A program made the translations under genes and the position numbers. A stretch of DNA of 63,953 nucleotides, counting the filler, from Rhabdomonas costata (lineage: Eukaryota): the NCBI GenBank assembly GCA_019059605.1. It is 35 parts of 35 records of this genome, joined end to end, with 100 filler letters (N's around TTAATTAATTAA, not from the genome) between each part and the next. Parts side by side here need not be neighbours in the genome. Positions count along the whole stretch, not along the records: positions 32,954 to 34,683 come from JAHMHO010009944.1; 34 more parts are not named here. One strand, 5' to 3'. The notes below the pieces were generated by a model. That model had not been told where the DNA came from, did no database searches, and was given only the letters and a program-made list of their open reading frames with translations. Within the stretch, counting starts at the first letter, position 1, and each line of letters opens with the position of its first letter. Positions 1 to 63,953 of this stretch are shown here, one piece after another.

Positions 1-429
1 AGGTGCCGTTGGAGCGGACGGTGCCGTGGGGAACCGAAACCGGCTCACCGCCGAACGTACCACATCTGGTGACCTCCCTTCCACCCCACTGGTCCCGGGC
101 CATTGTCGCGCTGCTCTTTTCCAGCGGTTACCTGCATTGCGCCGTTGCCGCTCAGGTCTCTGCGACTCCGCACTCCTTTCTTGGGGGGCTGGGGCCTTTT
201 CTCGTGGGAACGACCCTTGGAACTTTTTCGGATGGGTGAACCGGCAGCACCGGTATCCTCAGGCGTTGTGCCAGCACATTACTCTATAGCTGCGCTGCGG
301 CCTAACGGGAATCGACAATACTCGCAGATGCACCAGGGCAAAGAGTCAGTGAGGCAAGGTACAGGAGGTTCAGCGGAAGAGGGCTTCCCGTTGGTGGTCA
401 CTGTGTGTGTGCGTGTGTGTTTGTCGGGC

Positions 430-430
<1 letters not shown>

Positions 431-462
<32 letters not shown>
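431..462. repeat. (CA)n microsatellite at an intron 5' end
   Basis: Perfect AC run, directly visible. Confidence 0.95.
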
Positions 463-463
<1 letters not shown>

Positions 464-1590
464 AATGGCATTGTGGGAGAGGTCCAAGGTGTGAAGGCTG
501 CTGTTCTTGAGAAGAAAACACGCCAGCGCCCGCGTGGCGCCGAAGGTGAGGCAATTGTCCCGCACAGAGAGCCCAAGCAAGGTGTTGCTGCGGAAGAGGG
601 CCTGAAAAAAAGCGAACAAATTCCATGGCGACACCCCCACAATTCTTCACCAAACCATCCATGTTGCTGATGGCTGCTTCTTTTCAAGTATGCTCTCTGT
701 CATAGCGTTTAAGATGCACTTCACAGAAAGAGAAGAAACAGAGATGATGGAGAAAAGCACGTACCACCGTGAAGGCTTCCACTCCGGCATCGGTGAGTTT
801 GTTGTGGCCGAGGTCCACGTACTGAATCGTGCGGTTGTGTCGGAGGGCCAGGGAAAGGTGGGTGGCCTGTGGTGGTGGTGGTGGTGGCAGCGGGATTGGC
901 ACACATCACAAGCGGACACATAATCAATTAGCCCTCCATCATTGGACTTCACACGCTCTTTTCAGAAACACGCCACGAGAGACGCGAAAGGACTGCAAAT
1001 CAGACCGCGGACACAAAGCGGCAAAAAAAAAGAAGAAAAAGGGATTCCCGATCCGACATTTCCTGCGAAGTGACAGCACTTACACAGTTCTTGCGTGAAC
1101 GGGGGACAGAAATCGTCCTGCACGCTGGAATCGCTGCGCTTCAATCACTGCGTTCTACTGCGCTCACTGTACTCGCTTCACTGACTGATTCATTAGAGCA
1201 CCCACCACAGGAATAATGGAGGGGCAAAGAGAAAAGAACTGGCTCAGATTCCTACGAGGCTGAATCCACTTTTCTTATAGCGGTCTTAGGCACATCAGGG
1301 TCGATACCGAATCGGGCACCTGCCGCCAAAAAGTACACCAAGGACATTTGCAGAGATATGGACACCTGCTCCGCATGTAAGCCAACGCCAACAAGCTCCA
1401 GCCGGGACAGCCCTGCTGCAGGATCGCTGCGCAGCGCGGCCGCCCAGGCCTGGGTTTGGGTTGGAAACAGGGAGAAAACCTGCTCCGATCGCGCTGCGAG
1501 CTTCACCCCTTGCGAATCCTCTCGCGAGTATATTCCAGCCGGCTCGTATCCCCTGAATCGCGGCTGCTTCGGGAGCGAACTTTCTTCCAT
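463..1590 (-). CDS. Leucine-rich repeat protein (RI-like/NLRC3-like LRRs), partial, multi-exon
   Basis: GT-AG exons ~1590-1480, 1449-1366, 866-765 and 601-463 join in frame: ...LSRLELVGVGLHAEQ|ATHLSLALRHNRTIQYVDLGHNKLTDAGVEAFTV|ALFRSNTLLGLSVRDNCLTFGATRALACFLLKNSSLHTLDLSHNAI. These show the LxxLdLxxNxI pattern. Confidence 0.85.
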
Positions 1591-1733
1591 TCAAAGGGGA
1601 TGATGGCCGGTTTCCAACGGTGCAATGGCGGAGCCTGGAAAAATCTCTCGGCCACCTCTCCCCAGGTGCCTTCAGTCCAGCACTGCCAGCGGAAGAATTA
1701 TCGATCCGTCTGTTCAAGTCCTTCCCAACAACA

Positions 1734-1833
1734 NNNNNNNNNNNNNNNNNNNNNNNNNNNNNNNNNNNNNNNNNNNNTTAATTAATTAANNNNNNNNNNN
1801 NNNNNNNNNNNNNNNNNNNNNNNNNNNNNNNNN
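1734..1833. other. Artificial contig spacer (N-run + TTAATTAATTAA + N-run); first of 34 such spacers, about every 1.83 kb
   Basis: The same linker, with stop codons in all six frames and flanked by Ns, recurs throughout. Flanking contigs are unrelated and all about 1.73 kb long. Confidence 0.99.
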
Positions 1834-1873
1834 GGTGGGGTTGTTGGAAGATTGTCTGCCCACTTGAACAGAG

Positions 1874-2139
1874 GTATTTTAACTTACATGAGGTTAGGTT
1901 ACTGAAACAAGCACCCTCGAAAGGAGATGACCTGTGTCAGTGAGTATTGTTGGTTTGCACTTCAAATCTGGAGTTGGCTAAGAACTAGCCTATGAATGGG
2001 ATATGGGATAGGGCGGACGAGCAGGACAGTTTGGGGCGACAGCGACGCGGTGGCCGTTGCGGGCGGCTGACGTGACCTGGGAGGCCTTCAACAACTCTTA
2101 CAAAGCATTTTCCTTTAGGAAAATTGTTACCCCCCCCCC
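1874..2139 (+). mobile_element. Dispersed repeat, copy A (MITE-like family ending in GTTAC-C(n))
   Basis: Aligns by eye with 5615-5892, e.g. tgagtattgttggtttgcacttcaaatctgg vs tgagtattcttagtttgcacgtcaaatctgg, and gggcggacgagcaggacag vs gggcggacgagtaggacag. Confidence 0.8.
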
Positions 2140-2692
2140 TACGTCAATGCCCCCGATTGAATCTCTGTACTGAATACGTTTGCATAGTTGCATAGTATGG
2201 AGGTTTCTCATCGGTACTTAACTTTGACTTTGCCCTTGTGACCTTGCCCCTTTTGTGCAGTACCAGTCTGTCTGCCTCGCCGTCGCTAGTTTGTTGGGGT
2301 GAACCCTAGACCTCTTTGCCCATAGACCTTTTCTCTCCGCGCAGTTGTTGTCTTCGTAGTCATCTCCCGAGTGTGCATAGTGTTTTGTGCATTCACAATA
2401 CCTCCAGCCCCGCCACCCTGCCTTTGCACCCTTCTGTTCAAGAATCAGTCCCATCACCCAGAATCATTTCCGGTGCACGACCTGGGCTGCGAGTACCCGA
2501 ACACCACAGAGTCCCCGGCGTTTTGGTTTGGTTTTCAACTCGCAGTAGGAGGGAGGATGAGCTGACTTTGTGTCTCTTCTGTGCACGCGGCTGCCTGTGT
2601 TCGCTCAGCCCTCCAAGGTGAGCATGCTGGGCGGGTTCCTCCAGCGCTGCTCCCCTGTGCTCAACCGGTTTGGACGCCGGGGGACTCAGACA

Positions 2693-3550
2693 ATGGATCC
2701 TTCGGAGTCCTTCGCCCGGCCCACTCGGTTCACGGCGGAGTTCACCGAAATTGTCAACCTGGGCAAAGGAAGCTTCGGTGTGCGGGAAGCCCATTTGTGA
2801 CTCCATCCCCGCGGAACAGAAAAGACATCTTCGTGCATCCTCGACCTTGCTGCTGCGCACCACCCATCCGCCCCAATCTCACATCCACGCGGTTTCTTCA
2901 GTTTCTGTATCACATCCTCCTCCACCTCCTCAACTCCCCTGTTATGCCTACTCGTGGGCATCCCCTATCCCCGCCCCATATTTTCCCTTCCTCCCCTTTT
3001 TTCTTTAAGCCTCTGTTCTTTTTGGGGGACTGTTGACGCTGGAGATGCTGTCTCATGCACGTTGTGCACACGCAGTTGTAGTTGCAGCGTTTTTATTATG
3101 AGTTGCGCACTACTAAAATATAAAGCCGCCAGTAGCGTGATCCATCAGAAAAAAATATCCCCATCTATCACTGGTTTTTGTAGTTTTCGTACTTGGATGG
3201 GAAAGGGTGGCAGGACGGGTGGGGTGGTGGGCAGGCGTTGTCAGCGCGGCGAAGAGCAAGCTGGACGGGCAGATGTACGCGGTGAAGCAGGTCTACCACC
3301 GAGAGGACATGTATGGGCAACCCCCGATCCTTCCTTCCCATATCTCTTGCTTTCCCTGCCCACATACTTTCGGTCATACGAGTATTTAAGATCGATGATC
3401 GCATTGTTCACTGCAACTTTTTGCAAAGCATGCGTTGTGTGTGGTAACTGAGACGAAAATCGAAAATGGACGGGGGGGGGGCTGCAGGTCCACCCGAGCC
3501 GGAGAAGCCCAAGTCCTGGCCGCGTGCTGCGGGCACCCCAACATTGTTCG
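2693..3550 (+). CDS. Protein kinase N-lobe, eIF2-alpha kinase (PEK)/Wee1-like, 5' part
   Basis: Exons 2693-2777, 3235-3310 and 3488-3550 give MDPSESFARPTRFTAEFTEIVNLGKGSFGVVSAAKSKLDGQMYAVKQVYHREDMSTRAGEAQVLAACCGHPNIVR. This contains the GxGxFG loop, YAVK and HPNIVR; RF..EF and KLDG..YAVK are typical of PEK kinases. Confidence 0.88.
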
Positions 3551-3663
3551 GTAAATTCGCACTTNNNNNNNNNNNNNNNNNNNNNNNNNNNNNNNNNNNN
3601 NNNNNNNNTTAATTAATTAANNNNNNNNNNNNNNNNNNNNNNNNNNNNNNNNNNNNNNNNNNN

Positions 3664-5309
3664 NGAGGGCCCACCGGACCAGAACCCCATCGCTTCGTCC
3701 TCCTCACCCTGACGGCAAGAAAGCAGACCTAAGACCTAGCAAAGAACAGGAGCCACCCCATAATTTTTTTGCTTATAGTTGGAGTGACGAAAAAGCACTG
3801 CGGTGAATTCCTCCATTTCACATAAACCATATAACGTGTGCACTGCGCGTTTATAGAACACAGCAGCACAAGTCGCCCGATCTGTATCAGGACATAAAAG
3901 CGTATCCCGAAACGTTGACATATATAAACTTCAGTCCATCCTTCCAAAGATGACAAACCCCTCGCAGGAAGGCGGCAATGTGTGTCTGAAGCAAGTCAGG
4001 TAACGCCAACAACCGACTCATCAACTCATCAACAAGAGTGCTTGGGAAGGTTGCGTGTCGCGGGAGCCGATCAAATGAGTTCAGTTCAGCACAGTTCAGT
4101 TCAGTTCTGGTCGGGAACCAACCTCCACCGATTATCGATGGGGACGGAGTTATTCATTCCAATTCGAAGGGAAACAAAAAGAAGGCTAACCATGGGCTGG
4201 CCAGAAGATGAGTCCTGGAAGTCCGTAAAGATGGAGTCGAACGTCTCGCAAAGCACCTGCCGAGAGGAGGAAAAGGAAAGACGACAAAAACAACACGCAA
4301 TGACATTGTTGTGATGCATTTCAGGCAAAAAAACGCATTTGCATGCATGAACACACGACCCTCAATTCAGGGAAAAACAAGTCAGAAAAAAGATACATAT
4401 TTTAGGAAACCAGATGTACTCAATTCTCCAAATGAGCACTTAAATGGCGCTCCTTCCTGAAGGAGAAAAGGCTTTGCTGGGGTTCAAAGCTTTCAATATG
4501 CACACACAGATGTACAGAATATCCACAGATGTCTATGGCATCACAGTATGACCCCGTCAGCATTAAGATGCGAAAAGAAAAAAGGGCGTCAACTCCCCCC
4601 CCCCGTGCTTCCCACACCTGAAGGATACTCAGTGTGGACAGCTTCGTCCAGACTTCGGTGGAGCGCTTCCCGGAGAGAAGCGATGAGAGGATGAAAAGAA
4701 CCTCGCTCTGGCAGCTCACAATGGACAGGGCGCGGGCTTCATCCCCTGCGCCAATCACCCCCATTATAGCATACGCAGCACGCCAGCACGCCACGGTTTG
4801 CTCCGTGTCACCTCAAAAGTAACAGGCATGAATAAGATCCCTGAAGAGTTCGAAAAACAAGCACAACCGATATGCAGTGAGTGATGTGCAGTTTTTTCGC
4901 CACCCTAAAACGACTGATTTAGTGCACACTTTTTAAGTTGTAACTTTTCGAGGTGACACGTATACTTAAGTGCTGAGCAGAGACAACAAAAACTACAATA
5001 CAATTGCAATGCGAATTAAAGGACGTGTGGATGGAGACAGATTCCAGCGAAATAGAGCGTCCCCACGCTCCAGCATGTGGATTCATCTCATTCAACGGCG
5101 AGATTTCACAGCAAAAGCAATTTTCGGGGGTCACGGAAACATGCCGGGCAAGACCTTGCACCCGGAAGGGCAGCCTTCGTGTGGATACTAGGCAGGACCC
5201 GATGCAATACTTGGCATGGTCACAGATAGGGGGGCAAGGCGTGGTACCGAAAATGCCCCCGTACAGGGCGTCGTCCAGCGTGGAGGAGAACCTCGCGTCA
5301 GATACGTAA
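3664..5309 (-). CDS. TRPC4AP/TRUSS-like protein, internal exons
   Basis: Exons 5309-5248, 4745-4618, 4256-4191 and ~3708-3664 are phase-compatible. SEVLFILSSLLSGKRSTEVWTKLSTLSILQ|VLCETFDSIF resembles the TRPC4AP segment EVLYVLCVLLMGRQR...LFDKLIW (recalled from memory). Confidence 0.6.
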
Positions 5310-5508
5310 CTGTAGCGGGGACCAGCTGACCCGAAGATGGGTGCCTCCTACACGCCACACATCCGCACGCACACGGATAGGCACAAACCACGGACANNNN
5401 NNNNNNNNNNNNNNNNNNNNNNNNNNNNNNNNNNNNNNNNTTAATTAATTAANNNNNNNNNNNNNNNNNNNNNNNNNNNNNNNNNNNNNNNNNNNNGGGG
5501 GGGTTTGT

Positions 5509-5901
5509 GGCGACGGTTACCAGTCACAACCCCTACCAATGGTAACCGTTACTAGTTTATTTATCTTGCAAAAAGTAGCAAAAGGTAGCCGATGCAATCA
5601 CCTTTAAAATGACTGTATTTTACTGGAAGGGGGTTAGTGACCTGGGCCAATGCCCCCCCCCATAGATGAGTATTCTTAGTTTGCACGTCAAATCTGGTGC
5701 TGGCTGAGGACTAACCTATGGCTGGGATATGGGCGGACGAGTAGGACAGCATTAAGAGCAAAGGTCAGTCCGCGTCGCGGCCGGAGCGGGCGGCTGGGCC
5801 GGGATCGGGGGGCCTTTACCCACTTATAATGTTGTTCATGAGGATAAATTGTTACTAGTTGTAACTAGTTGTTACTAGTGGTCACCGTTACCTTCCCTCC
5901 C
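5509..5901 (+). mobile_element. Dispersed repeat, copy B; MITE-like with imperfect terminal inverted repeats
   Basis: The left end ggcgacggttaccagtcacaac resembles the reverse complement of the right end, ggtaacggtgaccactagtaacaac. The interior is homologous to 1874-2139 and there is no convincing ORF. Confidence 0.7.
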
Positions 5902-6386
5902 AACGTCAGTTGCACCGGAAGTTCTGGTCAAACGATGGCTTGGCAGACTTTTTTCCAACTTCCTTCGCTCGTCCAGTCCGGCCTTTATTATGACTCTGAA
6001 GGGTCTCTTCAGCTACGCTTCTTCTTGACATCTTCTGATCACACAATCTGATCACCCGGTCCTGAGACGGGTTTTCGGACCATCTACAAACGTGCATACA
6101 TGCGCCCACATTCTTATCGCTGGGACTGACATACAATCGGTCATCCCGGTCATCCCGTTGTGTCCTCCTCCAGCACAATAACATCTCTGAAGCTCAGCAC
6201 TTCACCACCACCCAGGGCTTTCAGGGGCAAACCCAGGATGGTGGCCAAACAATGCCAAAGTCACCCCACACACTTATACGTACCCACCACTGTTTTGGGC
6301 ACACAGATATGATGACTCTTGACGAGAGGGGGTTGGTTGGTTGGGCGGACATATGCGTGAAAAAAAAAAGGGAAGCCGTTGGCCAC

Positions 6387-7227
6387 CTTGGGCCGGAACT
6401 CCACGTTCTTCAGCATCCGCTCCACCTGGTCCGGGGTGTAGCGGCCCACCCTTTCCTCCTTCTTCCCCTTCTCCGCGGGAATATACACCTACCACGACCG
6501 ACACCAAGCACAGCCAGGCAAACACCTCACGAACGAGCAACTTCAAGCGATTCAATGGGTTCCATGGGCCGAGGCGAGGAAACAAACAAACAAATTATTA
6601 TTATTATTTTTTTTTGCAAAAATGGAAGCGGAGGCCGAGGACGACCCACCAGGTGGAAAGCCCTTCCGTGGCGCATTAGGATAACAACACTCTTTGCCCA
6701 AAATGCGAGGTAGCACGCATGGCATACGCTGTCCCCTTCCTCATAATTCACGTGGTCTGGGATCTGCAGAAGCAGCTTCCTCAGGCCCCATAGCCCCCCC
6801 GTCGTGGGGGGGGGGCGTCTTCCAGAAATCCACAGACGGGGTTCCTTCGCTCTCGTGCTCTACACATATTTCTGGCAATGCATTTGGCACAGGGATGTTC
6901 CTGGGCCTCAAGTGTCGGGTGTGGTGTGGTATTTTACAAAGTGAGCGGTGGTGTCTGACGTGACAGACCCACGGGTCCACGGGCCAATGAGAGACTCAGC
7001 CAATTCCGCAGGTGAACAACCCACTCCCACCACCTAAGTGGCAAATTGGGGATTGCGGAGATGCTCATCGTGATTACCAACCCCTCGTCGTCTCACTCCC
7101 GACCAGCTTTGCACCCCCCTCCTCCGTTTCCCCGCAAAAAAAAGTCTCAAAACCTTCCGGGCAACGGCCTCGGAGACCTCTCGCAGCAGCTTGCTCTCGC
7201 CCTGCACGTGCTCACGGCGGTCCGCCT
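6387..7227 (-). CDS. Uncharacterised protein, internal exons
   Basis: GC3-rich exons 7227-7154 (ADRREHVQGESKLLREVSEAVARK|GT) and 6488-~6387 (AG|VYIPAEKGKKEERVGRYTPDQVERMLKNVEFRPK). Confidence 0.55.
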
Positions 7228-8435
7228 NNNNNNNNNNNNNNNNNNNNNNNNNNNNNNNNNNNNNNNNNNNNTTAATTAATTAANNNNNNNNNNNNNNNNN
7301 NNNNNNNNNNNNNNNNNNNNNNNNNNNTATCATCGCAGAGAGAGTGAAGAGGGATGTTTGACCAGCCTGTCCACAACAGAGCAGATGAAGAAAACGGATG
7401 TAAGCCGGCATTGTGGTGCGTTCCAAGAACTTCAAGTGGAAATATGGGGCTGAATTTCTGTACTTGTGACTTATAATTTACTTATTCTGTTTTTCTTCCC
7501 CCTTTTTTTTTAGACAAAATTGCCAACCCATCATTGGGAGAATGTCTTCCTCCGGGTCGCTTTTTCATCTTAAGCTGTCGCCAGTGCTGAGCTGAAGAAC
7601 GAGAGTACCCTTGCCAAGCATATCCATCAAAATAAAACAAGAAGCTTATCATATTTCTTTTCCAGCCCTACCCTGTACCTTACCATAATATCACCCCCTC
7701 CTCGGCGTGAGCAGCACCTCTATCTTTTCTGCCTATCTTCTCAGTGTGGCGACAACAAAAGGAAAAGGCGGGGAGCGAAGTCACATCCTGTGAAGGAGAG
7801 GTCAATACATGGAACCAACGAACCTACACAGCACTGTTCTTGCTATTCTGTTGTATTCGACAATGGTCCACGTCTTGCGCGGTGAGGCGATATGCCTTAG
7901 CCTACACTTACGTGGGTAAGGTCCCGAAATATGAGTGTTTGTTTCAGAGGATATGCACAGGTTTTGTTGTGTGGTGAATGGTGAATGCATCCCTGATTAA
8001 TCTTTTCTGCTCAGATCAGCTCATTCTCTTTTCGACACCTTTTAGTGTTTTTGAGTCATTGGTCCTTTCTGATTTGTTCTCATGCCTTGCTTGTTTGAAA
8101 TTTATCCCTTCTCTGCTACTGTACATCACGTTTTTGCTTCGCGCTGCTGCACACGGGGGGCTTTTCAGGGCCTACCGCTCATGCAACCCTGCAGTCCTTC
8201 AGTCAGGCGCGACAGGGTGTCGATTGCCGTGGCGAGTGCCTTTCTGATTTGCCCCGTGACGTTCCGAGAATTAAATTCGTCACAGTGAACTTTATAACAA
8301 ACGCTGCAGAACATAAAAAAAAATTGAAATTCGTCTCAACGATTGTCACAAGAGGTGGGATATTTGGCTGAAACTGAAGCCCCCAGCAGAGGTCCATAAC
8401 AGTCAACCCGGTAGCGAGATCCGTCGAAGTGCAAG

Positions 8436-8609
8436 ATGGAGCCCCCACCCGCCGCAACTGTGTGGATCTGTGCCAGGAGGGCTCTATTCTTGACGCGTTC
8501 CAAAGAAGTCAGGGCCATTGATTCCAATGTGCAGCTGATGGGAGACGCCTTTTCGCTGTGCAGTGGCCCTTTCGCCCTTTTCGCGAGGCTTCCTCCAGAG
8601 GTGCTGAGG
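8436..8609 (+). CDS. Possible F-box protein exon
   Basis: The ORF ends FARLPPEVLR followed by a GTGTGAG donor. xxLPxEvL is the start of an F-box motif. Confidence 0.35.
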
Positions 8610-9158
8610 TGTGAGTGCGTAGCGCGGATCACGGTTCGGTTGCGTTAAGGAGATATCGCTGGCCGTTTTTTTTGTTTGCGGCGTCGGATCTTTCGGATCA
8701 CTGCCTGTGCCATACCGTTTTTTGTCTTTCGTTGGTTGGCAAGGCTCGGTTTGCTTGGACCAAGATGGCAGGAGAACAGTTGGCCGTTTAAAACGTTGCG
8801 AATAGCCCTTTGCATCTCTGCAAAGTTGTACGGCAAGCGTGAATTTGCCAGGCTGCATGGAAGGATGCTACTTTATTCCCACCCCACGGATTTGCGTCCA
8901 GCAGTGCAGTTTAGGGATTCCTGAGCTTTTGGGCGTTGACGTGGTCGCTCCCGCTGACGCCCTGCCCTCCCGTGGACTTCTTTTCTTGGAATTTATCGTG
9001 GCATATGGTGCCCTTGACTTGAGTGAATTTGGTGTGCCAAAAGGTGTAACCAACCCCCNNNNNNNNNNNNNNNNNNNNNNNNNNNNNNNNNNNNNNNNNN
9101 NNTTAATTAATTAANNNNNNNNNNNNNNNNNNNNNNNNNNNNNNNNNNNNNNNNNNNN

Positions 9159-10889
9159 GGGTTTGGGGTATCAGCATCTTCTCTTACATCCATTGGTGAG
9201 GGAGCGTACCGGGTACCGGGGAGCGACCGAACAACGCATCTAGGAGGAACGAAGGAGCGTAGCGACTGAGTGACGACAGCCATACACCCCCTTGCGGGCA
9301 TTTTACCATCTATGCATTCTCTACACGTGTCACTCCTCTCCACTCCCCCGCCATAAGGCGGTCCGTGTCACTCCGTCCGGGCGTAGCCACAGCCAATACC
9401 CTTAGCATGTGAGGTGAGGTCTCGTAACCGGGTAGCGGTGAAGAGACCGAACCACTGCATGTAGGGAGTATGCGAAGGCACTGAGCATACGACCAGGCAT
9501 CTTCTTTCACCCCACTCTCAATCCCCCTGTGCCTCAGCCCCTCAGTGCATCTTAGGCATGAAGGCATGAGTGCGTAGCGGTCATGCCGTAATAGCATCAA
9601 GGCATCCCTTTTACCCTTTACCCCTACATTAGACCCAGCGCGTAGCGGTGGAGGAGGCGTAGCCGACACGTTAAGGCATCTTCTTCTATCTTCAGCATCT
9701 AGGAGGAAGGATGACGACCGCAGGGAGGCATCCTGACGACATCAAGAACCCTTCTTCTGAGTTAGAGGCTCCCCGTCGGGTCGCATCCCTCCTGTCGGCC
9801 CTTCGCCCCCCACCCTAAGGTGGTACGCTCAGTCCCTCCACCCTTCAACTCATCAGGTATACGTGTCACTTCGCACCCTTCCACCACCTTAAGGATGCTT
9901 ACAGGGTGCTCCGTCCGGGCGTAGCCACAGAGGAAGATACCGGTAGAGGTTTACGCATTGACTCAAGAAGGCATTCTTACACACTCTTAGAATGCATAGA
10001 AGGGTAAAGGCATGCATCTTGAAGGCCCCTGGTACACGAAGCATGGGTGCGTCAGCGAGCCATGCGTAGTAGAGGGTAAGTGTCTGCGAGTCGAGGAAGG
10101 GAATGCATCGGGTATCTTGCATCTTTGGGTTTCATCTTCAACCCTCATAGTCATGCTGAGTTACTGCATTCTTCACTCATAGTCATGCTGATACCCATAG
10201 CCTCACGAACCCCTCACACCTCAACCCCCAACCTCCACACCATGACCCTCAGAAACGCAAGAAGCAAGAACCCTACGCCAACACTCACTGACACACAGAA
10301 GCACTGTAGAAGCACTGACATCGACACACACAGAATGCAGAAACCCTGACACCCCTCACCACGAAATCCTGACGCCACGAACCCCAGAACCCAAGACGTG
10401 AACCCAACACACACAAACGCAGTAGAAGCATTGACACAGAACGCATGAACCCATGAACCCACAGACCGTAAAACCACCACGACCCTCCGAAACAAGCACG
10501 CAAGAACACGAAGCCTCTGACACACACATGACACCGTAGTACTCAGCTTGACATGGACACCCTAACCCACTGACTCCGACACACCAACCCCAGACAACCC
10601 TACGCCACGAGAACCCCACTGTCGGGATTCTCACGTCCTCTCGAATCCCTCCCATACATTAACCCCACCTGTCACTCCGTTCCACTCCCCGCCATTAGGC
10701 GGTACGTGTCACTCCGTCCGGGCGTAGCCACAGGGAACCCCTCAGAATGTGAGGGCTTAAGGTCACGAAGTATGGGTGGGTAAGCGAGCCATCCGTAGTA
10801 GAAGGCACCTGCTGTAGGAAGCATAAAGGCATGAGGGTTGAGGCATGAAGGTGGAATGCATCTGGGTTTCTCTCTCTAGGGGTCTCTTT
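9159..10889. repeat. Non-coding, hairpin-rich contig with repeated conserved blocks (9328-9392, 10670-10733, partial 9909-9930) and an A/C-rich degenerate repeat array (~10190-10620)
   Basis: Direct repeats are visible, GCGTAGC occurs seven times on the + strand, and there is no exon-like or intron-like sequence. Confidence 0.85.
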
Positions 10890-11538
10890 NNNNNNNNNNN
10901 NNNNNNNNNNNNNNNNNNNNNNNNNNNNNNNNNTTAATTAATTAANNNNNNNNNNNNNNNNNNNNNNNNNNNNNNNNNNNNNNNNNNNNCCGAGAAACAA
11001 GTGCCTCAGACCCTTCGAGGCACTCTTCGGGATGGGGCAGGGTTCTGGTGACCACTGGTAACCGCACAGGGCTGTCGGTGACGCTGCTGAACGGTGGTGT
11101 TATGACGTGTTGAAATCCCTGACTGGCCCATATTGGCTCCGCAGACTTTTAGCCACAGCCCTATCATCGCGTTTTAATATTTTGTTTGGCTGCTGCCTCA
11201 CCACCTCACGGTTCCTTCCCCTCCCTCTATCCATCCATCCAGCAAATCAGAGCACCAAGGACGGCTCGAATGCCGCACGTGAGACTCAGATTATGCCCCC
11301 CCCCCCTGAAACTTTCCTCGTTTTCGATTCCGATACTGTGGTCAAGTGGACATCTGAACTCTTTACCGGAATTTGATTCTTCTCTTTTGTGTTGCCCACG
11401 ATTCCACACTCATCACGCACACACTCTCCCCCTTGCTTCTTTCTGCTGAATTCCTATGTATGCCGTGTTGCAGCGGCGCATTTGTTATTCTCCTTCTCTT
11501 TATAATTGGAGCAACTGTTTTTTCCTTGCGCTTTTCCC

Positions 11539-12720
11539 ATGGCCACCTCTAACCGGGTGTTCATTCCACGGCTGCCGGACAATCTTGACCACACCGCACT
11601 GTCTCAGTACTTCAGCCGCTTTGGGTCCGTCACGGACGTCTACATTCCCGCGGACCTGGTTACGGGCCAGAGGAGAGGAATCGCCTTCGTCACCCTGCAG
11701 ACTCCAGAGCAAGCTCAGGTTTCTGTGGATTGGCTTAGTTTAGCTGTTAAGTGTCAGTACTGCCAGTAGCGGTGTTTTTAAGGGGTCATAACCATCTCCG
11801 ATGCCCGTGCAGGCCGCTGCGCAACACCCCGAGCACGAGATCAACGGCCTTTCCTTAGTTGTTGTTCCGGCAACCCCGAAAGACACCTCCCGCCGGCCCG
11901 ACACCTCTGCTGCTCGAGCAGCCCAGTTGCACCCGACCTACCCCCCGGTGTGGCCTTCTTGCCTTTGGGGAGGGGATTTCTTTTGTGGTGTGGGCCCTAC
12001 CTTTGCCGGAGTCCTGTACTCATCTGTACTCATCGGGTTTGCAACCACAGGGTTCTCTTTCGTGAAGGTGCGGTGTGATGGTGGACTCCATCCCCTTTGA
12101 TGGTAATATGCACAGATATGCTTTCCGCAAACGGAGAACTCGATTTTTGTGGAGTCCATTGTTTTGTACGTTCCTTTCAACAAGTCTATCTCTTCTTTCC
12201 AGTTTGGTTCTATCTTTTGTTGCGCGTTGCCTTACTTCAGAGAGGGGCTCCTGTGCCACAGTACGGCGGGCATCGGACAGGTAGCACACATCTTTTCATT
12301 TGTGACGGGCCGTCACCTTCGCCATAAACCAACAGGGAACCCATTCTTCGCAGAGATAGGAGAGGAGGTGGTCTTGTTGCCTGCGGCCCCCACAGCTTGA
12401 AGGAACATCCTCTTCCATTTTAATTGTTCTTCTCGTGCTGTCGTCGCACTTCTCTTTCATCTCTTCTCACCATGCACTATCTCACCCTTCGCGTTGACTG
12501 CCTGCGCTTTCTTTACCTACCCATTCCATATGCCCGTTCTCCCTTCATGCCCTTTGTTTCTCCAACACGGCACTCTTGTCCGCATTGATCCTGTGAGATT
12601 TTTGCTCAGAAATGCCCCCCGCCCCGCCACTTTCCTTCCTCTTTCCCTTGTTCAGGAGGCGGGATGGACGGTAACCGCATTTTTGTGGGCGGTCTACGGG
12701 CTGACTACACCCAACAAAAC
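11539..12720 (+). CDS. Multi-RRM RNA-binding protein (hnRNP A/Musashi-like), 5' part
   Basis: Exons 11539-11718, 11813-11947, 12241-12280 and 12656-end join in frame. They contain RNP2 RVFIPRL, RNP1 RGIAFVTL, and a second RRM starting NRIFVGGL. Confidence 0.9.
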
Positions 12721-14422
12721 NNNNNNNNNNNNNNNNNNNNNNNNNNNNNNNNNNNNNNNNNNNNTTAATTAATTAANNNNNNNNNNNNNNNNNNNNNNNN
12801 NNNNNNNNNNNNNNNNNNNNTGTGTTGGGTCGGCGCCCAGATCGAAGATCGAGACATTGACCAGAGGGCTGCCAGCCAAGAGCCACTCAGCACAGCAGCA
12901 GGGATTCACAGTCCAAGTTGGAGGCTGCCTTTCAGGTAGTGCGCTGCAAAATCGTGCTTGTGAATGCTTCTTTCTTGCCCTTTCTTGCTTCCAGGATGCT
13001 GTTTGCCCCCAAAAGCACGTCCGCTCCTCTCCGCCAAAGGGACCCAAGATAGAACGAGGGGGCCTTGCAGGGGGCAGGTCCGTGGAGTATAACTCGTGCA
13101 TTTCTTGTCTCTGCCCTCCAGACAGAGAGCGCGCACGGCCGGCTTCCAGTGTCACTTAGGCAACTGTCGTGCAATGAAACCCTTGTGTCCAAGTCCAGGG
13201 ACAAAGGTCCACGTCTGGACCGTGTTGGGCGGTGCAGCGCCTTTCCACACTGGTTCGGACTCTGGATCCAAACACAATTCAACTCACTCTTCGGCCGCCT
13301 TTTTTTTCAGACAAACGGACCAGGGTTTCCTGTCGAAGGTTGGGTGATTTGTTCTCAAGAACGGTTTTCTTCTCCCTCTCTGGTCCTCAAATCCCAAGTA
13401 ACAAAGGAAAGCAACATTAACTGGACAGGTAAGAGCAAAAAGTAAAAACACAACACACTTTCATCAGAGCAAACCAAACGACATTAATCAAGTCCTAGAA
13501 TATATTGGGAGGTAGAAATCTAGGATCAGCAATCATCGATGTATTTGAAATTTGAATTTGAGTCTAATTTTTTGTGGTTATTTTTTTCAATTGTCTTTTT
13601 TGCAAGTGTGTTGAATGAATTCATTTTTCGCTCTTTGTGTGTATTATTATTATTATCTGAAATTTTGAAAGTATCAAAAACTCACAGGGGTGCGATCACG
13701 GTCCATGCACCGGTTTTCAGCATCAACAGACGAAAACGAAAAGGGGAATTGGGTCAGCACTGCAGCACTGCAGGAGTGCAGGAACTCGTACGATATTAAC
13801 ATTTGTTTCTTTACAAGCACAATCCCAAGACTAAGATCTCAGACAACAGTGTACAACAGGCAAGGGCGTCCGCTCCAGCGCCAACGTTCGAACACCGCAC
13901 ACACATTCGCGAACCAGCGTTGGAAATCTGACAAGGGGGCTGACGTGTGAACGCTAGAAACAGGGCGATAAGAAATAAGGTGGAAGCCGACGAATGAAAA
14001 AGCCTTGGAGGGGGGAGAACACGATTGCTGCCCGGAAGCCCGCGCACCAGCATCCTTGCCACGCCTGAGCGACACTGCCCGCCAGCCGCCACAACCTCCG
14101 GGATGCTGAAGCCAGGTCCCACCCAGCCGCTTGCCTGCTTGCGGGCCAGGTGCCGCACGCACTTCCGGGCATCAGGCCTGGAGCTCGCAAAACGGACTCT
14201 GTCACTTTAAGAAATTCCTTTTCGTGACGGGATCCCATAACTCACCTCTGAGGCACAAGACATCTTCGAAAAGATCTGTGTCAATTCTCCTTTGGGACAG
14301 GTACGCCCTGCAGGGGGGTACCTGTACCGCAAAAAATTGGAGATACCTGAATGAAAGTCCTTTCTCTTGAATTGTGAGTACATGAGGTAGTTAAAGCACA
14401 CACGTACGCACCAACCAACCGT

Positions 14423-14488
14423 GGGGGAAAGGCCTGGCCTCGGGCCCCCCTTGGGACGCACCGGGTCCCGAGGCCAGGCCTTTCCCCC
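14423..14488. repeat. Perfect 22-bp GC-rich inverted repeat (hairpin)
   Basis: gggggaaaggcctggcctcggg (14423-14444) is the exact reverse complement of cccgaggccaggcctttccccc (14467-14488). Confidence 0.95.
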
Positions 14489-14648
14489 TGGCAAGTCCCC
14501 AAGGCTCAGCCAGCCTGGGCTAGGCTCCCGTGCGGTCTCCACCACAACNNNNNNNNNNNNNNNNNNNNNNNNNNNNNNNNNNNNNNNNNNNNTTAATTAA
14601 TTAANNNNNNNNNNNNNNNNNNNNNNNNNNNNNNNNNNNNNNNNNNNN

Positions 14649-16318
14649 GGTTTGTCATCTCCACGGCAGCCATCTGCGTCAGGGTGTGCGCGCCTTGGGT
14701 CACGGAGGAGCTCTGGTAGCTCGGCAGGACGGCACTGGCGACCTCACGCAGGGCGGACTGTGCCGCGGGCGCAGTTGAGAGACAAGCATCGATAAAGGAG
14801 GCTTGTACCACTCTGAAGTGACTACATAATGAAGGCGGAGGCCTTCCAAGCTACACGGTGTGGACGAATATTCCACGCGCTCGCCCAAAGTCCAGAGCAT
14901 CTAGACCTCTGATCCAATGGGGCAACATTAAAAAACTTTTAACATATGAAGGAGGCAGGTTTGAAAGAGCGGGGTGTTACCTCAGCGTTTCGAATGCAGT
15001 GCGAATGGAATTGGATGAGGTAGTTAGTTACTACTGGATCAAGGCACTGCTATGGTGGTGGTTTTCGGCCTCGAGAGGTCTTGTCTCATGCAGGGCGGAG
15101 ATTCTTGGGAAACCTCACTGGCGCATTCTCGGAGCAACCCTCTGCACTCGACTCTGTTCACCACTTCTCCTGGGGCACTGGAGACATACTTCCAGGTTGT
15201 GCACACCCTACCCTCAGGGCCTTGAATGCTAAATTGAAAAGCACAAACGCAGGGGGGGAGGGTGGGTCATACGATCCGCCACTCAGACATGGAACAAAAG
15301 CCAAGCAAACAGAAAAACCAACAAATCAACATTACTGAGAATACATCCGAAGCACGCTTAAGCGGAACCGGAATCAGGGACGAAGGGAAGAGGAAAAAAG
15401 AGATATTCTGGTGAGTGTGAGTGCGCAAACACCTCTGATGAGAGGAGCTTCAGGTGCTGCTGGCGGGCTGACTCCACAAGCTGCTGCCGAAAGGTAAGGA
15501 GCTCGGTCTTTCCCTGTGTCCACAGCAGAGAGACTGGGAATGGTGCTGCGGGGTTAGGCAGCACGTAAAAAAAAATCAGCCATCGAGTTGTTGGACCTTC
15601 GGTTGGCAAATGTCGAGGTGAACCTGGTGGGCGTGTCCGAGAACAGTAGCGTTTCGTTGAAACTCACACCAAGCACCTAAACATAATCTCCACAAACTAG
15701 AAATGGATCAGGGTATAGCATACATTGCTGCAGGCTAGCGCAAGCAGGCCGTCCTTCAGAAACCGCCCGTCGGTGAAGGTCACTCCTATAGCAGGCAAAC
15801 AAGAAGGAGGAAAAGGAGCAAAGGTCAACCGAAAACTGTGACAGTGTGAGAGGTCATTTGTTAGGGAGCTGAGAGGCAGTGAAAAAATGCCGGGCGCCAA
15901 GAAAGCAGACACAAAACGCACACATGCTAATTGGTTGGTATTGGTGGTGTCCGTTAACTTATCAGCTGTGACGTCGCGCAGAACATAGCTAAATTCTTGA
16001 GCTCGGCGGCACTGGGGCCCCGTAATACGCATTCCCAGTCGTAGCAGTCATTCAGCGTCCTTCAAGCGGATGACGTAGGACCGAAATAAAGCTCATGGCA
16101 GCAGAGTCTTCCGTTCGTTGCCCTGGAAAACTAAGAGGGCTGTGCATGTATCCATGTGGCCTGTGACAATTCCCACACCATCGGAGGCGCGCTTTGCCCA
16201 AAGCGGCTCTTTGCAGCGGTGGAGGTACAAGGAGCACAGCCTGGGCTGCAGCACAATCACCAGGTCACACCCCGAGCTCTGGTCCAGTGCGACCGGCTCC
16301 CCCTCCGTGGAATCAATC
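14649..16318 (-). CDS. Uncharacterised multi-exon protein, partial
   Basis: AG/GT-bounded coding-like blocks at about 16318-16228 (IDSTEGEPVALDQSSGCDLVIVLQPRL), 15786-15723 (VTFTDGRFLKDGLLALACSN), 15513-15433 (GKTELLTFRQQLVESARQQHLKLLSSE) and 14801-14649. Confidence 0.5.
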
Positions 16319-16635
16319 TGTGCGTCAGCACGTGGCGGGAATCCGACTCAGCACACCACAGCGAATCGCACAAAACCCCNNNNNNNNNNNNNNNNNNNNN
16401 NNNNNNNNNNNNNNNNNNNNNNNTTAATTAATTAANNNNNNNNNNNNNNNNNNNNNNNNNNNNNNNNNNNNNNNNNNNNGGTTGGTGGTGGGCCCTTTTG
16501 CAGCACTTTTTGCAAGAAGTCAGCAAATTTCTTCTTTGGACTGTTGGGCCATGCGCTTTTTCCATGAATGAAAGAACACTGCTTAATGCATACTGAAGGA
16601 ACTCTTGACTCTTTGTCTCTGCCATCTATGTGCAG

Positions 16636-16950
16636 GACTTCTACGAGCCGTTGCGTCGGGTACTTCCGGAAGTTCAGGTTTTTTTGCGCTCCTCCGGAGG
16701 CCTTTCCGTGCAAGCCGTCTTCCACAGGTTGGTAACAGCAGACGTGCTGGTTACCAGCCGCAGTGGGTTCTCCCACTTGGCGGGGATGCTCAGCCTTGGG
16801 CTAAAGCTCGCCGTGCCGTTCTGGCACACCACGGACTGTGACCGTCTGTGGATTCCAGTGAAGGCCCCCGAGGGGCGGTTCAACCTCACTTTGTTCCGCT
16901 CCGAGTGGAAGAGATACGTCCAGTCTCGGCGTGGTCACGGTTGCAGCTAA
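16636..16950 (+). CDS. Glycosyltransferase-like (fucosyltransferase-type GT-B) protein, last exon
   Basis: CAG|DFYEPLRR...VFHRLVTADVLVTSRSGFSHLAGML...TAA. The ADxLVxSxSxFS motif is typical of GT11/GT23/NodZ-like C-termini. Confidence 0.65.
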   Translation, partial: DFYEPLRRVLPEVQVFLRSSGGLSVQAVFHRLVTADVLVTSRSGFSHLAGMLSLGLKLAVPFWHTTDCDRLWIPVKAPEGRFNLTLFRSEWKRYVQSRRGHGCS

Positions 16951-18460
16951 TCCTGGCGAAGTTATCGTTGATCACCGCTATGGCCTGAAGCGCAGTCCTG
17001 ACTTTCAGTGGCGCAATGAATGATCTTTATGGTATGTCACCCCGGGGTACGCAAGGCACTTGCCCTCAGAAAGCTCAAAAGGCTCAGGAAGCCTGGTCCG
17101 GCTTGAATGGTAGAAGAATTGGAGGGGAGCACGCATGCTGTTTCGCTTTGCTTTCAGAGCCTTTTGCACATTTCCTGTCGTGATCGGACTTCTTCTTTGG
17201 CTCCGGATGCAGCCACCTCCATTGGGCTGTAGTGCTCATTGATTCTTATTATAGTAACGCGGTGATTTTCCCTTGTCCCCTTTCCGTGAAGCGGGATAAA
17301 ACGCTGCTCCTCGCAGACTTGCGGCGGTGACTCCGAAGCTGTATGTTGAGAAAGCAGAGTCTGGCGCAAGAGACTCGACGCTGAAACAAAACAAGGCAGC
17401 AAGCGGGGTTTTGATATTCGCCACCATCGATTTCTTGCTGCCCTGTGTACTTCGATCTGTCCTGTACATGGGGTTTTGTATTGTTCCTTCATTACCGGCT
17501 GGTATTTATTGTCCGGGTCTTCAGACGTTTGCATTTACGAGAGCGAAGAGCGCAAGCCCCGAGTCTGTTTAGCTGGTGCTCGAATTCAAGCCATGCTTAT
17601 CGAAGCGAAACGACGTGGTAGAGAATGGGAGTATCTGCAAATGGCGCCTGCTTGTAGGCAGGTTGGCTGCTCCGAGAAAAGCAAACTTTGTTTTGTAACT
17701 CATGTTGGAATGTTGCACTCCGAAGAAGTGAACCACGGGCTGCAGAGAAGAATGCATTGATGCACTACAATGCATTGATGAGTTTCACAGAGTGGATAGA
17801 TTTTCTTCGATGGGTTCCTGTCTCTTCTCAAAGTAAGGCCGGTCTGAGGCTTGCACTGTATAAACCACTTACCCACTATCAGCACCTCATGCAATTGAAT
17901 GCGCGCCCGAGTGGAAACGGAGTAAGACGCCACCCCAATGATGGATTCGCATTTTTGTCTTTTGGTTTCTATTTTTAGCTTTTGGGTTAAATTAACCTAG
18001 TTCTGTTGCCCTGAATCTCTTGTTGATGCTGCTCCGTTTATGGGCTCATTAACCCTTTTTCAAAAGCTGCTTGCGTTTCCAGTCTTTCCCTCCTCCTTGG
18101 TGTAAATGTAAACACTGCTGCCACAATGAGTTTGCAACCGCCCCCTCGAGGCCCGGCTGCTTCTTCAGCGATCTTCTCGTCTGATGAATCCTGCTGGACC
18201 CACCAAAANNNNNNNNNNNNNNNNNNNNNNNNNNNNNNNNNNNNNNNNNNNNTTAATTAATTAANNNNNNNNNNNNNNNNNNNNNNNNNNNNNNNNNNNN
18301 NNNNNNNNGGTTTGGTGTGGTGAAAGCAAGGGTAACCTTCACAAAGAAATCTAGGGAAATTTCGGTTCCTTTCGAGGGAGGTGGTGTATGAACCGTAAAG
18401 CACAGGCAAACCTCCCCGTTTCACACACCCTTTCGCGCCAAACGTTCGCTTCTCTTTGAG

Positions 18461-19594
18461 GTGATTGGGGAGACGGCGGTGGAGCTGGACTGCCTGTTTT
18501 CCTCGCTCCGCTCTCGCGAGACGAACGCGGGGAACTTCATTGCAGACATCATCCGGATAAGTAGTAAGGCCGACATCGCCCTGCTGAACAGCGGCACCCT
18601 GCGCACCGACGCTGTTGTTCCTGTTGGTGAGCTCACTCTCAAGGTGTGAGTGTGCGTTGACTTTTACCTTTTCACTTTGACTTCCTGTCTCAAAACTCCA
18701 GCAGTGGCGTTCCAAGGAACTAGACGTCAAACCAGAGGCTGCCAGACCTTGCCCGACACTGGGAGCCATTGGCCATTGCGTGTTGCAATGCACAAACACA
18801 ACAGATAAAATTGCGACTTCTGTTCAAAACATGATGAGCCCCCACTCGCCCAAATTCGCCATTGTTGTTGCCGCCGGAAGCTATGCAGTTCCAAATCCAA
18901 ACATGAAGAGAAGAAAGAGAGTCCTCGTTTTCTAGGATATATCAAGTTGGTCGAATCCTTAAAAGGCGTGAGCTCTCTTGGGAGCGTAAAATTCAACCTG
19001 ACTCCTCTGGTTACTTGCGCCCCACACCCCTTTGTACTTCCCCTTTCCCCAGTAATGTGCCCAACCTCCCCCTCCCCCTGAAAGTCAGAGGATGAGGGGT
19101 TCTGCAGGACTTGTTCACTCTGCTGCCGATGCTGGACCTAGTTGTGGTGCTCGGGTTGACCGCATGCGAGCTCCTACAGGCGCTGGAGAACGGGGTCTCG
19201 CAGTGCCCCCGGCTCGATGGCAGGTGCGCACCCCTTTGGTGGAGATGACCTTTGCCAGCGCGCTGCCGCAGAAACACGTGCGGTATTGGTTCCGGATGCG
19301 AGACGCAAGACGACAGGTGAAAGGGGAGGAGATGATTGTAAGCGCATTCTTTATTTTCAAGGCGATTGGAGGTCGGTGGGTGGTTTTTCTCCCGACAGAT
19401 TTCTTCAGGTTTCCGGGGTGAAGTTTGAGTACGACCCCACGCAGCCTGCGGGCCAGAGGGTGATCCGGGAGAGCGTCCGCCTGACTGGGGACGGGGATGA
19501 GCAGGCGCTGGATCCCGCCACCACCTACCGTGTTGTGGTGAAGGAGTACATGGCCTCGGGAAAGGACGGCTTCGACTGCCTCGCCAATGCCAAG
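18461..19594 (+). CDS. 5'-nucleotidase (calcineurin-like/UshA family), C-terminal domain exons
   Basis: Exons 18461-18643, 19108-19223 and 19399-19594 give RSRETNAGNFIAD...ADIALLNSGTLR...DLFTLLP...LLQALENGVS..RLDGRFLQVSGVKFEYDP...YRVVVKEYMASGKDGF. Confidence 0.93.
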
Positions 19595-19670
19595 GAATGG
19601 AATGATGAATGACTCACGGCCCCCTAAACTCACACGCGTGCACAGTTCACACGGCAGCATACACAAATGT

Positions 19671-19671
<1 letters not shown>

Positions 19672-19720
<49 letters not shown>
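19672..19720. repeat. (CA)n microsatellite
   Basis: Directly visible. Confidence 0.95.
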
Positions 19721-19723
<3 letters not shown>

Positions 19724-21026
19724 TCTAGTCTTCCCAACAACAAAACAAAGGGGTACAGCAAAAGACGGACTCGTCAGGTGCACACACACACACACGTTGT
19801 TTTGCTGACATTCAGTTGGAAAGCAATTTCTGATGTTTTTCCTTCGAAACCTTCTGTTTCTCGGCGCACGCGCACACTTCCTGCAACAGCTTCCATCTGG
19901 CCTGGCACAGGTCTCTCAGAGGGCGAGGCATCCGGGGGGCTTCTGGTGTGGCTGTGCGTTGTGGTAGGTTTTGGTGGACGAGCTCCCCGCGATTCCGACG
20001 ATGGTCCGGGGCTTCCTGAGAGTAATCTACAACCTTTCAGGTGCTTNNNNNNNNNNNNNNNNNNNNNNNNNNNNNNNNNNNNNNNNNNNNTTAATTAATT
20101 AANNNNNNNNNNNNNNNNNNNNNNNNNNNNNNNNNNNNNNNNNNNNGTGGGGTTGTGGTCAGGGTGAGGCGTAGCATGCGTCGCCTTCTCCAGAGTGCAC
20201 CCAAGGCCCTTTGCTCCTGGAATCCCCCTCGCTCGAGCTGTCGTCGTGCTCCAGCTCGGGCCTCCCTATACCTACATGGGTGGCAGACGCTTCACCAGGA
20301 GGCTGCAACAGATGATCGGGTTCCTCCACCCCTCGAAGGCGGTGGGTGCCAGCCTGGGTGTGCTTTCGACCCGGAGCAGGGGGCGCACCTGACAAATACA
20401 ATTCTAGTAATTGGAAAGCTGCTGTGCAACATCAAGATCTTTTTCCTCACGAGAAGCAAACTTGGAACTAGATGAGCCAGGAGCGAGTTGCAATAAAGCA
20501 TCAGGCCCAGCGGTCTTTCAACTCAACTCATGTCACGGAAGGAGTGGGGCACGCAATTTAAATGGTTCAAGACAATTCTAGCACTCTGGCAACATGCGAG
20601 GAGGGGAGAGTAAGATTTTGCCATAAAAAAGCAGCTATTAAACCCAGAGAAGAGGCGCTGTGGGGAGGAGGTGAGTAGAGTTCTGCAAGCTGCATCGGTT
20701 TCCTGAATTGCTAGAGTAGTGTGTGAGCGCGTGTCATGGAGATCATTTTAGAAGAAAAAAAGGTGCCCGCTGCCGAAGGTCACGACGTGCTCCGGGGCGA
20801 GTATGTGACCAGATGAGTACAAGGGCCGATAATATAAGATGCAGTGAACCCTGCTGCTCTGAATGGAATGCTGGGATCACCCGGCACCAGCGACCCATCA
20901 AAAGAGCAAGTCAGCAGACCTGGGTATTCTTTTTTGAGTGCGCTCTGAAGGTTTAAGGAGGCACTAACTAATTGAAGGGGGTGTAGGAAAATTGGGACTA
21001 GAAATGTGTATGGGTTGTATGCCACC

Positions 21027-21206
21027 CTTGTGCTCGTTGAGCTGAGCCGCCGGAACTCCCTGCCAAGGCTTGGCCCAGTGGCGGGGGGGAGAGCCAGAGA
21101 AGGGGCCCCCGCGGGGACGCCGTGCCGGAGCCAGCAACAACGGGTAGCTCAGCAGGCACAGCACACCCATCAGTACAGAGGCGTAAAGAAAGGACCGGAG
21201 CCTCAT
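21027..21206 (-). CDS. Possible first exon of a type II membrane or secreted protein
   Basis: MRLRSFLYASVLMGVLCLLSYPLLLAP forms a hydrophobic N-terminus, followed by a Pro-rich stem and then a GT donor. Confidence 0.4.
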
Positions 21207-21976
21207 TAGGCTTTCCAAACACAACCTCTGGCTATGCCCACCCCCACATAGCACAACAAAACAGATTTACGTTATCAACTCAGGGGAATCGAAATCAGGT
21301 TATGTGAGCTGCAATAGTCAGCACCGGAGCCATGAACCTCATCAACAAACATTTTTGCGTGCACGCAGCATCCTCCCAAAACCAGAGCTGTTGCATTGTT
21401 GTATTTCTATGGTTAAATGGTTAAGCTGCAATGCACCAACCTTTGATATGGATCAGTTCTGCGCTCAGTTTGCTTCTCTTGTCTTTTTTAAACCTCCTTC
21501 ATGCCACAGTATACGCTGGTTCTTTGCAAAAGCCATTCACCGCCCGCATGTGTGTGAGGCATGGGTCCAACTTGGAAGCCAAAAGGAGCAAAGACTTGAT
21601 AAGTAAGTGGTCCTACCTTCCATCCGCCTGACGAAAGGTGCTGGATTCGTATTGCAAGAAGACCCCAAAAACTGGAAGAAAAAATAGAATAGGGCTGAAA
21701 AAATTTTATGGACTCATCAGGTCCTTCGCCCATAAAAATTTACCACCATCGCCGGCGCCAAAAGGCGAAGCGGAGCTTTGCAGGTCTTTGAACCTGACCC
21801 GAAATCTCTCGATGCTCGGATGAAAAAGAAATCACACTGAAGCAAACGACAAGCGCAGTACTGCACAACAAAACCCNNNNNNNNNNNNNNNNNNNNNNNN
21901 NNNNNNNNNNNNNNNNNNNNTTAATTAATTAANNNNNNNNNNNNNNNNNNNNNNNNNNNNNNNNNNNNNNNNNNNN

Positions 21977-22591
21977 TGTGGAATAATTTCTCACATCAAA
22001 CCCACATTTGCGTGCTTGCAAGAGCTTGATCAGTGCACACACAGGAGTTGTGGGCGGGATATGCTCGTCGAACTTGCCTCACTCACTTGCATGTGGCCGA
22101 CCTTTGGCCCAGCTATTGCATTTCAAGGCGGCAATTATGGCGTTGGGGTGCTCTCCAGAGAACCACCCCTATCTGCGAAGCAAGTGACACTGCCTGGAGC
22201 AAAGGAGCTCCGAACCGCGCTAATTGTTGAGTTTCCTTGGATTTTCATTGTTTGCACCCATTTTTCGCTGGTTGAATCTGACCGACTACAGTCTGTGGAG
22301 ATTTTAGACGGAGTGGCAGCTGTCAGCGGGTGCAGTGGCAAGCCCTTTGTTTTGGCAGGTGACTTAAATGACATTCCCACCTCAGCAACGCTGCGGGCTT
22401 TTGAAGAGCGAGGTTGGACCAGGTTGTCTGGTTCGCAGCCCACGTTTCCAGCAGACTTCCCAAAACAGTGCATTGACTATGTTTTATGCAAAGGAATTCT
22501 AGGTCGTCCCTGGAACAGCCAATTGATTATGGAGCCTCACGCTTCCGACCACTTGCCCGTTCTTGTGGAACTGTCTGAGGCGCGCCGCTGA
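21977..22591 (+). CDS. Endonuclease/exonuclease/phosphatase (EEP) family metal-dependent hydrolase, bacterial type, intronless, 5'-truncated
   Basis: Open from the contig edge. Contains LQELD, GGNYGVGVLS, CTHFSL, LAGDLND, PTFPA...IDYV and ASDHLPV, and ends at TGA. Confidence 0.93.
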   Translation, partial: CGIISHIKPTFACLQELDQCTHRSCGRDMLVELASLTCMWPTFGPAIAFQGGNYGVGVLSREPPLSAKQVTLPGAKELRTALIVEFPWIFIVCTHFSLVESDRLQSVEILDGVAAVSGCSGKPFVLAGDLNDIPTSATLRAFEERGWTRLSGSQPTFPADFPKQCIDYVLCKGILGRPWNSQLIMEPHASDHLPVLVELSEARR

Positions 22592-23292
22592 CGTTGTCCT
22601 TCTTTTCGTTCATCAAGCTCGCGATGGACATGGCTTGTCACGAAGATTGTTGGACATGGCTTGTCACTCATTCGTTGCTGTTTTTGAGCACACTTCTTTG
22701 GTTTGTTGTTTTTGCTATCGCAACTGATTTTTCCCGCTCGCGAACAACGATCGAATGCTCTGAATTCTACTTGTATAATTCGCCCTTTCCAGTAACAAAC
22801 TAGCTTGAATCATCCGCCCTCGAACGTAGCGCTGTGCAGCGTGCTGCGGGCGGCGTGCGTTGCCGTGGCCGTGTGATTTTACGCAAGGCTTGAAGATGAA
22901 CCCAATAATTAATTAAATATCTGAACCCATTCTCTAAAAATCCTTCTTTACTTAAAGGTAAAAAACGAACAGTGAAAAAAGATAGTGGTGGTGACGGGAG
23001 CTTTGACTGACCCATTCTGGTTGGTGGGTGGACACGGCCGAACGGTTTTAACACAAAAAGTTTTATCAGTAGGTGAGGCTTCGACCAGTCCGAGTTTCCT
23101 GCCCAATTTTCTCCACTTGGGTGAATGCTGCTGGACTTTTAACATCGGGCAGACCCGATATTTCGTGGCAATTTCTGTCGGTTCAAGAATGTGTGGTCTG
23201 GTGATTTCCAGGAGTTCATGCCGCTTCCCTTAATTTGCTTTTCTTACTCCCAGTCCTTTCAGCGCTTTCATTCTTTTCTTTGGAGAGAGAGA

Positions 23293-23604
23293 ATGGACGC
23301 TCTTTCGCTGAGAGCGCGTGAGGTGGTCTCTGGGTGGGGCGAGACCATCCTTGCGCTGGCCAACCCCTCTCTGCACAGCGCCAACCGGGCGACAAAGGGT
23401 TGGCCGATGGTGAAGCTGGAGGACGCCCTTGTGGTGGTGGTGGCCTACTTACTCTTCGTCGCCGTGGGCAGCACAGTGATGAAGCTGCTGTTCGGCCGCG
23501 CAGAGCCCGCGACATTGAAAAACGTCACAGTGGCCCAGAAGTTTGCCAAGGAGCCGATCTTGATTGTGTCCGCAGTTTACAACTTGGCACAAGTTCTGCT
23601 CTGC
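23293..23604 (+). CDS. Fatty acid elongase (ELO/GNS1-SUR4 family), first exon
   Basis: MDALS...TKGWPM...VVAYLLFVAVGS...KEPILIVSAVYNLAQVLLC then GTACAT. The wPm, aYL and YNxxQ motifs are typical of PUFA elongases, and there is an upstream pyrimidine tract. Confidence 0.85.
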
Positions 23605-23628
23605 GGTACATGTATGGTCAAAGGCAGA

Positions 23629-23700
23629 CACAACCACAAGCACAACCACAACCGCAACCACAAGCACAACCACAACCACAACCACAAACAGAAGCGCACA
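23629..23700. repeat. (CACAAC)n hexamer tandem repeat in an intron
   Basis: Directly visible. Confidence 0.9.
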
Positions 23701-24482
23701 AACACANNNNNNNNNNNNNNNNNNNNNNNNNNNNNNNNNNNNNNNNNNNNTTAATTAATTAANNNNNNNNNNNNNNNNNNNNNNNNNNNNNNNNNNNNNN
23801 NNNNNNGGGGTGGGGTTCCCGTGCAGAATGGGGATGTGCGTTGGGTTGCAGGTGAAAGTCCAGGAGAGTTGCGCTGGTCTGGGGAAGGCGACAGTTTCTT
23901 GAGGGTACCTGGGAACCCGAAGAGTTTCCGGTGCGCTACTCACGCGGCCAAGTCAAGCGACCAAGTGACAACCAACGACAAATATACGAAATGACTGAAG
24001 AGAAACCTTTATACACTTGCTTGCCCAACCTGAATACCCCGGAAATGTTCGGTGATTCAAGGCAACAGAGAAATTTATAGTAGTGCAGCTTTCAAGAACA
24101 GAGTTACCGCAGTTTGCGTGTTTGTTGAAACCCTCTGGAAAAGTCCCTTGCTGTGGACCCGAACAGATAGTTCGCGATGAACCCATTATCGTGATAGTCT
24201 GCCGATCTTTATTGCGCGCGGAGGAGGAAGACATTTGGTATGATGCGCCGGCCGATGCACGTTTAAGCGTCACACTTTTGTGTATTTGGAGCTCCGCAGC
24301 TGGTCTTGCCATTGGCTCTGATTTCAGACGTGGATGCCAGTTCACCCACGTTGCTGAATTTTGCGAAAAGTCAAGGTTGGTTGCTTCAGTGTGGTAAAAT
24401 GGTGGTGGCATTAATTGCCTTTGGTCTGGGTGAAGACCCCGATGAAGCTCGACCTTGCCATCTTTCACGCCGTTGCCCGCAG

Positions 24483-25233
24483 TTGGGAGTGCTGCGCACG
24501 ATGGCTTTGGTGCTGAAGAGTGGCATGCGAGCGGAGTTGCTGCCTCATGCCGGAACGATTGCCAACATGGTGCTGCAGCAGTACGCTAAGCACAGGTTGT
24601 GTCACCCCCCCCCCCCCGTGGAGGGCCGACCAGGGAGGGAGAAAGAGGGTGTTTTTGGAGTTTGTGGGTTCGTTCCAGGGTTTAGTTGATATTTCGACCT
24701 GATGCGGGAACTGGGTTCGTGCGTCCGGGAAAGATTTTGAATCCTCATTTTCAGCTTTTTCAGACGTGCGATTGGTCCGAGGACTTGTCTTTGCATGTCA
24801 TCCCTTGAGGATGAACTGAACCTCTTCAATGGAAAGCCCATTTTTGCAGTCGAAATTCGAATCTCTGATGTACCTCACTGAGAATCGAAAGTAGCGTTAT
24901 GGACTGTATCGATATCGTCGATCACGCTGAGGTATCACGAAAGGAAACAGGTTGCATGGCTGTGGGCTTTGCCTCCCCGAGGTCCCCGAGAACCTCTCAC
25001 CTTGTACTCCATGCCTCAGGACGGGCACAATCACCCATTGCAAACTGCTGCTGAAGGTGGGTCAGCGGGTTGCTCTGGTGTTCCTGCCCAACCGGGTGGC
25101 GACGTGGCGGTACCAGAGGGGCCACCGCAGCCTGGTCTCCAACCTGGCCGCCCTGGGCCAAAGAAGTGCGGCCGCGGCCCAGCATGGGGTGACCACTGCG
25201 GCAGGGCAGGAGCAGTCCCCTGGAGAGGCGGAG
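24483..25233 (+). CDS. TBCD: Tubulin-specific chaperone D, internal exons
   Basis: Exons 24483-24595 and 25020-25233 give LGVLRTMALVLKSGMRAELLPHA...KLLLKVGQRVALVFLPNRVATWRYQRGHRSLVSNL, containing the TBCD signature WRYQRGxRSL. Confidence 0.9.
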
Positions 25234-25636
25234 GTTTGGTGCCTGCCCAACTTGGAGTGTATTAGTAGGGGGGAGGGGTAGATGGATGTAAGATTCAAAA
25301 CCTGCATCGCCCGGATTTACACTTACCAAGGGAAGGTGTATGCGTTGATACACGTCTTCTTCTACATGTCTTATACTATGCTTGTTGTAGCGTTTTGGGT
25401 TAGAGGTACCACATTGTTCTTGATACGGCATATTCGACATTTCGACCTTGGGCCGGAACGCTGCGCTCGGCGTCACAAGATCCTAGTAAGCACGCAAAAG
25501 GACGTCCTCATTGGGAAGGTGCTCACCCCACACCCCNNNNNNNNNNNNNNNNNNNNNNNNNNNNNNNNNNNNNNNNNNNNTTAATTAATTAANNNNNNNN
25601 NNNNNNNNNNNNNNNNNNNNNNNNNNNNNNNNNNNN

Positions 25637-26102
25637 GGTGGGTGTTGGAGGACGCCCTGTTCTTGATCGATGTGGTGCATAACACGGAGCTGGGGCTGAA
25701 CTTTGAGCCGATTTACCAGCTGGTTCCCGAGGCTATGGGCGCCCAAACCGCCGGGGAAGGTATGAGAACAACTTTTCGCTTGTCTGCGGGCGCCTTCCCT
25801 GTTATAAGCATTGTGATCTTATTGTCGTGGATGTGTTTTACACGTTGTGTATGGGCAGCGTTGACTTTCATGCCCCAAGTTGGTGGTTACAGAACGCCAT
25901 GCGCTTGCTGCTGGGATACTCATCGTGTTCGAGGATATTGGGGTTGCGTTGACGTTGCGTTGAGGTTGCCATTTAGCAATTTTGGGTCTCATGTCGTTAT
26001 TGGATGTGCTCACAGAGGAGTGGATGTACGTCTTCCGAGCGTCCACCGAGAACCCCTATCCAGAAAAGGAGTGGGCCAGTTGCGCCAGCGCCTTCCACCG
26101 AG
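25637..26102 (+). CDS. Uncharacterised protein, internal exons
   Basis: 25637-25759 (LEDALFLIDVVHNTELGLNFEPIYQLVPE...|GTATGA) joins in phase to the exon from 26016 (EEWMYVFRASTENPYPEK...). The 3' boundary is uncertain. Confidence 0.5.
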
Positions 26103-27544
26103 GCATTTGCCATGCCCTCGCGCGCTTCCATCTCGATTCTCTCCTCCCTTGTATTCACCTGTGCTCACCTCGCTATTCCTTCGCCTTCTCCCTATGTTGG
26201 CTCCCCAGTGCTTCACACACCCACGCACGTATCCTTTGTATTCTCGCGCATTGCCTCACCTCTCACCCCTCGACATCATTGTCCTGTTTACACTTTTTCT
26301 CCCTCTCCTTCTCTTTCCCGCACTCATCCCCGTTTTTTTTCCGCATGCTTGCCTGCTCAGTTGTGCAAATTCCTGGGCATGGTTGCTGTTGATGCTGTTT
26401 TTGGTCCATTACCAATTTGAAAATCGTAGATGTGCGTGTTTTTTGTGTTTCTGCTCCCCTTCATTGGTCTGCTCCCCTCCAACAGCGCGAAAGGCGCTGA
26501 GATGTATCGATTATTAGGTGCCCGGTATGATTTGTGGGGGTTTGGGGGTCCTGCTGCATTGCCGTGCGGTAGAAACCCTTGTCTGCACATTTCCGCTGCG
26601 TAAGGCCAGCTTACGCCCAGTATGATCCCAGCAGGAAGCACTCCTGAGGTCATCTCTTAGGAGGGCTATGCTGTGCAGTCGCGGCCGAAAGCTTATGCTC
26701 AGCCTGCGGGCACGAAAAGGGAAAACGGTCATGCGGGAGGGCTAAAAAGACAATAACGACGCCGACGCTATTTCAAGCCTGTCCAAAAATACCAAAATTT
26801 AATAGCGTCGTATTACAAATGGGAACAACACTATTTGAAAAATAGTAGCGGGGTTACAGCGCGGCTAACCGAATGAAACGTTCCTGAGGTGTCGGAAAAC
26901 GGCAGCCATGGGCAACTACAGGTGGCCGGCTCTGCCTGAGAGGGGTCCAAAACTGCAGACATAGGGCTTTTCTATAAGGTCGCATTCGTCTGCGCCGAGC
27001 AAACAGTGTCAGTACATTGTGCCCTCTTGGGTTCTCTCTTTCAAAAAGCACACACACACACACACACCACACTTTGTGCACTTGGTCAAGACGACTTTTC
27101 TGGGAAAGGGTCGCGTTAATCTTCCCCCCTCTTCTTCCACACACATCACACCCAAGCAAGGCATGGTTTTGGTGGAGGTCTTTTCTCTTCTTTCTGTCAC
27201 CATGCCTGACTGCTTCTCTGGGGACGGATCAACCCTCTCCTGCTGGGCCAGCTAGGCTACGACATTGGCTCAGTGTAAATGTTAGCTTGGTAGAACTGCC
27301 ATGACTGAAGTGATAACAAGTCTCTGTTATGTAATTTTCAAGTACGCCTCCTGTCCGCACGACAGGNNNNNNNNNNNNNNNNNNNNNNNNNNNNNNNNNN
27401 NNNNNNNNNNTTAATTAATTAANNNNNNNNNNNNNNNNNNNNNNNNNNNNNNNNNNNNNNNNNNNNGGGTTGTGGGTGATAGGGCCAAAGGCCTGCGTGG
27501 GAGCTCAGAAGAAGCCACGGATGGGCCGAACTAAGCGAACAAAC

Positions 27545-28232
27545 CTGACTTGGAGGGGACGCGTCTGAGGTGGCATAGTGTGCCTGTCATGCAGGGTGGC
27601 GATCGCGAGGTCGGCCTGCAAAACAAATTGTATTAAGAGATTAAGGTATCAAAGGGCTAAAAGTTGCGTGTCGTGTATGTATCCTCTTCAGATAAAAATT
27701 GCTACAAAGTCGCTTCGCGGGAGCACACGTAACAACTTGCCACGGGTGAGGAGGTTGGAATATGAAAGGAATCAACGGACAATGGGACTAAGTTGCCACA
27801 CACGCCGAAAAACAAACAAACCTCCTCCCTGCTGTGAAAGGTCACAAATGCGGCACCCTTGCTGATTCCGGTGGCTTTATCTCGCATGACGTACACCTGT
27901 GTGAAAAAACCGACCATGACTTTCCCACATTCCAAATTTAGATTTCATCTCCCGCCTCTCGTTATCATTCAAGAAAAGGATAGCTACAGTTTCTGGAGCG
28001 AGGTTAAGTGTGATATTCCCCAATCCCTCACTTACACTTTGACATGACTTCGATCACAACGTTGTGTTTTCGCGCATCTGGAGAAAAGGAGAAACAGTAA
28101 AGAGTAAGCAAAAATGGGGTGATCAGAACAAACCTCGGCCACTTTTCCGAAGGCTTCGAAGACGGCCTTCACCTGCTGTTCATCTGCCGCACTTGGGATC
28201 TGACCCACGAACAACTTCACGGGAGCCGCCAT
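27545..28232 (-). CDS. CELF/Bruno-like RRM protein, first exons
   Basis: Exons 28232-28134, 27896-27822 and 27615-~27545 give MAAPVKLFVGQIP...VYVMRDKATGISKGAAFVTF...ADLAIATLHDRHTMPPQTRPLQV, matching the CELF RRM1 pattern. Confidence 0.9.
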
Positions 28233-29098
28233 CGAAGTGAAGTAAAAAAATGGGATCACAGTAAAAGTATAAAAAGATGGGGGAAATCGCTGAAGGATGG
28301 TGTGTAGTATGTGACGGCACAATCGCAGTTAATATTTTATTTTGCATACTTTATGGCAGACTCTCTTCAACAACAGAGGCAGAGAGACGCTCAGGCAAAT
28401 CATCTAGATGAATTCCAGGAGCCTATCTCGGGAACGTGCTCAACACAGCAAAGAGACTCAAGATGAACTAAATCCGAAGCCGAAGCAAGTCTGGGGTCTT
28501 TTAATTCCAGGGTGCCTCCAAAAACGCTGCGTGGCCGTTCCTGCACCCTCAGGCAGATACCCACCCGTGCCCTATGGCGGCCTCTATGCAAACTCCTCTC
28601 TGCTCTCAGAACAGAGAGACTCGCGGCAAGTACATTCCCATGTGACCTGGTCCAGAGATGCACCTCTCTCTCTCTCTCTCATGATACTGGCTCAGGCCTG
28701 GTAACAAAAAAAGGCTCAAAGGGAAGTCACCACCTCAATGATAGGCCACAACTAATCCAATCTAATCCTGTCCCCCCCCCCCCCCGATCGCAGCGGAGGG
28801 TTTATCGACGGCACCCACATCGTATTACTACCAAAAATTGAATGTCTGGAGATTTTTGACGAGTCAGCAGAGAACGCTGCGAGGCTGGCGTGTGCCCAAG
28901 AAGTACCCATCCTTTCATGTCTGAACGGTGACTGAACCCTTAGCATATACACTTCTGAAAAGAGAATCGCCATTGACTCCCTCGGTCATGTCTCCGACTA
29001 GTCGATGCATTCTGCAGGACTAGCCCTGGACCAAAAGAAACGCAGCATACAGTCACAGCTTACCCACTTTAGAACAGCACGAGCCGAGTCAAAGTGAA

Positions 29099-29134
<36 letters not shown>

Positions 29135-29293
29135 CGGCAGATCATGCCACCCTTCACGGGGGGAAGGATGGCCGGAACTCTCCTCCGCCACGCNNNNNNN
29201 NNNNNNNNNNNNNNNNNNNNNNNNNNNNNNNNNNNNNTTAATTAATTAANNNNNNNNNNNNNNNNNNNNNNNNNNNNNNNNNNNNNNNNNNNN

Positions 29294-29437
29294 CGCAAGC
29301 GCTCCCTTCGAGAACGAGCACGGCTGTACAAAGTGGCAGAGATTGCCAAGGTAAAAAAGATACCAACTGGGCTGAGAAGGTCCCCCCACATGAGAACTAC
29401 GCGCACTTGCTTCAGCCAAAGGCATTCCGGAGCCCGC
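29294..29437. repeat. 144-bp near-perfect direct repeat, truncated by the contig edge; partner at 30570-30713
   Basis: The two copies differ at 2 positions. Confidence 0.95.
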
Positions 29438-30687
29438 TGGTCACGTGGTCCAGATCAATGGAGGCGACAGGATAAACCTCCTCAACGGTAATGTACGACG
29501 CCCTTGAGGGAGGGGGCAGTATGTACTAGTGCAATCAGCTTCAACCCTTGCAGCACTCAGTTTGGAGGTCGGAAGATAAAGCGTGGCAAAGACAGAATTG
29601 CAGCGAGGCAAGAATATAGGGATGACGAGGTGGTGCGGGGAGGGATGGGGGAAGCCACCAGAGATGAAGGGTGTGAAGATGTTTGCGGACGTCACGAGGC
29701 AAAGCGAAAAGGGGTTATTGGTGGGAGGGTGGGGACAATACTTTGGCCGGCATGCCGGCTCGTGGGAAGTCCCCAGAAAGGCATGAACGCGAGAGGGGGT
29801 TGGGGAAAAAGTGAGGAAGGAGGTATCTTACATGACGGTGCAAAAAACAGCGGTGGAAAAGATAGGAGGAAGGTATCAACCACAAGAGCAAGGGAGCAGC
29901 ACAGCCTACAAGGTGAAGAGCACGGGTCCATACCAGCACGACAACAAAGCAAGAAAGCTGAACAGCAAAAAGACAAAAAGGTTGAAGGCAGGGTAAGAAT
30001 ATGCCAAGGCGAAGGAGATGAACTGACAACACCATATTCTACACCGAAAGGTAATGTGAACACCAACCAACTCCCTCCGGTTTAACTGGGACTGCTTCTT
30101 CGCGTGAGGAGAGACATCATCCCACAACACCCCCCCCCCTCCGTCCGGCTACGGTCGCAGGGTCACAATCCTCTCTAATGAGGGCACAAACACTAAAGTT
30201 GGAAACCTCTACAGGGGAGAAAACGAAAACCAAGCCAGAAAAGCGCCCCCCATAAAGTGGGAAATGCGCCAAGGCCATGTCGGTCACCCGTGAGGAAAAA
30301 GTACGATGCAACTCGAGAAGTGTGTGTGTGTGTGTGTGCGAGTACTCGTGTAGGTGTCAACGCGGGCAAGTTCCACTCTGTCATGTATTATCGCAGCATG
30401 CGTAATCGCGCGAAGAGAGGACCCTCAAATGAAATATAGACACCCCAAAAGGCTGCTCTTGTTTTTTTTAGCATACCCGTGAAACGGGAATCTGGGGGAT
30501 GGGGTGCGGAGCGGAGAGAAGACAGAACATCGGCTTGCTGACGCTACAACAAGAAGTGCTGCACCGAATCGCAAGCGCTCCCCTCGAGAACGAGCACGGC
30601 TGTACAAAGTGGCAGAGATTGCCAAGGTAAAAAAGATACCAACTGGGCTGAGAAGGTCCCCCCACATGAGAACTACGCGCACTTGCT

Positions 30688-30780
30688 TCAGCCAAATGCA
30701 TTCCGGAGCCCGCGGGCCAGATCAGCCGTGATGTCAACCTCGGCCACCCTCCTCCGCCGCCGCAAGGTGGTATGTGGGTC
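30688..30780 (-). CDS. Probable terminal exon ending ...GLRNAFG*
   Basis: TTTTGCAG acceptor followed by a 93-nt open exon, DPHTTLRRRRRVAEVDITADLARGLRNAFG-TGA. Confidence 0.5.
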   Translation of the reverse strand, partial: DPHTTLRRRRRVAEVDITADLARGLRNAFG

Positions 30781-31215
30781 CTGCAAAACAAAAACACGTA
30801 CATACTGACGGACGGGGGGAGGGGGGGCGCATGTCACTTTGAAAAACCCATCAGGTCAGCCACGAGACATAGAGCAGAAAAAGTTCCAATAGGGTGTATG
30901 TGGATATGATGCAGATTCACGCGCCCCTTACCCAAAGCCCCCAAACCAAAGGCGGATGCACTATGCGCAGGTACAAGCGCTTCGTAATTTGAAACGTGCT
31001 CATGTATTGAACTGAAAACTCTANNNNNNNNNNNNNNNNNNNNNNNNNNNNNNNNNNNNNNNNNNNNTTAATTAATTAANNNNNNNNNNNNNNNNNNNNN
31101 NNNNNNNNNNNNNNNNNNNNNNNTTGTGTTGTTGTGCTCTGTCTTGCCTTCCGGGTTGCTAGAAAAAAGGTTTCCGCAAGGAAACTCTTATTTTGACTCT
31201 GAAACCTTTTTCCAG

Positions 31216-32457
31216 GCTTGGATTGGCTCTCTTTGGCCTGGGCTCGGCGTTCTTCGCAGTTAAGTCGGCCGTTTTCATTGGTATGGCTTCCGCATTGCTC
31301 TTTTTTTGTTTCGCTACTTGTTTTAGCTTCATCATCCCAGTTAGGTTTTGTGATTCTGTTTGGTTTTGCTGCTGTTCTCAGTGGACGCGGGTGAAAGTGC
31401 GGTGGTGTTCGACCGCTTTCGTGGGGTACTTCCTCATCACTATGGCGAAGGCATTAACTTCGTCATTCCCATTCTTCAAACCCCTTACACCTACGACATC
31501 CGAATTCGGCCACGAGAGATTTCTACCAGGAGCGGAACCAAAGGTTTTCAACTGTCAGCTCGCGTTAGAGAGGTTTGCCATGTTTCTTTCTTTCTGGGAA
31601 TACTTTTCTGTCCGAAACTCTTCACACAGATCAGCAGCAAGTCAACATAAAGCTCCGAGTGCTCCACCGTCCAATTGTGGAAAAGCTGCCTTGGCTCTTC
31701 GAAACATACGGTGTGCACGTCCCTCATGGAAAACGCTGAAAGTTTTTTGCTTTGGTCTTCCTTTCTTTGGTTTTCTGTTGTGCTGTCAAGGGATGGATTA
31801 TGACGAGAGGATTCTGCCTTCGATTGGAAACGAAATTCTCAAGGCGGTTGTGGTATGCTTTTTTTGAATGGATTGGACTGTTGTATTTCTGAACATTTTG
31901 GTTTGATTGGTTGATCTTTTGTTATGGTTGTTTGGCAATGGAAAACTTCGTATTTATGTTCTGGAAACGGTATCGTCGGTACTCTTTTTTTCTGAGAATT
32001 CCATGGTGAACAGAAAACCCGATCACAAGCCCACCCCGCGCACCTTCTTCCTGGGAGGCTCCTACGCAAGGAATCACGAACGCAGACGCTGTGCATCGGG
32101 GGAGGGGGGCGGTATGGGTCAGATGCATTTGGTGGCTTCTTTTTTGACGCGTCCAACTCATCATTTCATCATCAGTATCGAACTCGTCGATACTCGTCCA
32201 TCGATGAAATTTCTGAGGTACGTGCATTTGTTATTGCGCAGGCTCAGTTTAATGCGGAGGAGCTCATCACAAAGCGAGAGCTAGTTTCGCTGAAGATCCG
32301 ACAGATTATGGAAGTCCGCGCACGAACGGACTATGGCATGGTTTTGGACGATATTTCGCTGATGGATGTCAAGTTCAGCCAGGAGTTCATGCACGCCGTG
32401 GAGATGAAGCAGGTCGCTCAGCAAGAAGCGGAGCGGTACAAGTACGTCGTGGACAAG
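31216..32457 (+). CDS. PHB1: Prohibitin (SPFH domain), PHB1-type, partial
   Basis: Exons 31216-31280, 31382-31543, 31630-31710, 31791-31852 and 32242-32457 are all GT-AG and in phase: VDAGESAVVFDRFRGV...SGTKDQQQVNIKLRVLHRP...[32 protein letters not shown]...KQVAQQEAER. Confidence 0.96.
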
Positions 32458-32653
32458 GTTCGTGGTTTCAGTATGGTTCCTTCGCTTGCATATTTTTTTG
32501 GGAGACACTGTTCATTGCTCACTTTATTTTTGTGAACACAACACCTACCTCTTCCTTCCTACCTCTTTCCTTATTATTGTTGCTTATTCCGTATTATGTT
32601 TCCACTCAAAGACTTTTTACTTGTGCCTCACAGCCTTTATATCGCGTCCCACC

Positions 32654-32687
32654 TTACATTACATTACATTACATTACATTACATTAC
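32654..32687. repeat. (TTACA)n pentamer tandem repeat
   Basis: About 7 units, directly visible. Confidence 0.95.
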
Positions 32688-33601
32688 GTAAGATGAGGCT
32701 GGTACCCCCGGGGGGTCTCTAGGTGTCTTGGTCTCGACACCGCAGGTAGGTGGGGTTAGGTGCCCTTGCGTCCCGAAGTCAGGCTGGGTCCTGGGGGTAG
32801 GGTCAGAGGGTCCCGAGGTGTCTGGCATCGGGTGTAGGTGCACCCAACCCCACNNNNNNNNNNNNNNNNNNNNNNNNNNNNNNNNNNNNNNNNNNNNTTA
32901 ATTAATTAANNNNNNNNNNNNNNNNNNNNNNNNNNNNNNNNNNNNNNNNNNNNTGTTGTGGGTGATTGACTTGCACAAAAGGACTTTTCTCCAAGCGCAT
33001 GCGTCTCAAAGTCTGCGCTTTTCTGAACGGCAATGGGATGTGCATGAGCATGTGCATGTGTAAGTGGAACGCACAATAGAAAGTCATTCTGCAGTGCATG
33101 CGTGTGAGATCGCTGATTTGTGAGACCGATGATTTTCCGTGGTCTTTTTCCCGCGGTAGGACTAGAACAGGGTGCTGGGAGTGTAGTGCACGCACGTCAG
33201 CTATCAGGTTTTCGGTGCGGGCTCCAGCTCATTAACTCCAACGGCAGTGGGTATCTGTGACGTCTGCACCTGTGTGTCGCTGTGCTACTTCTAGTTACTT
33301 GCACAGCATGAACCTGTCAACCTGCTGAAGCTGTGCATTATTTGGTTGTTGTGGTGACTTTTCCATCACTGATCTTGAAAGTGTTCGTGCGCAGGTATTT
33401 TTTCTGAATACTACAGTGGTCGCACAGAAAAGTTAGCACTACATCGCGTGGGCACCAGAAATTTCGTCCTTGCTCACACCTCTCCGGTTACTAAGATATC
33501 CCTACCATCCTCGATACAATCTATGATGGGTCCAAGCTCCTCCATGCTGGGCTAAAAGAGGAGCAGTTCGCGCGTGCGCGCGCGCGCACACACACACACA
33601 C

Positions 33602-34631
33602 CGCCTGGCCAAAGTAATCCGCCTTGTGAGTCTCGGTGTTAAACTCCACATCGGGCAAGCCCGTGTGCATCCCCATCCGCACACGCAGCCTGAGAGAAGC
33701 ATCCCGTCGAAGGCGCCTCTCATCGGATTGGGAGATAGCAGATTACCTCGGCTCGTCGGCTTTAAAAAAAACTTTACCTCGCTTTGCATGCCGACTGCGT
33801 TTGGACAGCTCATGTATGTGACCGTGTACTCACGTGCAGTGCCGAACGGTTCGTTAAAAGCAACCCCGGCTGGTACAACTGGTACAAGAAGCAGAAATAC
33901 CCACTGAAAAGCACTGTGATGCCGTCCGGGGCGAGAACCCTCGCACAGGAGGGGAACGCCAGCAGCAGAGGGTCCCACGGCGCCGCGGTGAGCTCCCGCT
34001 GGGCGTCCACAGCGAAGTCCACCGCGTCGTCGGCCCACCAGAAGGCGATCATGAACGCATCCCCTGTTGGAGCACGCATTTGGGGGAAGGTCGGGGGTGT
34101 GTTGGAAGGATGCTGTCAACACCGAACCCTAAAACCCGACAAACCCTGCAGTTGATCCAAGTCCATCTGAACGACATAATGCTGTGCTCATAGTGATGGA
34201 TCATATGCAGGAAAACGAGCCTGAATCTTCTTTAACATAAAAAAATTTACAGGGCTTTGCGGCTTCTGTGCTTGTGGTCCCTGCCGCTTTTCGGGGTTTT
34301 TTAGGGCATTGCTGCACAAAATCGCTGCGCGCCAGTCATCGCGCCCTAGGCCGGTATCAACATGTATCCTGCATGTCAAGAAAAATCAAACAAAGGGAAA
34401 AGAGAGGGGCGTGTATGTGTGCGCGGCAGGGGGGCGCGGTGAAGGCATTCCTTCGGTCTTCACCTCGTAGCCGCGGTGTGCGGCGATCTGGTGCCGGAGG
34501 ATGCTGTTGTGTAGCTCCAGCGCGGCCTTCATCACCCCCACAGGCATCCGGTCCCACAGGGCAGTGCTGTCCTGCACGTCGGTGAACATAAGGGTAACCT
34601 CCCCGCGAGGCGCGGCGGCGAGGACTCGGCT
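33602..34631 (-). CDS. Class III adenylate cyclase catalytic domain (receptor-type), partial
   Basis: Exons ~34631-34451, 34063-33901 and 33689-33602 give EVTLMFTDVQDSTALW...GYEVKTEG|DAFMIAF...LFSG|LRVRMGMHTG...ADYFGQA. Confidence 0.95.
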
Positions 34632-35019
34632 CCTAAGCGGCAGCCGCCGAACAGTCCGTCGACCCCAACCTCCACACCCCCACNNNNNNNNNNNNNNNNN
34701 NNNNNNNNNNNNNNNNNNNNNNNNNNNTTAATTAATTAANNNNNNNNNNNNNNNNNNNNNNNNNNNNNNNNNNNNNNNNNNNNAAGGGTGGAGGGGCAAG
34801 AGAACCCTGTCCGCTGCTATATGCTCAAATATTTCGAAAAAGGGACAGCCATGCCTACACCACATACTCTGGACGGGATTCCGGTGGTTTCCAGTAGTTC
34901 CCTATGAATTCCAACTGAAAGTGCTTTATATTAGCCGCCTCTGAATCGCGGTTGACACTTGATCGATACCTTTGAGGTTGCACGTTTTCTTTCACGGGGG
35001 AGAGAGGAAGGGAAAGGAC

Positions 35020-35266
35020 CAGCGGCGGAGTGCTCGGCGGGGTCCACAAAGCCAGGATTGGAGCGGAACAGCACGAAGTACATCACATCGGCGGCCAGGC
35101 AACTGGCCACAAAGGCCAGCGCGGCATGTGGCCGGCCCGTGGCCCACGCCTCCGTGATAAAGTTGGCTCGAGAGAAGGTCACGTACAGCGTGGAGAGCTG
35201 CACGGCGGCCCAAAAGCACGCTGCGCCCCCCGCCGCCCGATCGTGCGTGGTAGACGAGGAGGCCAT
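35020..35266 (-). CDS. Probable DHHC palmitoyltransferase, first exon
   Basis: Two hydrophobic segments followed by SNPGFV (DPG-like motif) and a GT donor. The DHHC motif itself is not on the contig. Confidence 0.6.
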
Positions 35267-36613
35267 TGCTTATCCCCCCCCTAGTCTTCAAATCTTCACC
35301 CCAAAGGCACTACGACGTCCATTCGCAAGGTGGCAAGAAAAGAAAGGGCGATAAAGTAAACAAGAACAGCTGTCAACAAGCGTTCAGCAAAAAACATCCC
35401 TACCCCCTTCTGTCCAGAGGGGTTGCAAACACGCACGCACACGCACGCACGCACCCACCTACACCTTAAGCACCAATACCGTCGTAGAGTCTTAGACGGC
35501 AGGTTCATATTTCGTTCTGTTTTGGGGCCCATTTGACATCATTAATGCTTTCTTTATCCCCCGAAGGCATTTCCAAGACTGTAGCATCGAGGCCCTTATC
35601 TTCGGTATTGGGTCTGCCTCTTCGGGACCCCCGCGGTTTGTTGGTCGTCAACACATGGGACAAAAGAAATCAGTGAATTCTTTTCAAAACTTCCCAAATC
35701 GCAAGTCGCCCGTGACAACCCACCCCTGCAAAACCTTCTGGTATGTTCGGGACGACCTCGCATAACACGCTGGTCTCATTGAGCGTTAGGGGCTTGAATA
35801 TACTTGCATATACCTGCCCTCCATAACTCGCAATAACGCTGAACTTTGTTGTGTCTTCACTTCTGCGCTGTCGCATCCCCTGAGAGCGCAGAGGAAATGA
35901 AGAAGTGCTGGGCCCCTGCTCCAATGATCGGATAACGGGTTTGTGTGAGAAGGTGAGCCCCTTGCCATTCATGGCTAAGGTCAAGCGCAACAGACTAACA
36001 AAGTGAAGCCGAAGGTGAAGAAGTCTCCAATGGCAACAGCAGAGCACTCAACGGGAATGCCCGCCCAGAGTAGAACAGTCTATGGCACACAGCGGAATGT
36101 GTACATCAAGGTTGGCAAGAAAAAAAGCTCTACGCAAAGACTTCCGCAGACGGAGTCTGCGAATAGCACGAGAAGGCCCCACACCATTCTCAACCTTTAA
36201 TCCTCTCCCGCAGCCACACCTCCGATTCAACCACAAATCAGGAGCCCGCACCCTGCCCTATGGTCGCACACAAGCCCTCGTGAGTGAAGCTCCAGTCTGA
36301 CGAAAATCAAGAACCCCAAAAGGAACCCTTCGTTTGGAACCAGGGTTCAGGGTTCCTTATCTACCAGACCGACACGGCCTGCTCGCTCAAGTTTTACCCC
36401 TACAGTTGCCGTCAGTCGCTCATGTGGTTTGAAGTTTCTTTTGAAGTTTTTCTATCCAACATGGTCGGTGGCTAGTAATAGAATTAACCGAAAACACCAC
36501 ACACACCCAACACNNNNNNNNNNNNNNNNNNNNNNNNNNNNNNNNNNNNNNNNNNNNTTAATTAATTAANNNNNNNNNNNNNNNNNNNNNNNNNNNNNNN
36601 NNNNNNNNNNNNN

Positions 36614-38344
36614 GGTAATGTTGCGTCCAATTGTAGGACGAGCCATTTTTCCAGAGTTTGGTGCTGAAGAAGAAGTGAAGTTAAGCCGACGATTTTTATA
36701 GCAATGTGTTACAATTTGGTGGTGAAACCTTGCATTGACCTGTTTGCTTCAGAGAGGCATCATCAGCTACAGAGGTATTTTATAGTAGATGAGTTGGATA
36801 CAGAGGCATTGGGCATAATGCTTTTGTTTTGTGTGGAGTACAGATGTGCGCCTGTGCGCCAACCCGCCGTGGAGCGTCATTGCTCGCGTGTTGGAAAAAG
36901 CATGTCTGGAGAAATCTCGGCTGATGGTGGTGACTACAGAGTGGTCAGATGCTCGACACTGAATGAGCTGAATGTGCGAAGCCAGCGTTGGAATGGAAGG
37001 TTGTACCTTGATTCCACATAACGTTTGAGGTCAAAGACCAGCTACGCTCTTTTATTATGTGGTGGTAAGAGAGGTGTAAGGAGTGTAGTCAGTGGGTTTC
37101 CACATATGTGGGTTAGGTGTGTTTTTCACAAGTGGGTAAGTGTGGTAGACGGTGTGGAATAGTTAAGGGAGGACGATCCATGGAAGTTTCTTCTTTGCAT
37201 TTGTGTTTACATTCTTTGTTTCCTCTTTTCAGGTGCAGGGCAGAATTTCCAGAGCTGAGTACCCTTTCCAGACTCCAGACTCAGGTCTTGGTTGGAAGGT
37301 GGTGGAAGATAAGGAGGGAGGGAAACATCTCCACATCTTGTGACAGTTCCAGAGTTTCTCTAGCTGGTTGTGGTTTCTCCCAACCGCTGTAGTATTTAGT
37401 TAGCTAGCTGTAGTATTTAGTTAGCTACTTGTTCCAGAGTTCCTTCCTTCAGAGTCCAGTGTTCTTGGATATACACTTCCAGAGTTTTATCCCTACTTTC
37501 AGAGCTTTGTGTGTGTGTGCGTGCGTCTGGAGGGTGGGTTTCCAGAGCGTTTGTTGATTGTGACTGATTTCAGAGCTACTGTGCTTCCAGAGTTGTGGAG
37601 ATGTCCCAGACCCCTAAGCCCCCTCCAGAGAAGTGTTACTGGGCAGGTCTGAACGCGTTTGTGAGGGCCAATCTAAAGAATCTGTATGAGTCTTGTGTGC
37701 AGTGCTTTGATAAGTCTTCCACATATTTGGAGAAGGTGCGAAAAGAGACTGCAGAGCGACTGAATAGTAGATGTTTGGGAGTGGTAGAAAGTACCACTCC
37801 CAGTGGTAGAAAGTACCACACTGGTGGATGAATGCAGTGCAGTGGATTTCAGATCGGTAATAAGGACATGAGAGAATGCAGAGATCACAAATCTAGTGGG
37901 TATTCTAGAGCAGGGAAGAGTTGATATGGATAAGTCTATGCAGGAGTTGAACGAGTGGAGGATGGTTGCCCAGGGATCTCCACAGTTACCGACCCTGAGT
38001 ACCATTCCACCAGTGTTGGAGGACCATGCCATGGTGACTTATGTGATGGAGGTGGTTGAACAGATTGAGGGATCGGTTCTGATTTCAGAACGGAAGAACA
38101 TCTAGGGGTTGCTGAAGTTTATGAGGAGGAAGCTTGTTTGCAGAGAGTTGTTTTCCCAGCTTCCAGAGACGAGGCAGTGTGTGAAGTATGCCCCTCGAGC
38201 CACGAAGCCACCTCCACAGGCACCAGTTGCAGATACGTTGGGTGAGATTTTGCAACAGCTGAAGATGGGTAGGGGACCGTTGGTGGAACCTCCAAGAGGA
38301 TGTAATGCACAGCAAGGGACGAGAACCACAACCCCCCACAAACC
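36614..38344 (+). mobile_element. Degenerate retrotransposon fragment: MTase, then purine tract/TGTAAG LTR-like segment, repeat-rich leader and disrupted gag-like ORF (37601-38344)
   Basis: The contig is intron-free. AAGAGAGG|TGTAAG lies at 37067-37080, there are many TTCCAGAG motifs, and a long ORF is interrupted by stops and frameshifts. Confidence 0.65.
36650..37060 (+). pseudogene. Degenerate Dam-like DNA N6-adenine methyltransferase domain of the retroelement-associated type
   Basis: KPCIDLFASERHHQLQRYF..., then after frameshifts NAF and WSTDVRLCANPPWSVIARVLEKA..EKSRLMVVTTEW. These are the DLFA SAM-binding and NPPW catalytic motifs; the frame is broken by stops and frameshifts. Confidence 0.85.
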
Positions 38345-38820
38345 NNNNNNNNNNNNNNNNNNNNNNNNNNNNNNNNNNNNNNNNNNNNTTAATTAATTAA
38401 NNNNNNNNNNNNNNNNNNNNNNNNNNNNNNNNNNNNNNNNNNNNGTTTTGTGGTTTCGTTGGGGTAGGTTTGGCTTGGAAACGCTTGACCTGGTCGTCCT
38501 TGGAGGGTACCAGGGCACCCGCTTTGGCGAGCGGCAGGTCTCCCACTTCCTGCTGGGCGCGCCAGCTGACCCGCAGGGCAGTTGCCGGGGGAGGGCAGTG
38601 CCTTTCTGTTGATTGTTGATTGTATCATGTACCCCACGCCTCCTGGTCTCCCTCTGGCTTATTCGCACTCCTTTTTTGTCCGTCTGCATGGGTGGCGGGT
38701 TCGGCAAATTAAGCAGAAAGGGAAGCAGCTCCGCTGATGCGTCGTCACCCCTTTGTGATTGCCATAATATGAGATTATGTTCACAATGGCCTGGATTGAG
38801 GATCTGTGCCTTCTCTATAG

Positions 38821-40146
38821 GATCGCTTTGGCACACCGTGTGCAAGGTGGGCAGTGGGTACAACTTCACGGAGCTGCGCCGTATCCACCACTGCCTCGAA
38901 GGTAGGTGGAGCTTCACATGCGTTGTCCCTGTCGGCATTTGCAGCCCTGCGCAGTTTCCTTCCCATCCTCCCTTTCTAAATTTTCTGTGTGGGTTAGGAG
39001 CTGGAAACGGAGATCAGGTTTGGTAAATACGGCACAATAACATTAGTAGAATTCATAATTTTTCACCCCTACATCACCAGTTCTCCGTGCAGGAAGAAAT
39101 TTCCGCATTTGGTGGTCGCACACTCGTTTGAGTACTCACACACAACCTTGACTTGCCCCTGTGGACTCGCTCTTAGCACCATCACGTAAGGTTTACAGTG
39201 AATAGTTCCCTGATGCTGTGGGTTCCTTTCACTGAATACCGCTGACGTTTTTTATTTTCATGCCCATCTTTTGCATGTGTATGTGTGCGGCGCACCTCGC
39301 GTAGACCTCTGAGCAGGTTCTTCGCTCTCTGGGCTTCACAGGCCGCTGGCAGAAGTTCGACCGCAGAGCGATTCCTGCCCACTTTGACGGCTGGGCTCCC
39401 GCTGCGGACGACGTGCCCGACTTGTGGGTGGAGCCCTCGCAATCCTTGGTAATGGAAGTCAAGGGTATGCGGGTGTGGTGGTGGTCACTGCTCTCTGTCT
39501 GCAGCAAGGTCGACGGATAATCATGGCATATGGTAAAAACTCTCACTTCTACTGTTCGTTTCCAGCTCTGGGGTGGTATCCATTAAAATCATCTCTGCTT
39601 TTTTCGACGAATCCCACTTACCATTACCCATCACGGTGCAGCAGCGAGGGTCAACCGGCTTGACCCTCGCTCCTCTGGAGAAGTGAAAGTTGAAATACTG
39701 CTCGGGTCTGATAAATAATGGGAGAGGAGTGGGCATGGACTTTGAAATCCGGGGGCAACGTGAATGGAAATCACAGAAGGCTTCCGCTCTTTTGGGGTTT
39801 GCAAGAATAGCGAAAGATTACCAGAAAATTACAAAAGGGCACAGCCACAATTGTTCGCTGTTGGAAATAATGTTCGGTTCGGTTCCAGTGGTGCAAGCAT
39901 ACATACAGCACGGAGTAAGAATGGAGTCGCAAGCCCAGTGTCAGATCTGCACGGATCACAGTTCAGGATCACGCGCTGTAGAATCACCGCCACCAGCGGC
40001 TGCCCAGTGCGTGCAAAGCCGCTCCCTGTCGCAGCGCCGCCATTGCTCTCACAGGTTACTCCTTTGTGCCCTCCACCAAGTTTCGCCTGGGGTTCACTGT
40101 GAGGTTTCCGCGAATGCTGCGAATCCGTGACGATAAGGCCCCACAG
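38821..40146 (+). CDS. LIG4: ATP-dependent DNA ligase, OB-fold domain (ligase IV-like)
   Basis: Exons 38821-38901, 39342-39464 and 40055-40146 give CKVGSGYNFTEL...VPDLWVEPSQSLVMEVKG...GFTVRFPRMLRIRDDK (motif VI). Confidence 0.88.
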
Positions 40147-40289
40147 GTCTTGTGTTCGTCATTCCCCACCCCACNNNNNNNNNNNNNNNNNNNNNNNNNN
40201 NNNNNNNNNNNNNNNNNNTTAATTAATTAANNNNNNNNNNNNNNNNNNNNNNNNNNNNNNNNNNNNNNNNNNNNTGTGTGTGGGTGCAG

Positions 40290-41705
40290 AGCACGGTGAC
40301 GTCATTCCCATCCGGGGCGCCCTTTGCAATGGGCTGCGCCGTGCTGGACTCCCGGGCCTTCGTGGTGGGCGGGAAGACCTCGGACCTCACCAACCAGGTG
40401 GGGAACCAGCGGGTTGGGGTTGTATACACTCGTTCTTGAGGACTTTCTGGCAACTTCAGGGGACTTTTGGCTGAACGAGGGCTGAACGAGAGGAAGGAAG
40501 TGTCCAGAGCTATGCAGTCTCCGTCTCCTTCGCACTCGGCACTCCGCTTTTGGAAGGCCCCGTTGAGGATGGTGGTGAAGCGCTGTGGAACTGGGGGTTG
40601 AAAGGGGAGGAGGGAGGAATACAGAAGCCCGCCGGGAGGACAAGCGAAGCCTGGGTGCTCTCCATTCTAACTTCAAACTTCAAAAGGATGGGGAGCAGCA
40701 ATAAAAGCGGTTGGTAATGGCTAAATCCTGTGACCGGAATGGTTTTCTCCTGAACGGAGATTCTGCAGGCTTCCTTCCAGCTCATTCTACATGTACGCCG
40801 CTCTTCCGCATCGCGTGTATGTGCACGGCAGGCTACGCTTGACCTGGTGCATGGCAGGATGCCGTAGCGGCCTAATTGGAGGCCGAAATGTCACTTTTCT
40901 AGGGGTGGGCTCGAGCACTTTACCATCGCGAATCATGGTGGAGTGCATCCTCGAGACTCGGATTGGGTGACTTGAAATCGTGGCCCCTTCTGCTTCACGT
41001 TTGAAGCAGGAGCAGCAGTTCGGAAAACGGCTTCGATTCTGAATTTTTTTATTTTTCTGATCAATTACCAAAACCAGCTGCCATCAAACAGCCACTGTGC
41101 ACAATTCTACGTTGAATAGGATAGTAGGGTAACACCGTAGCCCACACAATACACAATACACCCCGTTCACTTCAGAAATTTTTTTGGGGGGGGATTGTTG
41201 CAGTAGGTGGGTTACCACTGGCAACTCCGGCCCATGGCTCCGTTTTTCGACCTTTGTTTTCAAGCGAAGGAGGAGCAGTTGTAAAATAGAAAGGGAGCTT
41301 ATCAGTTTCGGTTATGCATCATTCCAACTTCTACCGTCTCTCTTGTGCGTGCTTTTTCTCTCCATCGAGCTATTCCTCGGCCTCGCTCAGGTGTACTCCA
41401 CGGTGGACTCCCGAGGCGTCTCGTGGACCACCCACATGTCGGGGGGCTTCTCTCCGCGGATGACCAGCGGCGTGGTGGTGGTGTTCCTGGGCAGGCTCTG
41501 GGTGGTTACCGGGGACGACGACAGCGGTTACTTCAACGACGTCTACAGCACCCCGGATCCCACCCAGGCCGAGGGCGGGGGGTGGGTGCAGGCCACGGAT
41601 AACGCGTTCCCCACTGGAGGGCGAAAGCACTTCGGGCTGACCGTGTTCCAGGACAGCCTCTGGGCCGTCGGAGGGAACGGCGTTGTGCCCTCCCTGAGCA
41701 ACGAG
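40290..41705 (+). CDS. Kelch-repeat (beta-propeller) protein, internal exons
   Basis: Exons 40290-40397 and 41391-41705 contain AFVVGG..NQVYS, RLWVVTG..FNDVYST...W and SLWAVGG. Confidence 0.85.
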
Positions 41706-42416
41706 GTGGGGTGTGGGGGCGCACTTGCCTGTCGCTTTCATAGCCCTTCAAAAGTCACTGCTGTTGTCCTTGTTGGCCCTTTGCAAATTGGTCTCTGGAT
41801 AGTCTCGTTTCCTTTTTTCAAGAACAGATTGAGGAATTCCTGAAGCAAAAGGAAAAAATTTCGGGTGCACCGATTTTAAGCGTACAAAGACTGGGTGCCC
41901 CGTTAGAACACCAAGGGATCGTAAAACATCCCGTGTTTTTTTTTGCATAACCCTATGGGGCAGCACCGCTCCCCACCACCACCACCACCACTACCACCAA
42001 CCCNNNNNNNNNNNNNNNNNNNNNNNNNNNNNNNNNNNNNNNNNNNNTTAATTAATTAANNNNNNNNNNNNNNNNNNNNNNNNNNNNNNNNNNNNNNNNN
42101 NNNTGGGGGGGTTGTGAAAGGGTGAACTCTGAGCTGAGCAGCTGACCGATCTCAAGCGTTGCTGGAGTGACTGGCGGATCGATCCCCCAGCGGAGTGGTT
42201 GGGTCATCGGCAGCAAGGCACCAACCCCGCCTGTACCTTGGAGGCTTTCGGGTTCTTTGCATCTGTAGGGTTGGCGTCGACTTTTCTTCGGGGGACCCTG
42301 CCCCTCTGAAAACGGAGAGTGGGTTACCTTCTACGGGCTCTGAGATGATATGTCCTGGGTGCTGGGAACGAGGGGAGCGAGACATGGAGAAAGCAGGGGA
42401 TCTCGCGCTGCACACC

Positions 42417-43797
42417 TGACAGGGAGGCCTTCTCTTAGGCACTGCTGCCGCAACTCAGAGACATCTGCCGGCCGCCTGCAACCATGCAAAATATCACTGC
42501 AATGAGTATGGCACATTGACATGAGCAGACATTGGTTGAGGTCACCCAGAAACCCGCTATTGCAAAACGGCAGCCGGATGACCGAGCCCGACACTGCCTG
42601 TTTCGGTGTTAATATGTGCTCATACAGAATAATAGAACATTGCGCAGCACACCCAAATCCCTTCTTTCTGGACCACCAACGTGTGCACGGCATACGTGCA
42701 GCTCCCCCCAAAACCGAACTCGACTCACCCGATTGTGATTTTTAAAATAAAAAAACTGAAACTCAGTCAGTTTCTAGCGGGTGGTATCGGGTACCCTTCA
42801 CCCTAACCAGTCCCATTTAAAGCACCAAAGCCTGACTCGTCAAGAGAATCATTTCTTTTTCCTTTTCGTTTTTTTTCACGCATATAAAAGAACCCTTCAA
42901 AAGTCACAAGCAAAAGGGAGGGAGGGAGGGAGGGCACCTCGTCATGGCTGCCTTGTGCTGACGGATGAGCACATCCAGGTGATGGGGCGCAATGCTGCAC
43001 CACGTGCGATAGCAAACGGAAAACCACCCACCTCACTGCCATAACCCGGTGCGTGCTTGGCGGTTGGTGTGATGAAAAGCCGAACAGGAAAACAGATGTG
43101 TCGAGGCCCCTACAAACCGATGAGGTGGACACACAAAAATAGGGAGATAATTTATTTTGCAGCTTAAACTTCTCACCGCCTCTCCCCCGCCAGCGCTCAG
43201 CTTGTCCAATAACAGAATGGGCACGCTTCGGCGATGTCGGGAATTGAAAACCTGGGTTTCCTCGACCTAAACCCCGCACACACACACTCTTTATGCATTT
43301 GGCGAAGATAAGCATTTTTCTGGGCCTTCGGACTCGAGGTCCCCTTCCCCAGTGGGCTCCCGACTTATACATTTCCCCTGTGTGACAGTTTGCATCAGAT
43401 CACTGCGTTCTCCAATTTACAGAAGGGTGATGTATCGTCAGTTTGACCTGTTTTTTGTCCATGAGTCTAACCTCTCACTTTTGGGGACCAGGGGACCATA
43501 TTTTGAGTAAAGGTGCGACGCTTGACTTCGGGAAGTGGCTCTGGCTTTCAGCTCATGGAAACCCACTAAACTCTCGCAGCCACTGACGCTGTGCCTCAAC
43601 GTTCAACTACCAAAGTCAGACCTCCAAACCATCCACTCGCCACCTTCCAACATTGCAACAAACGCGAGGGCGCGCTCTCGTACTTCTTGGGCTCGGTGAC
43701 GGCCTCCTTCAGCACGCGAAGCACGCACTCCTCATAGTTTTGCCTCTCAGGCAGGAAAAGGAAGAGCTTGGGGAGCTTCTCGCTGCTTTCCAAAAAC
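42417..43797 (-). CDS. Uncharacterised multi-exon protein
   Basis: Coding-like AG/GT-bounded blocks at ~43797-43644 (FLESSEKLPKLFLFLPERQNYEECVLRVLKEAVTEPKKY), ~42990-42938 and ~42475-42417. Confidence 0.5.
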
Positions 43798-44013
43798 CTG
43801 AAAAGGGGGGGGGGCAGCTTACCCAACCCCNNNNNNNNNNNNNNNNNNNNNNNNNNNNNNNNNNNNNNNNNNNNTTAATTAATTAANNNNNNNNNNNNNN
43901 NNNNNNNNNNNNNNNNNNNNNNNNNNNNNNGCGGAAAGAACTTCTGCCAACAACGTCCATCATAGATACCCTAGAACCCCTTCCGAGCCATGCACAAAAG
44001 CACGCATGCTCAC

Positions 44014-44121
44014 CTGTATTGCATTTGCCGAGGCCCCCCCATCCAGCAGAATCTGAAATATTTGCTCCGGGGCATCCTTTAAGGCCGCCGCGCAGCGCAA
44101 GGGGGTGCTCCCGTGGGAATC
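44014..44121 (-). CDS. Ankyrin-repeat exon
   Basis: CAG|DSHGSTPLRCAA...IFQILLDGGASANAIQ|GTGAGC, matching the D..G.TPL..A...LL..GA..N pattern. Confidence 0.85.
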
Positions 44122-47100
44122 CTGCCGAGAAGCAATCCATGCACGAACCAAAAAATGCCTCTGACCCACCTCACATTAGTAATCTTGCACTCCCGAGACA
44201 ACCCAAGCAAAAAAGAACCACGGTAGGGCATGCTGTCCGTTGCTGTGCCACGAGGAGTTGTGGGATGAAGAGGAAGAACGGTAATTCAAGCCCTAGCGAC
44301 GCGCGCTGCCTGGGCGCTGCCATGGAAATCAGCGAGTATGAATGGCGAACTACAGCGAACTCCTACACACTCAAGCGCACTTTCACATTGCTGACTCCAG
44401 GCGACGTTAAACGGGCTCAAATTCTCTTCTGTCTCATCTACGGGGCACTGGCAAAGTGTACCTGTTTTTGGGAAAAATAACATTATGTAGTGGGTAGCAC
44501 AGGGGGTTCACCTTGCCCCAGTACTCGGAAAATGCACCGGCGGACAAACCGTTCCGTCTCCTCCACGTCTCCGGCCCCGCTACGGAACAGTCTCCGCGGC
44601 CAGCCGCTGCACCCTCTGTCGCTTCCGTCCACCGTGGTGCTGGCCTTCACCCTCATCTAACGCTGCTCCCATTCATCCGAAAGTTTTCAATGCTTGTAAA
44701 ACCGCTCAACGTTCCATCCTCACCCATCCCGATTTCCCCATTCAACGAACTGCACTGCAGTAACAGACCAGCTTGTCTGGCCTGGCGCCCGCCTTCAGCA
44801 GAGTGGCCACAGCCTTCACGTTGCCAACCCCCGCCGCGTGGTGCATGCCCATCTTCCCAGAAGCGTCCTACAAACAGTGAAGGCAGTGGCAGAACAGCAG
44901 GAGTGAGGAACAAGTTTAAGTGAGGAATCTCCTGTGAGTCGGCCACCAGTCGACTACTGAAGAGAAAAGGGGACAGAGACGGTGTCTCTGAAGAGGGCAG
45001 CCGAGAATACCACCTGCTTCTTCCTACAGTTCAGACGACTCCAAGCAACTTTTCCGCAGTATTTTTTTTTTGCATATTTCGGTTCAGGAGAGTGGCAGAC
45101 AAGGAAAAGAGGAAAGACCTAGAAGCGGCCCCTAGAGCAAGCACACAAGACACTTTCACGTCAGCTCTAGCAAGGTCACAGTGCGAGCCAGGGAGAAGGG
45201 TAGAGGGAAACGCTCCTGCACGCATGAAGGAATTTAGGAACAAAAATCTCGGGTTAGAGAGAAGCGGGACCCAGAAGCACCGCAGGGACAGAGCACACAC
45301 ATCTTCCAGTGCGAATCGGTAGACTTCGATTCACGCCCCCCCCCCCCCAACCCGAAAGACATCCAAGGAAAGGGAGCCCACTCCTTCCTATTGCAGCCTG
45401 TGAACTACTGCTTTTATGGGCCCCTTTCTGACACTGCAGGGGGCTAGGTGGCGATGCACAGGTCCTTGGAATTGCAATAAACTTTTGTAGGCAAGGCAAG
45501 GCAAAGTGGCTGGCCATTTCCCTCTTACTTCTGAGGTGGCATGGGTCACATCTATGCCAAGGACAAATCTCACCCATACAATGTTCGGGGGCAAAATAAG
45601 CATTGAGCTGGAGAAAAGGCGACTGAGTGCCTCCAAAAACAACCCAAACACACCCACCACNNNNNNNNNNNNNNNNNNNNNNNNNNNNNNNNNNNNNNNN
45701 NNNNTTAATTAATTAANNNNNNNNNNNNNNNNNNNNNNNNNNNNNNNNNNNNNNNNNNNNCAGGCTTCATCCTCCAACCCCTTCAAATCCAATCGCGGAG
45801 AGCTCGCGCTACGACCAGTAAGCAAACGAGCGAGCACATCTCAGATGGGAGGAGGGGGCGCTTAATTCACGGAACAATATTTTCAGACCACACGTGGTAA
45901 TGTGGACAAGTCGTCCCACACAAATTGACACAGCATCTCGGTGTGCATTTCTCATGAGCCAAACAACAGCACAGAAGGCATAGTCCTCGCAGACAAAGGC
46001 ACCGAAAATGGGCAGCGGTGAGAAATCGGAGTCTGAAAGAATGTGTGAGGCAGGAAAAGAGGAAAAGGAGTATGAAACTATGGGGAGGGAGGGGGGCTAA
46101 CGTAAACATTTACCGCCAAAATCACAACATGCGCCCAAGCACAAAGGAGGGGATGAGCAGCAAGGGGGGTGATGCCCAATAACACGCGAGCGCCTAACAA
46201 AACAAGGAAGAAAGCGTCAATACAGTCAGCGACCACTCTTTCACAGCGTATTCGAACCGCTGCGGGGTCGGAACCGCAAGCCGACTCCGCACAGGATGAA
46301 CCCGTTGAGGATGCTCAAGGTCATTTCCAACGTTCCCAAAGGGCGCCCACAGCGTAGTCACCTCAACCATCGAGTCAAACTCTGGGAACCCATCTAGTTG
46401 AAAGGACAGGACCGAAGGCTCGTCCATGCAGCTGACCGCTTGAAGGTGCACAAAGACACGTTCCTCAGACCTGGCTCTTCGGCGCTTCAATGAGGCCGTG
46501 AGGTTAAGGTAGCTGTCGTTTCTCCAGTATCAGCTCACAACATATTGACCAACGCAAAGTCTTCCAACCAGAGCGGTTGCTTCCACCGCGATTCGGATAA
46601 CAAAAAACCAATCACAGCTTCTTAATCACAAATCACACTTCTTTTCAAGGAAAAACACCCATAAGGTGACGCCCCTGCTACAGTACAACTCCGAACTCCA
46701 ACTCCAACTCTCTCCCTTCACAGGTGGCACAAACACCATCTGGGCAGATATTTGAGGATTTTGTGTTGGCACTGAAGGACAGGGAAGACACTCTCGTCTC
46801 TTTCGCTCAAATCGCCACCTGAGGATGTAGGGAGCCATTACACAAAGGTCATATCTAAATTGCAAGAGAAGACACGAAAAAACGCCCATCCCACACAACT
46901 CCATAAATTGGGCACAAAACCAGCAACACTTGCAGAAGCTACCAGGAACATCACTTCAGCGACAAAAAAAACAGATAATGGGCGTTCACCCACACCCGAT
47001 TCATCGGTCAACTGCTTTTACTGATAGGAACAACACGCTTACAGCCCACAGTTTTACCCTGTCAAAACAACCGTGTCCTCCATTGTAGCTGAAAAGGTCA

Positions 47101-47599
47101 TCACTAATGTCCACTGTGCAGTCCTGCACTGCAAAGCTTCCACCGTTTGTTATGGGCACCAATGACTTGACTTTGCTCCAAAACAAAAGGGCTGCCAGGG
47201 GCCTTGTAACCGCAACATGTCAGAATGTCCACGGTGACCCGTTCCTACGATTTCCATGGTTCCAGAAACTGATGTTTCGCACATATTCCGCCCCTCCACA
47301 GCACACCTCTTTCATTACCCTAATTTTGTGTGTTCCGGAACCCACGCTCTCCCTTTTCTGACTTCTTCATTTCTTCTGAGCCTGACCCGCAGCGGAAGCG
47401 GACAGAGAAGGCACCCCCAAGATGGCGCTTGAGCTCTCCGAACGAGCGCGTTCAAGCGCTCAGCATTGCCTCAACACAGCACCCCCCACANNNNNNNNNN
47501 NNNNNNNNNNNNNNNNNNNNNNNNNNNNNNNNNNTTAATTAATTAANNNNNNNNNNNNNNNNNNNNNNNNNNNNNNNNNNNNNNNNNNNNGGGGGTTGT

Positions 47600-48030
47600 T
47601 GGCACCAGGTTCCACATGGCGTTCCGAAGCGGTGGCTGTACTGAGTTGCGGAGACTGGTGCCGTCCACGCCACCGGTAGCTACCGGACGACAGGTCCAGC
47701 ACACCACGGCTGCGCGTCTGGAGGTAGCACAGCCCCGCCTTGCAGAACAGCGCCCAAAACCTGTCTATCCAGGCCGTTGGGTGCATGAGCCTGGTCCACG
47801 TTGACGTGTAGGGCGCCCATCCGGAGGAATAAATGGCGTTCTCCTTCCACAAAGCAAAGTGTTTGTCCACAGGTCCGTGTGGTAGGCCAAATGCGTAGCA
47901 AGCGAGAAACGTTCTCCGCGTAGGGCTTCAGGTTCAGCTCCAGGCGTAGCGTACCCTTGGAAGTCCACACTGCATCGAACTGCGCGTTTAGCGAGGTGAC
48001 GTTGGCCGCAACAACATTGCAGTGGTGCTG
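47600..48030 (-). pseudogene. Possible degenerate non-LTR retrotransposon APE-endonuclease region
   Basis: Intron-free and frameshifted. VVAANVTSL resembles APE motif I; the downstream motifs are only weakly recognisable. Confidence 0.3.
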
Positions 48031-49020
48031 TGGAAATTGAATGGCATATTACCCGAACTTAAGTGGTGGAATTCGACTCAGCATTTTGAAGCCAGATTAA
48101 TGCAAGAGGAGACCGTTGTCCAACTGGGCCGCAGTTTTCACGTTCCGTTTTCGTTCAACCACTGCCTTCATTACTTCAGATCCTTGTCTTTTGAGCTTTT
48201 GGTTCAAGTGGGATGTTTCACACCAAACGCTAACACCCTGTGATTGAGATTCATTATTATTCGCGATGGTCCCGTGTAAATGACCTGAAACATATACAGT
48301 CAAAATGGTCCTGGGGTTGTTGGTCCATATCACGCTCGGTGGGCTTGCTGTTGGTGAGCCGGTGCATCTAAGGCGTCAACGTGAAACATCCACGCCAATA
48401 TTCTGGCATAAGCTCTGATTTATCCGCATTATTGTGCGACATTGTCCGTTCCTAAGAATGAGAGGAAGGTGGATATGTCATGCGGATCAACGCGGCTGGC
48501 AGGTAGCGGACCCAGCGGATTGGAAAGGGCCCAACCCGTGCCACAAAGGCCTCCTCCCACCGTGGCGCCATCTGGCTCCGTTGCGCCCGATTTGCTCCCT
48601 GTGTACCTTTTCCCAGCGTTTCCAGAATCGCGGGCGTGCCTCCACAAACGGGCCATGTTATTTGTGTTCGAAATTCCGTGGGAAAGCTCTTCCATGCAGT
48701 CTTGAAAACCCCTTCCGGACCGCCTTAAGGCTGGGAGTAACATGAACAGATACACTAGGGAGTATGCGCAACATACGACCAGCAAAAACAAAATGGGCCC
48801 AAAAAACACACAAAGGCATACAAGATGCATCTATGATGGTCTTACCTGCATCTCCCATCAGTCACCAGATACACCCCTCTACATACACACATCAGCACAG
48901 ATGCAAGTAAGGTGGTATTACGTGCATCTCACATCATTTTTATCCCTTTTTTACCTTTTTTATTTTTTAACTTTCGTTAATTGTTTTGTTTTTGGATTTT
49001 TACGCGTTAAGCATTCTTAA

Positions 49021-49319
49021 TACAGAGTGCATATCATCGCATATAGACAAATGCATAGAGGCACTTTAAAATCAAAATATTTGCAAAAACCGCTTTTTTA
49101 CACTTTTACTAGCATCATTCAATTTTTTGATAATTCTAAATATTCGGATATTTCTCATAAATGGTGGTATTTTTACTGTCAAATCTCTGTTTCTAGTGCA
49201 TTATTAGTGCTTGAAGAACTGGACATATCAGTGACGCTTACGGTGTATTTGAGTTTATGTGAGGTGGTCATTTTAAGCGCTAATAATGCACTAGAAACAG
49301 AGATTTGACAGTAAAAACA
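49021..49319. mobile_element. AT-rich DNA-transposon/MITE-like fragment containing a 43-bp inverted repeat (49170-49212 / 49275-49317)
   Basis: Begins TA-CAGAGTG, similar to Tc1/mariner ends. The arms match at all but one position and the AT content is far above most of the window. Confidence 0.55.
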
Positions 49320-50034
49320 NNNNNNNNNNNNNNNNNNNNNNNNNNNNNNNNNNNNNNNNNNNNTTAATTAATTAANNNNNNNNNNNNNNNNNNNNNNNNN
49401 NNNNNNNNNNNNNNNNNNNGGGGGTGGGGGCAAAAAGTGAATTGGTCCCAGTGGGAGTACCCGTCCATTAATTCATTTTTTATGAAACGAGTTATTTTTA
49501 AAAAATGTATGCTGATTTTTTATATAAAAAATAGTCGAGATACTTTGAATACCTGGAAAAAGTCATTTACTGGTTTGCTAATCGTGTCCCCGGGCAGGAA
49601 TCGGAGCGGAGCCCGACCAGGAGATTTTGGAGGAGACGTGCTTGACGGAAAGTGTTTTCCAAGTGACAATGACCTTCTTTCTCACCCGGTCGAACCTTTT
49701 TTGCTTCGGGACGGAGATTCCTTCACGCATCTTCCAGCGTCTTTTCTTCATTGACCGGCCACAAGAGAGAGTTTCCAGGTCCCAAAGAAAGAGAAGAGCG
49801 AAAAGGAAGCGCACGAAAACCGATGTCCACTGCGACGATGGAGCACCTACAGCTGTCGCCCAAGACGGACTCGTGCTGTGTGGATGCGCTTTTGCTGGAG
49901 GCTGTGTTCCAGAGGGGGGTTGGGGCCCACAGCCAGCTCCCTGTGGACACCCTGGCTCAAGCCCTGCGGCATGGCACTCACCCGTGCACACCATACGCTT
50001 ACCTTGTGAGTTTAAGCAGAGTCGCCTGAGAAAG

Positions 50035-50065
<31 letters not shown>

Positions 50066-51063
50066 GAAAGAAAAGAAGTGAGGTGCTCACGGTTGATCCA
50101 TTTAACTCTCGGATCTTCACTCGCGTGTGTACAAACCTCACGGGTGAGGGGGTGTTTGTCCCTGCTTCCCCCAAACCGATTCGTCCAAGATTTCGGAACA
50201 TTTCAATTTTTGTGAAATTTCGCAACAGGTTGGGCACAGCTGACCTGGTGCTTACTTTGGACCCGTTTCCCCTCACTCAACAGCCGTGCCCGAAATCCGG
50301 GCTCTCTAGAATACACACGCGCTGGGACCTGCCCATGACAGGTGCTGGGCATGGTCGGCCCTGCTCGTTAGCAAAGCTTGACCCCCTCCCCCCGTAGGGC
50401 TGTTCTGTTGTACGTGTGACCCATGGATTACATCGCTGCCCCACTTGTTATTGGACTCAGCACCCACCCGAAGGTCGGAAAAGAGGGTGTTTCGGATGAC
50501 ATGCCAAGCTTGGAGAACTTGAACTATCGCATCAACTGGGTTTCGCTGGGCTCACAGGCGTCTCGGAGGCGCTCGTCAGTCCTCTCTCACATATGCTGGA
50601 ACCAGTTTACCCGGGCCTTGCCCAGTGTTTGGAGGAGTTGCGTGCCCGACTGGTGCCCTGAAGCTTCGCACGGGAAGGTTTTCATTGAGAATGTAGATTA
50701 GAGATGCAAAAGAACTGTGAACGAGATGGACCTAATGCTTTCCCATTCGGTTCGACGGACAACAACCCAGATTTTATTGTGTTTCCAGTGACGCCTCGGT
50801 GCCATGCACCGACGATCGCATGGCCGGCGACGCGCTTCAGGCCGTGCGCCAAATAGCTGGGGCTCCCCCGGAGCGCGATTGGGTTGACTTTGCGGAGTTC
50901 ACGGAGGTCGTGCAGATCCTCTTGTCCAGCTCGCAGGCGGGCATTGCCGTAGAGCCCAGCCAGGACGAAACGGTGGTGTCCTCTATCCATCTGTGTGCCG
51001 TGGTTGGTTGCTTTTTGTGCAATGGGTTTTCAAGAATTCATTGGTTTCCTGTCTTTTGATGAT

Positions 51064-51144
51064 ACTGTCCTGCACCTTTTGCACCACTGTCCTGCACCTT
51101 TTGCACCACTGTCCTGCCACCTTTTGCACCACTGTCCTGCCACC
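51064..51144. repeat. 22-23-bp minisatellite (ACTGTCCTGC[C]ACCTTTTGCACC), about 3.5 copies
   Basis: Directly visible. Confidence 0.95.
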
Positions 51145-53563
51145 AAAACANNNNNNNNNNNNNNNNNNNNNNNNNNNNNNNNNNNNNNNNNNNNTTAATT
51201 AATTAANNNNNNNNNNNNNNNNNNNNNNNNNNNNNNNNNNNNNNNNNNNNGTGGGGTGGGGGGTGAGATAAGATTGCATGTTTGCTGTTCAACAGCAACA
51301 GTTGTATTGTAAACTATGTGCATTCAGAAGGGCGACTTGAATAAAGGGACCAAAGGATGGGCCCATGTCCCCCTGCTGTCCTGGGGTGTTCCCCTGGGGT
51401 TCTCATTTTTCCGTGGGCAACGACTGGGCGTGAAACTGTGGAAGTGCGGGCTGTGATTTTTTTTTTTTGCGGTTGTGGGCTCTCTGATAGAATTTGAGAG
51501 AGGATGTCTTCAGTGCGGTTCCTCTGTAACGTCCGCTTCGTTCATTTGCGGTCTTGCTTATACTGCTACTTCATGATTGGTTTAGTGGTTTTGGCGGTTG
51601 CTTCGGACACTCTTTCTGTGTGCACACGTCTGGGCTGCTCTGACGTGATTATTGTTTTCTCGCACTCGTGCTCTTTTGTGGTTGGACAAGCGTGCCTACT
51701 AGTAGGTGCAGTCCACTGAACTCTTATCCCCCCGTTTCACATATTTTTGACTTTGCAAATAGAGCCTCCGTTTTTCTTTTCTCTCGGATCGGTATTGGGG
51801 ATACCTTCTTCTTTTATGCGTCGATACCACACAACCGGTCACCACTCCGTGCTCTCTTTTTTTCTCTCTCTGCGATCTGCCACGCGTTTTTGCGCCGCAG
51901 TTTGAAAGCAGGCAAGGCAAGTGGGAATGCGACCTTCGCTGGAAGGGCTTGCGCCCTGCCTGTTGCTGGGGTCAGGCGTTTTTACACGTACACCCCCCCC
52001 CGCCCTCGCCTACGTGTTGGCGAGCCTGCCATGGACGAAGTTCCTTTGTAGTAAAGTCGAGGTTTGTCCGCTTTCCCGCTCGCATACGCACCATCGTACC
52101 ACGCCCTTCCTGTTGATCACCTGGTGATTTCAGGAGCAAGTGCTGTGTTGAGTGGTTTTGATTTGTTTTTCTGCTGCCGTTGCCTCTGAGAAACGAGGCT
52201 CTCTCTCCTTTCTCTACAGCAGCAGAGGTTGGTGGTTCTGGTTGTGTTTGCTGGTTAGACAGTGGATTGGCGACACGCTGCTGCATCGCGTGGTATCGGA
52301 CAACACTCAACGTTGAGCGCATTTGTCTTTTTTTTCATCGGGAGCATCGCTGCTCGATTTGGGAGTTAACTTGCTGATCGATGCTCGCAAAACTGCACGG
52401 GCTCCTTTGTGAAGTCGGTATGGGTTTCCCAGACAAGCTTAGATCTGCATTTCACAACGAGGTTCGCGGCACAGCGTCACCACTGTTCAGTGAAAGGTCC
52501 ACGTGCAAACAGCAAACAGAAAACAGCAAACGGCAAACGGCGAACAACCCACAAGAAACAAGAAAGAACGGGAAACGTGTGCAGAGCTCAGAACAGAATA
52601 CGAGATTTTCATATGTGTCCATCGAAGACTGCTGGTGTGCTTTGCAAACAACGGTTGAAAAAAATCAGGATACCGGTATGCGCAGAAATAACATGACATT
52701 AAACCTGGAAGCATTTCGTTAGGAGAAGAGGCCAGAACATTGCTCTTCAGGAACGGAGTCTGCAGACCGGAACCGTTCTCCGCACCAGTGGCACTGTGAT
52801 GCAACGAACACCGGCAAGCGTACAATTTGCTCCTCGTTTTGTCAGCCAGTCCCCATTGATCCGTTTTACAAGCTCGACTATTTTATCTGAGCTCAAAACG
52901 AGTGAAAACCAAATCAAAGCAATGGCAACGCCGCCCACGCCCTCCCCGCATTGTGGGACCTACACTCGGTTCCAACCCCNNNNNNNNNNNNNNNNNNNNN
53001 NNNNNNNNNNNNNNNNNNNNNNNTTAATTAATTAANNNNNNNNNNNNNNNNNNNNNNNNNNNNNNNNNNNNNNNNNNNNATTAGTGTGGAGCAGCACGGT
53101 AGTTTTGACAGATGTCGGGGAGGGGGGGGTCTAAACTTTTTCATGAGGACATCCCCTCACCAAAACCGATAATCCCTCGCGCATAAGCCACGAGAAAGCA
53201 GAAAAGAAGCCAACGCCGCCACAAGTACGCAAACAGAAAAGCAGTGGCATGGTCGTATCACCGAACATAACAACCATAGAAACGCACAGGGGCACCAAGG
53301 ATAGCTTTGGACTCAACACAAACTCGCTGAAACACTGCTGAGGGTCCAGCCCCCAACAACCTGTCGAACTCTTTGGAGAAGGGCTCAAAAGGATAACAGG
53401 GCACGTTGTGCACGAGGAGCAATCCATAATGAGGAGTGATCCACGAGGAGCGATCCATAATCGACAGCGCTCGTGCGAAACGCATTTCAAAACGAACTAG
53501 AGTGTGGGGTGAGGAGCGGAAAGAGTGGCAGCCAGTTAGATGCAGAAGACAGAGACGGGAAAC

Positions 53564-54419
53564 CTTAAGCAAGGCCTTCCGCACGTTGTGCAGCACGCGC
53601 ACGTCCACCTCGGAAGTAAGCATAATCCCGTACCTCAGGTCATCGGATAGAGGGGGAAACACCCCCCCGCTGGCGTCGATCCCCGCATTCATAGCATCCA
53701 AGGAGTTTCCGCCCAGCATTTGCCGGGCGCCCGGAAGCCTGCGGTTGCGGAGCCTTTTCAGCTGCCGCGCGCTAGCGTAGGCTTGCTTCAGCCGCACATC
53801 CACCAGCTCATCATCACTGCCGTCGCAAAAAGATGGGGAAAACTGTGTTTGGGCATGCCGTCCAGCCAGCTTGTGAGTGTGAGCGAGCCAGTGACTAAGT
53901 GAGTGAGTGCGTCAATGCGAGAGCGCACTTCTTTGCAATAACTACCACAGCAATAAACTTTGCTTGGATTTGTGAGGCAAAATAGCCCCAGCATTTCAAA
54001 AAAAACATAGAACCGCGTCTGTAGCTGAGTATTGGAATGAGACGATGGGCCCAGAGTCATTCAATGGTCACAGTCAGACATATTGTGTGGAACGCCACTG
54101 GGCAGTCAGTTTTACCAGCAGTGGTTCGGATTATTGGAACTGTTTTTGTCCTTACACAATGCGCATGGCACTGGTATGGTTGAGGGGGGTGACGGCAGAC
54201 CTCGTCGCCTTCTGTGCGTTGTCCTCGGCTGGCAGGAACCTCTCCCAGCCCCCCCACACATAGCGCTGGGCCAGGCTGAGCTCCACTGTGTCCAGGTTCA
54301 ACAAGGTTTCGTAGAGTCCCAGCTTCGCCCGCATCGCGTCGCGAAGCTTGCCCACGGTCAACCCTCCCTCCACCACCGGCTGCCCCGCAGGAAGCTCATC
54401 AAACACATACTGGAAGCTC
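53564..54419 (-). CDS. Uncharacterised protein, internal exons
   Basis: Exons 54419-54240 and 53816-53564 are phase-compatible and GC3-rich: SFQYVFDELP...YVWGGWE(S)DDELVDVRLKQAY...RKALLK|GT. Confidence 0.65.
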
Positions 54420-55014
54420 CTGCATGTATACGCATATGCATACAAGCATAATATGACTCTGTAAGAGCATTGAAACCTGGGACTGCCTGAGCCATTCACC
54501 CGCGCTCCTCCAAAGCTAAATGAGGGGGGGGGGAGATTATCACAAATAACAGTGGCAATCACTAAGGCATGTAGGCTCTCACTCAGGGGTTTTTACCGAA
54601 ATCGCCCTCTAACTCCCCACCTGCCGAACTAGGCCAAAAGTTTTCCGAGCTCTTTGTGATTACCACATCCCCCCCACCAATCCAACTAGCGTTGGTTCCA
54701 TGTATTTAGTTCACTGGCACTTGGCGACTGAGTGTGCTTCGCCCGCGAGAGGAACCCCATGACATTCATTTTCGCCCGACTTGAGAATAACCCTGAGAGC
54801 CATACACGNNNNNNNNNNNNNNNNNNNNNNNNNNNNNNNNNNNNNNNNNNNNTTAATTAATTAANNNNNNNNNNNNNNNNNNNNNNNNNNNNNNNNNNNN
54901 NNNNNNNNGTTGGGTGTGAGTGAGTGAGCTTGTGGTTAAGTGTGTGTGTGTGTGTGTCGGTTGCTCCCTCTTTTGTGCGGTGGTGGTGGCGGGCTCTCCT
55001 CTATGCGTATGCAG

Positions 55015-55731
55015 CAAGAAGAGACCGTCCGAAAATGCGAAAAGCTCCAGAGATTGCGGTGGATCCTCCCAAGGTCACTCTCCTTGTTTCTGCTCTGCCT
55101 CTTCCCTCTGGTTTGCATAATGTAAAAACCAAAAACGACATTTTTGCCTCCCTTGTATCTCCCGTGGGCATGATCTCGAGGTGGAAGTGGTTTATCTTGC
55201 AGTTTTGTTTTTTCTACCGTGGACTCCTTACTCACCAAAAGTAACGTTAGTTTTGTTTTGTGAATTGTGGACGTGGACATTGAGCTTTTATTGGCCAGTG
55301 TTTACAACGTGTTTGCTATCCGAAACTGGTCAAAGTGCGTTGCTGGGTGAGCCTGCAATTAATAGGAACTACGCCAGCAAGGAAAGCATATTGCAAACGG
55401 TTTTCTTTTGGGGCCTGGCCTATGTCTGCAAATGAAGAGCAATGAACCAGACGCTGGCTTGGCCTTACTATTCAAGCACAGTCTGCCTGAACTGCACGTG
55501 TCCCAATGACTCTGTACACAAAATTGGGGGTCTTTCACTGAATCACTGAATCACTGAATCTGGATGAACAGGACTTTGCGGCCTTTGTGCCTTCAGTCGT
55601 TGGGATTGGGTCTACGTTGCTTTGATCTGTAATATGTTTGTTCAGGTCCTTCCAAAGCGGACAAGGAAGCTGCCGCGCTGCAAAGGCTGGCTGCACTTCG
55701 GGCATCACAAAAGCAGCGTGGTCGGACATAG
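55015..55731 (+). CDS. Uncharacterised protein, last two exons
   Basis: 55015-55073 joined to 55646-55731 gives KKRPSENAKSSRDCGGSSQG|PSKADKEAAALQRLAALRASQKQRGRT*. Confidence 0.4.
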
Positions 55732-57373
55732 GCCGCTGTTCTTACGTGCCACTGGTGGCTGATGGTGCAACTTTTGAAAAGGGGAACTTTGCTCCTCGTT
55801 CAGGACTCAGAGCCTCTCCTCAGCGTCGCTTCTTCTTTTTCTTTCCATTGCGCTGCGCGATTTGCCGTTCCTCGCCGGATGCTCTTAGGATTTCGCTAGT
55901 TGTACTGTGTGCGTGCGTGCTGATGCTATTTTGTGGTGGCTGTAGAACGGTGCACACCTTCGAGAAGAACCTTCCTGCCACGGTTGAATCAACCCCCTTC
56001 AGTATGAGAAAATCTCCAGATGAATTGTCCAACATGACACTTCTTGGAGTGCGCCAAGCCAATCATGTGAGATCCATTCATCTCATGCTTTTATACTGGT
56101 GCAGGCACCCGCGGGGTACAAGCAGCGATTGCGGCGCTTTTTGCACATTTGAATTCCGCTTTGCTGTGATACGATACCCGAAAAGAGCAGCCCCCCCCCC
56201 CGGAGTTCGTTGGTGCAACACTTGTGGGGACATCCGACAGGTTGTTCATTGTGTATTGCTGCGCTTGTAAGTGTTCTCATGTCTTCTCTTCAGTTAGTTC
56301 TTTTGCTCAGCCCTGGTTTCTTTTAACGACTCAAAAATGCCATTGCACAAATGATTCTGCACAATTATTCCGCAGCTCCCTGCCACCGGACACTGACTCC
56401 GAGTTTGAGTCTAGCTGTGTTGTTGATGGTTCTGGTGGGCGTGCTGCCAACTTCCTGGGCTGCCCCAGAACAACGCTCCTCCCAACATGTAGCTGAGCCC
56501 TTCACCTCCCTCCTACGTAAGGTGCACAGCCCCAAAGTCATGCTAATGATACTGCGGGAGCTCGATATCATCTTTTTCCGTCAAGCCCTTGAGCACCGCT
56601 GGGCCAACCTCACCTCTGACCTTGTGCGGGCCCTTCGNNNNNNNNNNNNNNNNNNNNNNNNNNNNNNNNNNNNNNNNNNNNTTAATTAATTAANNNNNNN
56701 NNNNNNNNNNNNNNNNNNNNNNNNNNNNNNNNNNNNNTTTTTGTCGTCCCTGGGAGTCTTCCTGCCACCCCTTCTAGCTTCGTTCGCAGGCCTACAAAAT
56801 AATACCCCGAAGAGAGGCATGCCCTTTTCCGTTCAAAGCCCTTCACGTATGGTCCCCGCGGAGATGAACCGGTGAAGATCGGATACCAGAGTGGGGTCCA
56901 CACTTGAAGGGACCAGGAAATCTGAGTTTTACGCGCAACATCACAGGCTGACTAGCCATGTTACAACATTTTGACTGGGACCTTTCAACTCAAAAATGCA
57001 ATTTGGGGTGACAAAACAAAGAGTTAGCTTTTATCCATTCAGTTCATTTCTGTATGCTCGCACACCGCAAGGGATCTCAGAATATCAACTGCTGAATTCT
57101 GTCCGTACGGCGCTTCCGTGTTCGATCAGTTTTTTGTACAGCAAGTTGCGCAGAAGCAGTCCCCCCCCCTTTTTTTTTTGAATATGTGCACATTCCTACC
57201 TTACTTGGGTTGCCCCACAGTTGCATTGAATGGAACTACAAGAGGGCGGCACGGCCACGCGGAAAGGGGACAGGGGAAAGGGGATTACGGCCAAGCAGGG
57301 AAGAAGAACTAACCTTTTCTGTGCACTCGGGTTTTGGAATGAACGAAGAACGGGAAGGGAAAAGCATTCGGAC

Positions 57374-57625
57374 CGGTTTGAAGCGAATGATCCGGCCGTC
57401 CCCAAGGCCTGTGTAAATCAAGCCATTCTTGTCCACAGCGAACCCCTCCGGACCGTGCACCTGTCCCTCGAAGAGGTGCTCTGCCGCGCCCAGGCGGTGA
57501 TTGGGAACCAGCTGGGGCAGGGGCCCCCCATACTCGAACAACGCAGGCTCCAGCTGCGGCCCCACAGCCAGCCTCCACCCCAGAAGGGCGGCCAGCACGG
57601 CGAAGATCCAGACCACCCACGACAT
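57374..57625 (-). CDS. Strictosidine synthase-like / APMAP-like protein, first exon
   Basis: Signal anchor MSWVVWIFAVLAALLGW, then N.RL..AE.LFEGQVHGPEGFAVDKNGLIYTGLGDGRIIRF. Confidence 0.9.
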
Positions 57626-58566
57626 TCCGAGAAGCGAAAAAAAAAACGGCTGCGGGAGAAGTAAGTGGGCAACCAGAAGGAACACACCACCCAGACTCGA
57701 GGTGCAGTGTGAAGGACCCGCACACCACAAGAAGAAAGGGAAGGGGGGCCCCACAAGTTTTCAGGCTTTCACCATTGCTGCGTTTGTAAGGAGTCACGAT
57801 TTTGCTCTCTGTCGATCCAAGGAGCCGGCATACAACAAACAACTTGCTATTCTTAAACAGGGCATATTCCAATCCAGACATGTCCTCCCGTCTGACAGTT
57901 GCATCAGGGAATCAGGAAAGAAAATCAACAAAAGGCCAAAAGGTTTGCATGGAGTGCCCCGTCAGTATTCCAGAACAGGGCAGCTCGTAAAAAAACATAC
58001 AAAAAATTGGATAACGAGAAAAAAGTTGGTCATGCAGCGCTTCGAAAGAAACGCTACTACTGAGCAGAGGTGCCCTCTTCCGGCTCCGGTGGCGTCGAGG
58101 GCGGAGGAGGGGGTAGCGTGTCTCTCGGGGGCCGCCTGTGCCGACCCCGCGCACGCCTGCCACCGTCCCCCTTGCACTGATGCCGCAACCCCTGCGCACA
58201 TACGTGCAAAGTGGTGAAACGTGTGGTGTGCCCCAACACAACAGAGATATACTATCGCCTATCGTTCATAGAAATCAAGAAGAGGGGAATCACAACTCTG
58301 GTAACCGTTACCCCCCCCCCAAATAAAAAACAATTGGGCCAGCACGAAATATCTCGCCGCACTCCTGACCGTTGACCATGGTTGCAAGAGAGGCTGACAA
58401 GAAGGGGAAACCCCAAAACACCGTCGATTGGATCCATGTGGACTTTAAATAGTGTTGTCGTACACANNNNNNNNNNNNNNNNNNNNNNNNNNNNNNNNNN
58501 NNNNNNNNNNTTAATTAATTAANNNNNNNNNNNNNNNNNNNNNNNNNNNNNNNNNNNNNNNNNNNN

Positions 58567-59849
58567 TTTTGACTTTCGGCTGGGGGTCAATCGCAAGATT
58601 GACGAGAGGGTATCTGTCAAATCCCCCCCTCTCTTCCTCGCGTGTGGACGCAAAGCAACAGACGCGTTCACAGATTCGTGCAAAATCTCACACCGTAATA
58701 TTCAGCTTTCATAAGCCTTTTTGGGGGATGTGAATTAGTTGACGAGGGCCAAGCTGATAATTCATAAGCTTGGCTACAGTGAGCGGTTGCTTGTAACCTC
58801 AGAGAGCGAGGCCTCGAGAGGTTTCTAGGCCCTGGGCGTTAACGTTGCAGACCTTCAGTGGTCACTCAAGACGCTTTCCTGCGACTACTCACTGCTCCTA
58901 ATATTCTCTACCTCTTGCGGTTAAATTTGTGCCGTGAGGGCGCTGCCCCCCCCCCCGCTCGTTTTTGTATAGGTGGAATTTCCCATGGTCCTTGACGTGA
59001 GCAAGTACACAACCTCTGGAAGTTCCGCGGGAGGTACCGTCTACGACCTGGAGGGCGTTCTGGTACATTCGGGTACAGCAGATAGTGGGCACTACTACTC
59101 CTTCTGCTTGGACCGGGCCAGTGCCGCGAAGGTGCTTCCGCACACATACGCACATTTGCGTAACCCCCTTCATGGGTTTGTCAAGCACCCAACATCTGCG
59201 CACAAACGGCCCTTCTTGTCTGTTTTGGGTTGGCTTATCCAGCGTAGGACCTAAAAATTCAAGCACGATTCAAACAATCAAAGTGTTGATCTAACAAGAT
59301 CTGAAGTTGCGTCTGGTGGAAGTGCAAGCACAGTGCACAAAGCCACCTCAAGTGGTGCAGGACTCGTCCCGGTCTGCACCCTCATGAGCCGAGGCAGCCG
59401 TCGGTTTTCTCCCTTCTCCTGGATTCGTCATACGTGCACGTCTCCCCCCTTCCATCTCTTTGATTCCTCTCAGGGCAACCCGCGATGGTACGAATTCAAC
59501 GACAAGCTCATCCGCCCGTTCGACGTCAAGGCGGATCTGGAGCAGGAGTGCTTCGGGGGGTTCGCCTCTGTGATCTCCTGCACCCGCCCCTCGGGCTATA
59601 CCCCGACCTCCACCGCGCCGGCCTCCTCGTCCTCCACCTCAACCTCCTCGTCGTCGTCTTCATCCTCATCCTCGTCGACCTCCTACGCAGCTCCTAGCAC
59701 CCAGTCGGGGTTTCCCTTGCCCTCGGCCGGCACCGGGACAGCCACGCATCTCTCCCAGGGGCCTGGGATCGTCGCCGCAGCGCCATCTGCAACCATGCTG
59801 CGCACCAACAATGCGTACATGCTGTTTTACCACCGCAGGACACCTGGGG
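58567..59849 (+). CDS. Ubiquitin-specific protease (USP/C19; USP9/24/34-like), His-box region
   Basis: Exons 58567-58609, 58973-59131 and 59474-59849 give VEFPMVLDV...YDLEGVLVHSGTADSGHYYSF...WYEFND...ECFGG...NAYMLFY. Confidence 0.95.
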
Positions 59850-60395
59850 GTATGCTTCACTTAGAGTTGTTACCGAGAGTGTAATGTTGAAGTATGAAAA
59901 CAGCGCAATAAGACGATTTCGGCCTTCAAATACAATATGTATGTATGTTTGCGGAAGTGGTACGTCTTTGGAGGATAAATGCAAAGCACACCGGACCACC
60001 ATTCCAGAAGAAACGCGGTGCAGCCCAGCATTTGCTAATGAATAGAAGATATGGGAAACCGGAAAGAAAAAGCGCAATCATACTTTATTGAAGTCTTGAA
60101 GGCCTGAATCTCACGCGTTAAGTCTGAGTGATCCAGGTGACCCCCTTGGCCGGGTGACCCCCCCCCCACCGGTGCACCCGACCAGACCGGAGACATAACG
60201 TGGACCTTCCCGTTCTTCTCTTTATTGCTCTGAGGATGCATAGCCCAAGCAGTCAATGATGCCCTATTTTGTCGTGTTGTATGTCCCAAGTTAAANNNNN
60301 NNNNNNNNNNNNNNNNNNNNNNNNNNNNNNNNNNNNNNNTTAATTAATTAANNNNNNNNNNNNNNNNNNNNNNNNNNNNNNNNNNNNNNNNNNNN

Positions 60396-60720
60396 TTGTG
60401 GTGGTAACCCCAACCCTGCATATCAAAATCAAATATCTTTCAAAAATCCGAGGCACTGCAACCAGCAGGTCCGTCACTCACCCTCGAGCCTAAGACTCGG
60501 CAACCCTCTCAGGAAACGGACCTCAAGGCTGTGCAACTTTACAAGAGCCTTCGCTATTTCAAACCACTAGATGCCTCCGGCCCTGGTGGACTTCGAGCCA
60601 GTCACCTGGAGGCGTTTTGATGTGCCGAGCTCCGACGCGAAGACCTCTCTGGAGGAGCTTATGCTAAGGTGGAGACTTCCGTTTCCGGAGCTTTGCCCTC
60701 TTCGGGTGATTTTTTAACGA
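60396..60720 (+). pseudogene. CRE/SLACS-like non-LTR retrotransposon RT N-terminal remnant
   Basis: LYKSLRYFKPLDASGPGGLRASHLE matches the SF..gsa.GP.GLR..HL domain-0 motif and is followed by an in-frame stop. Confidence 0.6.
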
Positions 60721-61555
60721 TATTTTCAGCAAAAGAACAATAACTCATAAAACCAAGGAGAAACAAACATCAAAATGCCATACAGATAAAAAGCGTTCTA
60801 CAGCTTCCGTCAGTCACAGGATACAAGGCCTACGCACTGTTTCCAAACAATTGTTTAAGAGGAGGTGGTAAAATCCCACACGTCCTTCTTTGGTGCATGG
60901 GTGTGGGAATGCTGCTGTGTGGAGGCCATACTTCACTGGTGTATTGCGTTGTTGCTGTTGTCGCTGGGTGTGCTTGAGGCCCGTGCTTTACGGGCTGGTA
61001 CCCTGCTCCCTGCACCCCCCACCTCTCCTTGTATAAATAGGGCGTGCTCAGCTGGGGTGGCTCGCCCCCAAGCTCAGCACTGGCGAAAACAAGAAAAAGT
61101 AGAGCGACCGGGAGGATGACGCCATTTGGAAAAACGTTTCTTTTGTTTTTATGAAAGAACCAGGTTTTTTATACCCCTGTTTGTTCTGGTTCACTTGTCT
61201 TGCTGCACTGTACTGCAAGGCGCTGTTTTGGTCACCCCCCTCCCCCAAAAAAAAGAACACAAAGTAAAGCAGTGGGACATACCGCACTTGGGCACTGACT
61301 TTTCTTGCAAACCGGATAGTTCACGAGAACAACAATTATTCACTTTTCCTGCGAGTTTCCCTGCAAAAAAAAAGGGCACAAGACTCGAATGGCTCTTCGC
61401 CACGTCTCCAATACAGGTACAACGACGGTGCAACTTTACAGGCAAGGCTCAACTTTGAGTGACGGGGGAGGGGAGAAAATGAGGTTGTTGTGAGTCTGCT
61501 GTGCTTCAATGCACTGGGTTACCGAAAAACAGCAAGCGTCGTAAAAGCAAGAACA

Positions 61556-61960
61556 TCAGTTAGGACGCGGCGCATCGGGTTCCGACGCGTCTGACGTGTT
61601 CAGATCTTGGTCAGCTGCGTGAGGCGCAGTGGCTTGAGTCGGAGAAGCAGACATTGCTTCGGCGCGGGCAGAGCCGGCATTGGTGGTTTCCTCCGCTTCA
61701 CTGTCTTCTTCGATAGCAAATTCACCAGCAGTTTCTTGGTGGTCTCCTTCCTCGGCTTCATCGAAATCATCACCACCACCACCACCACCACCGTCACCAT
61801 CATCGTTGTCACTGTCAAAAAAGTCGACAGCGCCCACAACGGCTTGTGTCTCAGCGTCTTCAACTTGCGCACCAGACGAAGAAGGTCCCTCCTGTGCGCC
61901 TTCAGCTGAATTGTGGGCTGGAGAAGGCAAGCCGTCCACATTGAAGGTCACATGCAGGTC
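61556..61960 (-). CDS. Acidic, low-complexity terminal exon of an unknown protein
   Basis: Open D/E/G-rich frame ending in TGA at 61556. Confidence 0.45.
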   Translation of the reverse strand, partial: DLHVTFNVDGLPSPAHNSAEGAQEGPSSSGAQVEDAETQAVVGAVDFFDSDNDDGDGGGGGGGDDFDEAEEGDHQETAGEFAIEEDSEAEETTNAGSARAEAMSASPTQATAPHAADQDLNTSDASEPDAPRPN

Positions 61961-62257
61961 AGTTACTCGAGAGAGAAGTGCTCCACTGTGTCTTCTGCAC
62001 AAAAAGTGTGCTTGTTTGGGTGAGCGCGTTTCCAAACAGCAACCTAACCTGAAATGCATGTGTATGCGCAGCCAGACTGCTGTATGCGCAGCCAAACTGC
62101 TTAAAACGGTTTCGAACACAAACCNNNNNNNNNNNNNNNNNNNNNNNNNNNNNNNNNNNNNNNNNNNNTTAATTAATTAANNNNNNNNNNNNNNNNNNNN
62201 NNNNNNNNNNNNNNNNNNNNNNNNTTGGGTTTCCACGGAGGGGGAAGGGACGCCCTT

Positions 62258-63627
62258 GTAGGTTGTTGAGCCACCCTGCCTCACAGCTCCGGTGGCTGGG
62301 GCACGAGTGGGAGGAGGCCGTGAAGGCGCCAGGGCTTGCGCGGGCGCCCTCGGGGGCACCGCTCGCACCCCAAGACCAGTCCATGCGGGGTCCCGAAGGT
62401 TTGGGTTGGCCTGCAGATACTCCATGAGCTGCACTGCGAACACATTGCTCGTCAGCAGTTCAAACCGAGGCGGGGAGCTGTTATAGTTTGGAATGAATAA
62501 AAAAAGACCAAGGGATCATCTATTTTACAGGGATCTGATTGTCGGAAACAAACCTGACGGAAAAGCCAGTAAAAAGTGGCCTACCCTTGCTGGAACCGCA
62601 TGAGAATTTCGGTTTAACTCAGAAAAGATTTCTAGAGCTTGAGACATTTCCGCACTTACAGACGTAACAATCGCAGCTGTTGTCAAAACGTCACGAACCA
62701 GTAAGCAAACCCTCTCACTTGCCGTGCGCTGCCCAAAAGTTGCGAGGATCCAATCTTCATCCTGATCCCATCTCATCTTGAATGAGAGTCTGTGACGACC
62801 AACCCCCAACCGTATCTGTCCATCCTGCTTGCAAAAACAACCCGCGCAGCCCGCGCACGTCGGCCAGCAGCACACAGGCCGCCACCAGCTGAACAGCGTG
62901 GAGCTGCAGGGTTTGCACCCTGGAAGGAAGGCGCTCCACGAGGCCCTGCCACTGCTGCCCGTACTTCAGCTGGAACAGTCGCCGAACGATGGGCTGCATG
63001 GCACCCTCCGGCACTTCCCCGACAACAGACCCAGATAAAGCGCTGTGCACATCAGCACAAGACGACTTCACGACCGTTTCTAAACCCAGCTGAGATTTGA
63101 GGTGGCTAACTCCTTTCCATATGAAGCGGTTCGAAAGAGAATCAAGCAAACAAAGGTACACTCGCCATTAACGCACATACGACAATGTCATGAATGCCCA
63201 ATGTCCCATGTCCAGTGTCGGGAGCAGCAGCAAAAATGACAAAAAAAAATGGGGAGAATGAAGATTCTCCCGTGTGCTTTGATGTTCCTGAAAAAATAAC
63301 AAGCAGGCAGGACGGCAGCCTCAACTGCCTGAAAAACCTGGTCAGCTCATGGGGTTCCCATCCCGAGTGCTGCAGCACCACGCTGGGAAACACCACGAGC
63401 ACCGAGTCTCGAGGGGCGCTGCACAGCCCCCCTGAAAGGGTCCCGTGCACCTTCAACTCGGTAGCCACGTCGGGGCCCAAAAACTGCACCTGCCGAACCA
63501 CAGGGCGGAGGAGGTTGAGCAGAGGAGAGGAGAACGGGGCTGCCGCCGAGGAGGTAGCCACCTCCTCTCTTGGCGGTAGGGGAGAGGTTCTTGTCGCCGG
63601 AGGGGGTGAAGCTGCTGCAGGGGGCAT
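62258..63627 (-). CDS. Uncharacterised multi-exon protein
   Basis: Coding-like blocks at about 63627-63320, 63090-62810 and 62480-62258. Confidence 0.5.
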
Positions 63628-63953
63628 CACAGGCTGCTTTGGGGCAGCCCTTTGGAATTGCTGAGTGATGCGGGGGGATTGGTGAAAAGAACGGTACCAA
63701 CAACATCGCTTAAACAAAAAAGCAAAAAGCAAAATCATCAAGAGAAGGAGCAGCAACTGAACAGATCGGCAATCTTTGGGACCATCTGTTACATGCCTCA
63801 GCAGCAAATGCTGCCGACCCAAACTCCCGACGGTAGCATTTGCGTCCGATAGCAAATGCTACTGTCGGAGCGTCCCCGATGGCTTACGATCCGGATTGAC
63901 AACGTTCAAACGCAAAAGTGATGTCTGCGTCACCCCAACAAGTCACAACACAC

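Follow-up and report, generated by a model that had tools for sequence, protein, structure and literature searches.

The locus described here lies in a euglenid gene, at its catalytic motif. In a class III adenylate cyclase gene of Rhabdomonas costata, the motif EVKTEGDAFM is interrupted by a 387-nt stretch (intron 1), whose 5' border appears to be neither GT nor GC. We analysed a window of 63,953 nt, meaning the whole stretch of DNA at hand, which consists of 35 contigs of about 1730 bp joined by 34 linkers, each of 100 bp (44 N, TTAATTAATTAA and again 44 N). From the comparison with homologues, the local introns and published R. costata data, intron 1 is probably spliceosomal, with GA-AG borders of a kind that is rare but already known. 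All features discussed are collected in Table 1, where a slash marks a splice border.

Table 1. Positions along the window of the cyclase gene fragment, its splice sites and the introns used for comparison.
Feature	Position	Strand	Description
Contig holding cyclase gene fragment	32954..34683	.	1730 bp; fragment runs off upstream end at least
Cyclase exon 1	34451..34622	minus	...PRGEVTLMFTDVQDSTALWD...GYEVKTE and first base of Gly codon; GC 0.66
Donor site	34445..34453	minus	AAG/GAATGC: G at -1, G at +1, A not T at +2, ATGC at +3 to +6
Intron 1	34064..34450	minus	387 nt, GA...AG, register slidable -2 to +1, GC 0.51
Intron 1, 3' end	34064..34105	minus	40 nt before AG: 65% pyrimidine, 53% C; then CAACAG/G
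Cyclase exon 2	33901..34063	minus	GG GAT GCG..., G-DAFMIAFWWADDAVDF...ITVLFSG; P0205 alignment gapless at both junctions
Intron 2	33690..33900	minus	211 nt, canonical, GG/GTATTT...CTTCTCTCAG/G
Cyclase exon 3	33602..33689	minus	LRVRMGMHTGLPDVEFNTETHKADYFGQA, then GTGTGTG donor; exon end approximate within GT run
Prohibitin gene introns (comparator)	31281-31381, 31544-31629, 31711-31790, 31853-32241 (overall 31281..32241)	plus	complete, canonical GT-AG
Prohibitin fifth donor	32458	plus	comparator
5'-Nucleotidase C-terminal domain gene introns (comparator)	18644-19107, 19224-19398	plus	canonical GT-AG

The three cyclase exons together give a model of 140 residues with no stop and no frameshift in the exons. 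Exon 1 alone reaches 29.7 bits against Pfam PF00211 (profile positions 3-56), above the cut-off of 21.9, and exon 3 alone gives 17.0 bits (profile 93-140), below this cut-off. The open frame of exon 1 extends upstream up to the contig end, and at its 3' end the exon reads ...GGC TAC GAG GTG AAG ACC GAA G on the minus strand, with the last base at 34451. FTDVQDST, EVKTE and GDAFM are all present in the spliced model and align to the same residues of the homologue P0205. We take the aspartates of FTD and GDxF to be the two metal-binding residues of class III cyclases and the EVKT lysine to be functional as well; the first aspartate and the lysine are encoded in exon 1, the second aspartate (GDAF) in exon 2. 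The canonical GT-AG intron 2 follows in the same gene 163 nt downstream of intron 1, and its removal yields LFSG-LRVRMG, matching the homologues. No exon beyond exon 3 was found on the contig, and the portion of the domain with the downstream Asn/Arg, presumably the transition-state pair of class III cyclases, lies past exon 3. The exons look coding and intron 1 does not: GC is 0.60-0.68 in the exons, with a GC3 of 0.84, and 0.51 in both introns, intron 1 holds stops in all three frames, and if it were retained, the protein would stop 21 codons past exon 1. By blastn against the window, intron 1 gave just two chance-level matches (13 and 23 nt), so that no repeat or mobile element was recognised in it within the window. 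One minor tandem repeat was seen elsewhere on the cyclase contig.

Intron 1 runs from GAATGCCTTC... (from 34450) to ...GTGCTCCAACAG (last base 34064), after which GG GAT GCG TTC ATG continues from 34063; the coordinates and the length proposed in the initial annotation are exact on the minus-strand sequence. Its premise that the catalytic motif is contiguous was likewise confirmed, the motif being unbroken in all nine homologue sequences inspected, six of which read YEVKTEGD[AS]FM and others YEVKT[AV]GDSFM. The closest solved structures, the T. brucei GRESAG4.3/4.1 cyclases (1fx4/1fx2, E 3e-07), agree with this spacing: the exon 1 alignment extends to ...YEVKT at residue 59 and in a secondary alignment to 1fx2 DSFMIASK begins at residue 62, so just two residues separate the T of YEVKT from the D. 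Only the excision of 34450-34064 restores the contiguous EVKTEGDAFM, and a donor other than GT or GC is thus forced by homology.

Canonical alternatives were enumerated from all GT and GC donors between 60 nt upstream and 150 nt downstream of 34451 (28 donors) and all AG acceptors between 200 nt upstream and 60 nt downstream of 34063 (12 acceptors). Ten of the GT/GC-AG pairs keep the frame without a stop, and each of the ten loses or gains residues at the motif. Against 155 homologues the GA-AG model scores highest, with 152 bits; its 135-column alignment to P0205 shows 58% identity and contains 2 gaps, neither of them at a junction. The top canonical alternative, a GC-AG intron at 34436/34063, was rejected: it is worse, at 146 bits with 7 gaps, and places five extra residues between the motif's G and D. 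Two consequences that had been predicted for neighbouring GT donors did not hold: GAG/GTG upstream, which was expected to delete VKTE, actually removes 13 nt with the same acceptor and shifts the frame into a stop, and is in frame only with acceptor 34112, where VKTE is swapped for 16 unrelated residues; the next GT downstream (34392), expected to insert about 20 residues, is in frame only with acceptor 34112 as well. It should be noted that, because AG/G is present at both ends, the junction can be slid over four registers giving identical mRNA, namely AG-AC, GG-CA, GA-AG and AA-GG, none of which is canonical. GA-AG is therefore a choice of register, and the sole one that retains an AG acceptor. 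The slidability is a correction to the initial annotation; its point that an AG acceptor requires a GA start holds.

Apart from position +2, both ends of intron 1 look conventional. The AG acceptor is preceded by a C-rich pyrimidine tract and stands in the context CAG/G, as expected for a spliceosomal intron, and such C-rich tracts are reported as typical for conventional Euglena gracilis introns (PMC11170887). For comparison, the window offered seven canonical introns that could be defined in full, and a transcript-derived protein confirms four of them: the prohibitin exons are 100% identical to residues 27-200 of the transcriptome-derived R. costata protein RCo014258 (P0009), and a prohibitin exon shows 71% identity to Eutreptiella gymnastica. 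With euglenids as the best named relatives of this exon, a dinoflagellate origin was rejected. The introns of the 5'-nucleotidase gene were placed by continuity of the Pfam profile (1-59 and 96-157) and by reading frames, not by cDNA. Among the nine local GT donors, a small sample, G is found at -1 in all and at +5 in seven, and the GA donor has both; five of the nine fit GT[AG]TG. The initial annotation regarded the donor as the common local GTATGC with T replaced by A at +2, and this single difference is indeed seen from the GTATGC donor of the prohibitin gene; commonness was not borne out, as exact GTATGC occurs in one of the nine. The Rfam search over the whole window gave no match at gathering thresholds, hence there was no snRNA or SL RNA to inspect in the window. 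Introns of the U12 type carry an RTATCCTT donor and a branch site TCCTTAAC located 10-15 nt from the 3' end. A U12-type reading of intron 1 was rejected: its donor GAATGCCTT matches six of nine positions of the donor consensus GTATCCTTT, with mismatches at +2, +5 and +7, and at the distance expected for a branch site nothing like TCCTTAAC is present. In diplonemids, U2-type snRNAs are the only ones found (PMC12621601).

GA-AG borders recur in published transcript-mapped data from R. costata. In supplementary file 1 of PMC8219788, whole-word counts gave 9461 for GTAG+CTAC, 634 for GCAG+CTGC and 185 for GAAG+CTTC; the last count spans three sheets and therefore corresponds to about 90 rows in Table S2, i.e. 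about 0.8% of its approximately 11,259 transcript-mapped introns, where rows and not unique introns are counted and the aligner favours near-canonical registers. GA-AG is the most frequent of the seven noncanonical classes counted, the others giving 82-139 occurrences, and its rows are about twice as frequent as those of GG-AG, AT-AG, TT-AG or CG-AG. In Table S5, GA-AG accounts for five of 26 read-supported, annotated noncanonical cases. The authors went through these 26 cases by hand and retained seven, not one of which starts with GA; the GA-AG rows were dropped without a stated reason and go undiscussed in the paper text (PMC8219788). In each of the seven accepted nonconventional introns the first two bases are GC, the next exon opens with G, and long near-terminal stems are present (Table S6). 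Among the complete introns of six R. costata genes, 29 of 29 have GT/AG borders.

Because the host is a euglenid, the nonconventional introns of this lineage are the central alternative and not a side issue: intron 1 could be a nonconventional or 'intermediate' intron that is removed without the spliceosome, its GA-AG ends being a coincidence of register. Intron 1 resembles such introns, beyond lineage, in borders that are noncanonical, can be slid and include a short direct repeat, and in the purine that opens both the intron and the exon after it (PMC12501133, PMC4770533). The defining pairing of +4, +5, +6 with -8, -7, -6, usually CAG/CTG according to the definition given in PMC4770533, is missing in all four registers (-2, -1, 0 and +1), where TGC/TCC-type triplets form zero to one Watson-Crick pairs of three. 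The signature 5'-N3-CDG ... CH'G-N5-6/R (PMC12501133) is absent as well, since positions 4-6 read AAT, ATG, TGC or GCC across the four registers, leaving the exon-start purine as its single shared element. Folding the termini as a chimera (10 nt, U7, 10 nt) gave 0.0 kcal/mol in registers 0 and +1, -1.7 kcal/mol in register -1 and -3.4 kcal/mol in register -2, the last value lying within the -10 to -2 kcal/mol reported for the terminal fold of E. gracilis nonconventional introns (PMC11170887). However, the duplex energy between the two ends, taken as 20 or 40 nt each, was equalled or bettered by 31% and 30% of 500 shuffles, and six canonical control introns behave like intron 1 in this test. 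The whole intron has an MFE z-score of -2.2, yet 8 nt at its start and 7 nt at its end stay unpaired. The lack of euglenid-type end pairing, as initially annotated, is thus borne out by the pairing, chimera-fold and shuffle tests. From the features of the seven accepted R. costata cases intron 1 shares the exon G alone, as no register begins with GC or ends with CC, and it differs from the nonconventional class in lacking CAG/CTG-type pairing, a terminal stem and GC...CC/G ends. With one canonical (AG) and one noncanonical border it is also reminiscent of the 'intermediate' introns, but the stable structure joining the ends by which PMC4770533 defines these is absent at its ends. Although 38.8% of E. 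agilis nonconventional introns have no defined signature (PMC12501133), the rarity of such introns in R. costata, where complete introns in the six genes are without exception GT/AG, speaks against this assignment, and we regard non-spliceosomal removal as very unlikely.

Two further explanations accept a link to the GTATGC donor type, from which the GA donor is one base away, and place the change either in the gene or in the data. The GA could be genuine, arisen by a recent T-to-A change at +2 of GTATGC, in a copy that is not productively spliced, such as a pseudogene, an allele that has been disabled, or a paralogue from a large cyclase family that is spliced poorly. In the protein database searched, which includes R. 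costata transcriptome proteins, no transcript-derived protein of the cyclase gene was found among proteins of 101-2000 aa (best 65% identity), among those of 42-135 aa (no hit) or among 50%-identity representatives (best stretch 71%). This absence is weak evidence, because the transcriptome is 75% BUSCO-complete and only 43.5% of its reads mapped to the genome (PMC8219788). Cyclase domains are multi-copy in relatives, with at least three per protein in the homologue P0002; within the window no second copy was seen, tblastn with seven homologues matching the contig at 32954-34683 alone. A non-productive copy is nonetheless unlikely in our view, as the three exons are intact, the high GC3 is maintained, the metal-binding Asp and the EVKT Lys are kept, and GA-AG rows recur in the transcript-mapped data. 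Alternatively, the A at 34449 could be an assembly, amplification or sequencing error that conceals a true GT donor and hence an ordinary GT-AG intron. The chain of contigs of about 1.7 kb marks a very fragmented, low-coverage assembly, and the published draft was obtained from whole-genome-amplified DNA at 10-20x coverage (PMC8219788). Consensus errors are, however, rare per site, and one would be needed at this exact position; the exons on the prohibitin contig match their transcript-derived protein perfectly, the cyclase exons carry neither frameshift nor stop, and random errors would not yield the twofold excess of GA-AG rows over the other noncanonical classes. We therefore consider a base error distinctly unlikely.

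The reading we prefer, to which we give about even probability, is that a GA donor opens an otherwise conventional, spliceosome-type intron at 34450-34064 in a class III adenylate cyclase gene of R. costata or a near-identical strain. Splicing of AAG/GAAUGC...CAACAG/G would complete the Gly codon, whose first base lies in exon 1, with the GG of exon 2 and thereby restore EVKTEGDAFM. We infer that the spliceosome removes intron 1 at this junction in the RNA, and that the donor may be recognised via those contacts of the 5' splice site that are left (positions -1 and +1, both G, and +3 to +6) together with the strong 3' end.

Euglenid introns are at present sorted into spliceosomal introns with GT/GC-AG borders and nonconventional introns with an unknown removal route, and everything other than GT/GC-AG is put into the latter group. 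A conventional-looking GA-AG intron within a catalytic motif, where the junction is hard to dispute, suggests that too many introns are assigned to the nonconventional class in this way and that the euglenid spliceosome tolerates A at +2. Going further, conventional-looking GA-AG introns might constitute a third, undescribed euglenid class that makes up about 1% of R. costata introns and is recognised either by the usual spliceosome or by a variant U1; we put this forward tentatively and with some doubt. If true, some euglenid 'nonconventional' introns would be spliceosomal. In practical terms, gene finders limited to GT/GC-AG would break the cyclase at its active site.

We found no description of GA-AG introns in euglenids in the literature. 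Elsewhere, GA-AG is documented as a functional variant in which the GA follows AG and precedes A, just like in intron 1 (PMC7072748). U2-type GA-AG introns occur in human FGFR genes, the copepod Eurytemora affinis, the tunicate Oikopleura dioica and dinoflagellates, and intron 1 shares with them the GA donor, the AG acceptor, an otherwise conventional structure and a host gene that also contains GT-AG introns. It differs from all of these in its euglenid host and in that its junction is predicted from protein similarity. For dinoflagellate genomes, large GC/GA-AG fractions are listed in Table 1 of PMC7789003; the share in the R. costata tables, approximately 0.8% of rows, is far below that of dinoflagellates, and the comparison is to be understood as an analogy only. 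In human FGFR genes a canonical GT lies six nucleotides upstream, in the account given in PMC7072748, whereas intron 1 has none in a usable frame. Intron 1 has the same AG/GAA context as the GA-AG introns of E. affinis and O. dioica, as reported in PMC7072748.

Exon 1 of the class III adenylate cyclase gene reads ...GGC TAC GAG GTG AAG ACC GAA G on the minus strand, with its last base at 34451, and is followed by GAATGCCTTC from 34450. Upstream of GG GAT GCG TTC ATG, which starts at 34063, the sequence ...GTGCTCCAACAG extends to 34064, so that the boundaries of the initial annotation, 34064–34450, proved exact. The translation of exon 1, ...PRGEVTLMFTDVQDSTALWDRMPVGVMKAALELHNSILRHQIAAHRGYEVKTE, matched Pfam PF00211 at positions 3–56 with 29.7 bits (cut-off 21.9) and aligned with 1fx4 and 1fx2, structures of Trypanosoma brucei GRESAG4 cyclases, through YEVKT (residue 59), after which DSFMIA begins at residue 62 of 1fx2. 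The open frame following intron 1 begins DAFMIAFWWADDAVDF..., and a third frame, LRVRMGMHTG...DYFGQ, covers PF00211 positions 93–140. In all nine homologues with sequence inspected, YEVKT-x-GD-[AS]-FM was unbroken. The cyclase exons have a GC content of 0.60–0.68 and a GC3 of 0.84, introns 1 and 2 a GC content of 0.51 each. Intron 1 carries stop codons in all three frames, and its retention would terminate the protein 21 codons past exon 1.

Coordinates of the linkers, gene fragments, introns and repeats in the window
Feature	Position	Strand	Remarks
Linkers	1734-1833, 3565-3664, ... 62125-62224		whole window
5'-nucleotidase C-terminal domain (PF02872)	18309-20046	+	three exons, two canonical introns between
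5'-nucleotidase fragment introns	18644-19107, 19224-19398	+	Pfam profile continuity, reading frames
Exo_endo_phos domain (PF03372)	21977-22588	+	E 2.5e-20; 204-residue unbroken open frame from contig start
Tubulin-specific chaperone D-like ARM repeats (PF25767)	24931-25278	+	E 9e-11; gene fragment
Prohibitin introns	31281-31381, 31544-31629, 31711-31790, 31853-32241; fifth donor 32458	+	fixed by P0009
Microsatellite (TTACA)n	32655-32690	+	downstream of last prohibitin exon
Cyclase canonical introns	contig 32954-34683	-	one complete, one further donor
Cyclase exon 1	to 34451	-	ends YEVKTE + first base of Gly codon
Cyclase intron 1	34450-34064	-	387 nt, GA...AG
Cyclase exon 2	34063-33901	-	G-DAFM...VLFSG
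Cyclase intron 2	33900-33690	-	211 nt, GG/GTATTT...CTTCTCTCAG/G, canonical
Cyclase exon 3	33689 to about 33602	-	then GTGTGTG donor
Microsatellite (GT)n/(GC)n	33560-33601	-	begins exactly at cyclase intron 3 donor; exon 3 end therefore ambiguous
Strictosidine synthase-like N-terminal domain (PF20067)	57239-57760	-	E 6e-13; gene fragment

We enumerated every GT/GC donor around 34451 (60 nt on its upstream and 150 nt on its downstream side; 28 sites) and every AG acceptor around 34063 (200 nt and 60 nt, respectively; 12 sites). Each candidate junction was scored as a three-exon model against 155 homologues. All ten in-frame, stop-free GT/GC-AG pairs delete or insert residues at the motif, bearing out the earlier claim that the motif needs a non-GT donor. 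The GA-AG model scored highest (152 bits); its alignment with the cyclase homologue P0205 showed 58% identity and 2 gaps over 135 columns, neither of them at a junction. The best canonical rival, a GC donor (GCCCCC) at 34436 adding five residues between G and D of the motif, reached 146 bits with 7 gaps. Two details of the initial annotation did not hold: the GAG/GTG donor, said to delete VKTE, drops 13 nt with the same acceptor and reaches a stop, and both this donor and the next downstream GT (34392), said to insert about 20 residues, are in frame only with an acceptor at 34112. Since AG/G is present at both intron ends, four registers (AG-AC, GG-CA, GA-AG and AA-GG) give an identical mRNA; none is GT-AG, GC-AG or AT-AC, and only the GA-AG register has an AG acceptor. 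As judged by homology, the GA-AG boundaries of the predicted intron are confirmed.

For comparison, the window provided a local set of nine GT donors and seven canonical introns defined at both ends. The four complete prohibitin introns (contig 31124–32853, plus strand) are all canonical GT-AG, and P0009, a prohibitin protein, maps at 100% identity along successive exons of this contig. Exon 32242–32457 is 100% identical to this eukprot entry, RCo014258, the next named relative being Eutreptiella gymnastica at 71%; in the PMC8219788 supplement, the RCo prefix denotes Rhabdomonas costata proteins, which are predictions from the transcriptome. This assigns the window to R. costata or a nearly identical organism rather than to a dinoflagellate. 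The local donors are GTATGG, GTTTTC, GTGTGC, GTATGC, GTTCGT, GTATTT, GTGTGT, GTGTGA and GTGCGC, with G at −1 in nine of nine and at +5 in seven, and the GA donor, AAG/GAATGC, has both. GAATGC is indeed identical to GTATGC except at +2, as had been noted; the latter was called common, but occurs exactly in only one of the nine, at the fourth prohibitin intron (389 nt). The 3' end of intron 1 looks conventional, with 65% pyrimidine (53% C) across the 40 nt before CAACAG/G, and a C-rich tract has been reported in conventional Euglena gracilis introns (PMC11170887).

R. costata is a euglenid, and intron 1 could instead be an atypical nonconventional intron. In such introns +4 to +6 pair with −8 to −6, mostly as CAG/CTG (PMC4770533), with the signature N3-CDG...CH'G-N5-6/R (PMC12501133); those of E. 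gracilis have CCAGG at +3 to +7 and CCTG at −9 to −6. Positions 4–6 of intron 1 read AAT, ATG, TGC and GCC across the four registers, and in none of them form more than one Watson–Crick pair with −8 to −6. Terminal folds, computed as in PMC11170887 from 10 nt, seven U and 10 nt, gave 0.0 kcal/mol in registers 0 (GA-AG) and +1, −1.7 in register −1 and −3.4 in register −2; in E. gracilis, nonconventional introns mostly lie between −10 and −2 kcal/mol, and zero energy is found in about 3% of them versus 35% of GT-AG introns (PMC11170887). Pairing 20 nt from each end gave a duplex of −7.1 kcal/mol, equalled or bettered in 31% of 500 shuffles, and pairing 40 nt gave −9.6 kcal/mol (30%), ranks resembling those of canonical controls. 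Folded over its full length, intron 1 is somewhat more stable than its shuffles (z = −2.2), yet 8 nt at the start and 7 nt at the end stay unpaired. All seven accepted R. costata nonconventional introns have GC as their first two bases, an exon G directly after their last base and long near-terminal stems (PMC8219788 Table S6), and of these features intron 1 has the exon G only. Euglenid-type end-pairing was absent, as initially annotated, and we consider an atypical nonconventional intron the least probable of the explanations.

A base error at 34449, in the donor, would be conceivable, the published draft of the species coming from amplified DNA at 10–20x coverage (PMC8219788). In six R. costata genes, that study found GT/AG ends on every complete intron (29 of 29). 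It also lists 1164 aligner-predicted noncanonical introns, 105 contigs of these being read-supported, with 26 annotated and seven accepted as nonconventional, none of the latter a GA-AG row; its main-text intron section does not discuss GA-AG. Whole-word dinucleotide counts from its xlsx supplement, covering seven noncanonical classes and representing rows rather than unique introns, gave GTAG + CTAC 4549 + 4912, GCAG + CTGC 308 + 326, GAAG + CTTC 90 + 95, GGAG + CTCC 54 + 37, ATAG + CTAT 63 + 19, TTAG + CTAA 52 + 40, GTGG + CCAC 68 + 71, CGAG + CTCG 60 + 22 and GTAT + ATAC 37 + 54. Since noncanonical rows stand in both Tables S2 and S3 and a few also in S5, the 185 GA-AG words correspond to about 90 S2 rows, or about 0.8% of some 11,259, roughly twice the GG-AG, AT-AG, TT-AG or CG-AG classes, the aligner behind these tables preferring near-canonical registers. 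In Table S5, GA-AG is the biggest single class (5 of 26 rows; four GAAG, one CTTC). We therefore regard a base error as improbable, though less so than a nonconventional intron. A real GA in an unproductive gene copy is unlikely too, if the least so of the three. The gene's transcript-derived protein was not found among proteins of 101–2000 aa (best 65% identity) or 42–135 aa (no match), and the best of the 50%-identity representatives reached 71% over a 57-residue query, in a database that contains R. costata transcriptome proteins, as P0009 shows. The transcriptome being 75% BUSCO-complete (PMC8219788), this absence is weak evidence. Judging from sequence, the most likely reading, to which we would give about even chances, is that intron 1 is conventional and merely has GA as its donor.

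In the window, 34 identical 100-bp linkers (44 N, TTAATTAATTAA, 44 N) join 35 contigs, each about 1730 bp long, so that neighbouring genes are without physical linkage and linker-spanning features are artefacts; the cyclase intron sits within contig 32954–34683. The PF02872 fragment might be part of a receptor-type cyclase, compared with the domain combination of P0006, a cyclase homologue that unites a 5'-nucleotidase C-terminal domain and a cyclase domain in one protein. The PF03372 frame could represent a retroelement endonuclease or a cellular nuclease. Contig 29294–31023 (plus strand) contains a direct repeat whose copies (about 29300–29490 and 30480–30730) are separated by about 1.2 kb, both encoding nearly the same peptide (...RERARLYKVAEIAKVKKIPTGLRRSPHMRTTRTCFSQ...; from the ORF list).

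A full-text search, with hits judged by title and opening of the abstract and with the spelling 'GA/AG' unsearchable, returned no description of euglenid GA-AG introns, and 'GA-AG' is absent from the diplonemid splice-site paper. A GA-AG intron in the euglenid lineage would, if true, slightly alter intron classification there. The intron type itself is already known as a rare variant of major-spliceosome introns (PMC7072748), efficient in human FGFR genes (PMC7072748) and contributing to the large GC/GA-AG fractions of dinoflagellate genomes (PMC7789003 Table 1), and the euglenid host would add another case.
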